Assembly (NCBI GenBank): GCA_963665295.1
Contig: OY762209.1
Span: forward strand, 5,344,001 to 5,408,000
Direction: 5' to 3'
From: Syntrophorhabdaceae bacterium
GTDB lineage: Bacteria > Desulfobacterota > Syntrophorhabdia > Syntrophorhabdales > Syntrophorhabdaceae
Length of the DNA stretch: 64,000 bases
Below the pieces are notes generated by a model, which was given only the letters and a program-made list of their open reading frames with translations, was not told the origin of the DNA and searched no databases. The position numbers and the translations under genes are program-made. How positions within the stretch are numbered: position 1 is the first letter of the stretch; each line of letters opens with the position of its first letter. Shown piece by piece: positions 1 to 64,000 of the stretch.

Positions 1-83
1 AGTTGCACCGCGTGAACGACGCGCTGCTGAAGGAACACTACCGTGGGGACGGGAAGAACCCCGCCTCCACCGATCCCGCGTAA
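1..83 (+). CDS. 3' end of V/A-type ATP synthase subunit B (partial)
   Basis: Frame from nt 3 reads LHRVNDALLKEHYRGDGKNPASTDPA*, resembling the subunit B C-terminus; lies directly before subunit D, the usual A-B-D order. Confidence 0.6.
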   Translation, partial: LHRVNDALLKEHYRGDGKNPASTDPA

Positions 84-109
84 GGAGGTCCGGCGAAACT
101 GAGCGGCCT

Positions 110-757
110 ATGGGAAAACTGAATGTAGCACCCACAAAATCGAATCTCCTTTCATTGAAGCGGCAGCTTGCCTTTGCCGAAGAAGGCTACGACCTGCTGG
201 AGCAGAAGCGCCAGATCCTGATCTTCGAACTCATGAGCCGCCTCGGCCGCGCCCGCGACGCGGAGCGCGATGCCGCCGAAGCGCTGCGAGGCGCCTTTGC
301 CGCCCTCAGGGAGGCCCGGCTGGACGGAGGCTCGGAGGCGCTTGACCGCGCCGCTCTCGCGGTCAGCATGGATCACGAGATCAGCCTGTCTCACCAGCAC
401 CTGATGGGCATGAAGATTCCTCGCGCCACGGTGCGCACGGAGCCGGTAGGCGTCCGGTTCGGCCTGGGCGGGACCACGGCCAACACCGATATCGCCATGA
501 GCCGCTTCATCGAAGCCCTCCCCCTCCTCGTCCAACTGGCGGAACTCGAAACCGCGGTCATGCGTCTCGCCCGGGACCTCCGCAAAACTCAACGCCGATG
601 CAACGCGCTCTCCAAAATATTCATGCCCGACTACCGCGAAACGATCAAATATATCACGGGTGCCCTGGAGGAACGGGAGCGGGAATCCCTCGTCATCATG
701 AAGATGATCCGAAACCGCCTCAGGGATCCGCCCTCCGGAAATAATGGAGGCCCCTGA
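110..757 (+). CDS. ntpD: V/A-type ATP synthase subunit D
   Basis: N-terminal APTKSNLL...GYDLLEQKR and C-terminal KTQRRCNAL...LEERERE motifs of subunit D. Confidence 0.92.
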   Translation: MGKLNVAPTKSNLLSLKRQLAFAEEGYDLLEQKRQILIFELMSRLGRARDAERDAAEALRGAFAALREARLDGGSEALDRAALAVSMDHEISLSHQHLMGMKIPRATVRTEPVGVRFGLGGTTANTDIAMSRFIEALPLLVQLAELETAVMRLARDLRKTQRRCNALSKIFMPDYRETIKYITGALEERERESLVIMKMIRNRLRDPPSGNNGGP

Positions 758-1005
758 CCCCGATCCCCGGCGCGCTCTCCCCGCGCGTTCAGCCCCTGAC
801 CGACCCTGCAAGCAGATCTGTCTATTCTCCATCAGGCCACGCCGACTTCATCGGTGGAGAAGGGGTGAAGGGCCGCGGAAGAGTGCTTGACACGCGCGCC
901 CCTGTCTGCTTAAATTGGATTCAAAGAAAACGGTCGAGGAGATAGGGGCAGCCTTCGATAGGAATATCGTTTCCGCGCCGTCATCGCGCCGGGAAGGAGC
1001 AAAGT

Positions 1006-1551
1006 ATGAGCAAGTTGAAATGTCTCAGCCGGTCTATCGCTGTGGTCCTGGGGTTTTTCCTCTGGACAGCAGGGGTCCATGCCATTGATTCAGACGTGAC
1101 AAGAAGCACCCTGAGCGGCATTCAGGGAGTCAATGTGGTCGTTGAGGAACTGCAGCCGAACCTTCAAAAATATGCGTCCAAATTCGGCCTCCAGAAAGAG
1201 AAGGTGAAAGCGGACGTGGAAGCTTCTTTAAGAAACGCGGGCATTGAGGTGCTGAACTACGACCAGTGGCTCAAGGCGCCGGGGCGACCCTTTCTCTATG
1301 TCGTCATCAACACCCATGAGTACGAGAAATACTGGTATGCTTATGCTCTCAAGGTAGAACTGCGACAGAGCGTGCTCCTGGAACTTAACCCGTCCATAAC
1401 GACCATGGCGGGAACATGGGGAATCAATATGGCGGGGACCACGAATGTGGGGAAGCTGAATACAATCAAGGAAGGGCTGAACGTGCTTATGGCAAAGTTC
1501 ATAGAGGCCTATCAAAGGGCGAATGCAAAGGACCCTGGTTTGAAGAAGTGA
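1006..1551 (+). CDS. Hypothetical exported protein
   Basis: 181 aa; AAGGAG RBS; N-terminal signal peptide ending VHA; TTGACA about 115 nt upstream. Confidence 0.75.
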   Translation: MSKLKCLSRSIAVVLGFFLWTAGVHAIDSDVTRSTLSGIQGVNVVVEELQPNLQKYASKFGLQKEKVKADVEASLRNAGIEVLNYDQWLKAPGRPFLYVVINTHEYEKYWYAYALKVELRQSVLLELNPSITTMAGTWGINMAGTTNVGKLNTIKEGLNVLMAKFIEAYQRANAKDPGLKK

Positions 1552-1629
1552 GATCCCGGGCACGGGGAAACAGGTCCCGGCCCCGAAGCGCCGGCGCGTG
1601 CCGGCGCGTGGTCGGGTGAAGCCTCCGGC

Positions 1630-2376
1630 TTATCTCCCGAAGACCGTTTTCAGAAGGTCCGTGGTCCTCGCGGCAGGGTTGGTCCTGATCTTCTTTTCCT
1701 CCTGACCCACCATAACAAATAGCCCGTCTAGGGCCTTGTTGGTCACGTAGTTGTCGAGATCCATCGATTCCTTGCTGATGAAGGGGACTGCATCGGCCTT
1801 CCCCATCATTTCCTTGTAGGCCCTCGTTACTCCGACCTGATTCATGGATGTGGAGACAACAGGTTTGAACTCATCCCGGAGCCTCGCCGAGGTTTTTGCC
1901 TTGAAGAAGTCCGTGGCTGCGGTGTTCCCTCCCTGGAGGATCTTCCGTGCGTCGTCGAAGTTCATGTTCTTTATGGCATCCACGAACAGGGCGGCCGCCT
2001 TGGGAGCCGCTTTTTCCGCGGCACGGTTCATGGAGAGGACAAAATCGTCGACCTGTTTCTGGTAACCCACTTTGCCGAGGGCATTGGCCATCATTTGAAC
2101 GTTCTCAGGAAGAACAATCTTGATCAACTGGTTGCTGAAGTAGCCGTCGGTCCTCGACACCGCTTTCACCGCGTTGCCCGTCCCTATTTCAAGGGCTTCC
2201 TTGAGGCCGGACACCGTAGTCTTGTTATCAGGACCTGCAACAGGGCCGGAAGATACCTGACCGGGAAGCTTTGCCGCACCCTTGAGCATGTCGTCAAGGC
2301 CGACCGGGTAACCGGAAGACACCAGGACCAACGAAAATAAGACCATTGAAAACATCGCGAAGAACACTCTTTTCAT
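1630..2376 (-). CDS. DUF4197 family exported protein
   Basis: [27 protein letters not shown]...EEKKIRTNP motifs; start at MKRVFF after AGGAGGT RBS. Confidence 0.85.
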
Positions 2377-2630
2377 CTTGACCTCCTTCAATCTTCTGCT
2401 CCTGTCGGGGTCCTGCACCTCCCCCTTATGTAGAGTATATACCGGCCGCCCGTAATGTAAAGCAAAACCCACCACGCCCGATAAGGCCCGTTCATAGCGG
2501 CTCCCGCCGCTGCCTCGCGCCCCCGCGCCTTTTGGACGTTCTCATGGGCACAATCCTTTTTTCACGGTCCGCCGGCTTTTCCGACGGCCCGGAACAGGAC
2601 GAAGGTTTTCACGCGGGAGAATCCGCGCCT

Positions 2631-3899
2631 TTACGCCTCGCCCGTTTCTTCCGGTTCGGGCAATTCCAGTGCCTTGATCGTCCCTATGGCCTTTCCCGCG
2701 ATCCCCTTGATGGAGCTATACATGTGGTTGGTGTTGAGGAGGACTTTCTGAATCTGCTTCTCCCGTTTCTTCCATATCCCCTCCATAGCCCTCTTCTCGC
2801 TGTCCATGTCCGTCTTCATCTGGGTGAAGCCCTCGACAATGGCCTCCACCTGCATACGGAATTCGGCGCCCGTCAGAAAATCATAGAGCATGTTCATCTT
2901 GTCGCCCTTGTTCTCCTGGGTCGTCACCGCGTCGCTTATGAGGACCACCGCCTCCCTCAAGACAAAACAAAGGGCCTTGAACTCTTCGAAGGTGCAGATC
3001 CATATCCCTTCCCTCTGTCCAAGGCGCTCCATCTCCTTAGGCAGGGCGTCGGTAACGAGCACGCCGAAGGTGGCGCCCTTGTCGCGCATGTCGGCCTTGA
3101 ACTTCTCAATCCATGTAGGCTGGAAGTCTTTCGTCCTCTTGCTCTCATAGTAAATGGACCCGCAGTTCTGCCTGGACCGGGTGTTGACCGCCTGGAAACA
3201 GTCCGCTCCCCGGACTCCTTTCTTTATCTCATCTATCGTATCGAGGGGAAAGTTGGCTCTCAGCCACTCTTCGATGGCCAACTCCTGGACCTCCCCCTGC
3301 ACCTGCATAGACCCCTGCTCCGCTTTACGCTGGGCCTCCTTGAGTTGCTGGTTCAACTGGTCTATCACATGGTCCTTCTCGGATATCTTGAGCCGGACCT
3401 TCTCCTCCACGGACTTCCTGATCTTTTCCCTTTCCTCGCTCACGGTTTCCGTGATCCTCCGCTCCGCCTCAGCCTCGATCTTCTCCTTCAATTCCGCTTT
3501 CTCGCGGGTGATCTTTTCCAGTTCGGCCCTGGTCTTGTGGAGGTCTTTCGCCTCTTCGATCTTCCGGTCGAGTTGTTCCTTGTAGGACTTTATCTCTTCC
3601 GACTTTTCCTCTCCGATCTGGTCGCGGAGTTTTCGCTCCAGCATCGATTTCTCGGCGTTCAGTTTCTTCCTCACGCCTCTTTCTATGGTCTCCTCGATCT
3701 CCTTCTTCTCATGGTCGAGGGACTCCTTCTCCCGGGCAAGCTCGCAGGACTTCTCGTCGTAAAGCTTCTGCTGCTCCAGGAGTTTCGCCGTGTATTCCTT
3801 CTTTATCTCCTCCTGAAGCTGGTGATAGAGAATTTCGTTCACATCGATCTCTTTGCCGCAGTTCGGACATTTGATGTGGGTGTTTTCCTGTGCCGTCAT
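2631..3899 (-). CDS. DUF2130 domain coiled-coil protein
   Basis: N-terminal IKCPNCG zinc knuckle, long coiled coil, QGSMQVQGEVQEL, IYYESKRTK motifs. Confidence 0.85.
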   Translation of the reverse strand: MTAQENTHIKCPNCGKEIDVNEILYHQLQEEIKKEYTAKLLEQQKLYDEKSCELAREKESLDHEKKEIEETIERGVRKKLNAEKSMLERKLRDQIGEEKSEEIKSYKEQLDRKIEEAKDLHKTRAELEKITREKAELKEKIEAEAERRITETVSEEREKIRKSVEEKVRLKISEKDHVIDQLNQQLKEAQRKAEQGSMQVQGEVQELAIEEWLRANFPLDTIDEIKKGVRGADCFQAVNTRSRQNCGSIYYESKRTKDFQPTWIEKFKADMRDKGATFGVLVTDALPKEMERLGQREGIWICTFEEFKALCFVLREAVVLISDAVTTQENKGDKMNMLYDFLTGAEFRMQVEAIVEGFTQMKTDMDSEKRAMEGIWKKREKQIQKVLLNTNHMYSSIKGIAGKAIGTIKALELPEPEETGEA

Positions 3900-4128
3900 T
3901 TGTTTTCCTTCTTTCAGGGTTATGGGGATAAGATGCGTTCCGACGCGGGAAATTCCCGCATCCGCGCCTTCCCCTGTAAGGGCTCTCTTCATTGTGACAT
4001 TGTAGGGAAGGGGTTGTCAAACAGGTTGCGGGGAACGAGGGGTCTTTCTCGCGTGCGTCACCGGCGGGCGAAGGGGTCTATGACGGGAACCTCCCGGCGG
4101 GCATACTTCCGCCGGGAGGTCGTTATTT

Positions 4129-5754
4129 TCACGTCTTGAACTGGTTTGCCATACTCTGGAGGTCTTCGCTCAGCCTGGAGAGTTCCCGGGAGGCCCCCGA
4201 AACCCCGCCGGAAGCCTGGGATGTCTCGCGCGATATGTGGGCAATGGATTCTATGTCCGTACTGATCTGTTCGGAGGTGGACGACATCTCCTCGATGGCG
4301 GAGGCGATCTGCTGCACCATGAACTGGAGGTCTTCCACGTTCTTGACAATCGTCTTCAACTCATCACCCGCCTTCGTGGAGAGTTGCACCCCGTTGTCCA
4401 CATTGGAGCTTACGAGTCCGATAGACGAGACGGCGCTCTTCACCTTGTTCTGGATTTCCTCCACGATGCCGTTTACTTCCGACGTGGCCCCCGTGGTCCT
4501 TTCCGCGAGTTTTCTCACCTCGTCGGCAACCACCGCGAAACCTCTCCCGTGTTCCCCAGCCCGCGCCGCCTCTATAGCCGCGTTGAGGGCCAGAAGGTTC
4601 GTCTGGTCGGCGATCTCGTTGATAATCCCGATGATCTCCCCCACTCTGTGAGACAGTTCAGTGAGTGATGTAATATGATCTACCGATTCATCCACCGTTT
4701 CGGCGATCTTTTTCACCTCGTACACGGCCTCTTCGACAATCTGTCCCCCTGCCCTCGCCGTGGAGGCGGCGTGAGTGGCGGTAGACGCGATATCCGAGGC
4801 GTTCTTGGCGATGTCTCCCACGGTTTGAGAAAGCTCCTCGGAGGCCGCAGCCACCTGTTGCGCCTTTTCGGCCTGGGTGCCGGACCCGCGCGACATCTGC
4901 TCCGCGCTGGCGCTCAGTTCCGCGCTCGATGACGCCACCGTGCTGGAGACCTGTTTCACGCTGTTGATAATATCCCTCCACTTCTCAAGCATCAGTCTGA
5001 CCGCCTCGGCCTCATCGCCGAACTCGTCTTTCCGGTCCACCCGGATATTGAGCGCGAGGTTGCCGCCCACGAGGAGATTCGCGGTCTTTATGCTGCGGCC
5101 GATGGGGACCGTGATGCTTCTTACAAGCAGGTACGTCACCGCGACGGCGAATACGATCGCCGCAACCCCCAGGCCGATAAGGACGAAGAAGGTAGTGCGG
5201 TACGAAGACTGGGCCTTTTCATAGCCCGCCATGATGCTCCGCTTATGGTGGTTCACCATCTGTTCCGCCGCTTCCGTAAGCTTGGCGGTGATCGCCCTGG
5301 TCTGGGTCATATATATAGTGGTTGCCTCGTCCATCTTGCCTGCCGCCGCCAGTTCCAGGGCCTTGTTGTTCGCTGCTTTTCCCGATGCGAGGGATTCCTT
5401 CAGCTTTGCGATCAGTTCTTTACCCTGCTGTTGGTCCTCTACCTTTTCAAGGCTTTCCATGGCTACCCGGTAGTCCTCTCTGGCCCCGTGGACCGCCTGG
5501 ATCGCTTCCTCCCGCGCGGCCTGGTCTTTTGCGATAAGGAGGGTGAGCAGTCCCTTGTCGATCTGCTGTACCGCCTCCTTGACCGCCGCCGCCGCGAGCA
5601 TCTTCGTATTGTCAACCGTTACGAAATTCTTGAACTGGCTGTTGATTGCCCTGACACTGACCATGCCCGTAATGATGAGCACCACCATGGCCGCGACAAG
5701 GCCGCCGAAGCCCAGACTTAACCTTTTACCCACCCCCATATCTTTCAGCCTCAT
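4129..5754 (-). CDS. Methyl-accepting chemotaxis protein (4-helix sensor, HAMP)
   Basis: Two TM segments; [40 protein letters not shown] signalling hairpin. Confidence 0.97.
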
Positions 5755-5872
5755 GACAAAACTCCTCCTTAGCGATAAATGTACTCGAAGCGCAAATCGG
5801 ATTTCTGCCGAAGTCCCGGAGGGACCATGTTCCGATTGGCGCCGCTCGATGTGTTTTCCTGTATTACTAGTC

Positions 5873-5899
5873 CTATCGGTCGATCCCGGCCATTCTTAA
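5873..5899 (-). promoter_or_regulatory. Putative sigma-28 (FliA) promoter of the MCP gene
   Basis: Minus strand TTAA-N15-ACCGATAG versus consensus TAAA-N15-GCCGATAA, about 120 nt upstream of an MCP. Confidence 0.6.
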
Positions 5900-6409
5900 G
5901 AAATAATTCACAACTTCTTTCGGGATGAGCCGTCCCGAATTCCCCGGGCAGCAGTGTCCCCCATCGTGCCTTCGCCCTGTCGGCACGATGGGAATGAGGA
6001 CGCCCTGGGCTTCACCGGCTATCCTGAATCAGGTGGCCGATTCACCCCGGGCGTCGGGGGGATTGCCTTCCCTTTGCGTCTTCTTCCTGATTACACATCC
6101 GTGGGGAATAAGACAATCCACAACCTCACCCGCGCCGGGAGGGAGTGCGCAGGTATAAGCTTCATAAGAAAGATCATTACCTTATGAGAGACCAGCCGCA
6201 CCGCGGCTTTACATCAAGCGTACAAAAGCAAAACCGGCCCACGAGGTTTTATTGTATTAAATAAAATACATTTTTCCCTCAAGTTTTCTTGACACTACCG
6301 TGCAGCTATGGTACACATTTCCGGACAGACCAGGATTGTGGCCGGACTTAGGACGAGCGCAGCCCCGCCGCGACTGGTCCCCCCAAAAAACCTTTCAAGG
6401 AGACTCGAT

Positions 6410-7915
6410 ATGAACATCGCGACGAATTTAGAGGCATCCCAGTTCTTCTTCCCTGACCGACCGGCCGTTCGGGAGGGAGGCGTGGATGTGACGTACACCC
6501 GCCTCAATGAGGAGGCAAACAGGGTAGCAACGGGCCTTATCAAACTAGGGGTAAACCCGGGCGACCTGGTGGCCGTCTGCGCAACGAACTCCTCCCAGTG
6601 GGTCTCGTTCTACTACGGCGTACTCAAGGCAGGCGCGGTAGCAGTTACCCTTTCCAGTGGTCTCACTCCCGATGAACTTACGCTCCTTCTCAACCATGCA
6701 AGGCCCCGCATCATCTTTACCGATCCCGTCAGAGTCAAGGACCTGAGGGGACCGAAGGCCCCGGAGACAATTGAAAAGATCATCTGCCAGGGCGGCGACA
6801 TGGATATGGCGGCCCTCATGGCAACGGGTTCTCCCTCCTTCAAGGCCATTGACCGGGACCGTGACGATACGGCAGCCGTCCTTTACACGGGAGGCACCAC
6901 GGGCATGCCGAAAGGTGTCATGCTGACTCACGAAGGCATCAATTTCACCTACCGCGCCGTTGCCTTCAGCGAACGGACCACACAGGAAGACTGCGCCCTC
7001 TGTTTTCTCCCTTTCAACCACGTGTTCGGTCAGAACCATATACTCGGTTCCACCATCCATAGCGGCGGCTGCGTGGAGATGCTCTCCGCCTTCGATGTGG
7101 AGCCCGCCCTCGAGGCAACAGCCTCCGGCCGGGTAACCAAGTTTTTTGCCGTGCCCACCATCTATGTCCGTCTCCTCACTGTCCCGAACCTCAAACAAAG
7201 ACTTGGGAAATTACGGTACTGTTTTTCCGCGGGTTCCAGCATGCCTCTCGAAGTAGTGCGGCAGTGGAAGGAGCAGACCGGCATCAACATTTCCGAGTCC
7301 TACGGAATGACGGAAGGTATTCCGGTAACCTTCAACCACTATTATCCGGAAAAACATGTGGTCGGTTCCGTGGGTACCCCCGTGCACAGCGTGGAAATCC
7401 AGATCAGAGACATCTCCGGAAATATCCTCGGAGAAGGCCAGGAAGGCGAGATATGCTTCAGGGGACGCAATCTCATGAAGGGGTACCTGAACAATCCCGA
7501 GGCCACGAAAGAGACTTTCTGGGAAAACGGCTGGCTCCGCACCGGTGACATCGGGTACTTTGACTCCGGTAATTTCTTCTACATTGTCGACCGCCTCAAA
7601 GACCTCATCATTACGGGTGGAGAGAACGTCTACCCCAGGGAAGTGGAAGAGGTGCTTTACACAAGGCCCGAGGTGCAGGAATGCGCGGTTATCGGACTCC
7701 CCGACAAACAGTGGGGCGAACGGGTGGCGGCTTTCATCGTGACGAAAGAGGGCAAGACCATCGCCACCGACGAATTGAAGGCTTACCTCAAATCCCGTCT
7801 CTCCCCGTACAAAGTCCCCAAGGAGTATGTAACCCTGGCGGAACTCCCGAAAAGCCCCGCGGGCAAGATACTGAAGCGGGAGATAAGAAAACAGTTCATC
7901 GACGCAAAGAAATAG
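6410..7915 (+). CDS. Acyl-CoA ligase (long-chain fatty acid-CoA ligase family)
   Basis: YTGGTTGMPKG AMP-binding loop, YGMTE, RTGD, PKSPAGK; start at MNIATN after AAGGAG. Confidence 0.93.
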   Translation: MNIATNLEASQFFFPDRPAVREGGVDVTYTRLNEEANRVATGLIKLGVNPGDLVAVCATNSSQWVSFYYGVLKAGAVAVTLSSGLTPDELTLLLNHARPRIIFTDPVRVKDLRGPKAPETIEKIICQGGDMDMAALMATGSPSFKAIDRDRDDTAAVLYTGGTTGMPKGVMLTHEGINFTYRAVAFSERTTQEDCALCFLPFNHVFGQNHILGSTIHSGGCVEMLSAFDVEPALEATASGRVTKFFAVPTIYVRLLTVPNLKQRLGKLRYCFSAGSSMPLEVVRQWKEQTGINISESYGMTEGIPVTFNHYYPEKHVVGSVGTPVHSVEIQIRDISGNILGEGQEGEICFRGRNLMKGYLNNPEATKETFWENGWLRTGDIGYFDSGNFFYIVDRLKDLIITGGENVYPREVEEVLYTRPEVQECAVIGLPDKQWGERVAAFIVTKEGKTIATDELKAYLKSRLSPYKVPKEYVTLAELPKSPAGKILKREIRKQFIDAKK

Positions 7916-7937
7916 TCTCACCGGTTCCGATCGGAAC

Positions 7938-7976
7938 ACGGGCCCCCGCGACTTCAGGGTTGCAGGGGCCCGTTTT
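7938..7976 (+). terminator. Putative intrinsic terminator
   Basis: ACGGGCCCC...GGGGCCCGT stem followed by a short T run just after the ligase stop. Confidence 0.55.
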
Positions 7977-8197
7977 ATATGAGCGTTCAACCCGTCACCC
8001 TGTACTTCAGGGGTGGGTCCAAAGCCTGAAAACAGGGCATTCTTCCGGATTTGTGAGCATTATCTCGCACAAACCGCCCGTGACCGGAATAGCGGCAATG
8101 TTTCACAACTACGTTATTTGTTCTCACACATCTGATATAATATTGTCAGCATACTGATGCATACCGAACCTATTTGTCGCCTGTAAGGAGGAGTGGC

Positions 8198-11100
8198 TTG
8201 AGTGATCCATCGAAGACAGGGAAGGAACCGATTGACGGGACATCCGTTTCGAGCAAGGGGATAGACAAAGAGAAAGGACCGGAAACCCGGCCCGGGCAGG
8301 CGGAGGTGACGCTTAGGGAGGACAAGGCCTTCCTGAACACGCTCCTCGATGCAATCCCTATTCCCGTATTCTACAAGGACAGGGATGGACGATATCGGGG
8401 ATTCAACAGGTCTTTCGAGACATTTTTCGGTACAACACGGGAACAACTGATCGGCAAGACCGTCTTCGAGGTCGGGCCCCCGGAGTTTGCGGCGTCCTAT
8501 GATGCCAAGGACACGGAACTCTTTGAAAACGGCGGGGTCCAACAATACGAGTCTCAGGTAAAGGACCACCGGGGCCTCACCCGTGACGTCATCTTCGACA
8601 AGGCGATTTTCACTGACAGCGAGGGGACCGTCAGCGGGCTGATCGGGACAATCCTTGATATTACGGAACGTAAACAGGCAGAGGAAGCTTTGAAGGACAG
8701 AGAAAAGGCGCTCCAGGCGCTTTTCGACGCCGTCCACGAAAGCATGGTGCTGATTGACCCGGAAGGCACGGTAATCCTGTCCAACGAAGTGGGCGCTCAA
8801 AGGTTGGGTACCACCGTTTCGGAGCTCCTGGGAGCCTGCCTCTATGACCATTTCCCTCCCGGCACCTCGGAATACAGAAAAGAGCGATACGAGAAAGTCG
8901 TGGCCACAGGAGAGCCCGTCTACTTTCAGGACTCCAGGCTGGGAAGGTTCTTCGAGCATTACTGTTACCCCGTGTTCGATGGGAAGAAGGTTGTATCGGG
9001 GGTAACCATCTTCGCCCACGAAATCACCGAACAGAAAAAAGCGGAAATTGACCTGCGGCACAACGCAACCCGGATGAAACACCTGCTGGAGATGACCAGG
9101 CTGCGCGGACGTTCACTCAGAGAGATCACCACATATGCCCTGGAGGCCTGCGTCACCCTGACGGAGAGCGAGTCCGGCTTCTTTCACTTCTATAATGAGG
9201 ATAGCGGCGAGATTACCCTTAACACGTGGTCAAGGAACGTCGAGTCCGGGTGTTCCGTAAACCAGGATCAACATTATCCCCTCGATAAGGCGGGAATATG
9301 GGCGGACTGCGTCCGCCTGCGCAAGCCGACCATCTATAACGATTATCCGAACACGCCGGAGAGAAAAGGTTATCCGTCCGGACATTTTCCGGTAAGAAGC
9401 TTCCTGTCCGTACCGGTCATGGAACAGGACAAAGTGGTCATGATCTGTGGGGTGGGAAATAAGGCGACCCCTTACACCCAGGCGGATATCGATGAAATTA
9501 CCTTGTTTATGTCCGGCGCGTGGACAACCATAAAGGAGATGAGGTCGGAAGAGGCACGGCGTGAAAGCGAGGAGAGGTATCGTAATTTCTTTATGACCTC
9601 CCGGGATGCTGTTTTCGTCACCTCTCCTTCCGGCGAATGGATCGATTTCAATGATGCCTCCCTGGAACTGTTCGGATATGAAAGCAGGGGGGAACTGTCA
9701 CACATGCCGGTTTCCCGGTTGTTCGAGCGGAAAGAGGACAGGTTACAGGTGCTTCGCCTCATCTCGGAGAAGGGATACGTACACGAATGTCCGGTTCGTC
9801 TGAAGACGAAGGACGGCGCGGTTATGGACGCGCTCATCACTGCGGTGCCCCTTCGGCGCGACGACGGTTCAATCAAGACCTTTGTCGGCACCATCCGGGA
9901 TATCACCGCCCGAAAAAAGATGGAGGAAAGTCTGAAGTCGAGCGAAGCGGAACTGAAGCTCACCATCGACGCTACCACGGACGGCATCTGGACATGGAAC
10001 CCGAAGACCCACCAACTTTGGTTCACGCCCAAATCTTACACCATGCTGGGATACGCACCCGGTGAGTTCGCGGCGACCTTCGGCAGCCTTGTGAAGATGA
10101 TGCACCCCGACGACATAAAGGATGCCTCGGAGGTGGTGAAGACCTTCCTCAAGACCAAGCCCGATGTCTATGAAAACGAGTTCCGCCTCCGTGCAAAAAA
10201 CGGGGACTACAGGTGGATTCTCGCAAAAGGGCATGTGGTGGAAAGAAATGAACAGGGTGAAGCCACGCGGATCATAGGAAGCCATACGGACATAACCGAA
10301 AGAAGGCAGGCGGAAGAGTCTCTCAGGGAGAGCGAGGCAAAGTACCGTTCTATCTTCGAAAATTCCCTTGAAGGCATATACCGGACCACCAGGTCGGGGA
10401 CCATTCTCATGGCAAACGCGGCGTTCTGCCATCAACTCGGCTACAGCTCTCTTGAAGAACTTGCGGCAATGGTCACGGATGTGGCCACCCAACTCTACGT
10501 GAACCCCGATGACCGTGACCGCCTCCTCGGCATGCTTGATGCGCAGACGGCCGTCAAAGGGTTTGAGACAAGGTTTTCCAAAAAAGATGGAACTATGATC
10601 TGGGTTCACATCAACATCATGGCGGTTCGGGACGAATCGGGGGATGTGCTTTATTACGAAGGCATAAATGAAGACGTTACCGACCATAAGGAAGCCCAGG
10701 AAAAGGCTGAAAAGAGTGCGGCGCAACTGCAGAAAGCCATGATGGAGACCATCCATGCCATAGTCTCCATGAGCGAGTTCAGGGACCCTTATACCGCGGG
10801 TCATCAGAACAGGGTTGCCGATATTGCCGCGGCCATAGCCACGGAGTTGGGCCTTTCGCAGGAACAGGTCAACGGGATCGGGATCGCGGGGCTTATCCAT
10901 GATGTCGGCAAGATATGCGTGCCCGCCGAGATACTCAGCAAACCCGGGATACTATCGCGCCTCGAAAAAAGCCTCATAGAATCCCACGTCATGGCCGGTT
11001 ATCAGATCATAAAGGACATCGAATTTCCGTGGCCCATACGCAAGGCGGTGCTTCAGCACCACGAGAGGCTTGACGGTTCCGGATACCCTTCCGGCATATC

Positions 11101-11326
11101 GGGTGAAGACATTGTCGTAGAGGCAAGAATCATCGCCGTCGCCGATGTGGTGGAGGCCATGTCTTCCCACCGCCCTTACCGGCCCTCCCGTGGAATCGAC
11201 CTGGCCCTGGAGGAGATTGAAAAAAATAAGGGTATACTCTATGACGAACGGGCGGTCGACGCGTGTGTCAAGCTGTTCCGCGAGCAGGGGTTCGTGTTTG
11301 AGGGGAATGAGCCCCGGCATACATGA
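8198..11326 (+). CDS. Multi-PAS/GAF HD-GYP phosphodiesterase
   Basis: Five PAS/PAC units, one GAF; HDVGK and HHERLDGSGYP; TTG start after AGGAGG (ORF is open from 8174). Confidence 0.92.
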   Translation: MSDPSKTGKEPIDGTSVSSKGIDKEKGPETRPGQAEVTLREDKAFLNTLLDAIPIPVFYKDRDGRYRGFNRSFETFFGTTREQLIGKTVFEVGPPEFAASYDAKDTELFENGGVQQYESQVKDHRGLTRDVIFDKAIFTDSEGTVSGLIGTILDITERKQAEEALKDREKALQALFDAVHESMVLIDPEGTVILSNEVGAQRLGTTVSELLGACLYDHFPPGTSEYRKERYEKVVATGEPVYFQDSRLGRFFEHYCYPVFDGKKVVSGVTIFAHEITEQKKAEIDLRHNATRMKHLLEMTRLRGRSLREITTYALEACVTLTESESGFFHFYNEDSGEITLNTWSRNVESGCSVNQDQHYPLDKAGIWADCVRLRKPTIYNDYPNTPERKGYPSGHFPVRSFLSVPVMEQDKVVMICGVGNKATPYTQADIDEITLFMSGAWTTIKEMRSEEARRESEERYRNFFMTSRDAVFVTSPSGEWIDFNDASLELFGYESRGELSHMPVSRLFERKEDRLQVLRLISEKGYVHECPVRLKTKDGAVMDALITAVPLRRDDGSIKTFVGTIRDITARKKMEESLKSSEAELKLTIDATTDGIWTWNPKTHQLWFTPKSYTMLGYAPGEFAATFGSLVKMMHPDDIKDASEVVKTFLKTKPDVYENEFRLRAKNGDYRWILAKGHVVERNEQGEATRIIGSHTDITERRQAEESLRESEAKYRSIFENSLEGIYRTTRSGTILMANAAFCHQLGYSSLEELAAMVTDVATQLYVNPDDRDRLLGMLDAQTAVKGFETRFSKKDGTMIWVHINIMAVRDESGDVLYYEGINEDVTDHKEAQEKAEKSAAQLQKAMMETIHAIVSMSEFRDPYTAGHQNRVADIAAAIATELGLSQEQVNGIGIAGLIHDVGKICVPAEILSKPGILSRLEKSLIESHVMAGYQIIKDIEFPWPIRKAVLQHHERLDGSGYPSGISGEDIVVEARIIAVADVVEAMSSHRPYRPSRGIDLALEEIEKNKGILYDERAVDACVKLFREQGFVFEGNEPRHT

Positions 11327-11507
11327 ACCACGCCATGCGTGGACCGGCGCAGGCGCGGTCCCCCGATTCCAGGCAGCCCGGGGCCGCTCTCGGGAAAATC
11401 ACTGAAAACCGCGACGAGGCCGGATCTAATCTTTGACAGCACCTGGCACGATGGTATAGATTTATTCCAACACCGAGTCAATTAAAGGCACATTTGCGGG
11501 GGATCAT

Positions 11508-12068
11508 ATGGCGGCAGACAGAATAATCGATCTGGATCGTGAGCTGGCAGACCTTTTTACGAAGGAGGAAATGCTCGCTTTTTTCGATTTCCGTCTCGTC
11601 CTGAACGGAGACGAAGCGCTTTCCGGTCTCTGCAAAATCTCGGAGCCCAAAAGGCCGGGAGACAAGTCCACCTATTTCTCCCTTTTCTTTGTGACCGATA
11701 TACCCGACCAGAAGATGTGGACGGAAATAGACGCTCTCATGTCAAAAATACCATGGGACCGGTTCCAGAGGTATCTCCCTCATGTGGAAAGCGTCATGTC
11801 TCTCCCCATCCACAAGCCGATACACGGGGTATATCTCAGGGAGACCTACGTGTATGTGAACGGTCCCCTGCCGCCTCTCGGCGTGTACCTGACGAACCAG
11901 TTATATCCCGCCATCATCAGGGTGACCGGGTTTCAGGCAGGTGAACTCGTCATCTGGAGTGAAATCGCCGATATGATGGCCCCGCTGAAAGCCGCGGCAG
12001 ACGCGGCTGCGTCGAAAGACAAACCGGTGCCCACTTTCCTGGAAAGGTTGGGCAGGCTTCTCAAGTAG
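11508..12068 (+). CDS. Hypothetical protein
   Basis: 186-aa ORF filling the gap, GGGGGA RBS, no family recognised. Confidence 0.7.
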   Translation: MAADRIIDLDRELADLFTKEEMLAFFDFRLVLNGDEALSGLCKISEPKRPGDKSTYFSLFFVTDIPDQKMWTEIDALMSKIPWDRFQRYLPHVESVMSLPIHKPIHGVYLRETYVYVNGPLPPLGVYLTNQLYPAIIRVTGFQAGELVIWSEIADMMAPLKAAADAAASKDKPVPTFLERLGRLLK

Positions 12069-12117
12069 CGAACGTCCGAGGGAGGCTTCCCGACCCCTTT
12101 TGCGGGCAAGCGCCTTT

Positions 12118-13146
12118 CTATCGTTGACTCCCGTCCCGTGCCAGTTCCTGGACCATCCCCGGGAATCCCGGCATGTCGGTGCCTTTTGCGGATTGCCGGA
12201 CCAGCCTGACCGCCACCAGTCCCGATTCGGGTATGATCACAAGGTACTGTCCACCGTGCCCCCTGGCACAAAACCCCCCGGGCACGCCCCGGACAACCCA
12301 CCAGAGAAGACCTGAGTCCGGGTTAAAACCCTGCGCGGGAGAGGTAGAGAGCTTGATCCACTCCTCACTCACTATGCGCCTGCCTTTCCAGACGCCACCC
12401 TGGACCATCAACTGCCCGATCCGCGCGAGGTCCTCGGCGGTTATGTGAAGACCGGCCATTCCCAGGGCGTTCCCCCCTCCATCGACGGTCCATGAATACT
12501 CCCTGATCCCAAGGGGAATGAATATCTCGTCCCTCACAAAATGGTCCAGCCTCTTGCCCGTTACCTTCCTTACCACGCCCGAGAGCAGGTTTACCGCGCT
12601 GTTATTATAGGAGAACTCCGTCCCGGGATCGGAAATGAGGTCCCCGTCCCGCGCTGCCCGGACGAAGTCGGCCTTCGGCCCGATTCCGCTTCCCGGCTTC
12701 GTCATGTCTTTAAGGCCTGAAGTATGGTTAAGGAGGAGGCGAAGCGTGACAAGCCGTTTCTTTCCCCGGCTCCATTCCGGAAAGAAGCGGGACACAGGCT
12801 CATCCACCGACCTGATCCTGCCCGTGTCTATGAGCCGCCCTATGGCGAGGCTTACTACCGATTTGGTGATCGACATGCACTCCATGGGACCGGCGTCCGC
12901 GTCGCGGCGCCATGTGAGGACCGGCTCTCCGTTTCTTACCACCACGAAGGCATCCGACCCGGAAGCCTTGACCCGCTCGAGGAGAGGGCCGAGCGCCGCC
13001 GGGCTGACGCCCGAGGCGCGCCCTTCGGACGGGGAAGGTTCTCCTGCCGCCGTTAGGGGACCTGTCGCCTGTACAAAGGCAATAAGGAATAGCGTGGATA
13101 AAAGGAAGGTTATGCAGACCCCCGGGGCCCTGAGGCGCGGCATCAC
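12118..13146 (-). CDS. Serine hydrolase, beta-lactamase class C/AmpC-like family
   Basis: SITK (SxxK), LLNHTSG, YNN (YxN), ARGHGGQ; signal peptide. Confidence 0.9.
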   Translation of the reverse strand: MMPRLRAPGVCITFLLSTLFLIAFVQATGPLTAAGEPSPSEGRASGVSPAALGPLLERVKASGSDAFVVVRNGEPVLTWRRDADAGPMECMSITKSVVSLAIGRLIDTGRIRSVDEPVSRFFPEWSRGKKRLVTLRLLLNHTSGLKDMTKPGSGIGPKADFVRAARDGDLISDPGTEFSYNNSAVNLLSGVVRKVTGKRLDHFVRDEIFIPLGIREYSWTVDGGGNALGMAGLHITAEDLARIGQLMVQGGVWKGRRIVSEEWIKLSTSPAQGFNPDSGLLWWVVRGVPGGFCARGHGGQYLVIIPESGLVAVRLVRQSAKGTDMPGFPGMVQELARDGSQR

Positions 13147-13180
13147 CGCGTAAACCCGGGACCCTGGGGGACCGAATGTT

Positions 13181-14104
13181 CTACTTGCTGAACTCTATCT
13201 CTCCGAACTGTACACACTTCTTGAAAGAATGGTAGCGCTCTTTTATCTCATGGTACCCGAGAGCCTTCAGCCTGTTCACGCTGAAATCCTCCACATTGAA
13301 CGACGCCATGAGAGATCCCATGATAATGGCCTGCTTTATGGTTTCCGAGTTTGCTTCTCCCACGTTGGAGAGGTAGCCCATGAAGCCGCCGGCAAAGGTG
13401 TCCCCCGCGCCGGTGGGGTCGAACACATCCTCAAGGGGATAGGCCGGGCAAAGGAATATTTCGTCCCTGTTTACCATGAGAACGCCATATTCACCTCTCT
13501 TTGCCACTATGCATTGGGGACCTTTCTCCATAATCTTTCTGGCCCCTTTCACGAGGTTATGCTCTTTCGATATCTCTCGCAGCTCAGCCTCGTTTATGAC
13601 AAGCATATCGACCTTGCCGATAGCTTCCATAAGGGCGTCAAATTTGTTCTCTATCCAGAAATTCATGGTATCGAGGACCACCGTGGAGCCCTTCCCCACT
13701 TGTCCTATCACGTGGGATTGGAGATCGGGGTCAATGTTGGCGAGAAACACAAACTCCGCGTCCATGAAATTCTCGGGAATCAGGGGCCTGAAGTTCTCTA
13801 TTACATTCAACTCCGTCTTCAGGGTGATTGCCTGGTTGAGGTCAAAGCCGTACCGGCCTTCCCACCTGAAGGTCTTGCCGTTATCGACCTGGATGCCTCC
13901 CATGTCGACGTTCCTCTCCTTCAGGTAACTGATGTCGTCGAGGACAAAATCCTCCCCCACGGATGCGACAATGCCCACGTCGGTAAAGAAGCTCGCCGCC
14001 GAGGTGAAATGGAGGGCGGAACCCCCCAGCACATTATCCACCTTTCCGAAAGGGGTTTCTATAGAATCATATGCAACGGTGCCTACCACAAGGAGCTTGC
14101 TCAT
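13181..14104 (-). CDS. PfkB family carbohydrate/nucleoside kinase
   Basis: GGSA near N-terminus; DPTGAGDTFAGG PfkB signature. Confidence 0.93.
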   Translation of the reverse strand: MSKLLVVGTVAYDSIETPFGKVDNVLGGSALHFTSAASFFTDVGIVASVGEDFVLDDISYLKERNVDMGGIQVDNGKTFRWEGRYGFDLNQAITLKTELNVIENFRPLIPENFMDAEFVFLANIDPDLQSHVIGQVGKGSTVVLDTMNFWIENKFDALMEAIGKVDMLVINEAELREISKEHNLVKGARKIMEKGPQCIVAKRGEYGVLMVNRDEIFLCPAYPLEDVFDPTGAGDTFAGGFMGYLSNVGEANSETIKQAIIMGSLMASFNVEDFSVNRLKALGYHEIKERYHSFKKCVQFGEIEFSK

Positions 14105-14236
14105 GTGCCCATCTCCCGGGGTGCGAGGCATCTCTTCGGTTCCGACGTCAGTGCGCCTGCCCGATCCCCTAAACCTGTATTCTTAACATCGTAGTCAATT
14201 CCCATTATATCTCCACTCCCGGCCCGCGCCTTTATA

Positions 14237-15400
14237 TCAGACGCCCGCCTTCTTTCTTATTTCTTCAACCATGTCAAGCTTTTCCCAGGTAAAATCCGGG
14301 TCGTTGCGGCCGAAATGGCCACAGCACGCGGTCTTGTTGTATATGGGTCTCAAAAGGTCGAGTTTTTCTATGATCTTTCTCGGCCTCATATCGAACAATT
14401 CGTTCACGATCTCTGCGATTCTGTCGGGGGGTATCTTCGCGGTACCCTGTGTGTCGACCATTACGGATACGGGCTGGGCCACGCCTATGGTGTAGGCGAG
14501 CTGCAATTCCAGCCTGTCCGCAAGACCGGCTGCAACGAGGTTTTTCGCTATGTAGCGGGCCATGTACGACGCGCTCCTGTCTACCTTCGAGGGGTCTTTC
14601 CCCGAAAAGGCGCCGCCGCCGTGGCTTCCTACTCCACCGTAGGTATCGACGATGATTTTGCGGCCCGTCATGCCGCAGTCCCCTTTAGGTCCGCCTACCA
14701 CGAACCGTCCCGTGGAATTGACATATATCTTCGTATTTTCGTCCATCAGTTCTGCAGGAATGACCTTTTTGATTACTTCCTCGACAACGCCCTCTCTCAC
14801 GGTAGCGCTGGTAACATCCGGGTTGTGCTGTGCGGCGATAACCACCGCATCGACCCTGACGGGCTTTCTGTCGATATATTCTATGGTCACCTGGCTCTTT
14901 CCGTCAGGCCTCAGGAACGTGAGGGTATTGTTGTGCCTCACCTCCGCAAGCTTCTGCACGAGTTTGTGGGCATAGGAAATGGTCATGGGCATAAACTCAG
15001 CCGTTTCATTACACGCGAAGCCGAACATGATGCCCTGATCGCCCGCGCCCTGCTCATGCTCGTTCGTCTCATCGACGCCCATGGCGATATCGGGCGACTG
15101 TTCGTCTATGGAGGTAATTACCGCGCAGGTTTCCCAGTCGAATCCCATAGAGGAGTTGTTGTATCCGATACCTTTGATCGTTTCCCTCACCACGTCGGGG
15201 ACGTGGACATAACAATCGGTGGTAATCTCACCACCTACAAGGACAAGTCCTGTGGTGCACAGCGTTTCGCACGCCACTCTGGCCTTCTTGTCCTGGCCGA
15301 TCATCGCATCAAGAATTGCATCTGAAATCTGGTCCGAAACCTTATCGGGATGTCCCTCTGCGACAGATTCGGATGAAAAAAGAAACCTACTCATTCCCAT
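14237..15400 (-). CDS. metK: S-adenosylmethionine synthetase
   Basis: [33 protein letters not shown]. Confidence 0.98.
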
Positions 15401-15529
15401 GTCTATACCTCCTCGTTATTGATATCGTTAAACCTAACCAAAGAATCCCGGCCGGGCGCCGCTCCATGGGGGGAGCGTTGCGGGTAAACGTGCCGGACAC
15501 TCTATATGTTGTCTATTCTCCTTTGGGCC

Positions 15530-17314
15530 TCAATCCCCATAACACCTCAAAAAATCCTCGGGAAAAAGTCTGCCCATCTCTCTGCGGAGCAGAATCTCCC
15601 CCTCCTTGGCCGACTGTCCGTTCATTACCTCTTCGAGAAGGTCTTTACAATAGTCGTGATCCAGTCCCCTTACGACCTTCTTGGCCCTGGGGATCGAATA
15701 AGGGTTCATGCTCAGCTCATCGAGCTCGAGACCCAGCAGGATCGGGACATACAGGGGTTCGCCTGCCATTTCGCCGCACAGGGCGACCTCTATCTCTTCC
15801 GAATGGGCCGCATCCACCGTCCTCTTTATCATTCTGAGCACGGCAGGGTGGAGCGGCTCGTACAAATAGGACACGTATTCATTTACCCTGTCTATGGCCA
15901 GAGTGTACTGTATCAGATCGTTGGTGCCGATACTGAAAAAATCGACTTCCTTGGCGAGGATGTCCGCGATCATGCACGTGGAAGGTACCTCGATCATGAT
16001 GCCGATCTTTATATCCTTGTTAAAATGGATCCTCTTGCGCTTCAGTTCGTCCATGCACTCGTAGATCACGGCCTTTGCGAGCTTTACCTCTTCCACGCCC
16101 GACACCATGGGGATCAGTATCCTCAAGGGGCCGTGGGCGCTCGCCCTGAGAATGCCCATGATCTGCGATTTGAAGAGGGCCATTTCCTTAATACAAAGCC
16201 GGATCGCCCTGAGGCCCATGGCAGGGTTTATCTCCTTCGGGACCTCGATGGTGGAAGCAAACTTGTCGCCCCCGATATCAAGGGTCCTTATGGTGATATA
16301 TTTCAGTACCTTGTTCTCTGCGAGCTTTCGGTAGATGTGGTAGTGATCCATCTCGGAAGGAAGGGTCTTTCTCGAAAGGTATATGTACTCCGTCCTGTAA
16401 AGTCCTATACCGCTGGCCCCGTACCTCTCCACGATGTCCATTTCCGCGAGAAGCTCTATATTGGCCCCGATCTTGACCCTGAAGCCGTCGCGGGTTTCCG
16501 ACCTGAGTTTTGCGATCCTCAGGAAATCACGCTTCTGCCCCTTCAGGTGCAATTGCCTTGCAACATAGTCCTTGTGGACCTGTTTGCTGGGGTTGATTAT
16601 CACTACGCCGTCATCGCCGTCTATGATAATCGTGTCATTGTTCTTCACCAGACTCGTGATATCCCCCAGCCCGACTACGGCGGGTATTTCAAGGGCCCTC
16701 GCCACGATAGACGTGTGTGAGGTCCGCCCGCCCACATCAGTGGCAAACCCCGATATCCTGTTGAGGTTCAGCTGAATCGTGTCCGCCGGTGAGAGATCGT
16801 GGGCTACAATGATCGCCCTTCCCTTGAGATCCCTGGGGCGGACGGTCGGGCTTTTGCCCTTCACGAGTATCCTGATCAGCCTGTCATAAATATGCTTGAT
16901 GTCCAGGCCCCTTTCCCTCAGGTAAAGGTCTTCCATCTTCTCGAAACTGGCGAGGTATTTGGACACTACGATATCAAGGGCCCACTCCGCGTTGATCTTC
17001 CTCTCCCGGATAGTGTCCGTCACGTCGTTCACGAAGAGGTCATCCTGGAGTATGAGCATGTGGGCGTCTATGATAAAGGCGTGCTTCCGCATCTCATCGT
17101 CGGGTATGGTCTTCTTTATGTTATCGAGTTCCTCGATGGCAACCTTTATGGCGTTCTTGAACTTGAGCACTTCCCGCTCGACATGGTCTTCTTTCACGGA
17201 GAGCTTGCTCACCGCAACCTTGCCCCGTTCGAGGAGGTATACAGTGCCGATCGCTATGCCGGACGATACTCCGACCCCCTTAAGAACCTTGTTGACAAAA
17301 ACCTCTTCGCTCAT
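15530..17314 (-). CDS. ptsI: PEP-protein phosphotransferase (PTS enzyme I)
   Basis: GGRTSHTSI active-site His, GLYRTE, RTLDIGGDK, SIGTNDLIQY, LCGEMAG. Confidence 0.96.
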   Translation of the reverse strand: MSEEVFVNKVLKGVGVSSGIAIGTVYLLERGKVAVSKLSVKEDHVEREVLKFKNAIKVAIEELDNIKKTIPDDEMRKHAFIIDAHMLILQDDLFVNDVTDTIRERKINAEWALDIVVSKYLASFEKMEDLYLRERGLDIKHIYDRLIRILVKGKSPTVRPRDLKGRAIIVAHDLSPADTIQLNLNRISGFATDVGGRTSHTSIVARALEIPAVVGLGDITSLVKNNDTIIIDGDDGVVIINPSKQVHKDYVARQLHLKGQKRDFLRIAKLRSETRDGFRVKIGANIELLAEMDIVERYGASGIGLYRTEYIYLSRKTLPSEMDHYHIYRKLAENKVLKYITIRTLDIGGDKFASTIEVPKEINPAMGLRAIRLCIKEMALFKSQIMGILRASAHGPLRILIPMVSGVEEVKLAKAVIYECMDELKRKRIHFNKDIKIGIMIEVPSTCMIADILAKEVDFFSIGTNDLIQYTLAIDRVNEYVSYLYEPLHPAVLRMIKRTVDAAHSEEIEVALCGEMAGEPLYVPILLGLELDELSMNPYSIPRAKKVVRGLDHDYCKDLLEEVMNGQSAKEGEILLRREMGRLFPEDFLRCYGD

Positions 17315-17577
17315 TCTTCGTAAAATCCTTCGTCAAGCAACGTACCGAGTTCCTTGAACGCCTGTTCCTCGTCGGAACCGTTCGTACTCAGCCTTATTGT
17401 GCTTCCAAGGGGACATGCGAGCATGAGGAGCCCCATAATGCTCTTCCCGTTTACCCTTGCCTCGCCCTTTTCCATCCATATTTCCGCTTCGAATTCAGTC
17501 GCCTTCTTCACGAACAGCGCCGCAGCCCGCGCATGAAGGCCCAGTCTGTTCCTTATGGTGAATGTCCCTTCCCGCAT
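17311..17577 (-). CDS. ptsH: Phosphocarrier protein HPr/NPr
   Basis: GLHARAA (His15) and GKSIMGL (Ser46). Confidence 0.96.
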   Translation of the reverse strand: MREGTFTIRNRLGLHARAAALFVKKATEFEAEIWMEKGEARVNGKSIMGLLMLACPLGSTIRLSTNGSDEEQAFKELGTLLDEGFYEE

Positions 17578-17583
17578 AGATTC

Positions 17584-17994
17584 CTAGTCCTTTTTTCTCG
17601 CCTTCAGTACATCCGTCGCCAGGTAGATGTTCTTCTGTCCATACTGAGCGATAAACTGCGCGAGTTCGTTCAACAACTTCCCTTCCCTGTAGGAAACCAG
17701 TTTTATCAGCATGGGCAGGTTGACTCCCGCAACGACCTCTACCTTGCCGTCCTCCAGAAAAGAGAGGCTTATATTCGAGGGGGTGCCTCCGAACATGTCG
17801 GTAAGGATGATGATCCCTTCCCCTGAGTCCACCTTCTTCAGCGCCTGGACGACCTTGTCTTTCACCTTATCCACATCATCGGTGGGAAAAATATCCACAT
17901 ACCCGAACTGCTTCTGTTTCCCTACTATCAGTTCGGTGGCTGCGACCATCTCCCGCGCCAGATTGAAATGGGCCACAACAATCAGTCCTATCAT
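17584..17994 (-). CDS. PTS EIIA component, mannose/fructose family
   Basis: IVVAH, TDMFGGTPSN, GVNLPML. Confidence 0.93.
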   Translation of the reverse strand: MIGLIVVAHFNLAREMVAATELIVGKQKQFGYVDIFPTDDVDKVKDKVVQALKKVDSGEGIIILTDMFGGTPSNISLSFLEDGKVEVVAGVNLPMLIKLVSYREGKLLNELAQFIAQYGQKNIYLATDVLKARKKD

Positions 17995-18004
17995 CTCTTC
18001 CTCC

Positions 18005-18853
18005 TCACCTGTCAATATCCCTGTGAACGGCAGAGACAGTATAATTCAACGCTGAGAGCTGCTTCGCGAGATCGACGGCCATAAATACCGACCTGTGCTT
18101 TCCGCCCGTGCATCCGAGGCCCACGGTCAGGTAGTTCTTGCCTTCCTCCTCGTATAACGGAATAAGGTAAGACAGGAAGTCAAAGAGCATACGGGAATAC
18201 TCCTCGTATACCCTAGTCGATCTTATGAATTGGGCGACCTCGTCGGTAAGTCCTGTTTTTTCTCTCAGTTCGTCGACAAAATAAGGGTTGGGCAGAAACC
18301 TTACGTCGAATACCATGTCCGCTTCAAGGGGCACTCCCTGGGCATAACCGAAGGACATGAGGTTTATTATCATCCCTCTCCGGTCTTCCTGCCTGTATTC
18401 ATTGAAAGCAAGGCGCCTCAGTTCATGGGGTGTCATGTAAGACGTGTCGATCACCCGATCCGCGATGTCCCTGATCCAGCTTACGAGTGCCCTTTCCTCC
18501 TTCAAGGCTTCCTTGACACTCGATATGGCATAAAGAGGATGAGAACGCCTCGTAACCTTGAACCTGTTTATCAAAACATCGTCGGAGCTGTCCAGGAAGA
18601 TGACTTCGGCCTTCCACTTGGCCTTCACCTGTTTCAGGATATCCCTTCCCTCTTCGAAAAATTCCTTTTCCCTGATATCGACGACAAGGGCGCATTTTTC
18701 GATCTTATCACCTGCGGCTTTTGCGAGAATGGAAAACTTCTGAAGCATGATGAGAGGGAAATGGTCGACACAGAAGTACCCCACGTCTTCAAGGGCCCTG
18801 AGGAACGTAGTCTTTCCCGACCCGGAGATGCCGCTAAGAATCACTATTTTCAA
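18005..18853 (-). CDS. rapZ: RNase adapter RapZ (P-loop protein)
   Basis: GISGSGKT, DVRFLPNP, GCTGGKHRSV. Confidence 0.95.
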   Translation of the reverse strand: MKIVILSGISGSGKTTFLRALEDVGYFCVDHFPLIMLQKFSILAKAAGDKIEKCALVVDIREKEFFEEGRDILKQVKAKWKAEVIFLDSSDDVLINRFKVTRRSHPLYAISSVKEALKEERALVSWIRDIADRVIDTSYMTPHELRRLAFNEYRQEDRRGMIINLMSFGYAQGVPLEADMVFDVRFLPNPYFVDELREKTGLTDEVAQFIRSTRVYEEYSRMLFDFLSYLIPLYEEEGKNYLTVGLGCTGGKHRSVFMAVDLAKQLSALNYTVSAVHRDIDR

Positions 18854-19790
18854 TAATCCGCCCCTTCTCTATGGTCCTTAATATCTTCTCTTCCAACTCG
18901 ACCGCCGTGTTTATGCCCTGGGTCTTGAGGATATGGTTTCTGCACGCAAGCTCTATGATCGCCGAAACGTTCCTCCCGGAGCTAACAGGAATTCTCACAA
19001 GGGGCAGATCGAGCCCGAGAAGCCCGTATTTGTCTTCCCTCAAGCCGACTCTTTCGCAGTCCACGCCCTTGTCCCAGTCGAGGAGTTCTACCACAAAATC
19101 CAGCCTCTTCCTGTCCCGCACCGAGGAAACACCAAAAAGCTGCCTGATATCGACAATTCCGACCCCCCTTATCTCCAGAAGGTTCTTTATCATCTCCGGC
19201 GCTTCTCCGTAAAGGTCGATTATCCCCATCTTCTTCACCTGAACCACATCATCGACCACAAGCCTGTGACCACGCATGACGAGGTCAAGGGCGTTCTCGC
19301 TTTTGCCTATACCGGGTCTGCCGATTATCAGCACGCCCACGCCCAGGATATCCATAAGGACACCGTGGACCGTGGTGTTAGGGGCAAGCTTCTCTTCGAG
19401 AAACCTCGTTATCCTCTCGATAAAAACGGAGGTAATAAGGGGGGTTCTCAGTATGGGAATGTCCTTCTTCTCCGCCTCCCTCAGAAAATAATCAGGTACG
19501 GCAAGGTTGCGCGTTATTATAAAACAGACCACCGGGTTTTTGCAAAGCTCTTTTATTATCCGCTTGCTCTCCTCCTCCGGAAGAGAATGCAGATAGGACA
19601 TCTCCACATTCCCCAGGATCTGTACCCTGTGGGGATGGAGATACACCATGTGGCCCGTTATCACAAGTCCTAGCTTCTGTATCCTCGGGTTGAATATCTT
19701 CCTCGATAACCCTTGAAACCCTGTAGCAGCCTCCAACTCCAGCCCGTATACGGTGTCGTCTTTCAGTTCTTGTACGGTTATTCCCGTCAT
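18834..19790 (-). CDS. hprK: HPr kinase/phosphorylase
   Basis: HGVLMD, GRPGIGKSE Walker A, LVVDD, LEIRGVGI. Confidence 0.95.
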   Translation of the reverse strand: MTGITVQELKDDTVYGLELEAATGFQGLSRKIFNPRIQKLGLVITGHMVYLHPHRVQILGNVEMSYLHSLPEEESKRIIKELCKNPVVCFIITRNLAVPDYFLREAEKKDIPILRTPLITSVFIERITRFLEEKLAPNTTVHGVLMDILGVGVLIIGRPGIGKSENALDLVMRGHRLVVDDVVQVKKMGIIDLYGEAPEMIKNLLEIRGVGIVDIRQLFGVSSVRDRKRLDFVVELLDWDKGVDCERVGLREDKYGLLGLDLPLVRIPVSSGRNVSAIIELACRNHILKTQGINTAVELEEKILRTIEKGRIIENSDS

Positions 19791-19833
19791 CCGGCAAACA
19801 TCTTCCCACCCGCGTTATTTCGCGGCGTCCCTT

Positions 19834-20298
19834 TCATGGATGCTTTCTGTCCTCTTCAATTACCTTCTCGTACAGACCGTCCGCTCCATTGAACTCAACG
19901 AGACTTCTCCTGAAGGATGGGTCCCTCAGGATCTTCGAGATGCGGGACAACATCTTGAGGTGCAGGCTCGCCGAGTCTTCCGGCGCAATAAGCAGAAAAA
20001 ATATGTGAACCGGTTTACCGTCCACCGCGTCAAAGTCGATACCCTCTTTCGACCTTCCAAAGGCGCACAGGATGTTCGGTATGCCTTTAAGCTTTCCGTG
20101 GGGTATGGCAACTCCGTCGCCGATGCCTGTACTTCCAAGCTTTTCCCTCTCCAACACCACACCGACAGCCTTCCCGGCGTCCTGAACAAGGTTCGCTTCT
20201 TTCAGTGCGTTTACGAGCTCGGCCACGACCTCTTTCTTGGAGGTCCCTTTCAAGTCACTTATCACACACTGCCCGTTCAGCACTTCTTCTATTGTCAT
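19834..20298 (-). CDS. ptsN: PTS EIIA-Ntr
   Basis: REKLGSTGIGDGVAIPHG motif. Confidence 0.93.
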   Translation of the reverse strand: MTIEEVLNGQCVISDLKGTSKKEVVAELVNALKEANLVQDAGKAVGVVLEREKLGSTGIGDGVAIPHGKLKGIPNILCAFGRSKEGIDFDAVDGKPVHIFFLLIAPEDSASLHLKMLSRISKILRDPSFRRSLVEFNGADGLYEKVIEEDRKHP

Positions 20299-20819
20299 AA
20301 AGTCTTTCCCTGCGTTTCAATGAGGCTGAAATTCCCGTCTTTTCTCTTGTAAATGACGCATATGTTTCCACGCTCACGGTCGCTGAAGATCATGAAGCTG
20401 TCTCCCGATGCGTCAAGCTGCATTGTCGCTTCCTCGGGGTCCATAGGTTTCGCATCCACCGTCCTCGTCACAATGATCTTCGAAGCCTCTGCGTCCTGAG
20501 CCGGACCCGCGCCTTTCGGTTTTGCCTCCCTATACTTCTTCAGCTTGTCCCTGAACCTCGTCAGTCTCCTCTCGAGCTTGTCCACGATTTTGTCAACAGC
20601 GGCATGCATCTCGTCCGTAACTTCATGGGCGTTGATCACCACGCCGTTGATAGTGAACATTACATCGATCCTGTGCCGGTATTTCCTCTCAATGGAGAGA
20701 ACCACATGAACGTCAAGAGGTATTTCAATATACTTTTGAAGTTTCGCGATCTTCTCTTCCACGTACTTCTTGATCTCCTCGTCAGGAGTGATGTGCCGGA
20801 AACTTATCGTTATACCCAT
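20295..20819 (-). CDS. hpf: Ribosome hibernation promoting factor (long HPF)
   Basis: DEMHAAVD...LERRL and C-terminal KPMDPEEATMQL...IYKRKDGNF. Confidence 0.93.
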   Translation of the reverse strand: MGITISFRHITPDEEIKKYVEEKIAKLQKYIEIPLDVHVVLSIERKYRHRIDVMFTINGVVINAHEVTDEMHAAVDKIVDKLERRLTRFRDKLKKYREAKPKGAGPAQDAEASKIIVTRTVDAKPMDPEEATMQLDASGDSFMIFSDRERGNICVIYKRKDGNFSLIETQGKTL

Positions 20820-21053
20820 AATACCTCCACTCATAAAAATAAGGTTGGCACAATTCCAACCCTGTCAACAAAGTTATCAGATATACAACGCGGTGTCAAC
20901 CTAATTCGTTGTAACCATTAAGCTATTAGGGATCACCCTGCGCCGGGGACCCACCCGGACCCCGGCGCGTCCCGCTCTGTAGAGGCGTAACTGCGCGCTA
21001 CGACACCCATAACGGGTCCCGCCGGTTCGGCCATGCCCTTTCACGTTATTCTC

Positions 21054-21082
21054 TTGATCCCGGGAGACTCATGTGGTACAAT
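21054..21082 (+). promoter_or_regulatory. Sigma70-type promoter of the riboswitch/efflux operon
   Basis: TTGATC-N17-TACAAT with extended -10 TG, 9 nt before the aptamer. Confidence 0.7.
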
Positions 21083-21091
21083 GAAACAAGC

Positions 21092-21183
21092 AAAGGGGAG
21101 TAGCTTTTATCGGCAGCAGCGTCATTACGTCTGCATAGACAGACCGGGCTGCCGGTTAGGTAAAACTAACAAGCAAGACCTTT
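21092..21183 (+). ncRNA. yybP-ykoY manganese riboswitch aptamer
   Basis: AAAGGGGAGTAGC...GCAAGACCTTT (P1/L1), P3 CGGCAGC/GCTGCCG with L3 CGTCATTAC, GTCTG/CAGAC stem, P4 GTTAG/CTAAC; P2 reduced to a short linker. Confidence 0.92.
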
Positions 21184-21216
21184 ACCAGCAAGACTGGTAA
21201 AGGTCTTTTTTATTTT
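21176..21216 (+). terminator. Riboswitch expression platform terminator
   Basis: Perfect 13-bp stem AGACCTTTACCAG/CTGGTAAAGGTCT plus T tract; its 5' arm overlaps the aptamer P1 3' strand, so the two folds exclude each other (ON switch). Confidence 0.9.
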
Positions 21217-21245
21217 GTACAAAAAGGAGGCAAGGCAGGTATTCC

Positions 21246-21587
21246 ATGAATAAAAACAGCGCAGGAGGAGGAAGCGATAATTCCGTGAGAATTCGTCCCG
21301 TAGCCCCATGGCCGGCCTTCGCGTTCCCCCTTCTCTCGATCCTGCTCATTGTCATGAGCCTTGCACTCCCCGCAATGGACGCCCTATCCGGACCGGACGA
21401 CGGCAGGAGCGGCAGGTCGTACGAATCCGGCAGTTCGCCCGACGACTCCGACGTGGATATGGACGGCGCGGGGTTGCCCGTAATCCCCTTTCGAACCGTC
21501 TTCCTTGACAGGACCTTCCTTTACTGCGACGGTGAAGGGCTTCGCCCATGGAGCCGGGCCATCTCCCTCTACAAGCCGCCAAGATAG
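21246..21587 (+). CDS. Small membrane/leader protein upstream of the RND pump
   Basis: Hydrophobic N-terminal helix, Asp/Ser-rich middle, C-terminus ISLYKPPR*; start uncertain (21246 ATG or 21285 GTG). Confidence 0.55.
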   Translation: MNKNSAGGGSDNSVRIRPVAPWPAFAFPLLSILLIVMSLALPAMDALSGPDDGRSGRSYESGSSPDDSDVDMDGAGLPVIPFRTVFLDRTFLYCDGEGLRPWSRAISLYKPPR

Positions 21588-21717
21588 CCATATCCTTCTT
21601 CCGACACCCGCACAAACAGGCGCCGGGGCTTCCAGGCCCGGCTACCGATGCGACGCCGGTCCCGGATACATGTTCATTGCATAAAAAGATCACCAGCCGA
21701 TTCAGGAGGCAACATTA

Positions 21718-22959
21718 ATGACACATATGCTCGTATCTTTCCTATTTCTCTTATTTACCGCGTGGAGCGCCGTTATTGCCCTCGGGGCAACCAGGGACGA
21801 AGCGGTAAACACGGCGCTTAAGAACAACCCCGAGCTTCAGGCCCTGCGATATGAGGAGGAGGTCGCAAAAGCGCAACTGCAGAAAGCGAAGCTTCCTCTC
21901 CCCGCGAACCCGGTTGTGGGGGGCTCCCTGTCGAAAAAGGACAGACCCGCCGGTGATACGGGGAGCGGGAAATATACCAACTACGGCATCACCCTGTCCC
22001 AGGAATTCGAGATAGGGGGCCAGAGGGGTCTCCGGATAGACCTGGCCCAGAAGAATCTCTCGAAGGTCGGGTTCCTTATAAAGGACAGGGAGAGGGTTCT
22101 CACCTACGAAGTGAAGGACGCCTTCGCCCGGGCCCTTTCTCTCGGGAAGAGAGCGGAACTGGCGGGAAAAGTGGTGGGCTTGCAGGGAGAACTGCTTGAC
22201 TTCACGAGGATAAAATACAAGGCGGGAAGTGTTTCCGGCCTGGAGGTAAACCTCGCCGAGGTAGAACTGGGCAAGGCGAGAAGAGACCTCCTCACCGTGG
22301 AGAGGGAACTGAAAGAGGCCCTCGTCATGCTCCAGGGCCTTATGGGCATGAGGCCCGAGGCCTCCTTCATGGTTCGGGGCGAGTTGTCACCCGAGACTTA
22401 TGTCCTGCCCGACAAGGAGACCTTGAAGGAACGCGCCGCCATGACGAGACCGGACCTCAAGGCGTCCGTTGCGGAGGTTGACATCTCCGGTACGGCCGTG
22501 GACCTCGCGAAGAGGCAGGCCATACCCAACGTGACTTTCGGCGGTTTTCAGGCCAGGGACCAGGAACAATTCGACCGGGGCGTCCTCATGTCCGTCTCTA
22601 TCCCTCTTTTCGACAGGAAACAGGCGGAGAGAAAGACCGCCGAGGCCAGGGCGTTTCAGGCAAGGATAGCCCGATCAGGGGCTGAAAAGGGGCTCCTGAG
22701 GGAGATCGAAGGGACCTACAACAACCTCGTCCTCACCCTCGAGGAACTCGCGGTCTTTAAAAAGGACATCATCAATAAGTCGATTGAGACCCTGAACCTT
22801 CTCAACTTCGCGTTCAAGGAGGGCAAGGTCAGCTTTTTCGAGGTCAGGACCGCCCAGAAGGATACGCTGGAAATGCAGTTCGCCTATCTCGACACGGTAT
22901 TGCAGGCCGAGAGGTGGATATACGCGATCGAGAGGGCCACGGGAGGTACCGCACGATGA
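21718..22959 (+). CDS. czcC: Outer membrane efflux protein, TolC/CzcC family
   Basis: Signal peptide, ALKNNPEL, LSQEFEIGG, RPDL, SIPLFDR; first gene of a CBA operon. Confidence 0.88.
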   Translation: MTHMLVSFLFLLFTAWSAVIALGATRDEAVNTALKNNPELQALRYEEEVAKAQLQKAKLPLPANPVVGGSLSKKDRPAGDTGSGKYTNYGITLSQEFEIGGQRGLRIDLAQKNLSKVGFLIKDRERVLTYEVKDAFARALSLGKRAELAGKVVGLQGELLDFTRIKYKAGSVSGLEVNLAEVELGKARRDLLTVERELKEALVMLQGLMGMRPEASFMVRGELSPETYVLPDKETLKERAAMTRPDLKASVAEVDISGTAVDLAKRQAIPNVTFGGFQARDQEQFDRGVLMSVSIPLFDRKQAERKTAEARAFQARIARSGAEKGLLREIEGTYNNLVLTLEELAVFKKDIINKSIETLNLLNFAFKEGKVSFFEVRTAQKDTLEMQFAYLDTVLQAERWIYAIERATGGTAR

Positions 22960-24176
22960 AGGGATTTCTACTCGGACGAAAGAAACAGGTCGCCATCGTT
23001 ATTATATGCCTTCTTATCGCTTCCATATTCGGAGTCTCTATGGCTATCCGGAAGGGGTCGTCAAAAGGCGACGCCCTTCAAGGGGGCAAGGGGGGCGCGG
23101 CGGGAGAACCGGAGTCCGGCGTAGTCGTACTCCCTCCGGAAAAACTCAACGCCTCGGGTATAGAAGTGATCAAGGTCTCCCGTGAACCGGTCACCGCGCC
23201 CCTTATGGCCACCGCCGCCATCGAACTCAACGCGGACAGGACCTCCAGGATAAGCTCAAGGGTCGCGGGACGCATCGTGCGTCTTGCCGTATCCCAGGGA
23301 GACCGGGTGCGGCAGGGTCAGCCTCTCGCGACCATGGACACTGTCGAACTCGACCAGATATGGTCGGACTACAGGAAGAACACGGGAAGGTATGACCTCG
23401 CCCGGAAAAACCTCAAACGGGAGGAGGCCCTCTTTGAAAAGAACGTGGCCCCGGAAAAGGATGTACTCAAGGCGCGGCAGGAACTGAGCGAGGCTGAGGC
23501 AGACCTTACCCTCTCAAAGGAACGTTTTCGTCTCCTGGGGATCAATGCACTGGACACCCTCCGGAACGGGGATGTTCAAAGCCGGCCTCTCATCCCCATC
23601 ATCTCGTCGGTGGGAGGGGTCGTGATCGAGAAGTCGGTCACTCAGGGTGAGGTGGTAAACCCTGAAAAACTGCTCTTTGTCGTGGCCGACCTCACCACCC
23701 TGTGGGTGCTCGTGGATATTTACGAGAAGGACATGTCGCGCCTCAAGACGGGCGCGGTCGTCCATGTGTCTGTGAACGCCTTCCCGGACAAGACGTTCCG
23801 GGGCAGGATATCCTATATCGGTGACGTGGTTGACGAACGCACGAGGACTGTCAAGGCCCGCGTCACCATCGACAATACGGAAGGACACCTGAAACCGGGC
23901 ATGTTCGCCACCGTCTCCGTAGACTCCGATAAGGACGCCGTCACGGAAAAGGTTATCGCTGTTCCCGAGGAAGCCGTCCTCGTCGACGGGACGGACAGGT
24001 ACGTCTTTGTCCGCACGGGCGATGGCCGGTTCCGGCGCACGGACGTGGCCCTCGGACGCCCCATGGGCAAGCAGGTCGAGATAACCGGGGGGCTCTCCGA
24101 AGGGGATATGCTTGTGGTGAAAGGGACGTTTCCTCTCAAATCGGAGTACAAAAGACAGTCGCTCAGGGCCGAATAA
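22956..24176 (+). CDS. czcB: RND periplasmic adaptor, CzcB family
   Basis: N-terminal anchor, GDRVRQGQPL, ADLTTLWV, TRTVKAR, LKPGMF; ATGA overlap with the czcC stop. Confidence 0.9.
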   Translation: MKGFLLGRKKQVAIVIICLLIASIFGVSMAIRKGSSKGDALQGGKGGAAGEPESGVVVLPPEKLNASGIEVIKVSREPVTAPLMATAAIELNADRTSRISSRVAGRIVRLAVSQGDRVRQGQPLATMDTVELDQIWSDYRKNTGRYDLARKNLKREEALFEKNVAPEKDVLKARQELSEAEADLTLSKERFRLLGINALDTLRNGDVQSRPLIPIISSVGGVVIEKSVTQGEVVNPEKLLFVVADLTTLWVLVDIYEKDMSRLKTGAVVHVSVNAFPDKTFRGRISYIGDVVDERTRTVKARVTIDNTEGHLKPGMFATVSVDSDKDAVTEKVIAVPEEAVLVDGTDRYVFVRTGDGRFRRTDVALGRPMGKQVEITGGLSEGDMLVVKGTFPLKSEYKRQSLRAE

Positions 24177-24188
24177 GGAGGGGACACG

Positions 24189-27100
24189 ATGCAGAGAATT
24201 ATCGATTTTGTTCTGAAGCAGCGCCTCCTGGTGCTCCTTTGCCTGGGCCTCCTCGTTGCGGCGGGGCTCTTCAGTTACAAGACCATCTCCATCGACGCCT
24301 TTCCGGATGTGACCAACGTCCAGGTCCAGATCATCACCCAAACCCCCGGCATGTCCCCTCTCGAAACGGAGAGGTTCGTCACCGCCCCCATCGAGTTGCA
24401 GATGAGCGGCCTCACAGGACTCAAGGAGACAAGGTCCATATCGAAGTACGGCCTCTCTCTTATCACCCTTGTCTTTGAAGACAGGGTCGATGTCTACTTC
24501 GCCCGTCAGCTTGCCCTGGAACGTCTTATCGAGGTAAGGGACCGGCTCCCGAAGGGGGCGGACCCATCCCTTGGACCGGTTTCCACGGGTCTCGGTGAGA
24601 TATACCAGTACACCCTCGAAGGGAAGGGAAAGAGCCTCATGGAACTGAGGACCCTGCAGGATTGGGTAGTGAAGAAGGTCCTGAAGTCCGTCCCCGGAGT
24701 AATCGAAGTCAATTCCCACGGCGGAGACGTGAAGGAATACCAGGTCATCGTGAGTCCCGAAAAACTGATCAAATACAACCTTTCCCTGAAACATATCTTC
24801 GAGGCGGTGGCGCAGAATAACGCCAACGCGAGCGGCAGCTACATGAACATCGGCGGAGAAAGGTATGTCATAAGGGGCCTGGGGCTCCTCAAGACCCTGA
24901 ACGACATAGGCAATATCGTGGTTACGTCGTCCCGGGGAACGCCCGTGTTCGTAAAAGATATTGCCGACCTCAAACTCGGGCCCGCCTTCAGTCCCGGTGC
25001 GGCGGTACGGAACGGCGAGGAAGCGGTGGCGGGAATCGTCCTCCTTGTAAAGGGCGGCAATTCCATGGTGGTCGTCAAGAAGATAAAGGACAAGATAAAG
25101 GAGCTTCACAAGATGCTCCCCGACGGTGTCCGGACCGTTCCCTTCTATGACCGCGCCGAACTGGTGAAACGGGTGCTCTCCACCATCACGTGGGCCCTGG
25201 CGGAAGGTTCCGTCCTTGTCATTGTGGTGCTCTTCATATTTCTGGGAAGCGTGAGGACCGCCCTGGTGGTCACCTTCTCCCTGCCCCTCACCGTACTCCT
25301 CACATTCGTCATCATGAAACAGGCCGGGCTCACGGCAAACCTCATGTCCCTGGGAGGTCTTGCCATAGCGATCGGCATGATCGTGGACGGGGCCGTGGTT
25401 ATCGTGGAAAACGTGTACCGGGAACTCTCGGAGAATAAGGAGAAATCACGCACCCATATCGTGGCTGAGGCGGCAAAGGAAGTGGTAAGGCCCGTCTTTT
25501 TCGGGATATTGATCATTACCATCGTATTCCTGCCCCTCTTTACTCTCACCGACGTGGAGGGAAAAATGTTCATCCCCCTCGCCCTGACCGTGGTGATAGC
25601 CCTCGTAAGTTCCCTTGTGGTCTCCTTCGTGTTCGTTCCCGTTTTCTCCCTCTTCGTCCTGAAGCCGGGCAAGGAGCAGGACACCAGGCTCCTTGCCGCC
25701 ATCAAGCGGCGCTTCCGGCCCATACTCGACTGGGCGCTCTCGCACAGAAAGAAGGTAGCGGTTCTCTCGCTGGCGCTCCTTGGGGTAAGCCTCTGCCTGC
25801 TGCCCCTGATCGGCCGCGAGTTCATGCCCATCATGCAGGAGGGCGCCATCGTTATCCAGCCCATAAGGTTTCCGAGCGTCTCCCTGGAGAAATCCATAGA
25901 GATTGAAAAGCAGGTCCACAAGATCATCTTCTCCTTCCCCGAGGTGGAGACCATGGTCTCCAAATTGGGCGGTTCGGGCATTGCCACAGACTCCCAGGGA
26001 CCCGAGATTTCCGACCCTATTGTCACCCTCAAGCCTCGATCCCAATGGAAAACGGCAAAAACCCAGGAAGCCCTTATCGCGAAGATGCGTGAACGCCTCG
26101 AGGCGGCCCTGCCCGGAGTGGGCTTCAATTTCAGCCAGCCCATAGCCCTCAGGGTCGACGAGTTGATCTCGGGCGTTAAATCGCAGCTCGCCATAAAGAT
26201 ATTCGGCGATGACCTCGACGTCCTGAAGCAGAAAGCGGAGGAGATCGCGAAAATCATGTCTGCCGTGAAAGGCACCACGGACCTCCGGGTGGAGCAGGTA
26301 TCCGGACAGCCCTACCTCCACATCGATTTCGACAGGAATGCGACGGCACGGTACGGCATCAATATATCGGATGTCCAGGAGATCATAGAGACGGCGATCC
26401 GGGGGGGTCAGCCCACCGAATTGTTCGAGGGAGACAAAAGGTTCGCCGTGAGGATACGGTTCCCCGAGGAAAAACGGAATAATGCGGAAACCATAGGCAA
26501 ACTGCTCGTCCCCGTACAGGAAGGCCGGGGCATACCCTTGAATCAGGTGGCAACCCTGAACCTTCTCGAAGGCCCCAACCAGATAAGCCGGGAGAACGGC
26601 CAGAGGAGGATCGTCATCGAGTGTAACCTGAAAGGCCGCGATATGGGGAGTTTTGTCGAAGAGGCCCAGAAAAAAATCGGTGGAAAGGTGACCCTGCCTG
26701 CGGGGTACACCATGAAATGGGGTGGACAATTTGAAAACCAGCAACGGGCCATGAAGCGCCTTATGGTCATCGTGCCCATCACCCTGGTTCTCATATTCGT
26801 CCTTCTCTATTTTACCTTCAACTCCGTAAAGAACGCCCTCCTCATCATTTTGAACATCCCCTTCGCGCTCATAGGAGGGATAGTCGCCCTCTTCCTCTCG
26901 GGCCAGTACCTGAGCGTCCCCGCGTCCGTGGGATTTATCGCTCTTTTCGGGGTGGCGGCCCTCAACGGGATCGTTCTGGTTTCATGTGTCAATCAACTCA
27001 GAAGGGACGGAATGCCCCTGGACCAGGCAGTAAGGACCGGCACGGAGCTTCGCTTGAGGCCGGTGCTCATGACCGCGTCCGTGACCCTCCTCGGCCTTAT

Positions 27101-27254
27101 ACCCCTGCTCCTCTCGTCGGGGATAGGGTCGGAAATACAGAAGCCTCTCGCAGTGGTGGTGGTGGGTGGTCTGATAACCTCGACGCTGCTCACTATAGTC
27201 GTATTACCGACCTTTTACAAGTGGTTCGAGGAAAATGACGAGCAAGGGTCATGA
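24189..27254 (+). CDS. czcA: Heavy-metal efflux RND permease, CusA/CzcA family
   Basis: IDAFPDVTNVQVQI, GLGEIYQY, ANLMSLGG...VDGAVVIVEN, RLRPVLMTA, GSEIQKPLA. Confidence 0.95.
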   Translation: MQRIIDFVLKQRLLVLLCLGLLVAAGLFSYKTISIDAFPDVTNVQVQIITQTPGMSPLETERFVTAPIELQMSGLTGLKETRSISKYGLSLITLVFEDRVDVYFARQLALERLIEVRDRLPKGADPSLGPVSTGLGEIYQYTLEGKGKSLMELRTLQDWVVKKVLKSVPGVIEVNSHGGDVKEYQVIVSPEKLIKYNLSLKHIFEAVAQNNANASGSYMNIGGERYVIRGLGLLKTLNDIGNIVVTSSRGTPVFVKDIADLKLGPAFSPGAAVRNGEEAVAGIVLLVKGGNSMVVVKKIKDKIKELHKMLPDGVRTVPFYDRAELVKRVLSTITWALAEGSVLVIVVLFIFLGSVRTALVVTFSLPLTVLLTFVIMKQAGLTANLMSLGGLAIAIGMIVDGAVVIVENVYRELSENKEKSRTHIVAEAAKEVVRPVFFGILIITIVFLPLFTLTDVEGKMFIPLALTVVIALVSSLVVSFVFVPVFSLFVLKPGKEQDTRLLAAIKRRFRPILDWALSHRKKVAVLSLALLGVSLCLLPLIGREFMPIMQEGAIVIQPIRFPSVSLEKSIEIEKQVHKIIFSFPEVETMVSKLGGSGIATDSQGPEISDPIVTLKPRSQWKTAKTQEALIAKMRERLEAALPGVGFNFSQPIALRVDELISGVKSQLAIKIFGDDLDVLKQKAEEIAKIMSAVKGTTDLRVEQVSGQPYLHIDFDRNATARYGINISDVQEIIETAIRGGQPTELFEGDKRFAVRIRFPEEKRNNAETIGKLLVPVQEGRGIPLNQVATLNLLEGPNQISRENGQRRIVIECNLKGRDMGSFVEEAQKKIGGKVTLPAGYTMKWGGQFENQQRAMKRLMVIVPITLVLIFVLLYFTFNSVKNALLIILNIPFALIGGIVALFLSGQYLSVPASVGFIALFGVAALNGIVLVSCVNQLRRDGMPLDQAVRTGTELRLRPVLMTASVTLLGLIPLLLSSGIGSEIQKPLAVVVVGGLITSTLLTIVVLPTFYKWFEENDEQGS

Positions 27255-27293
27255 AACCATGGAAAGTACACAAGACGAATCCGAGGAGAAAAG

Positions 27294-27635
27294 ATGAAAG
27301 AGATCAAGGCGATACTGCAACCATTCATGTTGTCGAAGGTGGCGTGGGCCCTTCAACAAGTCCCTGACTTTCCGGGGATGACCGTGTCCAGGGTCCAGGG
27401 CTTCGGCCGGGGAAAGGCAAAGGGCGCGCCCGATGCGATCATGGAGGACCTCATCGACTACGTGCCCAGGGTAAGGATAGAGATAGTCGTGAAGGACGAT
27501 ATGGTCGAAAAGGTCGTGCGGACCATCGCGCAGAACGCCCATACGGGAAACAAGGGCGACGGCAAGGTATTTGTCTGCAATGTGGAGCATATCATAAGGG
27601 TGAGGACGGGCGAAACGAATGAAAACGCCCTCTAG
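27294..27635 (+). CDS. PII-family protein
   Basis: MKEIKAI, GMTVSRVQGFGR, AHTGNKGDGKVFV, RVRTGE. Confidence 0.92.
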   Translation: MKEIKAILQPFMLSKVAWALQQVPDFPGMTVSRVQGFGRGKAKGAPDAIMEDLIDYVPRVRIEIVVKDDMVEKVVRTIAQNAHTGNKGDGKVFVCNVEHIIRVRTGETNENAL

Positions 27636-27685
27636 CGCGGATCTTTCCCGGTTCGGGGCGGTTTCGCGCGAAGGAGGGGAGAAGA

Positions 27686-29440
27686 TCAGCCTTCCAGCGT
27701 CCTTTCGATGATCTCGGCAAGCTCACGCCTGCTTACGGTCTTCGAGGTAAAGGCCCGGATGCCCGCCTCGGCAATCATGGCCGGGGTGATGGTCTCGTTG
27801 AAACCGGAACAGAGGATAACGGGTATATCGGGTCTGATCTCTTTCACCTTCTTCGCGAGGTCGATCCCCGTCATGTGGGGCATGGTATAATCCGTAATGA
27901 CGAGATCGAACTGGTCCGCCTTTGCCTCGAAAGTCCGCATCGCCTCCGCGCCGCTCGTGTGAGCGACCACGTGGTGGCCAAGGTTCCTGAGCCTTGTCGA
28001 ATTCATCTCCACGAGCATATCCTCGTCGTCCACAAAGAGAATCCGCGCCTTCCTCCCCGGGGTGGCGCCGGACTCGCCCGCCTTTGAAACGGCCCTCCCC
28101 ACGACCCTGGGCAGATAGACGCAAAAGACCGACCCGTGGCCGGGTGTGCTTCGGACCGCAATGTGTCCCTCGTGGCCCTTCACAATCCCGTGCACCACGG
28201 AAAGCCCCATCCCTGTTCCGTGACCGGCCTTTTTCGTGGTAAAAAAGGGATCGAATATCTTTTCCAGGAGGTCGTGGGCAATTCCGCACCCCGTGTCCCC
28301 CACAGAAAGCTCTACGTAGGGACCCGGTTTTATCCCGCACTCCAGGGCTTCCGCCTCGGAAAGGTCCCTGTCCGTGAGGCTCACTTCAAGTACGCCACCT
28401 CTTTCCCGCATGGAGTGGGCGGCATTCGTGCAAAGGTTCATGATTATCTGGTGTAACTGGACCTGGTCCGCAAGTATTCTGTCGTGGACCGTGAAAGGCT
28501 TCTTCCTGATTTCCACGGTGGACGGAATGGCGGGACCGAGAAGCTTGAGCGCCTCTTCAATGACCTGCCCCGCGGCGACCTCTTTGCGCTCGGTCTTTGT
28601 CCGGCGGCTGAAGGTAAGGATCTGTTTTACAAGCCCCCGGCCCCGCATGGCGCCCTTGAGCACCAGCGTGAGCTTGCGGTGCAGGGGACTGTCGGGCGGC
28701 GTCTCTTCGAGGGCCATCTCCGTGAAACCGATTATGCCGGCAAGGATATTGTTGAAGTCATGAGCGACGCCTCCCGCAAGAGTGCCCAAGGCCTCCATCT
28801 TGTGGGACTGGCGAAGCTGCTCCTCGACTTTCACCCGTTGCTCCGTCTCAGCCCGGAGGGTCTCCAACGCTTCCATCAACTCACCTGTCCGCTCTTCCAC
28901 CCTCAGCTCGATCTCACGCTTCGACCTTTCCAGGGCGTCACGCATTTCGGCGAGGTTCATCACCATGGCGTTGAAGGACTCGGAGAACTCTCCCATGAAG
29001 TCCACCCGTTGGGTAAAATCCCCCCTGGCCACCGCCTGGGTCTGCCAGGTAAGATGACGGAGGTTCGCCTGGAGGGCCTTGAGACTGCCCGCCATGGCGC
29101 CCGTAGCCTTGAGAGGGTGCGAAAGGTCACCGTTACCCAGGGCAATGGTGAAACGCTGTACCGCCAGCATGTCCGCGAGGAGACGGGCCACCTTGTCCTC
29201 ATAGGCCGGTCCGCCCACCGATTTCCCGGGCAAGTCCGTGGCTTTCGACCAGATAAGGTCTATGGCGTCGAATATCCTGCCTGCCTCGTTCCCGTCGGCA
29301 GTCCCATGGGCGCCGGTTCCCGCCGACCGGCCGAGGGCCGCTTCCATGGTTCGACTCAAACGGGCGTAGTTTTCGGGTGTTTTGGTTTCAATCGCAATAT
29401 CGAGCTGTCGTCTCAGTTCAACCAGGATATCCTCATGCAT
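27686..29440 (-). CDS. Soluble hybrid histidine kinase (HAMP-HisKA-HATPase-REC)
   Basis: AHDFNN H-box, [14 protein letters not shown], receiver FVDDE/ITDYTMP; no TM segment; start at MHEDIL. Confidence 0.92.
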   Translation of the reverse strand: MHEDILVELRRQLDIAIETKTPENYARLSRTMEAALGRSAGTGAHGTADGNEAGRIFDAIDLIWSKATDLPGKSVGGPAYEDKVARLLADMLAVQRFTIALGNGDLSHPLKATGAMAGSLKALQANLRHLTWQTQAVARGDFTQRVDFMGEFSESFNAMVMNLAEMRDALERSKREIELRVEERTGELMEALETLRAETEQRVKVEEQLRQSHKMEALGTLAGGVAHDFNNILAGIIGFTEMALEETPPDSPLHRKLTLVLKGAMRGRGLVKQILTFSRRTKTERKEVAAGQVIEEALKLLGPAIPSTVEIRKKPFTVHDRILADQVQLHQIIMNLCTNAAHSMRERGGVLEVSLTDRDLSEAEALECGIKPGPYVELSVGDTGCGIAHDLLEKIFDPFFTTKKAGHGTGMGLSVVHGIVKGHEGHIAVRSTPGHGSVFCVYLPRVVGRAVSKAGESGATPGRKARILFVDDEDMLVEMNSTRLRNLGHHVVAHTSGAEAMRTFEAKADQFDLVITDYTMPHMTGIDLAKKVKEIRPDIPVILCSGFNETITPAMIAEAGIRAFTSKTVSRRELAEIIERTLEG

Positions 29441-29475
29441 TCCTTGCTTTTCTCCTTTTCCGGATCGGTCCCGGG

Positions 29476-30024
29476 TCACGGACTTGTTGAGACCTGCGCC
29501 TCGGCATCGAGCATCGTCGCGATAAAACGGCAGGTGCGGTCTCCGGTACACCAACAGTCCACCTCTTTGACCTCGAACCGTTTCCCGGAAAATCTTTCCA
29601 GCAACCCCGCAATGAAACCTTCATCGTATACGCAGATCTCATAGTCGAGTTCGGGAAGGCCGGAACATTCGAGGTCCTCCGAAACGGTAAATACAAAGGA
29701 ACCTCGCACAGGGTCCGATTGTTCGATACGGAGTATGCCGATGGCCATTTCCCTGAAAACCCTCTGCAGTTCGCTCAGAAACGTGGGGAGGTCCGTGATG
29801 CCGCCCAGGATGTTCTCACAGAATTCCATGCCTGAAAGCTTACCCGCTTCATAAAAGATCCGGTCCGTCTTCTCGGCGCCGAAGTGCTGTTCCATTACAT
29901 CCCTGAAGGAAAACTGCATCAGCCTGTATATTTCGAGCCTTGTATCTTTTCCGAGGTTCGGGCGTCCCGATTCAAGATCCCCCAGAAGCCCCCATGAAAA
30001 TTGATACTTACGGTCCACGTCCAC
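29476..30024 (-). CDS. V4R domain protein
   Basis: EDLECSGLP, ICVYDEGFIAGLLE, EVDCWCTGDRTCRF; GTG start after GGAGG (ORF is open from 30120). Confidence 0.88.
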   Translation of the reverse strand: MDVDRKYQFSWGLLGDLESGRPNLGKDTRLEIYRLMQFSFRDVMEQHFGAEKTDRIFYEAGKLSGMEFCENILGGITDLPTFLSELQRVFREMAIGILRIEQSDPVRGSFVFTVSEDLECSGLPELDYEICVYDEGFIAGLLERFSGKRFEVKEVDCWCTGDRTCRFIATMLDAEAQVSTSP

Positions 30025-30266
30025 TATGCCTCCAAGTCTGTCGTGCCGGCCGCTCTTCCGGTCCGTCCGGGGATATGCGGTTTCGCCAAAGAACAGTATC
30101 TTATTGTACTCACAATCCATCCTTCATAGCAATCGTGCGAAGACCGGGGCCGTTTCCGGGAAAGTCTTGCGGTCCGCCGGGCTCAATGCTTATATAGACT
30201 GTAAGGAGCGCGGGAGCACCTGCCTCCTATACCCCACAATACACTATAAGACCATTGGGAGGACTT

Positions 30267-30842
30267 ATGAAGACGGACAACGAATTTTCCATTCTCGGGT
30301 TCGCGGGCAGCCTGAGACGGGGTTCTTTTAACAAGGCAATCCTTCGGGCCGCCGTGGAACTGGCCCCGGAAGGGGTGGACCTCGAAATATTCGACCTCGA
30401 AGGCATCCCGCCCTTCAATCAGGACCTTGAGGGTGAGCCGCCTGAAAGGGTAAGGGTATTCAAGGAGAAGATAAGGGCGGCGGACGCAATCCTCATTGCG
30501 ACGCCCGAGTACAATTACTCCATGCCCGGAGTTTTGAAGAACGCCATCGACTGGGCATCCCGCCCTTACGGTGATAACGCCTTCGGGGGCAAGGCGGCGG
30601 CCATAATGGGCGGGTCCATCGGCATGATCGCCACGGCCAGGGCGCAGTACCATCTCCGTCAGTCCATGGTCTTCCTCGACATGCACCCCCTGAACCAGCC
30701 GGAGGTTATGGTGCCCTTCGCGGACAAGAAGGTGGATGAGTCGGGACGCCTTGTCGATGAGGCAACCCGGGAGAAGATAAAGGACCTCATAGCCGCCCTT
30801 CGGCAGTGGGCCGGGAGACTCAAAGCCCGGGCCTCCTCATAA
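30267..30842 (+). CDS. NAD(P)H-dependent FMN reductase (ChrR/SsuE-like)
   Basis: GSLRRGSFN, ATPEYNYSMPGVLKNAIDWASR. Confidence 0.93.
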   Translation: MKTDNEFSILGFAGSLRRGSFNKAILRAAVELAPEGVDLEIFDLEGIPPFNQDLEGEPPERVRVFKEKIRAADAILIATPEYNYSMPGVLKNAIDWASRPYGDNAFGGKAAAIMGGSIGMIATARAQYHLRQSMVFLDMHPLNQPEVMVPFADKKVDESGRLVDEATREKIKDLIAALRQWAGRLKARASS

Positions 30843-31008
30843 CGGATTGATTCCAATAGCCCTTCCGGCGTCCGGAACAGCCTCACGGGAGAGACGCCTC
30901 CGACGATGGGGCGCTTTCGCCTTGCCGGAGGGGGAGCGGTTCTGATACAATAGATGAAGCGCCCGGCAAAGATGCCGACGGCTCATCGAAATCACGTAAG
31001 GAGGCTCC

Positions 31009-31446
31009 ATGAAACTTCCGGAATACATCACTGCGGCAGAAGTACGAAGGGTATGCGCGGAACTCGGCATTCGGGACTGGTCGGTCCTCACCACGGTGGA
31101 CGTCCTCCCCGAAGAAGCGGCGAAGATCCTTGCCGAGGTGAATACGGAGAAGATGGGTATCGACCTCGACGAATACCGCGCGGGCCTCAATGTGGAACTC
31201 GAACACGGCACCCGGTTCAAGGACGCCAATGTTACCAACAACCACCCCATAATCACCGGCATGATCGTCCTTGCCCATCTCAAGGAGTCCCTCGACTATT
31301 ACAAGCTCCTCGATGTGGCTGAACTGGAGGGCGATGTTCTCAAAGCCATCGCTTCCGGCGACGCGGCAAAGACAAAAAGGGAGTACCGGAAGCTTGCCGA
31401 GGCAAAAATAGCCCTCGCAAAGGCGGAGATAAAGGCCCTAGGGTAA
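31009..31446 (+). CDS. DUF5661-like protein
   Basis: GLNVELEHG...NVT...IVLAHLKESLDYY motif; AGGAGG RBS. Confidence 0.7.
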   Translation: MKLPEYITAAEVRRVCAELGIRDWSVLTTVDVLPEEAAKILAEVNTEKMGIDLDEYRAGLNVELEHGTRFKDANVTNNHPIITGMIVLAHLKESLDYYKLLDVAELEGDVLKAIASGDAAKTKREYRKLAEAKIALAKAEIKALG

Positions 31447-32991
31447 TACCATCTCGATCAGGTGTGGCCCGGGCTCCACAAGAGCCCGCCTGAGTTCCCG
31501 GGCAAGGTCTTCCGCAGTGTCTACCGCCGTGCCCGGCACCCCGAACCCTCCGGCAATCTTCACCCAGTCGATGGACGGGCGGCCGAGGTCTGTAAGGGAG
31601 CGCGCACCGGGGCCCGGAGAGAAAAGGCCCGCGCGCTCGAACTCTACCCTCACGATATTATAGCTTCTGTTTGAGCAGATGAGGGTGGTCACGTCGAGAC
31701 CCTCCCGCGCCTGGGTCCAGAGAGCCTGCACCGTATAGAGGGCACTCCCGTCGGCCTGGAAGTCGATCACGGGCCGGTCCGGGCACGCAAGGGCCGCGCC
31801 TGTAGCCGCAGGTATCCCGTATCCGATGGCGCCTCCCGCGATGGTCATAAGACTCATTCGGGGTAAACCTGCGGTGAGGGGATAGTACCCGAAGACCGTA
31901 GTCAATCCTTCGTCCACGACGATCGCCCCTTCCGGCTGAATTGCCGCAAGGGTGAGACAGGCTTTTTCCGCGGTCAGCCCGCCATGGGGGACGGCAGGCC
32001 GGTCGAGTCCCGTTGCGTCTTCTCCCCCGCCCTTCGACGCACCCGTTGATTCAAGTACATCGACCAGCCATTGAAGGGCCTCGATCACGCTTTGCCTGTC
32101 CGTGCAGAGTTGGGCCTTTTCCTGGTCCTTTGTGAGCAGGTAGCTGGGTATGCCTTCGTACCCGAAAAAGGTGACGGGTTCCGCGGCCCCCGCGAGTACC
32201 ACCGATTCATACCCGGAAAGCATGGATAATGCAGGTTCGGGGAAATAGGGTATTCGGCCGACAGGGGGCAGTCCCGCCCCGCGTTCCATCAGGGGAGGGA
32301 AACTCCCTGTAAGCAGGTCGCACCCCGTGAGGGCCCTCACACGGCCCGCGAGCCTGAGACCGGGCTCCATAAGGGCGGCCCCTCCGAGAATAATCGCCGA
32401 CCTTGGGCCCCTCGCGAGGCTGCGGGCGGCCTTTTCAATCATACCCGCCTCAAGGGCCTCGAAAGACGGCCGGGGCAAATCGATCGTCCCGGCCCTCACC
32501 TCCGCCGCCTGATAGTCGCTGGGCACGATGAGGCTCGATATCCGCCCCGGGGCGGCGGCAAAAATGGCATCGGCCATGTCTTTGGAAAGGTCCTCCGGTG
32601 CGCCGTTCGTGCGGACCCACCCGGAGACCGTCCCGGCGAGGGACTCGATATCCATTGTCAGGGGCGCGTCGGCCGACCTGTGCCACGTGGCGTGTTCGCC
32701 GATCACGTTGACGAGAGGAGTCCGGGCCCGCCTCGCATTGTGAAGGTTTGCAATGCCGTTCGCAAAACCGGGACCCAGGTGGAGAAGGGTCATGGCGGGA
32801 GTCCCCTTCATGCGCCCGTACCCATCCGCGGCGCCCGTGCATACCCCTTCAAAGAGACCCAGTACGGGTCTCATTCCCGGCAACTCGTCGAAAGCCGCGG
32901 CCAGAAGCGTTTCCGTGGTGCCCGGATTGGCAAAACATATTTCGATGCCACCCGCGATAGCCGTCTTCAACAAAAGAATAGCCCCGTTCAT
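31438..32991 (-). CDS. Thiamine pyrophosphate enzyme (acetolactate synthase large subunit/benzoylformate decarboxylase-like)
   Basis: FANPGTTE, LFEGVCTGAADGY, ADGSALY...NRSY TPP motif. Confidence 0.9.
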   Translation of the reverse strand: MNGAILLLKTAIAGGIEICFANPGTTETLLAAAFDELPGMRPVLGLFEGVCTGAADGYGRMKGTPAMTLLHLGPGFANGIANLHNARRARTPLVNVIGEHATWHRSADAPLTMDIESLAGTVSGWVRTNGAPEDLSKDMADAIFAAAPGRISSLIVPSDYQAAEVRAGTIDLPRPSFEALEAGMIEKAARSLARGPRSAIILGGAALMEPGLRLAGRVRALTGCDLLTGSFPPLMERGAGLPPVGRIPYFPEPALSMLSGYESVVLAGAAEPVTFFGYEGIPSYLLTKDQEKAQLCTDRQSVIEALQWLVDVLESTGASKGGGEDATGLDRPAVPHGGLTAEKACLTLAAIQPEGAIVVDEGLTTVFGYYPLTAGLPRMSLMTIAGGAIGYGIPAATGAALACPDRPVIDFQADGSALYTVQALWTQAREGLDVTTLICSNRSYNIVRVEFERAGLFSPGPGARSLTDLGRPSIDWVKIAGGFGVPGTAVDTAEDLARELRRALVEPGPHLIEMVLP

Positions 32992-33102
32992 TCGACCTCC
33001 CTTTTCTTTCTTTCGGTTATTCATCCTAATTGTAGTAAATATAAGGATCGGAAACAACATTTTTGCGCCGGTCCCGCGAGGTGAGCCGGCGGACGTTCCG
33101 CC

Positions 33103-33825
33103 TTACGTCCCGACAGGGAGATAACCCTGCTCATACTGGGAGCGGACGCAGTATTCCAGGTACTCCCGCACAAGGCTCTCAGGCTCGTATGCCCCCGAAT
33201 GTCCGTCGCATAGTATATCCGCCTTGAGGGAGTAGAGCTTTGCCACGGATTCCATCCAGGAAGCGGGGTCGCAGTCGAAATCCTTGAGCAGGGGAGCGCC
33301 GATATCCTGGGCAAAGAGCACTTTCCTGCCGTCCCTTTCCATGAGGACCGAGATGGAGCCGGGCGTGTGTCCGGGCGTGTGGAGGCATGTGAATTTCTGC
33401 CCTCCCACGTAAAGGTCTTCTTCTTCCCCGTGGAGCGTGACGTCGAGGGAAAAAGGTTCGAGGATGACCTTGAAACAGAACGCCGCGGTCAGCCGCTGGT
33501 CCCCCGCCTCCACGAGCCGCGCGTCAAGCTCGTGCATCACAAGACGGCTGCCGAACCTCTCCCGGAGTTTCGTCGCCCCTCCCATGTGGTCGAAATGGCA
33601 ATGGGTGAGGATAATTGTAGATATGTTCCGGGGATCGAACCCCGCCTTCCCGATACTCGCCACCATCCGGTCCGGCCTGAATCCGGACCCGCTGTCAATG
33701 AGCACCAACTCTCCACAGTCGATGATATAGGCGGCGCAATCCCTCGGATCGGTCAGGTCGTGGCCGCTTACCCGGTAGATACCCCGGGCCACCTCTTTCG
33801 GCTCCCTATTTGTCTCTTTCGACAT
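33103..33825 (-). CDS. MBL-fold metallo-hydrolase
   Basis: THCHFDH, TPGHTPGS, GH motifs. Confidence 0.92.
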   Translation of the reverse strand: MSKETNREPKEVARGIYRVSGHDLTDPRDCAAYIIDCGELVLIDSGSGFRPDRMVASIGKAGFDPRNISTIILTHCHFDHMGGATKLRERFGSRLVMHELDARLVEAGDQRLTAAFCFKVILEPFSLDVTLHGEEEDLYVGGQKFTCLHTPGHTPGSISVLMERDGRKVLFAQDIGAPLLKDFDCDPASWMESVAKLYSLKADILCDGHSGAYEPESLVREYLEYCVRSQYEQGYLPVGT

Positions 33826-33901
33826 GTCTCACATGGACGACCGCAGGGCGGCGCGTACATCCTGCCCGTCTCCCCACGGCATCTGTCACCTTTTGTATTA
33901 A

Positions 33902-34738
33902 TTACCGGAGTTGATAGTGTCTCCTGGGATCGAATATATCCCGCAATCCCTCCCCGAGAAGATTATAACCCATAACGGTGAGAAAAATCGCGAGCCCCGG
34001 ATATAGACTCAACCACCATGCCACCTCTATGTTGTCCTTCGCCGCGGTCAGGATGTTGCCCCAGCTCGGTGTGGGCGGCTGGACCCCGATGCCGAGGAAG
34101 CTCAACGCGGATTCCGTGAGGATGGCCCCTCCGATGCCCAGGGTTGCCACCACGTAGACCGGTGAAAGGGCGTTCGGCAGCACGTGATGGAAGATGATCC
34201 TGAATTCCGGAAAACCCTGGGTCTTTGCGGCAAGGATATATTCCTTGCCCTTTATGCTCAGTATTTCAGCCCTCACGAGGCGGGCGATGCCCATCCAGTT
34301 GGTAAGTCCGATAACAATCATGATGTTCCATATGCTCGGTTCGAGGATGGCTATGACGGCAAGAATAAGGAAAAAGGTGGGGAAACACATCATGAGGTCG
34401 ACAAACCTCATGACCAGTTCATCGACGATACCGCCGTAGTAACCGGAAACCGCCCCTATAAGAATACCTATGAGCGTGGCGATTCCCACGGATACGAACC
34501 CCACGAGAAGTGAAATCCTGCTCCCGTAGATAACCCGGGAAAAAACGTCTCTCCCAAGGGTGTCGGTGCCGAAGGGGTGGGAGAGGGACGGGGACGCGAG
34601 AATGCTTTTCAGGTCCGGCTCCACCGGGTCGTGAGGCGCAATAAGGGGGGCAAAAAAGGCGCAAAGGAACATGGGAGCGAGGATAATGACACCCACAAGG
34701 GCAAGGTTGTGTCGACTTATTCTCCTGAGCAGTTCCAT
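33902..34738 (-). CDS. Peptide/nickel ABC transporter permease (OppC/DppC)
   Basis: HPFGTDTLGRD, ARLVRAE...EYILAA, LSFLGIGVQPPTPSWG, GEGLRD. Confidence 0.93.
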   Translation of the reverse strand: MELLRRISRHNLALVGVIILAPMFLCAFFAPLIAPHDPVEPDLKSILASPSLSHPFGTDTLGRDVFSRVIYGSRISLLVGFVSVGIATLIGILIGAVSGYYGGIVDELVMRFVDLMMCFPTFFLILAVIAILEPSIWNIMIVIGLTNWMGIARLVRAEILSIKGKEYILAAKTQGFPEFRIIFHHVLPNALSPVYVVATLGIGGAILTESALSFLGIGVQPPTPSWGNILTAAKDNIEVAWWLSLYPGLAIFLTVMGYNLLGEGLRDIFDPRRHYQLR

Positions 34739-34920
34739 CTCTATTCCCGGGATTCTCCCGTTTTCGGCGCAGAGGGCTCCGAAAAACCCTCACCTTTGTA
34801 GTTATATAGCATTAAAGCCCACAATGCCGCAATACTCTACCGGGCCGTGTGCGCCGCAGTCCGCGCGAAGCCTGCAAGGGCCTCCTGGCGCGACCGGCCC
34901 GGAAGCAGGGCTGAGTCTTA

Positions 34921-36282
34921 TCATTCGAGACGGTTCAGGGTCTCGGGGATCAGTTCGGAGAGGGCGGGGAAGATGTGCATTGTGTCGGTGATGGCCCTGT
35001 AACTCTCGTTCCGGGCCACTACGTGCACCACCTCCTGGATAAGGGTTGCCGCCTCGGGGCCGATTATGTGAAAGCCGAGTATCCGCTCCGTCTTCTTGTC
35101 AACAATGGCTTTCGCAAAGCCTTCATACTCCATCCTCACATCTCCCTGGACGATATCGCAATAATGCGCCTTTCCCACCTTGATTTCGAAGGAGCGGGCG
35201 GCCTCGGCCTCTGTCAGTCCTATGGAGGCGATTTGGGGCACGGTGAAAACGGCGTGGGGGACTACGGAGAAATCCCATTTCTGCTTATCCTCGTGCCACG
35301 CATTGTGCCACACGATGCGCGTTTCGTGGTCCGCCGCGTGGGTAAACATACCTTTTCCCGTGGCGTCTCCGAGGGCAAAGATCCCGGGCGCCCCGGTCTC
35401 AAGGTAATCGTTTACCTTGATGAACCCGCTTCGGGTCAGCTCAACGCCCGTCTTTTCCACGGCGAGCCTGTCGGCGTTCGACTTTCTTCCCGCGGCGATG
35501 AGAATCCGCCGGCCCTCCAGCACCTTCTCTCCCCCTGTGGTCCGGTCCTTTACGGTAAGGGCGTACCCATCGCCTTTCCCCGCTAGGGAAAGGGCCTCGC
35601 AACTCGTATGTATTTCCATTCTCCTGCCGAGAGACTCCAGGAGGAGCCGTGATATGTCCGGTTCCTCGAAGGAGACGAGCCTGTCGCCGTATTCTACCAC
35701 CGAGACCTTCGAGCCCACACCTGCGAAGAAGTGGGCGTATTCCACGCCGATATAGCTTCCTCCGACGATAATTATACTCTCGGGCAATTCGTCCATCTCG
35801 AGAAGAGACTCATTGGTGAGATAGGGCACGTCCGTGAGGCCTTTAATGGGAGGGATGGCGGGCCTCGCCCCGGAGGCGATGAATATCACCTTTGCCGTCA
35901 TCTCAACGCCTCCTGCCTCAATCGTATAAGGCCCCGTAAAGCGTCCCTCGGCCTCGTAGAAATCAAGGTTCTCCGATTCCGCGAGGTCTTTCCGAAGAAA
36001 GTCCACGCCCTCCTTTCTTGTGTCCTTCATCCGTTTCATGATTGCGGGAAAATCTATGGACTTGAGATCGGCGTGAACGCCGAGTTTTTTCGCGTGCTCC
36101 ATCTCCATTACCAGGTCCGCCGTGTGGAGGAGGGTCTTGGACGGCACACAGCCCACGTTCATGCATGTCCCCCCGATATGCTCCCGGGCTACCAGGGCAA
36201 CCTTCCTGTTCTCCGCGAGGGCCTTGAATGCCACAGTCAGGCCGGAGCCGGCGCCGATCACGATAACGTCATACTCTTTCAT
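34921..36282 (-). CDS. Pyridine nucleotide-disulfide oxidoreductase (dihydrolipoyl dehydrogenase family)
   Basis: GAGSG, GGTCMNVGCVPSK redox disulfide, HIFPALSE. Confidence 0.92.
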   Translation of the reverse strand: MKEYDVIVIGAGSGLTVAFKALAENRKVALVAREHIGGTCMNVGCVPSKTLLHTADLVMEMEHAKKLGVHADLKSIDFPAIMKRMKDTRKEGVDFLRKDLAESENLDFYEAEGRFTGPYTIEAGGVEMTAKVIFIASGARPAIPPIKGLTDVPYLTNESLLEMDELPESIIIVGGSYIGVEYAHFFAGVGSKVSVVEYGDRLVSFEEPDISRLLLESLGRRMEIHTSCEALSLAGKGDGYALTVKDRTTGGEKVLEGRRILIAAGRKSNADRLAVEKTGVELTRSGFIKVNDYLETGAPGIFALGDATGKGMFTHAADHETRIVWHNAWHEDKQKWDFSVVPHAVFTVPQIASIGLTEAEAARSFEIKVGKAHYCDIVQGDVRMEYEGFAKAIVDKKTERILGFHIIGPEAATLIQEVVHVVARNESYRAITDTMHIFPALSELIPETLNRLE

Positions 36283-36492
36283 GGGTTTCCTCCTCTCGAT
36301 CACTATGCGGGAATGGTCCCGTACAGGAGAAATATAAGTATGAGTCACGGCAGGCGCAAAGGATGTCCTGCGGGTTGCGCTGGAACGTTTTTTTGGTTAT
36401 ATTCTCACATTCGTGACAATAGGGGCCCGGATATCCCGGGACAACATTTCGTCATGAAAATAAAAGACCGGCGGTGTATTCGGCACAGCCGG

Positions 36493-38934
36493 ATGGGTTG
36501 GCCCGTGGAAGAACAAAGATCCCCTTCAAACAGACCGGCGAACGTCCTCGTGGGCGTCTTCCTGCTGGCGGGACTATACCTTTCGAGCCTTCACAGTTTC
36601 ATCCTCTTTCACAGTATCGCGGAAGGGTTCTGTATTGTCATCGCCACGGGCTTGTTCATGCTCGCCTGGAATTCGCGCCGCTTCATCGATAACAACTACC
36701 TCCTTTTTGTGGGTATTGCGTACCTCTTCATCGGATTCCTCGATTTTGCCCATACCATCTCTTACAAGGGGATGGGCGTGTTTCACGGGTATCGTGACGA
36801 TCTGCAGACACAGATATGGGTTGTCACCCGGTATATGGACAGCTTGACCCTCCTCATAGCGCCGTTCACCCTCGGCCGCAGGCTTCGGCCCCGACTGGTC
36901 CTCGCAGGCTACTCCCTGGTCTCCGCCCTTGCTCTTCTCTCTATCTTCTCCTGGGACATATTCCCCCTTTGTTTCATCAACGGGGTCGGGGTAACCCCTT
37001 TCAAAAGCATCAGCGAATATCTCGTTTCCTCCATATTCCTTCTCTCCCTCTGGATGCTCTACCGAAAACGGGAATCCTTCGACGAAAGTGTTTTCAGGAT
37101 GCTCGCGGCATCGATCGTGGTAAGCATTGTTGCCGAACTCTGCTTCGCCAGGTACCTGAGCCTTTACGGCCCCGCCAATGTCGGGGGACACCTCCTGAAA
37201 CTTATTGCCTATTACCTCACCTACAGGGCGCTCATAGAGACGGGACTCACAAAACCCTACGACTTGCTATTCCGGAACCTGAAGCAGAGCGAAGAGGCCC
37301 TGCGGGGGAGCGAGGAGCGCTATCGCAGCCTGGTGGAACTCTCTCCCGACGCGGTGTTTGTGACCCGCAAAGACCGGATCGTCTTCGTGAACCCCGCGGC
37401 GGTTCAGGCCTTCGGAGCAACCGACGCCGGGCAGGTACTCGGCAGGTCCCCCTACGACCTGTTCCATCCCGACTATCATCCCACCATGAGAGAGGAGACG
37501 CGAAGACTCCTCGCCGGTGGGACCGCGCTCCTTGCGGACAGCCGTATCGTGCGGTTGGACGGTTCGGTGAGGTATGTGGAAGTGGCGGCAAGCCACTTCA
37601 TCGACAGGGACGGTCCCGCCATTCAGGCCGTTTTTCACGATGTCACCGAGCGCAGGCAGAATGAAGAGAAGCTGAAGAGGGCCCACGACCACCTGGAGGA
37701 ACAGGTGAAGGAAAGGACCTGTCAACTGACCCAGGCTTACGAATCACTCCGTACCGGGATCGAGGAGCGGAAAGTGATGGAGGAGCGGCTCCGCCAGACA
37801 CAAAAGATGGAGGCCATCGGCACCCTTGCGGGAGGTATTGCCCATGATTTCAATAATATCCTTGCCGGTATCATCGGCTTCACCGAAATGGCAATCGATG
37901 ATCTGTCACCCGGTAGCCCTCTCCATCGAAGGTTGAGCCTGGTCCTCAAGGCCGGATACAGGGGCCGGGACCTCGTGCGCCAGATCCTTGCCTTCAGCCG
38001 CCAGTCGGGTCACGAAAAGAAGCTTGTCCCTTTGCACGACGTAGTCGAGGAAGCATTAAAGCTCCTGAGGCCTGCCCTTCCATCCACCATCGACATCAAG
38101 ACCGATCTTCTCAATTGCCGGGATATTGTATTCGCCGATCCCGTTCAGATGCACCAGATATTCATGAACCTCTGCACCAATGCGGCTTTTGCCATGCGCG
38201 ACCAGGGCGGAGTACTCGTGGTGAGCCTCACCGACGTGGACCTCAGGGATGCTGAGGCAAGTCCTTATCCGGACGCCTCGCCCGGCGCCTATATAAGGCT
38301 TTCCGTAAGCGACACGGGGTGCGGCATAGGCGACACCGATCTGCAAAAGATCTTCGACCCCTTCTTCACCACGAAAGGTCCCGGTGAGGGGACCGGCCTG
38401 GGCCTTTCCGTGGTCCACGGCATAGTGAAAAACCACGGCGGCTTCGTCTCCGTCTATAGCGAACGCGGAAGGGGGTCCGTTTTTCACATATACCTCCCGC
38501 GGGCTGAGGAGACCCGAGGCCTTTCAGGCAAAACGCGACCCCAGGCACAGGGCGGAAACGAATGCATTCTCTTTGTGGATGACGAAGAGATACTCGTTGA
38601 GATGAACCAGCAGAGGCTTTCAAACATGGGCTACACGGTCGTGGCATGCAGCGACGCCGTTGAGGCGCTCAAGGCATTCAGCCGGGAACCGGACCGCTTT
38701 GACCTCGTCATCACCGACTACACCATGCCCCATATGACGGGTATGGACCTGTCCCTGGAGATTCTCAAGGTAAGGCCCGATATCCCCATCATCCTCAGTT
38801 CCGGACTCAACGAGACTATTACCCCGGAAAGGATAAAGGAAGCGGGACTCAGGGCTTTTGTCGCCAAGACCGTGGGCAGGAAGGAACTGAACGACCTCAT
38901 TCGGAAGACCCTCGACGAAGCCAAGGGTTTGTGA
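36493..38934 (+). CDS. Membrane hybrid histidine kinase (MASE3-PAS-HisKA-HATPase-REC)
   Basis: FHSIAE...LDFAHTISYKGM MASE3-like multi-TM region, PAS, AHDFNN, receiver; start approximate. Confidence 0.9.
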   Translation: MGWPVEEQRSPSNRPANVLVGVFLLAGLYLSSLHSFILFHSIAEGFCIVIATGLFMLAWNSRRFIDNNYLLFVGIAYLFIGFLDFAHTISYKGMGVFHGYRDDLQTQIWVVTRYMDSLTLLIAPFTLGRRLRPRLVLAGYSLVSALALLSIFSWDIFPLCFINGVGVTPFKSISEYLVSSIFLLSLWMLYRKRESFDESVFRMLAASIVVSIVAELCFARYLSLYGPANVGGHLLKLIAYYLTYRALIETGLTKPYDLLFRNLKQSEEALRGSEERYRSLVELSPDAVFVTRKDRIVFVNPAAVQAFGATDAGQVLGRSPYDLFHPDYHPTMREETRRLLAGGTALLADSRIVRLDGSVRYVEVAASHFIDRDGPAIQAVFHDVTERRQNEEKLKRAHDHLEEQVKERTCQLTQAYESLRTGIEERKVMEERLRQTQKMEAIGTLAGGIAHDFNNILAGIIGFTEMAIDDLSPGSPLHRRLSLVLKAGYRGRDLVRQILAFSRQSGHEKKLVPLHDVVEEALKLLRPALPSTIDIKTDLLNCRDIVFADPVQMHQIFMNLCTNAAFAMRDQGGVLVVSLTDVDLRDAEASPYPDASPGAYIRLSVSDTGCGIGDTDLQKIFDPFFTTKGPGEGTGLGLSVVHGIVKNHGGFVSVYSERGRGSVFHIYLPRAEETRGLSGKTRPQAQGGNECILFVDDEEILVEMNQQRLSNMGYTVVACSDAVEALKAFSREPDRFDLVITDYTMPHMTGMDLSLEILKVRPDIPIILSSGLNETITPERIKEAGLRAFVAKTVGRKELNDLIRKTLDEAKGL

Positions 38935-39029
38935 CCCGCCCCCCCAGACACAACAAAGGGTCAAATCTCCATCCCATGAACGGAGACCTGACCCTGATCT
39001 GTTCTTCGACTGAGGGCTTTCGCCCTTTC

Positions 39030-39620
39030 CTACTCCTTCACTTCCGGGAAGGCGAGGGCCCTGGTGAGCACGTAGGCCGCCTGGAGCGCTTCCGTGGGAC
39101 ACAGAGGGAAGCATTCCTTGCAGTTCCAGCACTCCTTTGCCGCGATCTCCGGAATAAAGCTTATCTCCTTCCGTATACCCCTGTCCACGAAGCCGATGGC
39201 GTTCTTCTTCTTCACCTCGGCACAGTACCGTACGCAGAGGCCGCAGTGGATGCAGAAGGAAGGTTCCTTCTCAAAGCAGTTCCTGTCCGCCCCGTACTCT
39301 TCCGCAAGGTCCTTAAGGTCAAAGGCATCGGGCGCATGGGCAAGGAGGAGCTGGAGGATCATCTTGCGTATCCTGTCCACCTTCTCCGAGCGGGTACGGA
39401 CTATGAGGTTCTTCTCCACCGGATAGACACAGGAGACGACCAGCCGGGAGGAGCCCCGGCTTTCCACCTCCACCGTGCAGAGCCGGCATCCCCCGAAGGG
39501 TTCCAATTCCTTATGGTAACAAAGGGTCGGGATCTTGATCCCTTCTTTCTCCGCTGCCTCGAGGAGGGTCATCCCCTCCGGGGCAGATATTTCTTTCCCG
39601 TCGATCTGTAAGTTTATCAT
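39030..39620 (-). CDS. bamI: Fe-S subunit, NuoG-N-terminal-like (BamI)
   Basis: IPTLC...GGCRLCTVE...SC [2Fe-2S] plus CIHCGLC and CWNCKEC ferredoxin motifs; last gene of the bam cluster. Confidence 0.82.
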   Translation of the reverse strand: MINLQIDGKEISAPEGMTLLEAAEKEGIKIPTLCYHKELEPFGGCRLCTVEVESRGSSRLVVSCVYPVEKNLIVRTRSEKVDRIRKMILQLLLAHAPDAFDLKDLAEEYGADRNCFEKEPSFCIHCGLCVRYCAEVKKKNAIGFVDRGIRKEISFIPEIAAKECWNCKECFPLCPTEALQAAYVLTRALAFPEVKE

Positions 39621-41545
39621 TTTTCTTTGCCCTTTCTGATTATCGTTCTTTCTTCCATAGGGAGAGGAGGCGGAACAGGCTCGCCGGAGATCTTCGTCAC
39701 CGAACGGAAGCGCGGGGGGCAGACCTCAAAGCAGGTTCCACACTTCGTGCATTTCTCCTGGTCAACCACATGGATCTGGTTTTTGCCGCCCACAATCGCA
39801 TTGGCAGGGCATTTCTTAAGGCACGTCATACAGGCCTGGCACTTGGCCGGGTCGATGTAGTACGCGATCAGCTCTTTACAGGAGAGGGCGGGGCACCTCT
39901 TCTCTTTCACATGCGCCTCGTACTCGTCCCTGAAGTACTTCAAGGTGCTTAAGAAGGGGTTGGGCGAGCTTTTGCCCAGGGCGCAGAGCGCCGCTTCTAT
40001 GGCGGTTTCGGATAACTGTTCGAGAAGCTCGATGTCTCCCTCTTTTCCCTTGCCCTCGGTAATGTCGGTCAAGAGCTTCAGCATCTGTCTCATGCCTTCA
40101 CGGCAGGGGACGCACTTGCCGCAGGACTCGTCGGTGAGGAAGTCGAGGAAGTACCTCGCCACATCGACCATGCATGTATCTTCGTCCATGACGATCATAC
40201 CGCCCGAGCCCATCATGGAGCCCGCCTTCGTGAGTTCGTCAAAACCCACGGGCAGATCGAGCATCTCCTCGGGGATACACCCTCCGGAAGGCCCGCCGGT
40301 CTGGACCGCCTTGAACTTCTTGCCTCCGGGGATGCCGCCGCCTATCTTGAAGATGATGTCGCGTAGCGGCGTTCCCATGGGCACTTCCACGAGGCCCGTG
40401 TTGGTGATCTTGCCCACGAGGGAGAAGATCTTCGTGCCCTTGCTGCTCTCGGTGCCGATCTTGGTGAACCAGTCGGCGCCTTTATTGATGATAAGGGGCA
40501 CATTGGCCCAGGTTTCCACATTGTTGAGCACGCTCGGCCTGCCCCAGAGACCTACCACGTTGGAGCGGATGTACTTGGGCCTCGGCTCGCCGGCCCGGCC
40601 TTCGAGGGCGGTCATGAGGGCGGTCGATTCACCGCAGACAAAAGCGCCTGCTCCCTGGTGGACCTTGACCACGAAGTCAAAGCCGGAGCCAAGGATGTTC
40701 TTCCCGAGGAGGCCCAGGTCCTCCGCCTGTTTAATGGCGGTAAAGACGTTCTCCACGGCAAGGGGGTATTCCTGACGGACATAGATGTAGCCTTCATGGG
40801 CGCCTACTGCGTAGGCCCCTATGGTGAGTCCTTCGAGGACCGCATGGGGGTTCCCTTCGAGCAAGCTCCTGTCCATATAGGCGCCGGGGTCGCCTTCATC
40901 GGCATTGACGATGACGTACTTGATATCCCCCGGGGCATTGCGGGACCCTTCCCACTTGACGCCTGCGGGGAAGCCGCCGCCTCCACGTCCGCGGAGGTTC
41001 GCCTTTTTGACTTCACTTAAGACCTCGTCGGAGCTCATCCCTGTCAGGGACTTGGCGAGGGCTGCATACCCGCCGATGGCGAGGTAGTCCTCGATGCTCT
41101 TGGGGTCGATGCTGCTGTTGGAGCCGAAGACGATCCTCTCCTGGTACTTGTAGAAGGGGATATCCGACTCGTGGATGATCTTCTCGTTGGTGACGGGATC
41201 GATATAGAGCAGCCTCTCCACCACCTTCTTCTCTTTTATGGTCTCGGAGATGATCTCGGGGATGTCCTTGGCTTCTATGTTGAAGTAACATATCTCCTCG
41301 GGGTGGATGACCACGATGGGACCCCTCTCGCAGAAGCCGTGGCAACCGGTCCTTCTAATGTCCACCTGACCGGCGAGGCCCTGTTTTTCGATCTCCTCTT
41401 CAATAGCAACGGCAACCTCTCCGCTTCCGGAGGCGTTACACGCGGACCCCGAACAGAGGGTGATGCAGGGTTTGTTCGGGTCTCTCTTCGACAGAATGTC
41501 TTTTCTGAATTCTTCCAATTCAGCGGGTGTATTTATACGCGGCAT
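39617..41545 (-). CDS. bamH: NADH-binding flavoprotein, NuoF/HydB-like (BamH)
   Basis: LRGRGGGGFP, NADEGDPGAYMDR, GAGAFVCGE, ESCGKCVPCREG, C-terminal 2x[4Fe-4S]. Confidence 0.88.
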   Translation of the reverse strand: MPRINTPAELEEFRKDILSKRDPNKPCITLCSGSACNASGSGEVAVAIEEEIEKQGLAGQVDIRRTGCHGFCERGPIVVIHPEEICYFNIEAKDIPEIISETIKEKKVVERLLYIDPVTNEKIIHESDIPFYKYQERIVFGSNSSIDPKSIEDYLAIGGYAALAKSLTGMSSDEVLSEVKKANLRGRGGGGFPAGVKWEGSRNAPGDIKYVIVNADEGDPGAYMDRSLLEGNPHAVLEGLTIGAYAVGAHEGYIYVRQEYPLAVENVFTAIKQAEDLGLLGKNILGSGFDFVVKVHQGAGAFVCGESTALMTALEGRAGEPRPKYIRSNVVGLWGRPSVLNNVETWANVPLIINKGADWFTKIGTESSKGTKIFSLVGKITNTGLVEVPMGTPLRDIIFKIGGGIPGGKKFKAVQTGGPSGGCIPEEMLDLPVGFDELTKAGSMMGSGGMIVMDEDTCMVDVARYFLDFLTDESCGKCVPCREGMRQMLKLLTDITEGKGKEGDIELLEQLSETAIEAALCALGKSSPNPFLSTLKYFRDEYEAHVKEKRCPALSCKELIAYYIDPAKCQACMTCLKKCPANAIVGGKNQIHVVDQEKCTKCGTCFEVCPPRFRSVTKISGEPVPPPLPMEERTIIRKGKEK

Positions 41546-41554
41546 AGTTTTATC

Positions 41555-42007
41555 CTACTCGTAGTTTTTTAGTATCTCTGCTGTCTTGGATGGCGCCATC
41601 TTACCGTGAGTCTTTCCATCCACTTCCATCACGGGTCCCAGAGCACAACAACCGAGGCAGTTCACGGTCTGGAGGCTGAACTTCAGATCCAGGTCCGTCT
41701 CTCCCGGCTTGATCCCCGTCAGGTCCTGAAGCGCGTCGAGGACGCGGGTCGCTCCGCGGACGTGGCAGGCGGTGCCCACACACACGTGGATCTCGTGGCG
41801 TCCCTTGGGAACCAGGCTGAAGGCTTTGTAAAAGGTGGCGATGTGCTGAACCCGGGTCAGGGGGACCTCAAGCTTTTGGGCTACCCTCTCCAGGGCCTCT
41901 TTGGGGAGCCAGTGGTTCTCGCTTTGGATCTCAAGGAGTACCTGAATGAGGGAGCTCGCCTCTCCGTGATGCTTTTCAATGATCTGATCGATTCTCTCGT
42001 TATCCAT
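41555..42007 (-). CDS. bamG: NuoE-like [2Fe-2S] subunit (BamG)
   Basis: ATFY, CVGTACH, CLGCC. Confidence 0.88.
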   Translation of the reverse strand: MDNERIDQIIEKHHGEASSLIQVLLEIQSENHWLPKEALERVAQKLEVPLTRVQHIATFYKAFSLVPKGRHEIHVCVGTACHVRGATRVLDALQDLTGIKPGETDLDLKFSLQTVNCLGCCALGPVMEVDGKTHGKMAPSKTAEILKNYE

Positions 42008-42017
42008 ATAATCTTCC

Positions 42018-42785
42018 TTATGCAAGGGTATAGCACTTCTCGTTTACATCATACCTGACCAGTCCGTGTCGTGAAGAGGTGTTCATGTGCCGTGATACCT
42101 CGGAGGGGGTCAGGCCCAGCTTTTCTGCCATCATGCCTGTGGAGAGGGGTTTCTCCTTGAGGAGCAGGAGAATCTCGCTCATGGCAAGCTTATCGAGGAC
42201 CAGGGTATTGAAGAGCTTGCCGAACTCGTCGCTCGAAAAGAACTGCTGGTATGCTTCTTTCGATTTGACGGGCAGCCTCAGCCTCTCCCTTTCCACCAGC
42301 CTGAGATACGGCACCAGGCTCGATACTGCGTCGAGTTTGGCCTTGAGGGCCGCCTTGTCCAATCCCTCGCTTTTGCCGAGGGGTCCTAAGTCTTTTATCT
42401 GCTTGCCGAACTCGTTCATGGTCTCGGCAAAAAGGATGCCTTCGCCGCCCGACATGAACTCGATCTTCAGCCTGTCGGGATTGAGGCCTATGTGTTTCAT
42501 GAGCCTCTTGCCCAGGTAGGCCATGCTCAGTGCATGGAAATTCCCGTGGGTGATGTAGTTGCACTCGTTAAGATGGCACCCGACGATGAATACCCCGTCC
42601 GCCCCTTTCGAGAAGGCCCGTACTACGTAGGACAGATCGAGTCTGCCCGTGCACATGACGCGGATAAGTCGTATATCAGTGTTATATTGTAGTCTGGAAA
42701 CTCCAGCCAGGTCAGCCGCCCCGTAGCCTCACCAGTGACAGACAAAGCCTATTATTTTCGGTTTGAATTTCAGCGCTGCACTCAT
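42018..42785 (-). CDS. bamF: MvhD-like selenoprotein (BamF), Sec at codon 19, C-terminal wHTH-like extension
   Basis: Read from ATG 42785 (GGAGGT RBS): MSAALKFKPKIIGFVCHW-TGA(42729-42731)-GYGAADLAG...RVMCTGR, in frame with ORF 42018..42656. Confidence 0.9.
42690..42709 (-). promoter_or_regulatory. SECIS-like hairpin in bamF
   Basis: CTGGA-GTT-TCCAG stem-loop starting 22 nt after the UGA. Confidence 0.6.
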
Positions 42786-42815
42786 TAGTTCCCACCTCCC
42801 TTGATAAAATTCCTG

Positions 42816-45800
42816 CTACGCATCTCCCACCGCCTCGTCCTCCGGGAGGGCCGCATCGATCTGGCTTATGATCTCCTCGTCGGTAAAGTGTTTCAGTGAA
42901 ATGGCCTCTGTTCCGCACACGGTGTTGCAGAGACCGTCTCCCTTGCAGAGCACGGGGTTGACCCTCGCCTTTCTGCCGTCCGGTGTGTCATAGAAATCTA
43001 TGGCGCCGTACTCGCACACGGTGATGCATGCGCCGCACGAGATGCACTTGTTCTCATCCACCTCACATATGGAGCCCGAGGCGGTGACGATGTCGCGGGA
43101 GAGGAGCGTTAAGGCCCGGCCCGCGGCGCCGTAGGACTGGTTGATCGTCTCCTGGATGAACTTCGGGTAGTGGGCGATGCCGCAGAGGTAGACACCGTCC
43201 GTGCCGAATTCGACGGGCCGCAATTTTACGTGGGCTTCCTTGAACCAGTCGTCGGGTCCCAAAGAGACCTTGAACTGGAGGGAGATGTCCTTGTTCCCCG
43301 CGGAGGGGACGATGGCCGCGGCGAGGGCGAGCACATCGGCGTCGAGTTCGAGTTCCTTGCCCAGGATATAATCGACGGCAGTGACTTTGAGCACGGGACG
43401 TCCGTCCTCGGCCTCACCGGGCTCCACCCGGGGCGGGGCTTCCGGCTCGTAGCGGATGAACCTCACGTCCTTGTTTGCCGCTTCCCGGTAATAGTCTTCC
43501 CTGAACCCGTAGGTCCTCATATCCCTGAAGAGGACGTAAATGTCCATGGCGGGATTGAGCGCCTTCAGGCTGAGGGCGTTCTTCACGGACTGGCTGCAGC
43601 AGATCCTCGCGCAGTAGTTCCTGTCCTCGTTCCTGCAGCCCACGCACTGGATCATGACCAGGCTCTGGGCCTTGGTTACCTTCTCATCGGCGGCGGTGAT
43701 CTTCTCTTCCAGCTCGAGGCCGGTCATTACCCGCTCGTCTTCACCGTAGAGGTACTCGGTGGGCTTGTATTCATCGGCGCCTGTCGCGATGACCGCGGCG
43801 CCGTGCTTTATCTCGGTTATTCCCCTGTCGGACTTTATCTTCGTCACGAAGTTACCCACGTAACCCGTGCCTTCCAGGATCACGGCGTTCGTATATACGT
43901 GGATCAGGGGGTTCTTGAATACCTTGTCCATGGTCTCGCGGAGGAAGGCCTGGACATCGAGTCCTTCCAGGGTGGTGCTGATCCTTCTCGCGATACCGCC
44001 TAATTCCTTTTCTCTCTCCAGGAGGTAGACCTCGTGGCCCTGGTCCGCGATGGAGAGGGAACATGTCATGCCCGCGATGCCTCCGCCTACTACCAGGGCG
44101 GTCTTGTTGACGGGCAGGTCGATCTCTTGTAAGGGCGCCAGATGGCGGGCCCGCGCCACGGACATGCGGATAATGTCCTTGGCCTTTTCCGTGGCTTCTT
44201 CCTTTTCACGGGCGTGCACCCAGGAGCAGTGCTCCCTGATGTTTGCCATGTCGTAGTAGTACTGGTTGATCCCCGCCTCGCGGAGGGTGTCCCTGAACAG
44301 GGGTTCGAGGGTCCTGGGCGAGCAGGCGGCAACGATCACGCGGTTGAGTCCCTTCTCTTTGGTCACGTCCGTGATCTCTCGCGCGGAGTTGGTGGCGCAG
44401 GAGAATATCTGCTGCTGGGCGTGGACCACGTTGGGGAGGCTCAAGGCGTATTCCACCGCCGAGGGAACGCTTACGATCCTGCTGATGTTGGCGCCGCAGT
44501 GACATACGAAGACGCCGATCCTCGGCTCTTCCTGGGAGACGTCTCTCTCGGGAGGATAGATCCTCTCTTTGGCGAGGTCGCCTCTGCGGTAGTCAAGGAG
44601 CGCGCCTACCTGGGAACCGGCGCCGCTTGCGGAGAATACCGACTCGGGTATATCCACGGGACCCTGGAAACCGCCGCTTACAAAGATGCCGGGCCTGCTC
44701 GTCTCCATGGGGTTCACGGGATTGATCTTGCAGAATTCATGGTCGTTGAGCTCGATGCCGAACTTCTCCGCCAGGCCCTTCACATCCTTGGGAGGATTGA
44801 GGCCCACGGAGAGGACGACCATCTCGAACTCTTCTTCCTTTACCCCGTCATCGGGGGTGGAGTACCGTATGCTTACGTTCTTCGTGACAGGGTCTTCCTT
44901 CCCTATGGACACGTAGCTTCTGAAGAAGCGCACGCCGGGAAGTTTGTCCGTTCTCTCGAAGAAGCGCTCGAAGTCCTTGCCGTAGGAACGGACGTCATTA
45001 TGGAAAATGGTGCACTCCGCACCTGCGTCATGCTCCTTGGTGAGGATCACCTGTTTCTGCGTGTAGGTACAGCAGACAGCCGAACAATAGCTGTTGCCGC
45101 CCTCGATTACCTGACGGGAACCGACGCACTGAATCCAGGCAATCTTGTGGGGGTGCTTCTTGTCGGAAGCACGGAGTATCTCGCCCTGGTAGGGGCCCGT
45201 GGCGGACAGAAGACGCTCGAAGTCCATGCTCGTGACCACGTTCTCGAACTTCCCGTATCCGTAGTCTTCACGGAGCTTGGGATCGAAGGGCTCAAGACCG
45301 GAGGAGAGAATGATGGCGCCTACGTTGATGTCCACCTTCTCCGCCGTCTGGTTGAAATCTATGGCGTCGTTCTTACATACCGCCTCGCAGATGCGGCACT
45401 TTTTCTCCTTGAGGTAAAGACAGCTCTCATCTATATACGTGATAAGGGGAATCGCCTGGGCGAAATAAACGTGAACCGCCTTGTTCTTGGATATATCCTG
45501 GTTGAACTGATCAGGGTATTTGACGGGGCAGTACTCCACACAGACCGTACAACCCGTGCACTTGTCCTCCCGGATGTACCGGGGCTTCCTGTTCAGTGTT
45601 ACGTTAAAGTTACCTTCCTCGCCAATGACGTTCTCTACATCAGTGTACGTCAGTACTTCTATATTCGGATGCCGGCCGACCTCGACCAGTTTAGGTGCGA
45701 GTATTCACATCGAGCAGTCGTTGGTCGGAAAGGTCTTGTCAAGCTGAGCCATGTGGCCGCCGATGGACGGCGACTTCTCAACAAGGTAGACCTTGAAACC

Positions 45801-45935
45801 CGCAGTGCCGAGATCGAGGGCGGCCTGAATACCGCTGATCCCGCCACCGACTACCAGGACATCTCCGAAATTACTCTCCTCGAAGCTCTTGCACAGAATA
45901 TCGACTTGTTCTTTTTCAGAAAATTGTTTTTCCAC
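42816..45935 (-). CDS. bamE: HdrA-like flavin/Fe-S selenoprotein (BamE), 1039 aa
   Basis: ORFs 45705..45935 and 42816..45539 share a frame and are joined through [15 protein letters not shown](45705-45707)[15 protein letters not shown] with no other stop; two GGGIxG FAD motifs, QCVGSR/YCSAVCC. Confidence 0.92.
45672..45689 (-). promoter_or_regulatory. SECIS-like hairpin in bamE
   Basis: CUGGUCG-AGGU-CGGCCGG stem-loop 15 nt after the UGA, G-containing loop. Confidence 0.65.
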
Positions 45936-46005
45936 TTTCTACCACCTCATCAGGTTTTATATACCCGTACTAACCGGGTTATCGGCCCCGTTCGCCGTAC
46001 TTAAC

Positions 46006-46818
46006 TTAATCGATGGAGCAGCCCAGGCGCTCCGGGTGGGAATATACCGTCATCCGGCCCCCCCTCGCGCGGCCCACCAGGGCAATTCCCAGCTCGCGGG
46101 CGAGGAGTGCAGCCGTTCCCGTAGGCGAGTGCCGGGAAACAACAACCGGGACCTGCATCCTTGCCGCTTTGAGCAACATTTCCGACGAAACCCTGCCTGT
46201 GGTCAGGAGCAGCCGATCCTTCGTCGGTATCCTTTCCATCAGGCATTCACCCTGTATCTTGTCTACCGTGTTGTGCCGTCCGATATCCTCGCAGACTGCG
46301 ATAAGCTCCTTCGTATCCGCCAACGCCGAGGTGTGTATCCCCGTGCTGAAACGATCTTCTTCTATCCGTGCCTGGAGTTGTTTGAACACCCCCAGTATTT
46401 CCACCGGATCAGCGACGAAACGCGACTCCACCTTCTTCCCCTCGCTGCTGAAACTTGCGCCGCCTCCGCAGCCCGAGGTGAGCCTCCGTTTCGTGGGCAA
46501 CACAAACTCGGGTTTGGTCAGCCTCACATCGACCTCAAATTCATCGTCACACACACGCATCATCAACACGTCGTCTAAACCCGATATAATCCCCTCTGCA
46601 TAGAGGAACCCCAGGACCAGGAAATTTACCTTGGAAGGGGTGCACAGGATGGTGACCAATTCCTGGAGATTGACATAAATCCTTACTTCCCTCTCCATAG
46701 GCACCTGGGCCGTCGTCGCCGTCCATTCGCCGTCCGAAAAACGGTCGCATGCCAGCTCCGCTGCAACGCCCTTTATCTCCCATACGCCGGTTCCATCTTG
46801 CATCGTTCCCTGATTCAT
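46006..46818 (-). CDS. fdhD: FdhD-family sulfur carrier protein
   Basis: TSGCG, EDIGRHNTVDK, TGRVSSEMLLK. Confidence 0.92.
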   Translation of the reverse strand: MNQGTMQDGTGVWEIKGVAAELACDRFSDGEWTATTAQVPMEREVRIYVNLQELVTILCTPSKVNFLVLGFLYAEGIISGLDDVLMMRVCDDEFEVDVRLTKPEFVLPTKRRLTSGCGGGASFSSEGKKVESRFVADPVEILGVFKQLQARIEEDRFSTGIHTSALADTKELIAVCEDIGRHNTVDKIQGECLMERIPTKDRLLLTTGRVSSEMLLKAARMQVPVVVSRHSPTGTAALLARELGIALVGRARGGRMTVYSHPERLGCSID

Positions 46819-46824
46819 CCCCTA

Positions 46825-47976
46825 CTAAATGACTTCCGCGAGAATCTCCGTAATATCCTTGACCTCTATGGCCTCACCGTAACCCATGACCAGTCTGCTG
46901 TCTTCAAGGGCGGTGATGCAATAGGGACACGCGGTGGCCAGTACGTCGGCCTTGAGCCCCACGGCCTGATCGAGCCTCAGGTTCGAGAACCGGTCGTCCT
47001 TCAGTGTTTCCATCCAGACCCTGCCTCCACCCATACCGCAGCAGAGACTCTCTTCCCGTATCTCGGGCAACTCGACAAACTCCAGTCCGGGTATCTTCTT
47101 AAGGACGTCCCGGGGCTCATCATATATACCATTGTGGCGGCCCAGGTAGCAAGGATCATGGTAGGTTATCCTCTTCGCATATTCCTTGTCGATCTCGAGC
47201 CTTCCCTCGTTAATGAGCTCAAAGAGAAACTGGGAGATGTGGACCACCTCGAAGTTGACCTTGAACTGGGCATACTCGTTTTTGAATGTATGATAACAAT
47301 GGGGGGAGGACACAAGGATCTTCTTCACCCCGTTATCGATGAAAGTCTTGATGTTTTCCTTGGCAAGGCGTTTGAAGAGATCCTCGTTGCCGGTCTTCCG
47401 GATGCTCTCTCCGCAGCAGCTTTCCTTCTCGCCGAGTATCCCGAAATCCACCCCTGCCTTGTTGAGGATACGGACCGTGGCCTGAGCCACCTTCTTCAAC
47501 CTCGGGTCATAACTGCAGTAGCAGTCCGGGAAATAGAGAATCTCCATGCCTTCTTTAAAGGCCTTTACATTGAGGCCCTCTGCCCACTCCGCCCTTTTTG
47601 ACCGGTCTTCGCCGAAGGGGTTGCCCTGGGCGGCAAGGCCGGACGCTACGGCGCGCACGGGTTTTACATGGGCGGGGAACACGCCGTATCCCGTGGCCAT
47701 TCTCCTCAACGCTACCATGTTGTCTATCTGCTTCACGTCCCTCGGGCACCGCTGGGGGCACTTTCCGCAGGTCGTGCAGCGCCAGATCTCCTCGCGCTCT
47801 ATCTCACTCAACCCGAATGTAGCCTCTCGGATCAGCTTGCGCATGCTAAAGGTTCTTACCCTGTTCCAGGGACAGACGGTGTCGCACTTTCCGCATTGGT
47901 AGCAGAATTTTACGGCCTCTCCACCCTTTTCCTTTACCTCATCTATTACCTCTTTGAAGGGGGCTACAGTTTCCAC
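46825..47976 (-). CDS. bamD: HdrD-like (Fe-S, CCG domain) protein (BamD)
   Basis: CYQCGKC, CTTCGKC, ESCCG, YHDPCYLGR, CCGMGGG, TACPYC. Confidence 0.9.
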   Translation of the reverse strand: METVAPFKEVIDEVKEKGGEAVKFCYQCGKCDTVCPWNRVRTFSMRKLIREATFGLSEIEREEIWRCTTCGKCPQRCPRDVKQIDNMVALRRMATGYGVFPAHVKPVRAVASGLAAQGNPFGEDRSKRAEWAEGLNVKAFKEGMEILYFPDCYCSYDPRLKKVAQATVRILNKAGVDFGILGEKESCCGESIRKTGNEDLFKRLAKENIKTFIDNGVKKILVSSPHCYHTFKNEYAQFKVNFEVVHISQFLFELINEGRLEIDKEYAKRITYHDPCYLGRHNGIYDEPRDVLKKIPGLEFVELPEIREESLCCGMGGGRVWMETLKDDRFSNLRLDQAVGLKADVLATACPYCITALEDSRLVMGYGEAIEVKDITEILAEVI

Positions 47977-48010
47977 GTTATTTATCCTCTTCTTTTGCCT
48001 TTAATAGTTT

Positions 48011-48550
48011 TTATTCCTTCTTCGTCATCCGGGCAACGGTATCGATTACCTTATCCATTCCGTACTTGTTCACCATCGATTCCAGGCCCGCCTGCACGTC
48101 TTCCATCTTCACGTCTTCTTCTACCTCTTCTTCCCTTTCTTCGTAGATCAGGGCGTCATTGAGGCACCACTGTACACACAGGGGTTTCTCCTGAGCAGGA
48201 TCATCCTCACACATGTCGCACTTGACGGGAAGACCTGAATCGGGTTCCTTGAAGGCGTCCCTGGACGGACACGCGGCTCTGCAAAAGGCGCACTCATCGT
48301 ATTCCTTGCCGTCAATGATGTACTGGTCCCTGCCCATGCACTCGGCAGGCGTATACTCGCCCGCATACACGGGAAGGTACACGTCTCTGATAGGCTCGCG
48401 GATCATGCGGATACGGGACCTCGCCGGGTTGTTGCTGCTGTATTTCGGCGCTGCGTGAAAGGCGGAGCATATTACCTCACATGCCCGGCAACCATTGCAC
48501 TTGTCGAGGTCGATCTTGATTGTCTTGATTTTCTTCATTACTTTACTCAT
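48011..48550 (-). CDS. bamC: Ferredoxin-like subunit of class II benzoyl-CoA reductase (BamC)
   Basis: CNGCRACEVIC, CAFCRAAC, KCDMC...CVQWC; overlaps the bamB stop. Confidence 0.92.
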   Translation of the reverse strand: MSKVMKKIKTIKIDLDKCNGCRACEVICSAFHAAPKYSSNNPARSRIRMIREPIRDVYLPVYAGEYTPAECMGRDQYIIDGKEYDECAFCRAACPSRDAFKEPDSGLPVKCDMCEDDPAQEKPLCVQWCLNDALIYEEREEEVEEDVKMEDVQAGLESMVNKYGMDKVIDTVARMTKKE

Positions 48551-50504
48551 CTTTGATAATCCCTCTCTGTTCTAAGTCTTCGGCAACGTAGGCCAGATCC
48601 AATTCCTGCAAAGACTGTTTTGTAGGAATACCCTCGTTATCCCATCCCTTAAATTTGTAGTACGCGTCCAGAAGCTGCTCTTCAAGCTCGGGGAATCTCT
48701 TCTTCCAGTGGTCTTCCGGCGGCTTCTCGTCCGCTCTCCGCAGGCCCCTTCTCACGTTGATGGCCCTGAGCAGCGTACGGTTTCTCTTGTATATTTCCGC
48801 CAACTTCTTTTCATCCATATCGATCCCGGCTCCTGCCGAGATGAATTCCGGGTAATTGTGAATATGATAGGGTGGTTTCAACGGGAATGAGGACAGGCCG
48901 GCGCACACCCCGAGGGCGTCGTCAACGTAGTGCATCATCTCCTGCCAGTCAACGATGTCAACGGACATGTCAACAGTGGGGTAATACGGGTTCGACCGCT
49001 CCCCTCTCATTTCCCAGTCCATCAGGTACTGTTTGAACTTGTCGTCGGGACACTGGATCCAATCCTTGCAGAAGTCTTCCCTCTCCTCGATGGTGGGGAA
49101 GGGCGACTGCGGGAACTGTCCTTCGATCTGGGTGATATTTATCTTCTCACCGGTGGAATACATGAGGAAATAGATGGGATTCAGCATTCCGAGTTTGAGA
49201 GGTAACTGCTCATGTTTTTTGATGTTGTTGTGGGCGAACTTTTCCGCGCCGTTGCCGATCTGCTGGGCCGCCCAATGGGTGCCGTTGGCCAGTACGTCGC
49301 CGATGCCTTCACGGCGCACGATCCTGTCAAGGAGCCAGTAGAACTTGCCTTCGTTATCGGACGGACATCCCGCGAAATCGTCTTCGCTCAAGATGCCCGC
49401 TTCGAGAAGCTCGAAGCCGAAGGCCATGGTCTGGGGTGTCGAGAATCCGTCCACTCCGTACTCGGTGGCCCGCTGGGCAATCCTGAAACCGAAATCGAGG
49501 TCCGAGAAAGCCGCCATTGTATAAGTAAGTTTGGAGAAGCATTTCATCATGTACGTCGAAATGCCCGGAAGGGAAATTATTGCGCCGCACTTCATGGGGC
49601 AGTTGTAACAGCTGATCAGCCTTGTCCGCGCGTTTAACTGGGTCTCCTTCCACTTCTCTTCCACGTCCTTCGTCCAGAAATCCTTCCTCCTGGTACGGGA
49701 GTTTCCCCACATAAAATTCTGCGTGTGCCATGCCTCGTCGATGTGTTTCATCTCCTGGGGTGAGCCGAGGCCCGCCAGGATGGGCATTACACCAGGCACC
49801 GGTTTCTCTTCCCGGGCCTTTATGTAGTGCAGGACATCGGTACAGAGTTTTATGTATTCATCAGGTCGGGCAAGGTTAACATCTTTGGTTCCGCGAACCG
49901 CTATTGCCTTTATCCCCTTGTCTCCCATGACGGCCCCTATTCCGAGCCGGCTGGCGCTTGACCTGCCCTGCTCTATGGAAGCCATGTAGACCCTGTTCTC
50001 ACCGGCCAGACCGATGGCGGCCACCTGGGCATTCGGCTCCTTCAGTTCTTTCCGGATAAGCTCCTGAGTCTCGACCGCGCCTTTGCCATGGAGATGGGAA
50101 GCGTCGCGTATCTCGACCTTGTCGTTGTTTATCCAGACGTAAATGAGCTTTGGAGACTTACCGCGGAAGATTACCTTGTCGTAGCCGGCGTACTTTAACT
50201 CCGGCGCCCAGAATCCCCCCATCATTGAATAGCCCATTAAAAGGGTCTGAGGAGAATACGTTGTGACAATGGTGCGGTTGGCACCGGGAGCAGGTGTACC
50301 GCACAGGAGACCGGTGCTGAATATTAGTAGATTATCAGGAGAAAAGGGATCCGTTTCCGGAGGGACCCTATCCCATAATATCTTACAGTTGGTACCCAAG
50401 CCTCCGAGATACTGCTCCGTTAGTTTCGGGTCGGTTTCTACCCTCTCGACGTTTCCTGTGGTTAAATCGATTTCTAAGTTATACCCTGTTTCTGCGTACC
50501 TCAT
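48543..50504 (-). CDS. bamB: Tungsten-containing catalytic subunit of class II benzoyl-CoA reductase (AOR family)
   Basis: 653 aa starting MRYAETGY; counted residues E251, H260, C322 and E461 match the recalled Geobacter metallireducens BamB active-site numbering; bamC-I context. Confidence 0.95.
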   Translation of the reverse strand: MRYAETGYNLEIDLTTGNVERVETDPKLTEQYLGGLGTNCKILWDRVPPETDPFSPDNLLIFSTGLLCGTPAPGANRTIVTTYSPQTLLMGYSMMGGFWAPELKYAGYDKVIFRGKSPKLIYVWINNDKVEIRDASHLHGKGAVETQELIRKELKEPNAQVAAIGLAGENRVYMASIEQGRSSASRLGIGAVMGDKGIKAIAVRGTKDVNLARPDEYIKLCTDVLHYIKAREEKPVPGVMPILAGLGSPQEMKHIDEAWHTQNFMWGNSRTRRKDFWTKDVEEKWKETQLNARTRLISCYNCPMKCGAIISLPGISTYMMKCFSKLTYTMAAFSDLDFGFRIAQRATEYGVDGFSTPQTMAFGFELLEAGILSEDDFAGCPSDNEGKFYWLLDRIVRREGIGDVLANGTHWAAQQIGNGAEKFAHNNIKKHEQLPLKLGMLNPIYFLMYSTGEKINITQIEGQFPQSPFPTIEEREDFCKDWIQCPDDKFKQYLMDWEMRGERSNPYYPTVDMSVDIVDWQEMMHYVDDALGVCAGLSSFPLKPPYHIHNYPEFISAGAGIDMDEKKLAEIYKRNRTLLRAINVRRGLRRADEKPPEDHWKKRFPELEEQLLDAYYKFKGWDNEGIPTKQSLQELDLAYVAEDLEQRGIIKDE

Positions 50505-50578
50505 TTTTAGCCCCTCAAGTAGGTATCTCCGCAGCTACAGCCTTCAGCTGCGCAGTGTTAATGTTTGTTGCCACCTTA

Positions 50579-50622
50579 TTGTGAATGTATTCACTATATC
50601 TTAAGCAAATAAAGTTTGTCAA
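50579..50622 (-). promoter_or_regulatory. bam promoter copy 1 with overlapping Rex-type operator
   Basis: TTGACA-N18-TATAGT on minus strand; TTGTGAATGTATTCACTA at 50579-50596. Confidence 0.75.
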
Positions 50623-50757
50623 GGGGAAAAAACCTTCCAAAAAACTTTTTTCCGCCTTGGCCCCTTGGATGCGCAACCCCGGGATATTAAGGCGCCTCTC
50701 GACAGCAGGTCCTCTCTTCTTTCCGGAATCCATCGCGCGATCCCGCCCTCTTTGATA

Positions 50758-50801
50758 TTGTGAATATATTCACTATATCTTAGCCAAATAAAGTTTGTCA
50801 A
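50758..50801 (-). promoter_or_regulatory. bam promoter copy 2 with overlapping Rex-type operator
   Basis: Near-identical direct repeat 179 nt from copy 1; TTGTGAATATATTCACTA at 50758-50775. Confidence 0.75.
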
Positions 50802-50899
50802 GGAGAAAAGGGAGATGGGAGAATGGTCATAGGCTGTGGTCCTTTCGAATAGGAGGTTCATCACGTAATTCATACTTGCCGACTATACTAAGTGTATAC

Positions 50900-50929
50900 A
50901 TTATATGCCGTATATCTAAGGTTTGTCAA
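50900..50929 (-). promoter_or_regulatory. bam promoter 3 (consensus sigma70 hexamers)
   Basis: TTGACA-N18-TATAAT on minus strand; adjacent TGTATACA palindrome. Confidence 0.7.
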
Positions 50930-51013
50930 GGAACCACGCGGTAATTAACCCTATTTAACAAGTAAAGTACACGGAGCGCTGCTAAGGTGGTCCGCCTTGC
51001 GTGCGGGTCACCT

Positions 51014-51997
51014 TCAGGGGGACGGGGGCGTGTTCTCCCGGAAGTCTATGATAACCTTGAGAGCATCTTTTGCGAGGGCCGCTGCAAAGGCTGCTTCCGC
51101 CTTTGCGAAGGGGAAGACAGCGGTGACCAGGGGCAGCACGTCGATGACGCCCTCGGAAAGGGCCCTCAACGCGGGCTCAAAGGGGCCGCAGCGAGACCCG
51201 GCGACAGTGACCTCGTCCACCACCACCGGGGTAAGGTCTATCACCTTCCGGTCGGCAACGGTGCTCTTCAGAACGATCGTTCCCCTCGGCTTGACGAGCT
51301 TCAGGGCCGTTTCAATGCCTCCGGCCGTGCCCGTTGCCTCCACGATGAGGTCATACGCCCTTTCTTCACCCAACTCTCCGGGGACAACGGAGTCTATCCC
51401 CCTGGTCCGGGCAATTTCCAGTTTCCCCTCGTGCTTGCCCACGATGGTCACCCGGGCCCCTGTCACCTTGAGTACAAAGGCCGAGAGCAGACCCAGTTTC
51501 CCGTCGCCCATGACAAGGACCCTGTGGGTGGGCCTCACGTGTATCCTGTCGGTAATCTCGAAGGCCGCAGCGAGGGGTTCGGTGAAGACCGCTTCCTCAT
51601 CGGAAAGGCCGGCAGGGACTTCAAGAAGATTGTCTTCAGGAAGGGTGATGTATTCGGCGAAGACCCCGTCCCTCTTCGCGATTCCCAGGGTGGTCCTGTG
51701 GGGGCAATGTGTCTTCATGCCCTGCAGGCAGTAGGAACATACACCGCAGGCGCAGTTGATCTCTCCCACCACCCGTTTGCCGATGAGGTCCGGACGTGCG
51801 CCTCCCGTCTTTTCCACGACCCCCACGAACTCATGGCCGGGGATACCCGTAAACCCCATGTATCCTTTCATTATTTCCATGTCGGTGTTGCAGATGCCCG
51901 CCACGAGTACCCTGATCAGGGCCTCCCCTTCCCCGGGCGTCGGAACGGGGTAATCTCCGGTGAGCCGCAGGCTTCCTTTCCATACGACTGCTTTCAT
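51014..51997 (-). CDS. Zinc-dependent alcohol dehydrogenase family protein
   Basis: GICNTD, GHEFVG, CGVCSYC...C, GDGKLG. Confidence 0.93.
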   Translation of the reverse strand: MKAVVWKGSLRLTGDYPVPTPGEGEALIRVLVAGICNTDMEIMKGYMGFTGIPGHEFVGVVEKTGGARPDLIGKRVVGEINCACGVCSYCLQGMKTHCPHRTTLGIAKRDGVFAEYITLPEDNLLEVPAGLSDEEAVFTEPLAAAFEITDRIHVRPTHRVLVMGDGKLGLLSAFVLKVTGARVTIVGKHEGKLEIARTRGIDSVVPGELGEERAYDLIVEATGTAGGIETALKLVKPRGTIVLKSTVADRKVIDLTPVVVDEVTVAGSRCGPFEPALRALSEGVIDVLPLVTAVFPFAKAEAAFAAALAKDALKVIIDFRENTPPSP

Positions 51998-52118
51998 TAA
52001 GGCATCTCCCGTGGTTTTCCGGAACTGCGGCGCAGGGTCTCCGGATAGTTTTGAAGGTCATGGAGAAAATATTCCCTTATACCCGTAGCGACATCTTGAC
52101 CGCTCCGGGACGGGGGTT

Positions 52119-52994
52119 TCACTCGTCGGGCCGGTAAACCTTTTCCTTTCCGGGCCGGGAAGGCCCATCCGCCGACCGTCCTCCCTCCACAAACCAGTCT
52201 ATAAGGCTTCGCGCGATGCTTATCCGTCCCGGTATGAGGGGCAGGTCGTCCCGCGCAAACCATCCCGCATCCTCTATCTCCAGTCCGTCGATCTCGATCT
52301 CGCCGCTCTCATACTCCGCGGTAAAGGCGATCATGAGGGAATCGGGAAAGGGCCAGGGCTGGCTGCCGAAGTAATGTATGTTCTTTACCGTAATGCCCAC
52401 TTCCTCGCGGATCTCCCTTTTCACCGTTTCTTCAAGGGTTTCTCCCGGCTCCACAAAGCCCGCGAGGACACTGTACATGTTTTCGGCGAAACGGGTGGCC
52501 CGGGCAAGGAGGGCTTTGCCCTCCCTCTCCACGAGCACGATGACCGCCGGGGAGATTCGGGGGAAGCTGACATGTCCGCAACGGGGGCACTCTTTGGCGA
52601 CGGTCTCCGTCTTGTCCTCCGTTTCGGCGCCGCACCTGCCGCAATACCGCTCGTTTGCGTCCCATACCATGAGGTGCGCGGCACGCATGGCGACTTTGTG
52701 GAGGTTCTCTGCAAGGCGTCCGTAAAGATACCTCAAGCCCCTGTACGCCCCCCCTTCCGGCACCGCGTCATCCGCCGTTTCCGCACAATAGCAATGCCGT
52801 CCGTCAAGGGTCCCCACGTAGCGTTCCGTTGCGCCGCGGAGCCCCAGGTCTGCGAGGTCCCTTACAAAGGGCACGGAAGAAGAATTTCCTCCTCCCTCCA
52901 TAACCAGCATTTTACGGCGCCTGAATACGAACCACCAGGCTTCCTCGGACTTATCGGGGGGCACGCGCGTGGAAGATACGAAAGTGTCATTCAT
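52119..52994 (-). CDS. nudC: NAD(H) diphosphatase NudC
   Basis: CGRCG...CPRCG zinc ribbon, AGFVEPGETLEETVKREIREEVG Nudix box, SQPWPFP. Confidence 0.95.
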   Translation of the reverse strand: MNDTFVSSTRVPPDKSEEAWWFVFRRRKMLVMEGGGNSSSVPFVRDLADLGLRGATERYVGTLDGRHCYCAETADDAVPEGGAYRGLRYLYGRLAENLHKVAMRAAHLMVWDANERYCGRCGAETEDKTETVAKECPRCGHVSFPRISPAVIVLVEREGKALLARATRFAENMYSVLAGFVEPGETLEETVKREIREEVGITVKNIHYFGSQPWPFPDSLMIAFTAEYESGEIEIDGLEIEDAGWFARDDLPLIPGRISIARSLIDWFVEGGRSADGPSRPGKEKVYRPDE

Positions 52995-53169
52995 GGTCAC
53001 AAATTACATGGCCCGAAGGTAAAAGTCAAGCCTATGGCCGCGTCGGCCTCAAATAATCGATTCACAATCTAAACTATGTAATCTCGTATGTAAAAATGGT
53101 ACAATAACCCCGGGGAGACCTGTAAAGAAGGATACTGTACCTCTACCATGACCATATCGAGGGGGTAGC

Positions 53170-53934
53170 ATGCGCGTAATAGCATTTATCAACCAGAAGG
53201 GAGGCGTAGGAAAGACGACCGCTACCGTGAATGTGGGCCGGGGTATAGCGCTCCTCGGCAAGAAGGTAATGCTTGTAGATATGGATCCCCAGGCTCATAT
53301 GACCTATTCCCTGGGAATCCAGGCTCATCAACTCGCCAAATCCGTGTATGAACTCCTCAAAGACCAGGCTTCCCCTGCGGAGGTCATGGTCGATTCGTGG
53401 AACATGAAGGTTATTCCGTCCACTCTCGATCTCTCCGGAGCCGAAATAGAACTCGCCGGAGTACCGGGAAGGGAGTCGATCCTCAAAGACGCCCTCAAAG
53501 GAATAAAGGGGGTCGATTATGTTCTCATGGATTGCCCTCCGGGCCTCGGGCTCCTTACCCTCAACGCACTTACTACCGCCAAGGAAATATTCATCTGTCT
53601 CCAGGCGGAGTATCTCGCCCTGCAGGGAATGGGCAAACTCATGGAAACCCTGGACATCGTCAAGAGGAGGCTCAACAAGAACCTCACCGTCTCCGGGATC
53701 ATCTGCACAAGGTACGACAGAAGGAAGAAGCTCAACAAGGAAGTCGTTCAGAAGATAAGAGGCCACTTTGGAACTACCGTTTTTAAAACGATGATCAGGG
53801 ACAACGTTGCAGTCGCGGAAGCGCCGACCCAGGGTAAGGCCATTTTCGATTACGCCCCCAAGAGTCACGGCGCCGAAGACTATATGAGTCTATGCCGGGA
53901 GATACTAAGCATGGGGGAGGCTAATGGCAGATAA
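53170..53934 (+). CDS. ParA/Soj family ATPase (orphan)
   Basis: NQKGGVGKTT deviant Walker A, DMDPQ, DCPPGLG, AEAP; no ParB nearby. Confidence 0.94.
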   Translation: MRVIAFINQKGGVGKTTATVNVGRGIALLGKKVMLVDMDPQAHMTYSLGIQAHQLAKSVYELLKDQASPAEVMVDSWNMKVIPSTLDLSGAEIELAGVPGRESILKDALKGIKGVDYVLMDCPPGLGLLTLNALTTAKEIFICLQAEYLALQGMGKLMETLDIVKRRLNKNLTVSGIICTRYDRRKKLNKEVVQKIRGHFGTTVFKTMIRDNVAVAEAPTQGKAIFDYAPKSHGAEDYMSLCREILSMGEANGR

Positions 53935-54538
53935 AACGTTGATCGCAGACAGCAAGCTGAGCTGGATCAGGGATACGACAAGCGGGCCCGCTCCGACCAA
54001 GCGGGAACCCGATGAGCCGCCGAAGCAGCAACACGGCGGTACAAAGGAGCATGCCGCGAAGACCGAGGCAAAACCGCCCCGCCAGCCTCCCGCGGAGCAG
54101 CCGCCCGAACGTGCGGAAAGTCCGGAGCCGCCCCATGCGGCGAGACGCACCGCTCCCCAGCCCGAGCGGTCAACGGCAAACCAGGCCTTCAGGCCGGATA
54201 TGCGGCATGGCAGCGCTCAGGCCGGCCTCCACGGGTTCGATCAGGACGCGCGGCAAATGTCGGGATACCAGCCGCAGCCGCAGGGTGGACCGAACGTGGC
54301 CCCCGCGCCGAAGAAGCCGGGCATGATCCACTACTGGCTCGCCCTGGTCGCGCTGGCATGCGTTGCTATTACCGTGCCCGAACGTTATACCGTGCCGATC
54401 TTCCTCGGCTTCATATTCGTCATGCTCGCCGAAATATCGTACCGCCTCGGGCAGCAGTACTATCTGAACCGGCTGAACGCGGAAAACATGAACAGGATAC
54501 TGCGGTCTCTCGACAGGGACGACCGGGGGAACACATAG
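53924..54538 (+). CDS. Hypothetical Pro/Gln-rich protein with two C-terminal TM helices
   Basis: Overlaps the ParA stop by 11 nt, GGAGG RBS; low-complexity linker then WLALVALACVAITV and IFLGFIFVMLAEI. Confidence 0.7.
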   Translation: MADKTLIADSKLSWIRDTTSGPAPTKREPDEPPKQQHGGTKEHAAKTEAKPPRQPPAEQPPERAESPEPPHAARRTAPQPERSTANQAFRPDMRHGSAQAGLHGFDQDARQMSGYQPQPQGGPNVAPAPKKPGMIHYWLALVALACVAITVPERYTVPIFLGFIFVMLAEISYRLGQQYYLNRLNAENMNRILRSLDRDDRGNT

Positions 54539-54603
54539 AGGGACCGGAAATCCCGGTGCCCCGGTTCGAGCAGCTCAAAAAAACATACTTTAAAGAGGTC
54601 CAT

Positions 54604-55062
54604 ATGAAAATCGACTTTACCGAAGAACAATACGAGGTCTTACTGAAAGCCGTGTATCTCGGCAACTGGATGGTGAAGTCCACGGAGGACGACCCCTCCG
54701 ACACGGAATTCGATGCCATCGAGGCATATGTGCTCTCCAGGGCATCGGAGTTCGGTCTTGACCGGTATGCCGATTTCGACGAGGAAGAGAAGAAATATTT
54801 CCCTTCCAGGGAGCTCGAAGAGAGCGACGAACTGGACGGCTACATTCAGCGCTACGACGACTCCACCTTCTGGGAAAAACTGATTTACAACCTCGCCCGC
54901 CGCGACATGGACAGGAAGTACAGTGAGCGGGTAATCGCCGCCATGTCTCCCGAGGAACACCTCACCAAAGAACAGCCCTTCATCGAGAAATACGAAAAGG
55001 AGTTTGAGGAGTACGGTCTGAGGAACATCCTTATCAAGCCGCCCAAAACTACCGGCCATTGA
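54604..55062 (+). CDS. Hypothetical acidic protein
   Basis: Start MKIDFTEEQY after GAGGT RBS; 152 aa. Confidence 0.75.
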   Translation: MKIDFTEEQYEVLLKAVYLGNWMVKSTEDDPSDTEFDAIEAYVLSRASEFGLDRYADFDEEEKKYFPSRELEESDELDGYIQRYDDSTFWEKLIYNLARRDMDRKYSERVIAAMSPEEHLTKEQPFIEKYEKEFEEYGLRNILIKPPKTTGH

Positions 55063-55121
55063 CAACACGGGGCCCTGGCCCCATAATCCCCATAGAGACA
55101 TTGTAGCCCGAGGAGCGCGCA

Positions 55122-56378
55122 ATGCGGCGTACCGTATCGGTCAACCTGGGAAATATGGTTCTTTCTCTGTCCGATGCCATGGACCTCGCAAGTCCGGCCC
55201 TGGCGCAGCATCAGCAAAGGACCGCCTTCATCGTGTCGGAACTGGGGAGGGCCGCGGGCCTTTCCGAGGAAAGGCAGGAGAACGTCTTTATGGCGGCGCT
55301 CCTCCATGACGTGGGCGCCTTTTCCGTGGAAGAAAAGATTGCCCTCAGGACCTCGCGGTTCGAGGACCTGGAGGACCACTGCGTGAAAGGCGAGTTGCTC
55401 CTCGAGACGGTACCGTGGCTCACCGAGGTCGCGGCCATCGTAAGGTCCCACCACAAGCAGTGGCACTCCTGGGAGGAACCTATCGCGACGCCTGTCGTGT
55501 TCGATTCCCAACTGGTCTTTCTCGGGGACTACGTGGAGCGCCTGGTCAACCGGGGCCGGTACATTCTCCACCAGAACGACGATATCATCTCCACTACGGA
55601 GGGTCTTCGCGACTCTTCGCTCCACCCTGCCGTTCTGGAACTATTCCTCTCGGTCTCTTGCCGGGAAGAATTCTGGCTCGACTTGACCTCTCCCAGGCTC
55701 TATTCCCTCCTCCTTAATGAAGGCCCTTTCAGGAAGACGGAAATAGACCTTTCCAGAATATCGCTGGTGGCGGAACTTTTCCGGAACGTCATCGATTTCC
55801 GGTCACCTTATACGGCAACCCATTCATCGGGGGTGGCCGCCGCGTCATCCCTCCTGTCCCGCATATTCGGCCTCACGGAACTGGAAACGAAGTTGATGGA
55901 AGTGGCGGGTAATCTCCATGACATCGGAAAGCTGGCTATCCCCGGAAGCATCCTCGACAAACCGGAGCCCCTCACCGCCCAGGAGACGGCCATCATGAAA
56001 TCCCATACCTACTATACCTACTCTATCATCAACACGATCGGAGGCATCAGGGACATTGCCGAATGGGCCGCATACCATCACGAGAGGCTGGACGGCTCCG
56101 GCTACCCGTTCCATTGCAGCGCGGACGAACTGAGCACCGGTGCGAGGATACTCGCTGTCGCCGACATGTTCACCGCCCTTTCCGAGGACCGGCCATACAG
56201 GAAGGCCATGTCGAGGTCCGAGATCACGGGCATCCTCACGGACTTCTCCCGCAGGGCCCTTCTCGACCCCGGGGTAATCGGCCTGGTCCTCGAAAACTAC
56301 GACGAAATAGCCGGGTACGTACGGGAAAAGAAGGCCGAAGCAAGGCATTTCTACGACAGACGGTTTGCGTCGCCCTGA
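55122..56378 (+). CDS. Tandem HD/HD-GYP domain protein
   Basis: LLHDVG in a degenerate first domain; HDIGK and HHERLDGSGYPF, DRPYR in the second. Confidence 0.92.
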   Translation: MRRTVSVNLGNMVLSLSDAMDLASPALAQHQQRTAFIVSELGRAAGLSEERQENVFMAALLHDVGAFSVEEKIALRTSRFEDLEDHCVKGELLLETVPWLTEVAAIVRSHHKQWHSWEEPIATPVVFDSQLVFLGDYVERLVNRGRYILHQNDDIISTTEGLRDSSLHPAVLELFLSVSCREEFWLDLTSPRLYSLLLNEGPFRKTEIDLSRISLVAELFRNVIDFRSPYTATHSSGVAAASSLLSRIFGLTELETKLMEVAGNLHDIGKLAIPGSILDKPEPLTAQETAIMKSHTYYTYSIINTIGGIRDIAEWAAYHHERLDGSGYPFHCSADELSTGARILAVADMFTALSEDRPYRKAMSRSEITGILTDFSRRALLDPGVIGLVLENYDEIAGYVREKKAEARHFYDRRFASP

Positions 56379-56476
56379 CAGGCAGCCCGCCGAAACCCCG
56401 TCTTTCAGTGCTGCGAAGACCCGCCACTGAATCTTTCTGTTGCAACCAACCCCCGATTCGCGATAAAAGGATTGGG

Positions 56477-57124
56477 ATGAAACTACCGGACAAGTACAGC
56501 GACATCTTCGAGCGCACCTCCGCCGCCCGTCTTCACACGCTGACGGATTGTCTCTTCGCCCTGACCATGATCGCCATGTTCTTTCTGATCGACAGCCCTC
56601 CGGGCAATCTCCCCGATACGGACCAGGCGGTGCGCAAATACCTCTTCGGCCAGGCCGAGACCCTGTGGATCGCCCTTGTAACGTTCATGCTCATGGGCTG
56701 CTACTGGGTCTCCAATCACAACCAGGGCAGGTACCTGCGAAGCACCGATATGATACACACATGGCTCACCATCCTGTACCTCATGTTCATCGCCTTGCTC
56801 CCTTTTCCCAATGCCATGGCCATGAGATTCGCCCATTCCAGGACGGCCCAGATATTTTACAGTCTGGACCTGTTCTTCATAGGCGCCGTCTCCTATCTGA
56901 ACTGGATCTATGCGGCGGGAAACCGCCGTCTTGTGGAATCCGACCTCGATCCCGGGACGGTCCTGCGAATAAAACGGGAAACCCTCGTGGAGCCTTGCGG
57001 AGCCCTCGTGTCCATCGGGGGCGCCTTCATCAATCTCTACTGCTGGCAGCTTTCCCTCTTCCTCGTACCCGTCGCCTCCATCGTGGTGCGGAAAATATGG
57101 GGCAGATCAAAGCGCATGATATAG
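56477..57124 (+). CDS. TMEM175/DUF1211-like membrane protein
   Basis: RLHTLTDCLFAL (variant of RLEAFSDGVFAI), YWVSNH, LMFIALLPF; about six TM segments. Confidence 0.75.
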   Translation: MKLPDKYSDIFERTSAARLHTLTDCLFALTMIAMFFLIDSPPGNLPDTDQAVRKYLFGQAETLWIALVTFMLMGCYWVSNHNQGRYLRSTDMIHTWLTILYLMFIALLPFPNAMAMRFAHSRTAQIFYSLDLFFIGAVSYLNWIYAAGNRRLVESDLDPGTVLRIKRETLVEPCGALVSIGGAFINLYCWQLSLFLVPVASIVVRKIWGRSKRMI

Positions 57125-57212
57125 AAGGGTCAAACCGTTTCGTAAGGCCCGTGACATGGGAGGTATCCGCTGCATACTCCCGGTCTTAGGAGGATGGGAA
57201 CATGCCTCAGAC

Positions 57213-58544
57213 CTATGATTTCTTCTTGAAAACGAGCCTCAGGGGCGCACCACGGAATCCGAAGGTGGCGCGGAGCGAGTTCTCGAGATACCTCTTGTAG
57301 TGTTCCTGTATCAACTCGGGATGGTTGGAGAAAAGGAGAAACGTGGGAGGCAGTGTCTTGGCCTGATTCACGTAATTGATCTTGACTTCCGCATTCCGCT
57401 GGCGGGAGGGGTTCAGTTTCTGGTAGTAGATCTGGAACGCCCTGTTCAGCTTCGCCGTGTCGATCCTCTTCGTCAGTTGACCATATACTTCAAGGTCGGT
57501 TTCAAGTATCAGCCCGAGGTGCACGCCGGTCTTTGCGGAGGTGAAGATAACCGGGGCGAATGACGCATGGGGAATCTTCTCCAGGATCGCCTTCCTGTAG
57601 TCGCCCTGGCTCACCTTACCCTTGAGGAGGTCCCATTTGTTGATCACCACGCAGATGCCCTTGCCCTGCTCCGCAATCAAATGGGCGATGGACGCGTCCT
57701 GGTGGCTGAGCCCTTCCGCCGCGTCTATCACGAGGTTGACCACCGTTGCCCTTTCGATGCTGTTGAGGGCGCTCGACACGGAGTATTCTTCGATTTTGCC
57801 CGACACCTTGGCCTTCCGCCTCAGGCCCGCGGTGTCGATAAGGGTCACCTCGTTTCCCTTGAAGAGTATGGTGGTATCGATGGAATCCCGCGTGGTGCCC
57901 GCGATATCACTCACAATCATCCGTTCCGCGCCGAGAAGCCGGTTGATTATGGACGACTTTCCTGTATTGGGTCGTCCCACGACTGCGATCTTTATCCCTT
58001 CCGGGGCCGTCTCCTCTTCCTCGGCGCCTTCAGGCCGATCTGCCTCCAACTTCCGCGCCAGGCGCACCAGGTCCTCGAGGAGGTCCTCGAGCCCCGTGCC
58101 GTGGACGGCGCTCATGGTGTAGAGCCTTTCCATTCCGAGCCCGTAAAATTCGGACGCCTCGGGAACCTTCTTTTGCGAATCCACCTTGTTGACCACGTAA
58201 AAGACGGGTTTTTCATATTTCCTCAGTATCCGTGCTATCTCCGTATCCTGGGGAAGCATGCCGTCTCTCGCGTCCAGTATGAAGATGATCATGGACGACT
58301 CATCCATGGAGGTCTCGATCTGTTTCTTCACGAGGGGAAAGAAGCCTTCATCCTTGGAGGGCTCGAACCCGCCTGTGTCGACGAGGACAAATTCCTGGCC
58401 CGAGTAGTCGAATTCGCCGTAATTGCGGTCCCTCGTGACTCCGGGTATATCTTCGGTTATCGCTTTTTTATATCCTATCAGCCTGTTGAACAGGGTGGAC
58501 TTGCCTACGTTGGGACGTCCTACTATGCTTACAATGGGTTTCAT
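57213..58544 (-). CDS. der: Ribosome biogenesis GTPase Der
   Basis: Two G domains: GRPNVGKS/DTGG/NKVD and GRPNTGKS/DTAG/NKWD. Confidence 0.98.
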   Translation of the reverse strand: MKPIVSIVGRPNVGKSTLFNRLIGYKKAITEDIPGVTRDRNYGEFDYSGQEFVLVDTGGFEPSKDEGFFPLVKKQIETSMDESSMIIFILDARDGMLPQDTEIARILRKYEKPVFYVVNKVDSQKKVPEASEFYGLGMERLYTMSAVHGTGLEDLLEDLVRLARKLEADRPEGAEEEETAPEGIKIAVVGRPNTGKSSIINRLLGAERMIVSDIAGTTRDSIDTTILFKGNEVTLIDTAGLRRKAKVSGKIEEYSVSSALNSIERATVVNLVIDAAEGLSHQDASIAHLIAEQGKGICVVINKWDLLKGKVSQGDYRKAILEKIPHASFAPVIFTSAKTGVHLGLILETDLEVYGQLTKRIDTAKLNRAFQIYYQKLNPSRQRNAEVKINYVNQAKTLPPTFLLFSNHPELIQEHYKRYLENSLRATFGFRGAPLRLVFKKKS

Positions 58545-59710
58545 GGCGTGTCGCCTTTATATCTTAGGATGAGGCTCAGAATGAAGCCGGCGAGCGGTAA
58601 TACCAGAATTGTTTCCAGAGCGGCAGGTACGCCGAAATGGTCTGCAACGACCCCGAGCAACGTTACTCCTATGCCTCCTGTGCCGATGGCAAAGCCCACC
58701 ATAAGTCCCGACGCGACTCCGAGCCTGTGGGGCAGAAGCTTCTGCGCCATGACAACGGTAACGGAAAAGGTGGATATGAGCAGCATACCCTGAAGCCCAA
58801 GGACCACGAAGAGGAGATAGCTCTTCGCGATAAAGGGGACAAACATGAGAGGCAGCGTGGCCGTGGCAAGGAAGAGGGTGAGGCGAAGAAACGCCTTGTG
58901 GCCTATCCGGTCCGCAACGGGCGACCCTATAAGGGTCCCCAGCGCCCCGGAAGCCAGGTAGGTAAAAACGAGTTTTCCTGCAAAGAGAGGCTCCCCCTTG
59001 AGGTAGTCGATGTAATAGAAAGGAATGTAGGTGACCAGGCCCATCTGGGTCCACGTCCTTGCGACCACGATGGCGATCAGGGTACACAGGGAAAAATACG
59101 CGCCATCCCCGGCAACGGGACGGGCCGCCCCTTTATCTCCATGGGCCATCGCGGGGATTGCGACGGCCTTCCTGTTGAGAATGATGACAGCAGTCATGAG
59201 GAGGGCAGGTATGATGATGACGGGAAGAAAGGGCAAACCCAGATACTGCATGATATACATGGTAAAAATGGGACCGAGGGCAAGCCCGAGGTTACCTCCC
59301 ACGGAAAAGATGGACATGCCCGTGGCCGCCTTTTCTCCTGTGAAAAAATGAGCTGTCTTATATCCTTCCGGGTGATACGCGGCTATCCCGAGCCCGCTTA
59401 CCGCGGTGAGCACGAGCACCACGGGGTAGAATTCGGGTATGGAGAGGAACGAAAAACCCGCCCCCGCGCAGAGAAGACCGATAGGAAGGAGGATGGCCTT
59501 TTCCTTTTTGTCCGAGTAGAACCCGAAGAGGGGCTGGAGGATGGAGGAAGCGAAGTTGGACATGACCAGTATGACGCCCGCCATGGTATAGGTAAGGGAC
59601 AGCTTTACCTTGAGGAAGGGCAGCAGGGCCGGAAGCGCGCCCTGGTAGATATCGACCACAAGGTGGCCGAAGGAGAGGAGCACGAGCACCTTGAGGTCAA
59701 ACTTCTTCAT
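58541..59710 (-). CDS. MFS transporter (Fsr-like)
   Basis: GHLVVDIYQ, QPLFGFYSD, YHPEG, FSVGGNLG; about 12 TM segments. Confidence 0.9.
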   Translation of the reverse strand: MKKFDLKVLVLLSFGHLVVDIYQGALPALLPFLKVKLSLTYTMAGVILVMSNFASSILQPLFGFYSDKKEKAILLPIGLLCAGAGFSFLSIPEFYPVVLVLTAVSGLGIAAYHPEGYKTAHFFTGEKAATGMSIFSVGGNLGLALGPIFTMYIMQYLGLPFLPVIIIPALLMTAVIILNRKAVAIPAMAHGDKGAARPVAGDGAYFSLCTLIAIVVARTWTQMGLVTYIPFYYIDYLKGEPLFAGKLVFTYLASGALGTLIGSPVADRIGHKAFLRLTLFLATATLPLMFVPFIAKSYLLFVVLGLQGMLLISTFSVTVVMAQKLLPHRLGVASGLMVGFAIGTGGIGVTLLGVVADHFGVPAALETILVLPLAGFILSLILRYKGDTP

Positions 59711-60260
59711 TTTCAATTATCCTCTTGAACTTTAAGAGGATACGGCACGTAGCGCCCCAGATCCTTTCCCCCTGGTAATAAATGGAAGGTACCTCCTCCA
59801 TTCTCGTGCCTTTATATTCCGCCGTTTCCATCACGGGGACCGCCTCTTTGAGAAAATCAAAAGGCAGGTAGACCAGGTACGCCACCTCCCCGGGGCTCGT
59901 TTTGAAGTCGTAGGGATAAGGTATGATCCCCACGTAGGGCGTGATGACGAAACCCGTAAGGGTGACCATGTCGTCCAGTTTCCCGATGACCTCAATATCT
60001 TTCGCAGGCACGCCTATCTCTTCGCAGCACTCCCTCAGGGCCGTGTTCATAGTGGAGCCGTCATCATCCTCACACATGCCTCCGGGGAAAGAAATCTCCC
60101 CTTTGTGCACCCGCACCATGTCGCTCCTCCGGGTAAGCACGATATAGACGGTCCCATCTTTTTCAAAGATGGGGATGACGACCCCCGCGCATATGCCCTT
60201 GGCCGCAGGTATTTCTTTTGCCTGGTAGCCTCTCAGTTTCTCTTTAATCAGCGAAAGCAT
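59697..60260 (-). CDS. CoA pyrophosphatase (Nudix, NudL-like)
   Basis: LTRRS...HKGEISFPGG...ALRECCEEIG, IWGAT. Confidence 0.92.
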   Translation of the reverse strand: MLSLIKEKLRGYQAKEIPAAKGICAGVVIPIFEKDGTVYIVLTRRSDMVRVHKGEISFPGGMCEDDDGSTMNTALRECCEEIGVPAKDIEVIGKLDDMVTLTGFVITPYVGIIPYPYDFKTSPGEVAYLVYLPFDFLKEAVPVMETAEYKGTRMEEVPSIYYQGERIWGATCRILLKFKRIIENEEV

Positions 60261-60303
60261 CGTCTATTTTAACAGCTTGGCAGAATGAAAGCAAACAGTT
60301 AAA

Positions 60304-60722
60304 GGGGCTTGCGTCGCCCCCTCCACCGGCTGAGCCGGCAGAGCCTTCCCCTCGCGCTCACCTTGTGAGCTATTTGACCCTTGGACTTGGGGGCTTGCGT
60401 CGCCCCCTCCACCGGCTGAGCCGGCAGAGCCTTCCCCTCGCGCTCACCTTGTGAGCTATTTGACCCTTGGACTTGGGGGCTTGCGTCGCCCCCTCCACCG
60501 GCTGAGCCGGCAGAGCCTTCCCCTCGCGCTCACCTTGTGAGCTATTTGACCCTTGGACTTGGGGGCTTGCGTCGCCCCCTCCACCGGCTGAGCCGGCAGA
60601 GCCTTCCCCTCGCGCTCACCTTGTGAGCTATTTGACCCTTGGACTTGGGGGCTTGCGTCGCCCCCTCCACCGGCTGAGCCGGCAGAGCCTTCCCCTCGCG
60701 CTCACCTTGTGAGCTATTTGAC
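60304..60722. repeat. Perfect tandem array of an 86-bp unit (about 4.9 copies)
   Basis: Units start at 60304, 60390, 60476, 60562, 60648; unit GGGGCTTGCGTCGCCCCCTCCACCGGCTGAGCCGGCAGAGCCTTCCCCTCGCGCTCACCTTGTGAGCTATTTGACCCTTGGACTTG. Confidence 0.97.
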
Positions 60723-60855
60723 ACCGCCTGCCCACTCTTCCACCTTGGCGCTCTTTCATGTCTTCTGCAAATATTACACGCCGTCGGGCGCGGTAGGATG
60801 TGGGAAACCTGAAGTGTTTTCCAAAGAATTGTTGGAAAGAATCCTCATGGTTACC

Positions 60856-60906
60856 GCGTCGGCCCTCCACCGGCTGAGCCTTTTCCTCGCGCTCACCTTG
60901 TGAGCT
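60856..60906. repeat. Diverged, internally deleted solo copy of the 86-bp unit
   Basis: GCGTCGGCCCTCCACCGGCTGAGCCTTTTCCTCGCGCTCACCTTGTGAGCT. Confidence 0.9.
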
Positions 60907-60917
60907 GCGTGGTGAGG

Positions 60918-63116
60918 TTATTTTCGGTCGTCCAGCACGCGTCTTATGAGGATGGCAAGTTCCCGTTTGCCGATGGTTTTTGCAGCGAAGGCGCTGATGC
61001 CGGCCTTCTCGGCAGTTTCCGGCCCTATCCTCTCGTTGAGCCCCGAGGAGAGGATTATGGGGATGTCGGGCCTCATCTCGAGCAGCCTTTTTGCGAGGTC
61101 CACGCCGGTCATATGGGGCATGGTGTAATCCGTAATAACAAGGTCGAATCCTTCCGGCTCCGCTTTGAATGTCTTCAACGCCTCTACACCGTTCATGCTT
61201 CCCACCACCGTGTACCCGAGTTTTCCCAGCCTCTGGCGGTTAAGCTCGACGAGCATTTCTTCGTCGTCCACAAAGAGAATGCGCTCGCGTCCCCCCGGAA
61301 CAGCGGACCGCTCGGTTTCTGCGGCCGAGACGGCGACCGCTTCGGACCTGGGCAGGTATACATTAAAAAGGGACCCCTTTCCGGGTTCGCTCGCCACGGT
61401 GACATATCCCCCATGGCTCTTCACGATACCGTGAACCACCGCAAGACCCATGCCCGTACCTTCCCCGGGGCCTTTGGTGGTAAAGAAAGGATCGAAGATC
61501 TTCTCCGCCGTGTCCCGGGTCATCCCGCATCCCGTGTCCCTCACGGAGAGGCATATGTACATTCCGGGCTTTACGTCGGAGTAGCGACACGCCTCTTCCT
61601 GGGATAGTTCCGCATCGGCCAGAGTTATCTCGAGGACCCCTCCCGTATCCCTCATGGCGTAGGCCCCATTGGTACAGAGGTTCATGAACACCTGGTGTAT
61701 CTGCACGGAGTCGGCCAAAATGGAATCCCGGACACAGTGCAGCCTTTTTTGTATTTCAATGGTAGAGGGAAGGGCGGGCCTCAAAAGCCTGAGAGCGTCC
61801 TCGATGATATGGCTCACCGTGGTCGCCGTCTTTTCCTGTCCTGTCTGGCGGCTGAACGCGAGGATCTGTTTCACGAGATCACGCCCTCTGAAGCCCGCCT
61901 TCAGGGCCAGTTCCAGGTGCCTGCGAAAGGGGTATTCTCCCGGCATATCGTCCATCGCCATCTCGGTAAAACCTATTATGGCGGAAAGGATATTGTTGAA
62001 GTCGTGGGCGATCCCTCCCGCGAGGGTGCCGATCGCCTCCATCTTCTGGGCCTGGCGGAGCTGACTTTCCGCCTGTTTCCGAGCGGTAATGTCGATGTTG
62101 ATCTCCAGCACGTCAAGGGGATTCCCTTCCCGGTCGCGACGCAGGACCTGGCGGCTCGCCACCACGATCTGAGCCCCGTTGCGTTTGGTATGGACAAGCT
62201 CCCCCTCGAACCGGTCATTATTCATCAACGAGTTCCTCATGGCATCATAACCGCCGGGAAACCGGGTCTTCAGGAGCACGCGGGGGACCCGGCCCAGGGC
62301 CTCGTCCCGACTCCATCCGTAAGTCTCTTCCGCCCCCCTGTTCCAATAGGTGATCCGATCGTCTATATCCCGGACAAATATCGTATCATGGGTAAGATTG
62401 AGAAGGTCCGCAGCCTGTCTCACCTCAGCCGTCCGCTCCTCCACCCGGTGCTCAAGCTCGTCCCGGGCTTTCTGCAGCGCCCTTTCCGCCCTCTTCCGTT
62501 CCTCGATCTCGGCATCCCGCTCCTGGATCGTATCGGCGAGACGCTGGTTGAGATCAGTCAGGTCCTTCTGAGCCATCACAAGCTCGCTATTCTGGCGGTA
62601 GGCGTTTTCGTATGTGGAAAGAAGGAGGTTGAGTATCTGAACCCTGTCCGCGGTGATCCGGTAGTTCTGCCCCGCGAAGAACACATTCATGCCCGATTCT
62701 GTCGCAGGGCCCGTGCGCAGACCCTTGTTCGCAATAAGGTACTCTATGTGGGAAACAAGGTATTTCCCGTCATAGGGCTTGGTGATGAAGTTGTCGGCTC
62801 CGACCTCGAGGCCTTTGATGACGTCCCTTGGGTCGGAGAGGGTGGTTACGAGGATGACGGGTACATCCGAAAGGTCCGGAATCATCCGGATCCGTCTCAC
62901 CAGTTCGTAACCGTCCATTTCAGGCATGATGATGTCGGTGATTATTATATGGGGCTTGCGAATACTCAAAAACTCTAGGGCCCGTACACCGTCGGGGGCG
63001 ATGGCCACGTGGAACCCCTTTTTCTCCAGGATGAACTTCAGTTGCTCGGCCTGGGTCGTGCTGTCTTCCACCACCAGGATTTCAATATTGCTCTTTGTGG
63101 CCCCATCGTTTTTCAT
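60918..63116 (-). CDS. Hybrid histidine kinase (REC-PAS-HisKA-HATPase-REC)
   Basis: N-terminal VVEDS/TDIIMP receiver, PAS, AHDFNN, C-terminal FVDDE/TDYTMP receiver. Confidence 0.93.
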
Positions 63117-63138
63117 ATCCGGTCCTTTATATCCTATT

Positions 63139-64000
63139 TCACGTCTTCTTCGTCTTCAACCCGCCGAGACTTGCAAGAAACGTCGCAATCCTCTTCGGGG
63201 GCAACACGTACGTGGCGGCATCGAGCTTCACCGCCTCCCCCGGCATGCCGAAAACCACGGAGGTTTCACTGTCCTGCGCAATGGTAATAGCGCCCTTCTC
63301 CTTCATCGCCTTCAACCCGTCCGCCCCGTCACTGCCCATGCCGGTGAGGAGCACCCCCGCGGCGTCTTTCCCGAAAACCTCCGCAACAGAACGGAAGAGA
63401 CAGGAGACGGATGGGCGTGTACCGTTTTCCGGGGCATCAGGGACACATATGGCCCTCCCATCGGCGCTCACCTTCATCTGAAGACCATCGGGCGCCACGT
63501 ATACATGTCCCGGAAGGATGAGGTCCCGGTTCGAGGCGACGCGAACGACCATGGGCGACTTCTGTCCGAGCCATTCGGCAAATCCCTGGATGAAACCGGG
63601 CGACATGTGCTGGACAATCAGGAGGGGGGCCGCGAAATCCCCGGGAAGCCGGGAGAGAATCTGCTCGATTGCCGGGGGCCCTCCCGTCGATGCACCCACG
63701 GCAACGACCTTGACTTCCGTTGGTCCCCATGAAAGGGCTTCTTTCCCCTGTCCCGCCAAAGTCACAGGGGCCACCCTTTTCCGGGCCCAACGCTTGACGA
63801 CTTTAATCTCCGACATGAGCTTCACCGTGGTGATCAGCTCCGCCGCATTCGCCCTGTAGTCGGGATGGCCGATCCCGTTCGGTTTCTGCAATATTGCGAG
63901 GGCGCCCGCTTCGATAGCCTTGAAGGACATCTCCATCTCATTCGAGTCGGGCCTGCCGGTCACAATGACGATGGGAACAGGGTCGGTCTCCATGATGGCC
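63139..64000 (-). CDS. cheB: Chemotaxis methylesterase CheB (5' part outside window)
   Basis: GASTGG, VQHM, LTGMGSDG, SVVFGMP. Confidence 0.95.
   Translation of the reverse strand, partial: AIMETDPVPIVIVTGRPDSNEMEMSFKAIEAGALAILQKPNGIGHPDYRANAAELITTVKLMSEIKVVKRWARKRVAPVTLAGQGKEALSWGPTEVKVVAVGASTGGPPAIEQILSRLPGDFAAPLLIVQHMSPGFIQGFAEWLGQKSPMVVRVASNRDLILPGHVYVAPDGLQMKVSADGRAICVPDAPENGTRPSVSCLFRSVAEVFGKDAAGVLLTGMGSDGADGLKAMKEKGAITIAQDSETSVVFGMPGEAVKLDAATYVLPPKRIATFLASLGGLKTKKT

Follow-up and report, generated by a model that had tools for sequence, protein, structure and literature searches.

A candidate manganese-responsive RND efflux operon of the HME3b subfamily in a Syntrophorhabdaceae bacterium

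Bacterial manganese exporters reported to be controlled by the yybP-ykoY riboswitch are all inner-membrane proteins. In a Syntrophorhabdaceae genome, we examined a window (the whole 64,000-nt stretch of DNA analyzed) in which such a riboswitch precedes the genes of a tripartite RND pump, raising the question of whether this pump could carry Mn2+ across the entire envelope. Our literature search, whose reach stopped short of key primary riboswitch papers, found no report of this riboswitch paired with an HME-RND pump. In a 2021 review of how bacteria maintain Mn homeostasis, the terms “RND,” “TolC,” and “outer membrane” do not occur in the main text. File 1 of the regulon supplement PMC3766115 lacks “czc,” “cus,” “COG3696,” and “tolC,” a weak negative because “Geobacter” and “Syntroph” are also absent from it.

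Riboswitch aptamer and terminator

The yybP-ykoY aptamer that the initial annotation placed upstream of the operon was recovered with R1, a custom model trained on ATPase- and UPF0016-linked copies only, with no czc-linked ones. It scored 87.5 bits (E = 1.9e-19), where the training copies span 56-93, and all of its helices pair Watson-Crick (Table 1). Hallmarks of the family described in PMC6649816 are present, including L1 with a 3' AGA, the L3 C40-A41 pair of residues (C-A at 21123-24), and the P1 and P3 helices. Across 30 riboswitch copies, double-sided changes occur at 18 of 23 pairs, a count biased upward because the alignment was fitted to the structure.

Table 1. Features of the riboswitch and operon (positions in the window)
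Feature	Position	Strand	Remarks
Sigma-70-type promoter-like site, -35/extended -10	21054..21082	+	9 nt before P1.1; 9/12 consensus matches
yybP-ykoY (Mn2+) aptamer	21089..21184	+	Three-way junction without P2; A41 equivalent is 21124; from model R1 and helices
Aptamer P1.1	21092-96/21179-83	+	Watson-Crick paired
Aptamer P1.2	21103-06/21171-74	+	Watson-Crick paired
Aptamer P3	21111-54	+	Watson-Crick paired
Aptamer P4	21155-70	+	Watson-Crick paired
Intrinsic terminator	21175..21216	+	14-bp stem (21175-21207) and U-tract; mutually exclusive with P1.1
Leader ORF, 113 aa	21246..21587	+	Hydrophobic N-terminal segment, acidic middle, C-terminal KPP motif
czcC-like outer-membrane channel	21718..22959	+	PF02321
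czcB-like periplasmic adaptor	22956..24176	+	HlyD_D23; likely ATG 22956 overlaps czcC stop
HME-RND pump, HME3b/HmyA clade	24189..27254	+	TIGR00914; TM4 AIG..DG..VEN
PII-like protein, PII-NG type	27294..27635	+	PF00543

The Rfam yybP-ykoY model (RF00080), proposed earlier as a check, did not recover the aptamer: it gave 9.6 bits (E = 3.4) against a gathering score of 45 bits. Rfam searches at gathering cutoffs returned no match in the window and, in nine related loci, a tRNA and otherwise no match. In control runs, RF00080 reached its cutoff in only 2 of 14 control genomes; it gave the ATPase-linked copy 17 bits and also missed the copies at loci L124, L134, and L135. After these runs we dropped Rfam as the arbiter of aptamer identity, which consequently rests on R1; we attribute the low RF00080 score more to the model than to the RNA.

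The terminator had been described as a 13-bp hairpin that consumes the 3' strand of P1. The strand usage is as described, the 5' arm being the 3' strand of L1 and P1.1, but the stem has 14 pairs. In Lactococcus lactis, the terminator likewise takes the P1.1 strand (PMC11087558). Folds computed without metal gave -47.1 kcal/mol for the OFF state versus -34.5 kcal/mol for the ON state. The L. lactis yoaB and Streptococcus pneumoniae mgtA riboswitches resemble the window in their L1/L3 motifs, in the invariant L3 C-A, and in being of the transcriptional type, with an intrinsic terminator that draws on the 3' strand of P1.1; the window aptamer lacks P2, whereas S. pneumoniae mgtA lacks P4. Both differ from the window in preceding an inner-membrane exporter rather than a tripartite RND pump, and the window aptamer falls far under the Rfam cutoff.

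The promoter of the initial annotation corresponds to a promoter-like site (TTGATC-17-TACAAT with a TG extension) that is weak by itself because two such sites were found versus 1.1 expected in shuffled sequence. Hexamers in a similar position, judged by eye, precede the other two riboswitch copies in this genome and the copy in G001, a genome of the same genus. Transcription would start near 21089. At low cytoplasmic Mn2+, the terminator would form from the P1.1 3' strand and RNA polymerase would stop; a rise in Mn2+ would lead to binding at the docked L1-L3 site (A21124), holding P1.1 and allowing read-through into leader-czcC-czcB-czcA-PII.

By analogy with the known behavior of the family, transcription of the operon is very probably induced by Mn. 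Read-through dependent on Mn2+ is well supported: the aptamer is intact, P1.1 gives up its strand to the terminator in the manner described for L. lactis, this arrangement is conserved in G001, and, of the three copies in the genome, the remaining two lie upstream of a P-type ATPase gene and a UPF0016/GDT1 gene. A search of the genome for MntP found none. In G001, the corresponding locus retains the riboswitch together with leader and operon, and the aptamer there has changes in P3.2 and the loops with pairing kept.

A scheme in which czcCBA has its own promoter and the riboswitch either acts on the leader ORF alone or is a relic is very improbable. The 130-nt gap between leader and czcC would leave room for such a promoter, and the orthologous operons in G007 and G567 have no riboswitch, but the + strand from 21200 to 21990 contains no promoter-like or terminator-like site, including the 21590 to 21718 interval in which the initial annotation had considered an independent promoter. 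The aptamer is, moreover, intact in two species, and in several Burkholderiales loci the riboswitch stands directly before czcC with no leader between them.

Pump subfamily and metal site

The gene order leader ORF-czcC-czcB-czcA-PII was borne out, with family matches for the last four genes (OEP, HlyD_D23, TIGR00914, and P-II); the czcB frame is open from 22914. The pump scored 1,200.5 bits against TIGR00914 (cutoff, 701.45) and, with its adaptor and outer-membrane genes, is an HME-RND system. Its description as CzcA-type had to be revised, as clade and TM4 motif make it HME3b/HmyA-like. It is 52% identical to HmyA of strain CH34 versus 47% to CzcA and groups with HmyA (FastTree support, 0.947) on a branch deep within the clade. 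The HME3b motif AIG-x3-DG-x-x3-VEN is present, with A replacing S after DG; some members of the HmyA clade carry other TM4 variants. We rejected HME1 (CzcA proper), which is a separate clade and in which DFG would be expected in place of AIG (DFG-x3-DGA-x3-VEN). We also rejected HME4 (CusA/SilA), since the Cu(I)/Ag(I) methionine triad, which we take to be M573/M623/M672 in CusA numbering, is absent (aligned positions Q557, I607, and E658).

The closest described system, Cupriavidus HmyFCBA (Rmet_4119-4123), belongs to the same clade, shares the TM4 motif, and has a small PP-ending ORF before its C gene. Unlike the window, the hmy loci of CH34, Cupriavidus EM10, and Ralstonia have no riboswitch upstream, and the HmyA site reads E-D-T-D-E rather than E-D-D-L-E. 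CzcICBA of Cupriavidus metallidurans pMOL30 (HME1) has the C-B-A order, a small upstream ORF, and E-D-D-L-E as in the window but differs in its TM4 DFG and its regulation by CzcRS; it exports Co, Zn, and Cd.

Alignment predicts a carboxylate-rich periplasmic site (E137, D601, E606, D609, D657, and E658; five positions are carboxylates), resembling those of ZneA and CzcA. The five proximal positions, E-D-D-L-E, are identical to those of CzcA. D657 is conserved in 65 of 70 HME3b pumps and absent from CzcA, and an acidic residue at 606/607 likewise occurs in HME3b but not in CzcA. No site residue separates HME3b pumps with the riboswitch from those without it. An AlphaFold model of CzcA was set aside for its poor quality (pLDDT, 60; pTM, 0.47).

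Recurrence of the riboswitch with HME3b pumps

A survey of the pump clade for the riboswitch, suggested in the initial annotation, revealed recurrence, although most HME3b loci lack it. HME3b pumps occur in 66 of 301 Burkholderiales genomes, and the riboswitch precedes 9 of 71 loci, 5 directly and 4 via terC, itself among the riboswitch's known targets; in the same genome sample it precedes none of 47 CzcA-type control loci. Among the 66 HME3b loci with enough upstream DNA, 57 have no riboswitch, and the comparison with CzcA-type loci (9/66 versus 0/46) gave a Fisher P value of 0.010, with kin not independent; direct cases alone (5/66 versus 0/46) gave a nonsignificant 0.077. Metagenome loci carried the riboswitch in 6 of 72 cases and other loci of the window's phylum in none of 20. 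In the family, there were eight czcC matches in 6 of 69 genomes, with the riboswitch only in the window's genome and G001. A single-protein search of genome contigs yielded 22 loci, mostly of other clades (~44% identity), with no convincing riboswitch.

On a quick IQ-TREE pump tree of 27 hand-picked rows from 127, the riboswitch-bearing branches force at least seven changes. Shuffling gave a mean of 8.4, with 100 of 500 shuffles as low as 7, indicating no clustering among these hand-picked rows. The recurrence of the pairing in distant bacteria suggests that these pumps may clear Mn across the whole envelope.

Candidate roles of the pump, leader, and PII protein

We postulate that the proton gradient (via D400, E407, and R957) would drive the pump and that divalent Mn2+ would be taken at the periplasmic site and pushed through CzcB and CzcC out of the cell. 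In this way the pump would supply the outer-membrane stage of a route whose inner-membrane exporters, a P-type ATPase and UPF0016, are under the other two riboswitch copies. We assign this reading, from Mn riboswitch to Mn-exporting HME3b pump, a probability of roughly 0.55. Of the Mn-induced, possibly Mn-exporting RND system first proposed, induction is the firmer part; export is plausible, with odds slightly better than even, and is strengthened by the pairing having recurred in a single pump subfamily. Counting against export are the HME3b loci without a riboswitch and a paralog in the same genome, 84% identical with the same site residues, that lies behind a response regulator/sensor kinase pair, as does an 82% identical paralog in G001.

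An alternative hypothesis, which we consider unlikely, is that induction through the riboswitch yields a broad divalent exporter (Co, Zn, Cd, Fe, or Ca), with Mn2+ serving as a proxy for metal overload or mismetallation. The CzcA-like proximal positions and the paralogs under a two-component regulator would fit such a pump. Geobacter sulfurreducens GSU2134-2137, in which, by gene content, a PII-NG gene is clustered with a czc-type pump as in the window, is reported to be Fur regulated and Co induced. According to PMC6649816, some yybP-ykoY family aptamers also respond in vitro to Cd, Co, Ni, Fe, or Ca. However, a proxy signal would suit CzcA-type pumps too, and none of their control loci has the riboswitch; the HME3b-specific D657 and acidic 606/607 position also argue against this hypothesis.

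The substrate and role of HME3b/HmyA pumps are stated as unknown in the literature, and their “monovalent” label was drawn from the TM4 motif alone. It prompts another hypothesis, in our view quite improbable, in which these pumps would function in homeostasis of monovalent cations (Na+) or at alkaline pH. The riboswitch would then be used because alkaline conditions raise cytosolic Mn2+, as with Escherichia coli alx, which senses alkalinity through Mn (PMC12153347). Some HME3b neighbors would suit this role: NhaR-like LysR (6/71 loci; with an M48 peptidase), SbtA (3/71), TerC-Usp, and cation:proton antiporters; two-component pairs adjoin 5 of 71. None of the neighbors suited to this role adjoins the window's operon, however, the TM4 residues are assigned to the proton relay rather than to metal choice, and the periplasmic site is carboxylate rich.

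Returning to Mn export, we tentatively speculate, at somewhat less than even odds for the whole, that in HME3b pumps Gram-negative bacteria have their missing trans-envelope Mn2+ exporters, repeatedly placed under the Mn riboswitch in lineages as far apart as Syntrophorhabdaceae and Burkholderiales; that one RNA sensor here coordinates a relay from ATPase and UPF0016 at the inner membrane to RND at the outer membrane; and that the PP-ending leader adds a second, translation-coupled control. If true, Mn export by an RND pump would extend Mn efflux by an outer-membrane step, give HME3b its first ligand clue, and overturn the motif-derived label. The failure of the Rfam model to detect these aptamers means that regulon surveys of the riboswitch are incomplete and is a possible reason for the pairing having been overlooked.

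The leader ORF possibly encodes an arrest peptide. Its layout is CzcI/HmyF/DUF2946-like but without CxxC, its GC3 (0.70) is similar to that of the pump genes, it has an orthologue in G001, and PP-ending leaders stand before many related czcC genes. It had no match in Pfam or NCBIfam; ESM Atlas returned unnamed clusters and weak CzcI and DUF6769 leads at 0.90, with recognition below threshold. Like Bordetella CruR/DUF2946 uORFs, it is an exported-type leader ending in PP and followed by a long intergenic gap; unlike them, it has a single Cys, ends in KPPR rather than RAPP, has no PF11162 match, and precedes an efflux pump.

The initial annotation saw no metal-sensing regulator adjacent to the operon. 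A convergent hybrid histidine kinase does adjoin it (27686-29554), but its domains (HAMP, HisKA, HATPase, and REC) include no metal-sensor hallmark. The PII-NG protein may also have a role in the system, the PII-NG/czcABC link being already known (PMC7726332); in alignment, its T-loop has diverged from those of the canonical PII proteins of the same genome.

Riboswitch, terminator and leader

The initial annotation had placed a yybP-ykoY Mn2+ riboswitch ahead of the czc-type operon. Rfam at gathering cut-offs returned no match in the window, which spans C1:5344001-5408000 of the source genome (G000). Because the Rfam model (RF00080) passed its cut-off in 2 of 14 control genomes and gave the ATPase-linked copy of G000 17 bits, we built our own. 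This model (R1), whose training set comprised 14 ATPase- or UPF0016-linked copies and no czc-linked one, gave the window aptamer 87.5 bits (E 1.9e-19) and its orthologue in the same-genus genome G001 82.7 bits; the proposed identity is thus upheld by R1 but not by RF00080, which scored the window aptamer at only 9.6 bits. A pattern search matched in 11 of 41 related genomes (reversed control, 0), and, two czc-linked copies aside, the downstream ORFs read as P-type ATPases (Pfam check for the G000 copy only).

Every pair of the window aptamer is Watson-Crick, P2 is absent, and the C-A of L3 is at 21123-24; P2 and P4 are described as dispensable in yybP-ykoY, and the L3 A as binding Mn (PMC6649816, excerpt). 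A 14-bp terminator takes the 3' strand of L1 and P1.1, an arrangement matching that of the L. lactis switch (PMC11087558, excerpt), and without metal the terminator fold is calculated to be favored over that of the aptamer by 12.6 kcal/mol. Across 30 copies, in an alignment fitted to the structure, both partners change in 18 of 23 pairs. The riboswitch-pump feature is real and conserved, and we put the probability that Mn induces transcription of the operon at roughly 85%.

On the + strand, no promoter-like or terminator-like site was found over 21200-21990, a span that includes 21590-21718 and in which the search showed no candidate for a separate czcCBA promoter. A GC-rich hairpin without a U-tract, spotted by eye in the leader-czcC gap, is a possible pause site. 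On one side of the operon lies hpf, in divergent orientation; on the other, genes for a hybrid histidine kinase and a V4R-domain protein run towards it, and G001 has a similar kinase at this position.

The leader's GC3 is like that of a gene, and G001 carries its orthologue. In many relatives, a small ORF that ends in (R/K/Q)PP lies ahead of czcC whether or not the riboswitch is present; leader and riboswitch are therefore not coupled. Its layout resembles that of CruR, a Bordetella DUF2946 upstream ORF whose C-terminal RAPP arrests ribosomes (PMC9426467, excerpt), but the CxxC of CruR is missing; the leader of another relative, G567, has CxxC and no riboswitch. By analogy, the window leader may arrest ribosomes. 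PII-NG beside czcABC is already known (PMC7726332, excerpt).

A second model (R2), trained on 21 copies including czc-linked ones, found three riboswitches in G000: that of the window, one upstream of a P-type ATPase and one upstream of a UPF0016/GDT1 gene. The genome, 98% complete, yielded no MntP; its five TerC-family genes are full and near-equal, and none is near any yybP-ykoY copy. In G009, of the same family, a tandem pair of aptamers precedes a P-type ATPase.

Coordinates of the features discussed
Feature	Location	Strand	Remark
yybP-ykoY aptamer	window 21089-21184	+	
Terminator	window 21175-21216	+	
Leader ORF	window 21246-21587	+	
GC-rich hairpin	window 21621-21641	+	
czcC	window, from 21718	+	
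Hybrid histidine kinase and V4R-domain protein	window 27686-30120	-	
yybP-ykoY riboswitch and terminator before P-type cation ATPase	G000:C1:4577579-4577676	+	below Rfam cut-off
yybP-ykoY riboswitch and terminator before UPF0016/GDT1 gene	G000:C1:1149931-1150021	-	below Rfam cut-off
czcBA paralog (L042)	G000:C1:1785445-1789745	-	
Tandem yybP-ykoY aptamers, G009	L072:1497-1779	-	

Pump subfamily and site residues

The window pump passes TIGR00914, and its best relative in Cupriavidus metallidurans CH34 is a chromid gene at 693.6 kb (52%; CzcA, 47%; other CH34 pumps, 38-46%). The names of the remaining chromid pumps in our trees are putative assignments from position, except ZneA, whose label is backed by a score matching the PDB entry. 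The truncated start and site residues of the 693.6-kb gene, together with tables in PMC2864759 and PMC7060636 (excerpts), led us to identify it as HmyA. FastTree (116 proteins) placed the window pump with HmyA (0.947), apart from CzcA, CnrA/NccA, ZneA and CusA/SilA. The role of Hmy is stated as unknown (PMC7060636, excerpt); the "monovalent" label of its subfamily, HME3b, derives from a TM4 motif, in which the acidic residues are believed to serve in proton relay (PMC3637150, excerpt). Under a metal mix, CH34 up-regulated no annotated hmy gene (PMC11647585, excerpt), but its hmyA is interrupted.

Opposite the five proximal-site residues of ZneA, the window pump has E137, D601, D609, L654 and E658, the same pattern as CzcA. 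It also has E606 and D657, the latter conserved in 40/40 close homologues and 65/70 Burkholderiales HME3b proteins, and it lacks the methionines of CusA. To judge from these residues, which point to a divalent, oxygen-liganded cargo, Mn would not be singled out.

Recurrence of the pairing

The corresponding locus of G001 retains the riboswitch and leader as well as C-B-A and PII. Among 69 Syntrophorhabdaceae genomes, 6 hold 8 close czcC matches, with the riboswitch in G000 and G001 only. Stops or frameshifts disrupt two related czcCBA copies (L040 in G002, L039 in G034); L039 has an ATPase-linked riboswitch on the opposite strand, ~2 kb from czcC. In metagenomes, the riboswitch directly precedes czcC at 6 of 72 loci, a seventh being cut by a contig end; L124, L126 and L133 are near-copies. 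These loci are of Burkholderiales type, G212 and L134 sharing 91% identity.

HME3b genes occurred in 66 of 301 evenly sampled Burkholderiales genomes (74 rows, merged to 71 loci, 5 with <3 kb of upstream DNA). In the frequency survey proposed in the initial annotation, R2 found a same-strand upstream riboswitch in this order at 9/71 HME3b loci and at 0/47 CzcA-type controls (TM4 motif not confirmed row by row), and at 0/20 other loci from the window's phylum. The controls were 50 rows minus two contig-end rows and an unpublished genome, G067, which counts only in sample tallies; of the phylum's 25 rows, 20 were retrieved, four others being already in the set and one beginning at a contig end. 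Five cases are direct (L170, L178, L227, L228 and L231); in four (L171, L172, L197 and L212) the riboswitch precedes a terC(-usp) gene and then the pump. Fisher p was 0.010 for 9/66 versus 0/46, rising to 0.077 when the count was restricted to direct cases, with kinship inflating both. Riboswitch-bearing pumps are scattered across the HME3b tree, and in a 27-row IQ-TREE subset the starred branches force at least 7 changes. Among the subfamilies tested, the pairing is confined to HME3b.

When riboswitches were taken as the starting point, czc proved a minor target in Burkholderiales: among the best 30 of 40 matches in 150 genomes, the first gene was TerC (24), LysR (3: L321, L324 and L333, directly behind the riboswitch), ATPase (1), CitMHS, a citrate-metal transporter family (1: L340), or unassigned (1), and czcC in none. 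Several Burkholderiales genomes have two riboswitches back to back.

The feature joins two known parts whose pairing we did not find in print. No paper listed by our literature search ties yybP-ykoY to an RND pump or assigns Mn to HME3b; the primary papers of 2015 and 2018 and their supplements may list such genes. The target of the NiCo riboswitch is the CDF gene czcD. That riboswitch is said to precede czcABC in PMC11672702 (excerpt), the searched half of which lacks "RND," as do the main texts of PMC8632737 and PMC12153347; "manganese" is absent from the first 300,000 characters of PMC8277102.

Evidence bearing on the cargo

Mn as the physiological cargo is a reading we favor only slightly. 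Against a dedicated Mn pump, G000 encodes a czcBA paralog without czcC or PII, its CzcA 84% identical and its site residues the same, immediately following a response regulator/sensor kinase pair (G001 has a similar paralog, 82%). In the G000 paralog the same pump is thus placed under protein control, and it perhaps borrows the window's CzcC. Other metals can trigger yybP-ykoY family aptamers in vitro (PMC6649816, excerpt), and a Geobacter PII-NG-czcABC operon is Co-induced (PMC7726332, excerpt).

Neighbors of other HME3b loci include NhaR-like LysR genes (6/71, the NhaR label being our reading), two-component pairs (5/71) and SbtA (3/71), and alx reads alkaline pH via Mn (PMC12153347, excerpt); a possible interpretation of the SbtA/LysR/TerC-Usp grouping is an alkaline-pH or bicarbonate cluster. 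At L171, L197, L212 and L135 the riboswitch-HME3b operon adjoins SbtA, a Na+/bicarbonate transporter, together with LysR and TerC-Usp genes.
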